From positions 1-12,696 of the forward strand of contig DAIDJN010000027.1 in assembly GCA_027451365.1 (NCBI GenBank): a DNA stretch of 12,696 nt, written 5' to 3'. Every line of letters begins with the position of its first letter. Within the stretch, counting starts at the first letter, position 1. Source of the DNA: Phycisphaerales bacterium. GTDB lineage: Bacteria > Planctomycetota > Phycisphaerae > WQYP01. Shown in pieces: positions 1 through 12,696 of this stretch. Under the pieces are notes generated by a model. The model did no database searches and was not told the DNA's origin. It worked only from the letters and a program-made list of their open reading frames with translations. The position numbers and the translations under genes were made by a program.

Positions 1-1
1 T

Positions 2-424
2 TGGTACGAGGAAGCTATCCGGGAAATTCCCGGCGGCCTCGTTACCCAGGCACAGGCGGCTAAAATGCTTAACCTTAGCCGGATGGCCGTTTCAAGGCTT
101 ATCACCAGAGGCCATTTGCGAGCTGTCCATTTTCCACAACAGACCAATGTCGAAGGGCTTAAGGTATCAAACGACGACCCTTTTTGGCTTAAGCTTATGG
201 CGGAGCTTGACCCGGTATTTGGAGACGACAGCGCTGCCCGCATCACATGGCCGGAGGCATGTTACGTATCATTCGCAGACATCAAAAAGCTATACTCCGA
301 TGCCAAACTCGCCGACAAATGCCGGATAAACTGGCACAAGGTATTCCATGGACCACAGGCGGCCAAGGACGGCCAAATCTCCACAGCGGCCCCGAAGTCG
401 AGAAAGGCCGGTGCGCCGTCATGA
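2..424 (+). CDS. Helix-turn-helix (excisionase/MerR-like HTH_17-type) DNA-binding protein, 5' truncated
   Basis: The frame is open from base 2 (WYEEAIREIPGGLVTQAQAAKMLNLSRMAVSRLITRGHLRAV), which matches the xis-like HTH pattern, so the ATG at 65 is internal. The stop overlaps the next start (ATGA at 421-424). Confidence 0.7.
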   Translation, partial: WYEEAIREIPGGLVTQAQAAKMLNLSRMAVSRLITRGHLRAVHFPQQTNVEGLKVSNDDPFWLKLMAELDPVFGDDSAARITWPEACYVSFADIKKLYSDAKLADKCRINWHKVFHGPQAAKDGQISTAAPKSRKAGAPS

Positions 425-624
425 ACGATCCCGCCCCTCAACCAGCACTGCTCACGATTCCCGAGGCCGCCGAGATGCTGCGCGTCAGCGTTCGCACCGT
501 GCACAACTTGCTTAGGGGACACGATTCAATTCCCTTCGCGAAAATAGGGCATCGCGTTGTGATTGCCCGCGAAGATATTCTGAAATATGTGGACAGGCAC
601 ACCAACAGGCAGGGAGTTCATTAA
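421..624 (+). CDS. Excisionase / recombination directionality factor (HTH_17 family), 67 aa
   Basis: LLTIPEAAEMLRVSVRTVHNLL...IPFAKIGHRVVIAREDILKYV is a typical xis-family signature. ATGA coupling to the upstream gene; ends 2 nt before int. Confidence 0.88.
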   Translation: MNDPAPQPALLTIPEAAEMLRVSVRTVHNLLRGHDSIPFAKIGHRVVIAREDILKYVDRHTNRQGVH

Positions 625-626
625 CC

Positions 627-2597
627 ATGGCCAGCCTGCAGCAGGAATCAAAGGGACATTGGCGGATCAAGTTTACCGACGGCCATAAGGGGCAGAGCAT
701 CCGATTGGGCTTCTGCGACAAGAAATCCGCACAAACAGCCCTGGCCTTTATTGAAAGACTTATCGCCACAAGGCGACTTGCCGTCACTCCGGATGGCGAA
801 ACGATCGGATGGATGAACCGCCTGGACGACACGGTCCACCGAAGGCTTGTACGGGCTGGGCTTGCAACGCCGAGAGAATCCAACGGATGCGAAACTCTCA
901 AGCAACTTACCGATAAATTTACCGCCACCACCGCCTGCAAGGACGCAACCGCCGTTTTCTACAGCCATACCGTCCGAAACTTGCTCACATATTTCACCAA
1001 CAGGCCGGTAAATGCCATCACTGCCGCCGCGGCTGACGATTTCCGCGTGTGGATGGCCCAAGATCAGAACCTCGCAATCGCCACGGTAGCTCGCCGCGTA
1101 ATCGCCTGCCGCACGATCTGGAACAAAGCTATCCGATGGGGCATGGCCAAAGAAAATCCGTTTACGGGCGTTAAGGCCGGTCTGCAGGCCAACGAGGCCA
1201 GAAAGCAATTCGTGCCCGCGGCAAAGGTCCAGCAGATTCTAGACAATTGCCCCGACCCGCAATGGCGGCTGATCGTCGCATGTTCGCGATTCGGAGGGCT
1301 TCGCATCCCCTCGGAGATCATGACGTTGCGCTGGCAGGATATCCACTGGAATGAGTGTTATTTCACGGTCCGATCCCCCAAGACGGAGCACCACGCGGGC
1401 GGAGCCTCCCGCTCCGTTCCACTGTTTCCGGAAATTCGCCGGGAATTGCTTAGCTGCAAGGCCCACGCCGGCCCGGCGGACGAATACGTCATAACAGGGG
1501 GGCGACGCTTAAGCGCCAACCTGAGAACCCAATTTGAGCGCATCGCCAAACGCGCTGGCGTTAAAGTGTGGCCCAAGCCGTTCCACAATATGCGTGCAAG
1601 CCGCCAAAGCGAACTGATGGCAGAATACGGCCTGTCCACCGCCTGCCAATGGCTGGGCAATAGCCCTGTTGTGGCCGCCCGGCATTACGCCGTTTCAACT
1701 GATCTCAATGGCGATTTCCGCAGGGCATCCGGAATCCCGGAACCCGGCCCAAATTCCGGCCCATTTCCGGCCCAAATTCCGGCCCCGCACGTAGCGGCAA
1801 CAAACTGCCACCAGATGCAACACGAGCACCAAACCACTGAAAATAAAGGGGATTTGCACTTAGCTGCCAAAACCTGCAATCTTGTGCAGACGGATCTTAT
1901 GGGCGTGCCAAGATTCGAACTTGGGACCTCGTCATTATCAGTGACGCGCTCTAACCAACTGAGCTACACGCCCGTTTTTTGCCCTTGCCGAATCACTGGA
2001 TGGGCGACTTGCTCGCCCCAGCTTGATCCGGTTTCATCCAGTTTCATTCGCCTTGGCAAAAACCAGAGCACGGTATCATGGCATTTCGACGGGCTGGTGT
2101 CAAGGCAAATTTGCCGACAGCAAAGCCCTTTCAGCCGTCGTCGGCTTTCGGCGGCAAAACTGGCCTCCAATGCTCGGAAACGCTACGATTCCCTAATGGA
2201 AAGCATCAGCTATCGCCTGAATATCGCCCTGGACCCGGCCGATATTATCCGCGTGTTTCGGGCTTCGGGAATTCATCGACCAACGGATGATCCAGCGAGA
2301 ATTTCCCGCATGTTCGGTCACGCTAATCTCACCTTTTCCGCGTGGGCCGGCGCGACACTTGTTGGGGTCTGCCGGGCACTGACGGATTTCAGCTATTGCT
2401 GTTATGTTTCCGATCTGGCGGTGGACAAGGCTTATCAGGGCCGCGGAATAGGAACCGGCCTGGTTGACCGCCTGCGTGCCGCCGTGGGTGAACAGGTATC
2501 CATTATTCTGGTTTCCGCACCTGACGCGGCGGGATTTTATCCGACCATCGGCTTTACCCCCATTGAATATGGGTTCATTATCCGAAGAAAAAAATAA
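627..2597 (+). CDS. Tyrosine recombinase/phage integrase (core ~aa 1-365); the ORF extends through att/tRNA and is in frame with the downstream GNAT
   Basis: RBS AGGGAG at 611-616. Catalytic pattern R226 (GLRIPSE), K252, H320-x-x-R323, N345 (LGNS in place of LGH), Y354. No stop until 2595-2597. Confidence 0.92.
   Translation: MASLQQESKGHWRIKFTDGHKGQSIRLGFCDKKSAQTALAFIERLIATRRLAVTPDGETIGWMNRLDDTVHRRLVRAGLATPRESNGCETLKQLTDKFTATTACKDATAVFYSHTVRNLLTYFTNRPVNAITAAAADDFRVWMAQDQNLAIATVARRVIACRTIWNKAIRWGMAKENPFTGVKAGLQANEARKQFVPAAKVQQILDNCPDPQWRLIVACSRFGGLRIPSEIMTLRWQDIHWNECYFTVRSPKTEHHAGGASRSVPLFPEIRRELLSCKAHAGPADEYVITGGRRLSANLRTQFERIAKRAGVKVWPKPFHNMRASRQSELMAEYGLSTACQWLGNSPVVAARHYAVSTDLNGDFRRASGIPEPGPNSGPFPAQIPAPHVAATNCHQMQHEHQTTENKGDLHLAAKTCNLVQTDLMGVPRFELGTSSLSVTRSNQLSYTPVFCPCRITGWATCSPQLDPVSSSFIRLGKNQSTVSWHFDGLVSRQICRQQSPFSRRRLSAAKLASNARKRYDSLMESISYRLNIALDPADIIRVFRASGIHRPTDDPARISRMFGHANLTFSAWAGATLVGVCRALTDFSYCCYVSDLAVDKAYQGRGIGTGLVDRLRAAVGEQVSIILVSAPDAAGFYPTIGFTPIEYGFIIRRKK
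1744..1785 (+). repeat. Tandem direct repeat of four CCGGCCC cores (candidate integrase arm-type sites)
   Basis: CCGGCCC at 1744, 1756, 1767 and 1779 with spacers AAATT/ATTT/AAATT, plus extra CCGG at 1729 and 1737. Lies about 115-155 bp from the tRNA 3' end. Confidence 0.75.
1796..1889 (+). promoter_or_regulatory. Helically phased TGC(A/C) repeats flanking an IHF-like site (candidate Xis/IHF sites of the att arm)
   Basis: TGC at 1806, 1816 and at 1855, 1865, 1875, 1885 (exact 10-bp period). CAAACCACTGAAA at 1830-1842 matches the reverse IHF consensus YAANNNNTTGATW with 2 mismatches. Confidence 0.5.
1900..1973 (-). tRNA. tRNA-Ile (GAT), CCA not encoded
   Basis: Minus strand reads GGGCGTGTAGCTCAGTTGGTTAGAGCGCGTCACTGATAATGACGAGGTCCCAAGTTCGAATCTTGGCACGCCCA: 7-bp acceptor stem, anticodon arm CGTCA-CTGATAA-TGACG, T-loop TTCGAAT. 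Confidence 0.97.
2075..2103 (-). promoter_or_regulatory. Sigma70-type promoter for tRNA-Ile
   Basis: Minus strand TTGACA-17 nt-CATGAT with a TG extended -10, about 100 nt upstream of the tRNA. Confidence 0.7.
2161..2189 (+). promoter_or_regulatory. Candidate promoter for a leaderless GNAT transcript
   Basis: TGGCCT-17 nt-TACGAT with the ATG (2196) 7 nt after the -10 box and no Shine-Dalgarno sequence. Confidence 0.45.
2196..2597 (+). CDS. GNAT family N-acetyltransferase, 133 aa (same frame as the integrase)
   Basis: LVGVCRALTDFSYCCYVSDLAVDKAYQGRGIGTGLV carries the acetyl-CoA motif A (QGRGIG), followed by AAGFYPTIGF. Complete single-domain size from MESISY. Confidence 0.92.
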   Translation: MESISYRLNIALDPADIIRVFRASGIHRPTDDPARISRMFGHANLTFSAWAGATLVGVCRALTDFSYCCYVSDLAVDKAYQGRGIGTGLVDRLRAAVGEQVSIILVSAPDAAGFYPTIGFTPIEYGFIIRRKK

Positions 2598-2699
2598 ATA
2601 ATGGCGGCCAGTCCGGAGCACTGCGGCGGCCGCAACAAATGGCCCAAAACCGGCGAACCGACCCATCAATGGCCGTCGCGCGCATCGGTTTTGCGCCTT

Positions 2700-5468
2700 T
2701 TATTCGTCCGCATCAGTTTGATCGCCGTCTAAATTCTTGCGATACACGCCTGAATACGCCAGATGCCATGTCAACAGCGGGCGAAGCACGAATACGGCCG
2801 AAAGATAAATGCACCCGATTCCAATGGCCATAATCAGACCCAGACTTGCAATTCCGCGATCGCGCGCCAGCGCCAGAAAACCGAAGCTGGAACAGGTGAC
2901 AAAAGCACACAAAAGAAGTGCCCGTTCGCTGACATCCCATAATCGCCAGACCCGCCGGGGATTATGCCGCGTTTCCCGATACCGGTGCATCATGAACACG
3001 CCATATTCATGACCGGCACCGATCAAAATGGGCATCGCGAAAAAATTGGCGAAATTCCACTGCAAACCGACCACGCCCATTAATCCAATCAGCATTGGCA
3101 ACCCAAGTGCCAGCACGCTGACGGTCGCCAGAGTCTGGCCGATATTGCGCAAATCCAGAAACACCAGAATAATCACCAGAACCAGCGCCATGATCGTGGC
3201 CGACACAAACGCCCGGCGAATGGCCCGCGTGGAATGAAATAACTGCACGGCAATCCCCGTCAGGTCCGCGTCCGATGCAACCAGCCCCGGATGCGTCCGG
3301 TCGCCCTGCAGAGCTACCACAAAATTGTGCAGCGCCCGTTGATGCCATAAATCGAAGCGCGGCGTTATATAAAGCGCATACGTGCCGTTGGCTGAAACAT
3401 AGTGGGACCGGATGGATGCCGGCAGCCGTGCAATATTCAGCGGTCCGGGCGAAAGCGTGTCGGCGAGCACATGCAATTCGCCCATAAACCGCATTTGCCA
3501 GGCGGTAAGCCGCTGGGCGGTCTGTTTTTGGGTTGTCGGCCCGTGCGACTGTGCCCGGCGAATCAGCCCGGAAAATGTGTGCAGATCGCGAACCGCCGCC
3601 TGGCCGGCGGAAGTTTCGGCCAGCGAAGCGGAATCGGAAAAATGAGAGGCCAGTGCATCGGCGGCAGTCGCAATTTCCGCAAGCTGCCCGGGTTGAATCT
3701 TGCGCGGAGTCCGCCATTGAATGGCCGCTATCGCGGTGGTGTGCTGTGCCAGAAACCTCTGTTTTTCCTGAGCATCCAGCAGGCTGCTGGTGGTCCGAAT
3801 GGTGCTGCCGGCAATTAAACTGTTCATGTTCAGCGTTTTGCGAATGGGGGAAAGTGCGGCGAGTGAATGCGAAAGCACCACGGCATACCAGGATGGCATT
3901 TCATGAACAAGTTCCACACTGGTCAGACCAGGTGCCTGCAAAGCCAGCAGATTCGGATTAAATCCGATCCGCAAGCCCAGGGGCAGCAGCGCAAACAGCG
4001 TTCCGACCCACAGTATCGGGCCAATGAAATAATGCCAGCCGGCCGCCGGGGCCGCGCGACGATCACTGTAGCGGGCCGAGGCGTGAACGCGCCGCAGCGG
4101 CGGGGGAAACAGCACCAGCAGTGCCGGCAGAACGGTATATCCCGCCAGAAGGCAAAGCAGCAGGCCACCGCCGCCAATAATGCCCAGTTCCGCATCTCCG
4201 CGAAAGCGGGTCAGCGTGGCTACAAAAAAAGCCCCCGCGGCCCCCAGGCATGCGGTAATAACCGGCGGGCTGACATACCGAAAAACCCTGGCCCAGATGG
4301 CTGTATTTCGTTCATAGCGTTTGGCTTCGCGCCGGTAGCGGATCAGGATTTGAATCAGATAATCCATGCCGATACCAATCAGGGCGATGACAAAAATGGT
4401 TGAAAGAAGGTTCAAGCGGCCTACCGTCAGTGTGGCGTAGCCAAAGGTCCAGGCGATTGCGATGGAAAGGGAAAAAGCGGCAAAAAAGGCCAGTCGCACC
4501 GATCGCAGCATGACGACAAGGCCCAGAAACACCACAATCATCGCGACAATTTCCGCCCAGTTGGTGTCATGCGTGGTGATGCGCATTTCATCCGCTGAAA
4601 GCACCGGCCGACCGGTTAAACCAACACGAAACAACGCCGAAAATGGTTGTGCCGCCGCCTTCATGGCGGCGTGAATTTTGACCAGCGGGGCGGAAACCGC
4701 CGCCAGCGAATCAAATGTAAATTTCGGATAGACCTTAATCAGCAGAATATGATGCCGCGGATTATCCGCCGGATGAATATAGTAATAGCCGAATGCCGCC
4801 GGCGTCTGTTCCACCGTTGGGCCAAGTGTGGAGATATCCGGCATGGGAATTCTGGTTGAACCCCTTGCCGGTTGCCGCAAAGTTGCGATCCAAGTGTGAC
4901 AAAGCTGTGTCACAAACGCGGCAGTTTGCGCGTCGGGTGGTCCGGCGGCGGCACCGTGCAGAAATCTGGCGATGCGGCTTTTTCCAAGCAGGCTGGTGAG
5001 AAACGTGGGGCGCGATCCCCAAAGCGCAAGCAGCGGCGCAAGCGTTCCAGAAAATGCGGCGGCTTGTTTCACCTGACGCCATCGGGCAAACAGCAGCGAC
5101 TGGGAACCAAGCTGTTGTAACGGCACGCGGTCATCCACGGAAGCCACACTGTTTGGCAACGCTTGCAGCCGCCGGGTTATCGCATTGGCCGCCGCGATCC
5201 ATTGGGCTGTGGTCGGCGGATGTGCCGGGTCAACGGGCTGCACCACAATAAAGGCGGCCTCATTTTCCGGAAACTCGTGAATAAAAGACAAATACTGGTG
5301 AAAAAAGGGAACTGTGGGTGAAAACAGTTTGTTTTCGTCAGTGGATACACGCAGGTATCGCGCCGCAAACAAAGCTGAAATACCCGCAAGAACTATCCCG
5401 ATTATCAGAACAGTCCGCGGGTAACGAATCAGTCGCAGGGAATGTTTAAGAATTTTTCGATGCGTCAT
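2700..5468 (-). CDS. hpnN: MMPL/RND family transporter, HpnN-like hopanoid transporter
   Basis: 922 aa with two repeats of periplasmic domain plus TM block. Motifs GLTGRPVLSADE, GIGMDYLIQ, NFANFFAMPILIG. Adjacent to an hpnO-like gene. Confidence 0.78.
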   Translation of the reverse strand: MTHRKILKHSLRLIRYPRTVLIIGIVLAGISALFAARYLRVSTDENKLFSPTVPFFHQYLSFIHEFPENEAAFIVVQPVDPAHPPTTAQWIAAANAITRRLQALPNSVASVDDRVPLQQLGSQSLLFARWRQVKQAAAFSGTLAPLLALWGSRPTFLTSLLGKSRIARFLHGAAAGPPDAQTAAFVTQLCHTWIATLRQPARGSTRIPMPDISTLGPTVEQTPAAFGYYYIHPADNPRHHILLIKVYPKFTFDSLAAVSAPLVKIHAAMKAAAQPFSALFRVGLTGRPVLSADEMRITTHDTNWAEIVAMIVVFLGLVVMLRSVRLAFFAAFSLSIAIAWTFGYATLTVGRLNLLSTIFVIALIGIGMDYLIQILIRYRREAKRYERNTAIWARVFRYVSPPVITACLGAAGAFFVATLTRFRGDAELGIIGGGGLLLCLLAGYTVLPALLVLFPPPLRRVHASARYSDRRAAPAAGWHYFIGPILWVGTLFALLPLGLRIGFNPNLLALQAPGLTSVELVHEMPSWYAVVLSHSLAALSPIRKTLNMNSLIAGSTIRTTSSLLDAQEKQRFLAQHTTAIAAIQWRTPRKIQPGQLAEIATAADALASHFSDSASLAETSAGQAAVRDLHTFSGLIRRAQSHGPTTQKQTAQRLTAWQMRFMGELHVLADTLSPGPLNIARLPASIRSHYVSANGTYALYITPRFDLWHQRALHNFVVALQGDRTHPGLVASDADLTGIAVQLFHSTRAIRRAFVSATIMALVLVIILVFLDLRNIGQTLATVSVLALGLPMLIGLMGVVGLQWNFANFFAMPILIGAGHEYGVFMMHRYRETRHNPRRVWRLWDVSERALLLCAFVTCSSFGFLALARDRGIASLGLIMAIGIGCIYLSAVFVLRPLLTWHLAYSGVYRKNLDGDQTDADE

Positions 5469-5581
5469 CTGCGTGCATCCAGATAGTCGCCGGTTGCCTG
5501 CCAGACGGCCTTAATTGCGGCAACCAGCCGTCGACCAAGTGGCGCGGGTATCAATTCACAGGCCCCAAAATAATGTCCAAA

Positions 5582-6967
5582 TCAGGCCCGGACCACATTT
5601 TTCGCCAGACCCATGACTGTGTTCCATGCCGCGCCGGGAATTCGTTGGGTGTCCGCCAGAACCGCTTCCATTGCGTGAAGGAACCAGTCCATATCCTCGC
5701 GCGTGGCGACAATGGGGGGAAGGAATTTAATCACTTCAGTATGGTAGCCCGCCACCTGGGTAAGTATATGGTGTTCCTGAAGCAATGGCACAATAATCAT
5801 CTGACCGAATACGCCGAAATTTAATTTATGCAGGGCATCCCACGCCAGCCGCAGTTTCATCGAATGTGTGGGGCGGGCAAAATCTATGCCGAACATCAGT
5901 CCTTTGCCGCGCACCTCGGATACAAATGGACAGGTTTTGCCGATTTCAGTCAGCCGGTTTATCGCATAACGGCCAAGCGTATCGGCATTTTCCACCAGTT
6001 TGTCTTCCTCAATGACCTGCATGGTGGCCAGAGCGGCGGCCATAGCCAGGTCATTCTGGCCGAAGGTGTTGGAATGCACGACGCAGCGTTCCATGGAGCT
6101 AAAGACGCAATCCATAATTTTCGGCCGCGTCACCACCGCGCCCACTGGCACAAAGCCGCCGGAAAGTCCCTTGGCCACGCACACAATATCCGGCTCCACT
6201 TCCGGCCAGTGTTGAAAGCAGAACCATTTGCCGGTGCGGCCCATGCCGGACTGCACTTCATCAATAATCAGCAATGTGCCGGCTTTGCGGCACAGGCGTT
6301 GTGCCGCCGCCAGATAGCCGTCGTGGACCACTTCACAGGTTTTGCCCTGAATCGGCTCGAGAATAAATGCGGCGACATCATGATTGGCCAGGGCCTGTTC
6401 AAGGGCGGCCAGGTTGTTAAAAGGAACCGCCGAAGTACCGGGCAGCAGGGGGCCGAAGCGGTCACGAAAAAACTCCGCGCCGTTCACCGCCAGAGATCCA
6501 GTTGTCAGGCCGTGAAAGGCATGTTCCACATACACTATTTTTTCGCGGCCGGTGGTGCAGCGGGCGAATTTGAGGGCGGTTTCAACAGATTCCGTACCGC
6601 TGTTGGTAAAAAATACGCGGGAAAGCCCCTCCGGCATGTGCGAAACCAGAGTTTTGGCCACCAGGCCGCTTAAGATACTGCAATCCATGCGGACCAGATT
6701 CGGGCTTGCCACATCCAGCAGTTCATGGAGAACCGCGCGGATTTTGGGATGATTCCTTCCCAGCATGAACACTCCCCAGCCGGTCAGAAGGTCCAGATAT
6801 TTGTTGCCATCCGGGTCCCAGAGGTAGCACCCTTCGCCGCGGACATAATTTTTGTCGAAACCAATGGTTTTAAGCATTTTAACAAAGGCGGGATTCACAA
6901 ACTGCTGATGCAGATCATACTGCAGTCCGCGATGTTTTTCGACCCGGGTCATAAATGTGTCAGACAT
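5582..6967 (-). CDS. hpnO: Class III PLP aminotransferase, HpnO-like (aminohopanoid synthesis)
   Basis: Motifs FFTNSGTESVE, AFHGLTTG, EPIQG, DEVQSGMGRTG, VAKGLSGG. The N-terminus LHQQFVNPAFVKMLKTIGFD resembles HpnO. Start moved to ATG 6967 (AGGA upstream). Confidence 0.78.
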   Translation of the reverse strand: MSDTFMTRVEKHRGLQYDLHQQFVNPAFVKMLKTIGFDKNYVRGEGCYLWDPDGNKYLDLLTGWGVFMLGRNHPKIRAVLHELLDVASPNLVRMDCSILSGLVAKTLVSHMPEGLSRVFFTNSGTESVETALKFARCTTGREKIVYVEHAFHGLTTGSLAVNGAEFFRDRFGPLLPGTSAVPFNNLAALEQALANHDVAAFILEPIQGKTCEVVHDGYLAAAQRLCRKAGTLLIIDEVQSGMGRTGKWFCFQHWPEVEPDIVCVAKGLSGGFVPVGAVVTRPKIMDCVFSSMERCVVHSNTFGQNDLAMAAALATMQVIEEDKLVENADTLGRYAINRLTEIGKTCPFVSEVRGKGLMFGIDFARPTHSMKLRLAWDALHKLNFGVFGQMIIVPLLQEHHILTQVAGYHTEVIKFLPPIVATREDMDWFLHAMEAVLADTQRIPGAAWNTVMGLAKNVVRA

Positions 6968-7191
6968 GCCAGAAAATCCTGTGTAACAACCGATCCATTC
7001 TTTAACGAAACTGATTATAGCGGGTTCAACTGCGTGCATCACGTCATTAAAAATCGCCAGTGGCGGCGGGACGGAATCCGGTGTTCGGGAATGGCATTCG
7101 CGTAAACCTATCGCGGGCCGGCGGCTTGCCAGCGCATGGAAACAAGTCGTATGATCAACCCGCCTTCAGGTGTCAGGAGATGGAATTTCCA

Positions 7192-8178
7192 ATGATAAAT
7201 CCAAATTTACGGCAGGGACAAAAAATCGGCGTCGGCCTGTTTGGTGAAAATGGACACCAGATCGCCGCGCGCTTGATGCATGATTCCAATTTTCGGCTGG
7301 TTGCCCATGCGCAAATGTCCGTACGCGGCCTTCCGCCTGCGGCTTTGGAAGACGCATCCGTCGCAAAGGTGGAAAGTCTGGAGGATCTTTTGGCGAATCC
7401 GGCGGTGCGGCTGGTCAGTTTGTGCAGTCCGCGCCGCGCCGACCAGGCGGCACAAGCCATAAAATGTCTGCAGGCCGGACGGCATGTATTGGCGGAAAAG
7501 CCGTGTGCCATGACACTGCCGGACCTTGATCGTCTTATTAACGCCGCGGTCGAGTTGGGCTTGGTATTCCGGGAAATGGCCAACGATATTGGCTGGCAGC
7601 AGCCATATCTGGCCTTGCGGCGCATGGTGGAGTCCGGCCGATTGGGCCGTGTGATTCAGGTTCTGGCTCAGAAATCTTATCCGATGCATGCGGGCCGTCC
7701 GGATGATGAAGATGTGGATGGCGGCTTATTATTGCAATGTGCCTCCCACACGCTGCGAATGATTGAACAGGTTGCGGGTCTGCCTGTTGAATCCATTTAT
7801 GCTATTGAAACCACGCGCGCGGAAAATGGCACCGGCCTGCGGATCGCCGCATCCCTGATAATGCGCCTTGGGCGTGGCGCGCTGGGCACGGCGGTTGCAA
7901 ATTACCTTAATCCGCGTGGGTTCGGCCTGTGGGGGAATGAACACCTGCGCATTTTTGGCACCCAAGGCATGGCGGAAATAACAGATGGTGGGCAACGTAC
8001 CCGTTGGTACACAGCCGGAGGGGATGCGGGACCTTTGCAACAGGTGGAACCGGGCAAAGATCAACTGGACCTTCTGGCGGAAGAAATTGTCAGTGGCATT
8101 TCCCGCCAGGCGCTGGAATTGCAACTTCATCCAACGCGGATGGCAATTCTGGCACGAAACGCCGCCCGTCCAGAATAA
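7192..8178 (+). CDS. Gfo/Idh/MocA family oxidoreductase
   Basis: LEDLLANPAVRLVSLCSP...AIKCLQAGRHVLAEKP and GGLLLQCASH. AGGAG at 7175-7179 favours a start at 7192 (7180 is the alternative). Confidence 0.88.
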   Translation: MINPNLRQGQKIGVGLFGENGHQIAARLMHDSNFRLVAHAQMSVRGLPPAALEDASVAKVESLEDLLANPAVRLVSLCSPRRADQAAQAIKCLQAGRHVLAEKPCAMTLPDLDRLINAAVELGLVFREMANDIGWQQPYLALRRMVESGRLGRVIQVLAQKSYPMHAGRPDDEDVDGGLLLQCASHTLRMIEQVAGLPVESIYAIETTRAENGTGLRIAASLIMRLGRGALGTAVANYLNPRGFGLWGNEHLRIFGTQGMAEITDGGQRTRWYTAGGDAGPLQQVEPGKDQLDLLAEEIVSGISRQALELQLHPTRMAILARNAARPE

Positions 8179-8252
8179 ATAAGAAGCCTCCGGACCGCGG
8201 GTTGCCCGCCGCAGCTTACAGCAAAATACTGTTGAAGTCCGATCGCGCTGGC

Positions 8253-9230
8253 TTAGGTCGAAGGCCCGCGTTTCTTTTGCGGCGCATACATGCGGGCGGA
8301 CAGCACGGCCGCCCAGATTGCCAGTGGCAAAGGAGATATGAACATCAGAAAAGAAACCGCCATCGATTGATCTTCCAGCGGCACAATATGAAACAGTACC
8401 AGCAGGCTGCGGATTGCCAGCAGGGGAACCATCAGAGCCATACTGATGCGGTACGCCCGCCCCAGCGGCATTTGGTTGGGCCGGTTGATCATGGCAATGA
8501 GCGGACTGATCATCACAATCATTAGAACGCTCCAGAGTCCGTTTGAGAGAAAAATCACCAGACCGAACATGACGGTGATCAACGCTGTAATCGTGGCATG
8601 GTTGGAATTAATAAGCGCCAGCAGTGTGGCGCTGCTGACCTTTACCGGGGGCGGCAACAGTTGGCCGTTTTTGCCCTGACCAATCGGCATTCCATTGGAC
8701 TGAGCCAATACAGTCTGCAATTGCCGGACAGAAACGCTTTGCCGGGGTGTGGCGAACATCGCCCAGGACCCGGTGTAGATCAGATGGTTTTGCGTCAGAA
8801 CCATGACCATTGGCATGGAAGTGTCACGGTACAGGCCCGTCACGTTCGGCCGCACGATAAGCTTCCCGCCCGATCCGACAATTTTGAGCGGCTTTTTGCC
8901 GGGCGTGGGTATGACTGACAATCGTCCGTTGGTCAGCAGCATGGGATCAAAAGATTTGTCGTAACTGACGGCGAACTGCCGGGCCAGATGCATGATGCGG
9001 CTGGCCATGGGATATCCCGTCAGCAGTGAGCTGGCAAAAAGAACCAGCAGGAATGGCCAGAGAATTACAGTCACGCGGTAACGAGCTGCAATCGCCCACT
9101 GGCGGGGTTCTATCAACAGCATGAGAATAAGCGCAAGCAAACGCGGTGGCCGCTGAAAAATAATCGGCTGGGGCTTTACGGGAGGGGTGGAGGGTGCCGG
9201 CGGCGGGCTGGACGATGGGTTTTGTGTCAT
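8253..9230 (-). CDS. Membrane protein (DUF1189-like topology) with proline-rich N-terminus
   Basis: One N-terminal TM, an extracytoplasmic domain, about 3 C-terminal TMs and a basic tail. Start at MTQNP chosen by inference. Confidence 0.65.
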   Translation of the reverse strand: MTQNPSSSPPPAPSTPPVKPQPIIFQRPPRLLALILMLLIEPRQWAIAARYRVTVILWPFLLVLFASSLLTGYPMASRIMHLARQFAVSYDKSFDPMLLTNGRLSVIPTPGKKPLKIVGSGGKLIVRPNVTGLYRDTSMPMVMVLTQNHLIYTGSWAMFATPRQSVSVRQLQTVLAQSNGMPIGQGKNGQLLPPPVKVSSATLLALINSNHATITALITVMFGLVIFLSNGLWSVLMIVMISPLIAMINRPNQMPLGRAYRISMALMVPLLAIRSLLVLFHIVPLEDQSMAVSFLMFISPLPLAIWAAVLSARMYAPQKKRGPST

Positions 9231-9316
9231 GTTCTGACCCCGGCAGGAGGAGGAATCCACACAGGCCGCGGCGCGCATGTACGCCACGGCCGCGGGCAAT
9301 CATTCAGGATCGGCCC

Positions 9317-9883
9317 TCAATCGTTAACTCGCCCCAGATATTCGCCAGTGCGTGTATCCACACGCACTACCGTGCCCTTATTGATGAAATCAGGCACGTT
9401 CAGGATCAGGCCTGTTTCCAGGATTGCGTCTTTGCCGACATTGCTGACGGTCGCACCTTTGATGCTTGGCGGACAGTCCTTAATTTCCAGTTCAACCGTG
9501 TTGGGTAATTCAACTGAAAAGGGCTTGCCCTGATACATGGTGATCTGCACGGCGGTGTCCGGCTTCAAATACTGCACGGCTTCGCCCACCACATCGCCGG
9601 AGAGTTCCAATTGTTCGTAGTCGACCAGGTCCATGAAGCAATGCCGCCCGTTATCGGAGTACAGGTATTGCATCGGCTTTTGTTCGAGAAACGCTTCTTC
9701 AAGCGTGTCATCCACGCGGAATCGCTGCTCTATAATGCTGCCGGTCTGGGTGTCCTTAAGCTTTACCTGCATGAAGGAACGCCAGTTTCCCTTGGAAACT
9801 TTGGCAAAATCATGGACGACATATAGCTTGTTGTTGTATTCGACCGCTACGCCTCGCCGCAGGTCGATAGCCTTGATGGACAT
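9317..9883 (-). CDS. efp: Translation elongation factor P
   Basis: 188 aa. DLRRG...MQYLYSD...FMDLVDYEQ...VELPNTVELEI...KDAILETGL.LNVPDFINKG..VRVDTRTGEYLGRV is the EF-P signature. Confidence 0.96.
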   Translation of the reverse strand: MSIKAIDLRRGVAVEYNNKLYVVHDFAKVSKGNWRSFMQVKLKDTQTGSIIEQRFRVDDTLEEAFLEQKPMQYLYSDNGRHCFMDLVDYEQLELSGDVVGEAVQYLKPDTAVQITMYQGKPFSVELPNTVELEIKDCPPSIKGATVSNVGKDAILETGLILNVPDFINKGTVVRVDTRTGEYLGRVND

Positions 9884-9905
9884 GCAAACCCCGTTTCAGG
9901 TACAT

Positions 9906-9932
9906 AAAAAATAAGCGCCGCACGGCGGCGCT
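9906..9932 (-). terminator. Intrinsic terminator-like hairpin after tRNA-Glu
   Basis: Minus strand AGCGCCGC-CGT-GCGGCGCT followed by TATTTTTT. Confidence 0.75.
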
Positions 9933-9942
9933 ATTCGCCAAT

Positions 9943-10015
9943 TGCCCTCATGGGGATTCGAACCCCAGTTACAGGCGTGAAAAGCCCGTGTCCTAGGCCT
10001 CTAGACGATGAGGGC
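9943..10015 (-). tRNA. tRNA-Glu (TTC), CCA not encoded
   Basis: Minus strand reads GCCCTCATCGTCTAGAGGCCTAGGACACGGGCTTTTCACGCCTGTAACTGGGGTTCGAATCCCCATGAGGGCA; anticodon loop TTTTCAC. Confidence 0.97.
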
Positions 10016-10030
10016 GAACCAGAGCCAAGC

Positions 10031-10059
10031 ATTATACCAAGCCTTTTGAAAGGCGACAA
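10031..10059 (-). promoter_or_regulatory. Sigma70 promoter for tRNA-Glu (and possibly efp)
   Basis: Minus strand TTGTCG-17 nt-TATAAT with a TG extended -10, 15 nt upstream of the tRNA. Confidence 0.8.
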
Positions 10060-10285
10060 ATCGTCTGAATTCGGGTTCAAACGTGTAAACGTGTAATATA
10101 TCTCCCTGTGGCCCGGAGGATATGCCGGCATTGGTCTGCCGAAGGGATCGGTCCTTTGAAAGAGACCCGGAATCAGATTTAGCTCGGATTCGGCATGGAT
10201 TTAAATTAGACCTCCAATCGGCTAACATTATTTGTACCGAACTCTGGACGGCGAGGCTGATTTTGGATTTTGCAGGAAACCTGGT

Positions 10286-11179
10286 GTGAACACGAACGAT
10301 ATTCCGCCCCCAACATGGCCTTTTCTGCTGGCAACCGCCATCACCCTGGTTGTGGGACTGGTCCTGTGGCTGGAAGCTGTTCGGGTGGCGCGGCCGCTGG
10401 TGACGCTGCTTATGGTTGTGGTGGGTGCGTGTGGCGGCTTTCTTGTACCGGTATTGTGGCACGCAAGTCTGGCCCGCCTGACCACTGTCATTACAGGTAT
10501 TATTGCCGGACTTATTCTCGGTGGCCTGCTGTTCCGCATAACTCAGGCTGTTTTGGCTGCCCTGATCGCCGCGGCAATAGTGGTGGGAGTGGCGAGTTTT
10601 TGTGATGGCGTCTGGACCCATAGCGCATTGCATAGTCTGACTGAAGCCGTGCAGAAGGGCAGCGGAAAAACAATCGCCGCGTCGCAGCCAACGGATCACG
10701 CCGCGCAATTGCCGGGCAATAAGTCGGCGGTATCTACCACCGTCAGTAGGGGCGGCAATGCCGGTTCTGCCGGTGCCGGAACGCAATCCCGCAAAATCAA
10801 ACCCGCTTGGCTGTGGCAGGTGGTCACGCGCGTGTATGTGAATATTCATGATCGGCTGGCCAAGTTGTCCGCCGGGCAACGCAGTGCCATGTATGCCATG
10901 GCGGCCGGGGCGGGACTCATTGCGCTTCTGCTGGGAATTATTTTTTCGCGGGCAACAAGTCTGGTGGGAGGGGCGTGGCTCGGAACGCTGATGATCTTTG
11001 CCGCGGTTGCCGTAGCGGGGCAGTGGTATAGCCCGAAAAATCTGGCCTGGGCCAACCAGCGGCTGCATCCGCTGTGGATATTCACCGCCTGTGGTCTGTT
11101 GGGTATGGCCGCGCAATATCGCCATATTCACCGGCAGAAGAAAAACAAAAAGAAGGACGCCACCGAGGAAAAAAAATAG
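10286..11179 (+). CDS. Multi-pass membrane protein (possibly DUF4203/TMEM198-like) with a low-complexity loop
   Basis: About 7 Gly/Ala-rich hydrophobic segments and a Lys-rich C-tail. GTG at 10286 preceded by AGGA. Confidence 0.65.
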   Translation: MNTNDIPPPTWPFLLATAITLVVGLVLWLEAVRVARPLVTLLMVVVGACGGFLVPVLWHASLARLTTVITGIIAGLILGGLLFRITQAVLAALIAAAIVVGVASFCDGVWTHSALHSLTEAVQKGSGKTIAASQPTDHAAQLPGNKSAVSTTVSRGGNAGSAGAGTQSRKIKPAWLWQVVTRVYVNIHDRLAKLSAGQRSAMYAMAAGAGLIALLLGIIFSRATSLVGGAWLGTLMIFAAVAVAGQWYSPKNLAWANQRLHPLWIFTACGLLGMAAQYRHIHRQKKNKKKDATEEKK

Positions 11180-11259
11180 TTCCAATACATATTTCCGGAC
11201 GCTGATTTCCGGCAATGCCGAAGGCTGGGAAAAATCAGAACACTTATTTTTCATCAGGG

Positions 11260-11976
11260 ATGATGCTCACAATGTCGCGCCAGCCAACCAGTACATCCGT
11301 CTGGACGAGCCTTTCCATGCCGGAATGGCATCAGCGAATTCTGCATTTGTACGCGCACTGGCGGTTGTTGGCCCGCAACTTTCCTGTTCCAGACGCCCGC
11401 TGGGACGCGCTGCTGGCGCTGGTCGGGCTGATTTTTCTACTGGTTTCCTGGCGGCATTATCGAGCGGTGGTAATGGCCAATTGCGCCGCACTGGGCTGGT
11501 ATTTCGGCATGTATCTGGTGCATTGGTCCTTTGTGGCGGCGGTGGCGGCGGCTCTGGCGGGCACCATTCTGGGCCTGCTTTTAGTGCCGGTCATGCAGGC
11601 GACGGCGATGGTGGCGGGCGGACTGATTGGCTGTTTAGGCGGCATTGCGTTGTGGCACTGGTTTCATCAGCCGCCGGATTTCCGCTGGGTGCCCGCGGCC
11701 GTGGGACTGGTTCTGTTGTGTGTGGCGGGGCTGTATTTATTTCGACTGGGGGTGGTGTTGCTGTGCACGCTGGAAGGAGCTCTGCTGGGGGTGGGCGGTT
11801 TGCTGGGAGTCATGGTGGCTTGCGCGCGGCCTGCACAGAATCGCCGCCTTCATGCCCAATTGCTGGATCACCCGGTTCGTTTATTTACGCTGGTGGCGGC
11901 GGTAACTGCGGCATCCATGCTTTATCAATATTTGCGCTGGCGATCCGCAAAAAAAGATGTAAAAGCCGAAAAATAG
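11260..11976 (+). CDS. Multi-pass membrane protein (possibly DUF4203/TMEM198-like)
   Basis: About 7 hydrophobic segments and a terminal YQY plus basic tail. Start uncertain (11215/11260/11263/11272). Confidence 0.65.
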   Translation: MMLTMSRQPTSTSVWTSLSMPEWHQRILHLYAHWRLLARNFPVPDARWDALLALVGLIFLLVSWRHYRAVVMANCAALGWYFGMYLVHWSFVAAVAAALAGTILGLLLVPVMQATAMVAGGLIGCLGGIALWHWFHQPPDFRWVPAAVGLVLLCVAGLYLFRLGVVLLCTLEGALLGVGGLLGVMVACARPAQNRRLHAQLLDHPVRLFTLVAAVTAASMLYQYLRWRSAKKDVKAEK

Positions 11977-12006
11977 CGGTCTCCGCTGCCGCAGGCGGAT
12001 GGTGGA

Positions 12007-12426
12007 TTACTCACCAATAATTTTTACCAGAACGCGCTTGTTGCGTTTGCCATCAAATTCGCCATAAAAAACCTGCTCCCACGGGCCGAAGTCCATTTTT
12101 CCGCCGGTAATGGCGACCACCACCTCGCGGCCCATTATTTGACGTTTCAGGTGTGCGTCGGCATTGTCTTCACCGGTGTCATTATGCCGGTACGCGTCAA
12201 CCGGTTTGTGCGGCGCAAGTTTTTCCAGCCACTGGCGGTAATCCTCATGCAGGCCGGCTTCGTTGTCATTAATAAATACCGATGCGGAAATGTGCATCGC
12301 GTTGCACAGCAGCAATCCTTCCTGAATGCCGCTGCGGCGGACGCAATCTTCCAGCCGCGGGGTAATATGCACGAAATCCACCCGTTGGGGAACGTGAAAG
12401 GTCAGATATTCCGTAAAGCTCTTCAT
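12007..12426 (-). CDS. yjbQ: YjbQ / UPF0047 family protein (secondary thiamine-phosphate synthase)
   Basis: [40 protein letters not shown] are YjbQ family motifs; 139 aa. Confidence 0.93.
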
Positions 12427-12612
12427 GCCAAATTACCGTTCGATTGTGCGGCCATCCGCCGGCGGCCAACGGCCTGATACAGAATCAGGACGCAGATGAT
12501 TTTATAGCCGACCATTGCGGCTGGCAAAATATTGTTGTGGGTTATTTTCGTGCCGCTTGGATTGTGGCAGCCGGTTTGTTAGCATGGAGCAGGTGTACTG
12601 GAGCAACCATCC

Positions 12613-12696
12613 ATGAGCGACTGGCAGGAAGCGGAGCAGCGTGTTGAACGCGCACATGACCTGTATGAACGTGGCCGGTGGGAGGAAGCCGTTTCT
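12613..12696 (+). CDS. 5' end of a probable tetratricopeptide-repeat protein (truncated by window)
   Basis: GGAG at 12600-12603, then MSDWQEAEQRVERAHDLYERGRWEEAVS, which fits a TPR helix pattern. Not in the ORF track. Confidence 0.6.
   Translation, partial: MSDWQEAEQRVERAHDLYERGRWEEAVS

Follow-up and report, generated by a model that had tools for sequence, protein, structure and literature searches.

A planctomycete integrase gene that contains its own attP site and changes its C-terminus upon integration at tRNA-Ile(GAT)

Where does the gene for a tyrosine integrase end when the element that carries it is inserted next to host DNA? The question is raised by one open reading frame in the window, a 12,696-nucleotide contig of a Phycisphaerales bacterium. 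The frame contains no stop codon past the catalytic residue Tyr354 and continues across an att core, the antisense strand of tRNA-Ile(GAT), the region that holds the tRNA promoter, and a complete GNAT acetyltransferase gene (Table 1). The sequence-only reading had described this uninterrupted frame, on which the ORF list, Pfam and ARAGORN/Rfam agree. It had also proposed that attP lies within the 3' end of int, such that integrated and excised states encode different C-termini, and that the integrated form would be an Int-GNAT chimera that could be meaningful. We consider it very probable that the locus is explained by a lambda-type int gene that holds attP in its 3' part, with the element's attR end at tRNA-Ile(GAT), C-termini that depend on the state of the element, and a read-through into GNAT that is accidental.

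Table 1. Features of the integrase locus, in positions of the window.
Feature	Positions	Strand	Basis
HTH_17 (Xis/AlpA-type) small DNA-binding protein, candidate excisionase	247..624	+	Pfam PF12728, E 1.3e-13; ORF list
Whole integrated-state ORF	627..2597	+	656 aa; ORF list and sequence
Conserved tyrosine integrase body, aa 1-370	627..1736	+	Pfam; invariant columns in 38- and 53-sequence alignments; AF2 model of homologue P0116
Variable int linker, also the int-proximal attP arm	1737..1898	+	Open in frame, poorly conserved
Tandem units of 11-12 nt, CCGGCCCAAATT-like; candidate arm-type sites for Int	1744..1785	+	Repeat search, BLAST to contig C18, pattern searches
14-bp att core ATGGGCGTGCCAAG	1899..1912		BLAST, sequence, script; copy at C18 2885-2872
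tRNA-Ile(GAT), integration target, attR side	1900-1973	-	ARAGORN; Rfam RF00005, 76.3 bits
Host intergenic region	1974..2195		Promoter-like/terminator-like site scan
Host gene for a GNAT acetyltransferase, free-standing (133 aa, starting at M524)	2196..2597	+	Pfam GNAT families; G008 homologue

The int start codon lies 3 nt past the stop of the HTH_17 gene, and the integrase body comprises, in order, an N-terminal arm-binding-type domain, a SAM-like core-binding domain and a catalytic domain with H353/Y354. On the complete ORF, Pfam places Phage_int_SAM_5 at residues 94-180, Phage_integrase (PF00589) at residues 197-354 with 29.8 bits against a cut-off of 27.1, and GNAT domains at residues 557-646. 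R221, K252, R323, H353 and Y354 are invariant in the 38-sequence alignment and W342 nearly so; we read these as the catalytic residues of a tyrosine recombinase. The AF2 model of homologue P0116 has an N-domain of three strands plus a helix and aligns with full-length lambda Int (1z1b_A) across 364 columns, at an E value of 1.1e-10. Judged by this model, its domains and the candidate arm-type repeats at attP, the integrase is a lambda-Int-like tyrosine recombinase with a predicted arm-binding domain. The linker that follows the body shows weak coding periodicity (GC1-3 = 0.64/0.52/0.59), and the equivalent stretch of P0116 is disordered in AF2 (pLDDT <50). Within the tandem units of the linker, a 19-nt repeat occupies positions 1744-1762 and 1767-1785.

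The att core consists of the last 13 nt of tRNA-Ile plus one further nucleotide and covers int codons 425-429, while codons 425-449 read the tRNA antisense. A duplicated tRNA 3' fragment at the element's other end, as the sequence-only reading had predicted, was found on contig C18, where an identical 14-nt core and a 20-nt arm repeat stand in the expected order and orientation. The extra arm-repeat copy lies past the core (C18 2821-2802, minus strand), so arm-type repeats occur on both sides of the core as candidate Int sites. Downstream on C18 are a peptide that matches the family HMM (E 2.6e-13) and a Phage_GPA rolling-circle Rep gene. Translation of int across the rebuilt attP yields a 498-aa in-frame ORF that ends in the conserved peptide and whose TGA overlaps the rep ATG (ATGA). 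The circular form of the element therefore encodes a 498-aa Int with the peptide; once integrated, the gene is without the peptide and continues instead on the antisense strand of the tRNA. In other words, insertion swaps the integrase tail because the recombination site lies within the 3' end of int itself. The integrative element spans at least about 10.6 kb and sits at the 3' end of tRNA-Ile(GAT), and the window contains its right end (attR). Joins between the contigs are partial, in that C32 and C27 share a 60-nt overlap and C18 has no link to either. An empty attB was not found, as neither the C18 flank nor the adjacent 1227-aa gene had a match beside tRNA-Ile in 11 relatives.

The same arrangement was seen when homologous integrases were surveyed for tRNA-antisense tails. 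The survey set comprised 81 loci (80 plus the window), and at 70 of them an antisense tRNA lies downstream of int. At 65 of these 70 loci the int frame continues without a stop into the tRNA, compared to 12.7% in shuffles, and at the other 5 it stops ahead of it; over the same stretch the +1 and +2 control frames are open at 26/70 and 11/70 loci, respectively. Furthermore, each of 10 distinct attL/attR pairs (our own and nine from five other genomes, with 10 different tRNA targets) rebuilds an ORF that stays in frame, with no stop, all the way through the conserved peptide. Contigs already in attP form have the peptide in frame with int in 7 of 10 cases (L085, L086, L095, L104, L108, L112 and L051). 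The int-peptide fusion is not universal, since the remaining three (L013, L124 and, weakly, L015) hold the peptide in another frame, open back through the core. Elements of this family target at least 17 tRNA types. Together the C18 end, the 498-aa attP ORF and this family-wide conservation bear out the proposal that attP lies within the 3' end of int and that the C-termini of the two states differ, and the attP-within-int arrangement is conserved across a large family of Planctomycetota integrases. Literature searches on Planctomycetes integrases, tRNA and attP, and on attP at the integrase C-terminus in prophages, did not return a description of this integrase family.

The conserved C-terminal peptide is approximately 30 aa in length, hydrophobic, and carries the motif D.xL..V..AWP.L....R. 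AF2 predicts two helices (pLDDT ~90) behind a disordered linker. A coding signal is evident from GC3 exceeding GC2 in all eight sequences examined and from third codon positions, which vary most. The module is present in 144 of 201 sampled Phycisphaerae genomes. It also occurs, in six copies each, in G178 and G095, two genomes where a search at E<=1e-20 returned no member of the int family. No Pfam family matched the peptide at E<=0.1. One further 498-aa frame with a peptide module, on G176:C3, was set aside as it is not an integrase. A predicted complex of Int residues 1-375 with its own C-terminal peptide, run without controls, scored 0.02 against a mark of 0.32.

The most serious alternative gives the peptide a small gene of its own at the element's left end. 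This gene would start at the core ATG or elsewhere and might act as a regulator or as a leader for the next gene, with int kept open across attP merely for the passage of ribosomes or transcripts. Several observations are compatible with this. An in-frame ATG within the core of our element would allow independent synthesis of the peptide there as well; peptide modules occur without a nearby int of this family; the three out-of-frame attP-form contigs keep the peptide open back through the core; and the nearest ESM Atlas clusters, which serve as a lead only (score 0.89), are unnamed gene-caller hypothetical proteins of Planctomycetota, 67-82 aa in length. Additionally, the peptide stop overlaps the ATG of the next gene both here and in L046. 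However, frame alone predicts agreement in one third of cases, far from the 10/10 rebuilt pairs and 7/10 attP-form contigs that are in frame and open. At attL of L046, a stop codon interrupts the peptide frame immediately 5' of the core and no ATG follows the core, and in most attP-form contigs a T-rich stretch or an unrelated gene, rather than a coupled gene, lies past the peptide. The ATGA overlap itself is confined to 2 of the 12 peptide ends examined (our own plus 11), and coupling to rep was rejected as a general feature. We therefore regard a separate peptide gene as unlikely and favor a peptide that is translated as the C-terminus of the circular-form integrase.

A second alternative concerns the GNAT read-through, which had been suggested to produce an Int-GNAT chimera with altered stability or recombination directionality. 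The frame does run uninterrupted and in register into a complete GNAT gene, and no terminator-like site was predicted on the plus strand of the host intergenic region or elsewhere between int and GNAT. The tails of related elements speak against a selected isoform. The 65 read-through loci comprise 58 whose frame ends within the tRNA, 6 where it ends beyond the tRNA and 1 where it runs off the contig. Once in the tRNA, an integrated-state tail typically continues for 8-22 codons, and all three phases are used (33, 21 and 11 loci). Even the five elements at tRNA-Ile have tails of 8, 17, 22, 43 and 231 codons. A GNAT gene was found within 1.5 kb of tRNA-Ile at none of 11 relatives' loci, and GNAT homologues, detected in 2 of 25 relatives, are free-standing open frames of 140 and 148 aa; the G008 homologue aligns from residue 4 within its 140-aa frame. 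The sole comparable case, L065, has int fused in frame to an unrelated host gene. Similarly, none of the 120 listed Int homologues carries a GNAT domain in precomputed Pfam data, and only P0059 has a non-integrase domain (PF03050). A natural Int-GNAT fusion protein was thus rejected as an architecture that does not recur in the relatives examined. Transcription from int into GNAT would also meet an active tRNA gene and its promoter head-on. The scan placed a promoter-like site for the tRNA at 2103-2075 on the minus strand (TTGACA-17-CATGAT), and the block 2055-2105 is kept beside tRNA-Ile in a genome of the same genus (G001). It is very improbable that the chimera is a functional isoform; we conclude that the shared register is an unselected accident of one genome and that translation of GNAT starts at the gene's own ATG, at 2196.

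Chance accounts for the host side of this frame. The 99 host-side codons (1899-2195) contain no stop in the int frame and two in each of the other frames, and the 222-nt intergenic part is open in 5.8% of mononucleotide shuffles. The open frame on the host side arises by chance with a probability near the percent level, in line with the rough estimate made from the sequence at the outset. The 70-codon element-side tail is open in a similar 6.9% of shuffles, but its openness is not chance because it is kept in 65/70 related loci. There is next to no prospect that errors of assembly or sequencing, or chance alone, produced the long ORF and that the true int stops soon past Tyr354: the window is one entire short contig of a MAG-like draft in 88 contigs, yet equal openness recurs at independent loci in many assemblies, the lengths of homologues group around 430-450 aa, with tRNA-antisense peptides at their C-terminal ends, and over 400-3000 neither insertions nor deletions are listed for the Logan contigs of four metagenome runs. 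An indel restoring a stop was thus not seen in that interval, which is covered in pieces only. No listed Logan piece spans 1860-1900, and over 400-3000 in these mine-drainage metagenomes the loose ends at the tRNA belong to other tRNA contexts. No RNA run is among those listed, and the pieces show no circles, empty site or transcripts.

The closest precedent is IntP/IntX of phage Mx8. The Mx8 tyrosine integrase carries attP in its coding sequence, downstream of the catalytic Tyr as in our element, and integration at a tRNA 3' end, tRNA-Asp in that case, creates a new int 3' end (PMC6070905, PMC4383910). In the family described here the crossover core likewise lies within the int ORF, 3' of the catalytic Tyr, and tRNA integration gives the prophage int another C-terminus, in the window as well as in relatives. 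In both systems an excisionase-type gene lies directly upstream of int (uoi in Mx8, HTH_17 here), and by eye a tRNA-antisense-like GLEP stretch can be read about 110 aa before the end of Mx8 Int. The prophage form of the Mx8 integrase is reportedly less active. The two integrases share no significant similarity in sequence, as BLASTP against Mx8 Int gave E 2.3 and tblastn against 50,697 phage records gave no Mx8 match. Unlike in Mx8, the swapped part here is a short, conserved module of two helices that follows a disordered linker; hundreds of elements share this module, and in our own element a translationally overlapping rolling-circle rep comes next.

The sequence-only reading had instead named SSV1/pNOB8-type integrases and BPs-like phages as precedents. 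Both do have an att site within an element gene, but neither is the closest match. The "suicidal" archaeal integrases of the SSV1/pNOB8 type have the att site within the integrase gene, which is altered by integration (PMC8371274). They split off the catalytic domain, whereas here the catalytic enzyme remains whole on one side and the C-terminal module alone is exchanged; the conserved domains (aa 1-370) stay contiguous at attR, and assignment to the SSV type was rejected. Mycobacteriophage BPs and its relatives are described as having attP within an element gene such that integration changes the C-terminus of the product (PMC4557955). In BPs the crossed gene encodes the repressor rather than the integrase, and an ssrA-like tag is not evident in our peptide. 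The tail removed from the BPs repressor upon integration is a degradation tag. Lambda Int resembles the window Int, as seen through the P0116 fold, in being heterobivalent with an arm-binding domain and in having arm-type repeats that flank the core. Expression of lambda int is also tied to the integration state, via sib beyond attP. In lambda, however, attP is not part of the int ORF and regulation works through mRNA stability, whereas here the protein sequence changes.

In the resulting layout of our element, the catalytic Tyr is followed by a variable linker of about 70 codons that doubles as the attP arm with tandem repeats, the 14-bp core, one more arm repeat and the two-helix peptide. 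By analogy with Mx8 IntP/IntX, the two isoforms may differ in activity or stability, and recombination would then rewrite the enzyme. The full-length excised form might favor integration, and the prophage form might be a weaker or unstable enzyme, which would help the element stay in place. In our own element, the ATGA overlap would couple translation of rep to that of int, in the circle only. We tentatively extend this, with rather more doubt than conviction, to a phylum-wide self-rewriting integrase in which the two-helix module, joined to Int in circular copies only, could sense the state of the element and set directionality or stability without or beside an excisionase. In small rolling-circle elements (our own and L046), ATGA read-through might also license rep, such that replication would start only after excision.

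Mx8 has been cited as a curiosity, an integrase that rewrites its own gene. Our results indicate that the same layout is conserved as a rule across a very large integrase family unrelated to that of Mx8, and they define a 30-aa module whose role is directly testable. The overlap of int with the tRNA, together with the peptide, may provide precise markers of element ends for island-finding tools, and the apparent Int-GNAT fusion is a caution on accidental long ORFs. Gene callers currently annotate integrases of this family with tRNA-antisense tails, typically at 430-450 aa, and left-end peptides as separate hypothetical proteins.

The window is one entire contig, C27 (12,696 nt), of a 4.06 Mb draft genome in 88 contigs with 55% G+C. 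Judged by the source names of homologues, it belongs with uncultured mine-drainage Phycisphaerae (Planctomycetota). ORF calling, Pfam and a tRNA search bore out, in all particulars, the description of the integrase (int) ORF, tRNA and GNAT in the sequence-only reading. Another small ORF, truncated by the contig start, lies 5' of the HTH_17 gene (window 2-424, plus strand); it has weak HTH matches and may be an element regulator.

Features of the integrase region of the window
Feature	Position	Strand	Length or basis
int ORF	627-2597	+	656 aa
Integrase SAM-like domain	aa 94-180 of int ORF	+	Pfam
Phage_integrase catalytic domain	aa 197-354 of int ORF	+	Pfam
GNAT domains	aa 557-646 of int ORF	+	Pfam
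tRNA-Ile(GAT)	1900-1973	-	
HTH_17 (Xis/AlpA-type) ORF	stop 3 nt 5' of int ATG	+	125 aa; Pfam

The duplicated tRNA 3' fragment expected at the other end of the element was located by BLAST of window 1650-2200 against the same genome. The 14-nt att core at window 1899-1912, comprising the last 13 nt of tRNA-Ile plus one, has a second copy on the minus strand of contig C18, and a copy of a 20-nt arm repeat follows 50 nt past it; two further copies of the repeat stand at window 1744-1785. After the repeat, C18 carries an ORF that ends in an ATGA overlap with the beginning of a gene for a 473-aa rolling-circle Rep (Phage_GPA). Window 1-60 is an exact 60-nt overlap with positions 5798-5857 of a 5.9 kb contig, C32, joining it to the left of the window. 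The three large ORFs of C32 (497+, 543 and 814 aa) had no Pfam match at E≤0.01 and are presumably the element's cargo or structural genes. Because of the core and repeat on C18 and the overlap with C32, we arranged the element as C18 (2871..1, reverse complement), a gap, C32 and C27 (1..1898), a length of at least about 10.6 kb. When both ends were joined by script, int could be translated in frame across the rebuilt attP as an ORF of 498 aa whose TGA overlaps the rep ATG, and the rebuilt attB left 118 open codons in frame upstream of the GNAT start. The C18 flank did not adjoin tRNA-Ile, as an empty site, in any of 11 relatives.

Among 8000 candidates scored in a protein search, 1051 were homologues with E≤1e-10. 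Of the 120 listed, the majority were 430-450 aa long and the majority ended in sequence antisense to a tRNA T-arm and acceptor. We then surveyed 81 loci, namely the window and 80 others taken from genomes that represent their species, of which nearly all are Planctomycetota MAGs. The int frame stopped inside an antisense tRNA at 58 of the 81 loci and beyond it at six, the window among them, and at one locus it crossed the tRNA and ran off the contig; the stop came ahead of the tRNA at five, a tRNA was absent at seven, and the frame left the contig ahead of any tRNA at four. An antisense tRNA lay within 900 nt downstream of int at 70 of the 81 loci, and tRNA-antisense tails, which the sequence-only reading had proposed to seek in homologous integrases, were present at 65 of these 70. 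The stretch from catalytic box to tRNA (median 177 nt, 58.7% G+C) was open in the int frame at the same 65/70 loci, in frame +1 at 26/70 and in frame +2 at 11/70; mononucleotide shuffles were open in 12.7% of cases. Distant homologues from viral contigs (27-35% identity) had ordinary short tails, and tRNA-antisense read-through is therefore a feature of one large clade.

A remnant and a probable pseudogene were also seen. Locus L003 (contig C68 of the window's own genome, 3325-3651), which adjoins tRNA-Val(GAC), retains the C-terminal end of a related integrase, with 85% identity to window 1639-1691. Beyond the HY motif its frame enters the antisense tRNA without a stop and terminates at a TAA in the D-arm; the remainder of the integrase is lost and a Sel1-repeat-like gene lies upstream. 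At L171 (G010:C88, 442-1295), in another genus, a related integrase adjoining tRNA-Ile aligns as two segments that lie in different frames and is probably a frameshifted pseudogene.

Several longer homologues contain a few residues of tRNA-antisense followed by a conserved motif of ~30 aa as the C-terminus. Thirteen sequences of this peptide, including the ORF at the left end of the window's own element, aligned without gaps. When all the fetched DNA was searched in six frames with an HMM, the motif was in frame with int on seven distinct contigs of the attP (circular) form (L085, L086, L094=L095, L104, L108, L111=L112 and L051) and out of the int frame on three (L013, L124 and, weakly, L015); at L046 it lay at an integrated element's left end. 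In the three mismatched loci (L013 4700-5117, L124 650-1222, L015 1150-1701) the int and peptide frames differ and both are open across the core, which could reflect recent indels, assembly errors or a truly separate peptide. The main rival explanation, in which the peptide would be a small protein made separately, draws on these three contigs, on an ATG within the att core and on modules seen where the window's integrase family was not found; we consider it unlikely. A frame-unbiased sample was obtained by searching ten better-assembled genomes with the integrase and peptide profiles and pairing every peptide match upstream of an int match on the same contig and strand. Eighteen int genes or fragments gave nine attL/attR pairs, one of them the L046 locus, and the remaining nine had no partner on their own contig. 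The nine pairs and the window's own element each had an exact 14-42-nt core at the tRNA 3' end, and in 10/10 distinct pairs the rebuilt ORF was in frame and free of stops up to the peptide's last residue, with one third expected for each from frame alone. Their targets were Ile, Leu, Glu, Arg(tct), Arg(ccg), Met (twice), Lys, Val and Tyr.

The peptide looks coding, since GC3 exceeded GC2 in each of the eight sequences analysed and the pairwise differences were 0.51 at first, 0.46 at second and 0.58 at third codon positions. The linker displayed weak periodicity (GC1-3 0.64/0.52/0.59; catalytic domain 0.63/0.47/0.74). In the AlphaFold model of P0116, a natural attP-form homologue (mean pLDDT 82.8), the body is a structural match to full-length lambda Int, residues 387-463 are disordered, and the peptide folds as a pair of helices (466-477 and 480-494, pLDDT about 90). 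The peptide matched no Pfam family; within the class, 144 of the 201 genomes sampled had at least one match to it at E≤0.01. Two genomes, G178 and G095, have six modules apiece and gave no hit to the family's integrase profile at E≤1e-20; these modules may serve other integrase families or persist as scars. The window's own genome has two further modules of tRNA fragment plus peptide, at about 9011-9400 of C60 (minus strand) and about 85386-85595 of C58 (plus strand). Neither contig has an integrase of the window's family, and these modules may mark other elements' left ends or may be scars. A lone module at L220 (G176:C3 287400-290200) ends a 498-aa open frame, which we rejected as an integrase; no tRNA lies nearby.

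Based on the rebuilt attP, the ten in-frame pairs and the 65 of 70 open loci, the proposal that attP lies inside the 3' end of int and that integration swaps the C-terminus is upheld: at the level of predicted proteins, the circular and integrated states are shown to encode different C-termini. The same evidence supports extending this predicted layout to a large family. In Mx8 the prophage form, IntX, is reportedly less active. By analogy with Mx8, full-length and swapped Int would differ in activity or stability, and such a difference would bias the reaction toward stable integration. The ATGA overlap with rep was found only in the window's element and at L046, both rolling-circle elements, and could limit rep translation to the circle.

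According to a review (PMC6070905), attP in Mx8 lies inside the int coding sequence and integration makes a new 3' end; the Islander paper (PMC4383910) has Mx8 and SSV integrases running across attP. Archaeal SSV-type integrases are cut into inactive halves (PMC8371274), an outcome unlike that for the window's integrase, and the gene that spans attP in BPs-type phages is that of the repressor (PMC4557955), whereas in the window's element it is int. Read by eye, Mx8 Int has a tRNA-antisense-like stretch about 110 aa ahead of its C-terminus, and it has no detectable sequence similarity to the window's integrase family. Our literature search found no paper on the attP-inside-int arrangement in Planctomycetes. 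The family adds a new and very large group to the known Mx8 type, and its moderately interesting part is the conserved C-terminal module, which is open to testing.

The sequence-only reading had also suggested that an Int-GNAT chimera could be a meaningful isoform, and this was not supported. Relative to the tRNA, integrated-state tails occurred in each of the three phases (at 33, 21 and 11 loci) and usually ended 8-22 codons into it; among five tRNA-Ile elements the tails were 8, 17, 22, 43 and 231 codons, the window being the extreme. A GNAT lay within 1.5 kb of tRNA-Ile at 0/11 relatives' loci. GNAT homologues were present in only 2 of 25 relatives, where the open frames that contain them are 140 and 148 aa long, and one aligned from residue 4, which supports a GNAT start at 2196. 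The block at 2055-2105 is kept beside tRNA-Ile in a same-genus genome and holds a predicted promoter-like site on the tRNA strand. The 222-nt intergenic stretch was open in 5.8% of shuffles, and because one collection holds at least 585 family loci a few in-frame run-ons are expected. A second accidental case is L065 (5047 to the locus end), where the int ORF passes through an antisense tRNA-Val(TAC) and continues in frame for over 850 codons into an unrelated host gene, by appearance one for a 2-oxoacid dehydrogenase E1 component. Together the tail phases and lengths, the relatives' loci, the lone GNATs, the shuffles and L065 lead us to conclude, on comparative sequence grounds, that the Int-GNAT fusion is incidental, an accident. 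Past int in the window no plus-strand terminator-like site was predicted, and the integrated frame runs on for 231 codons from the tRNA end before it stops; any product would be either an aberrantly long protein or of the non-stop kind.
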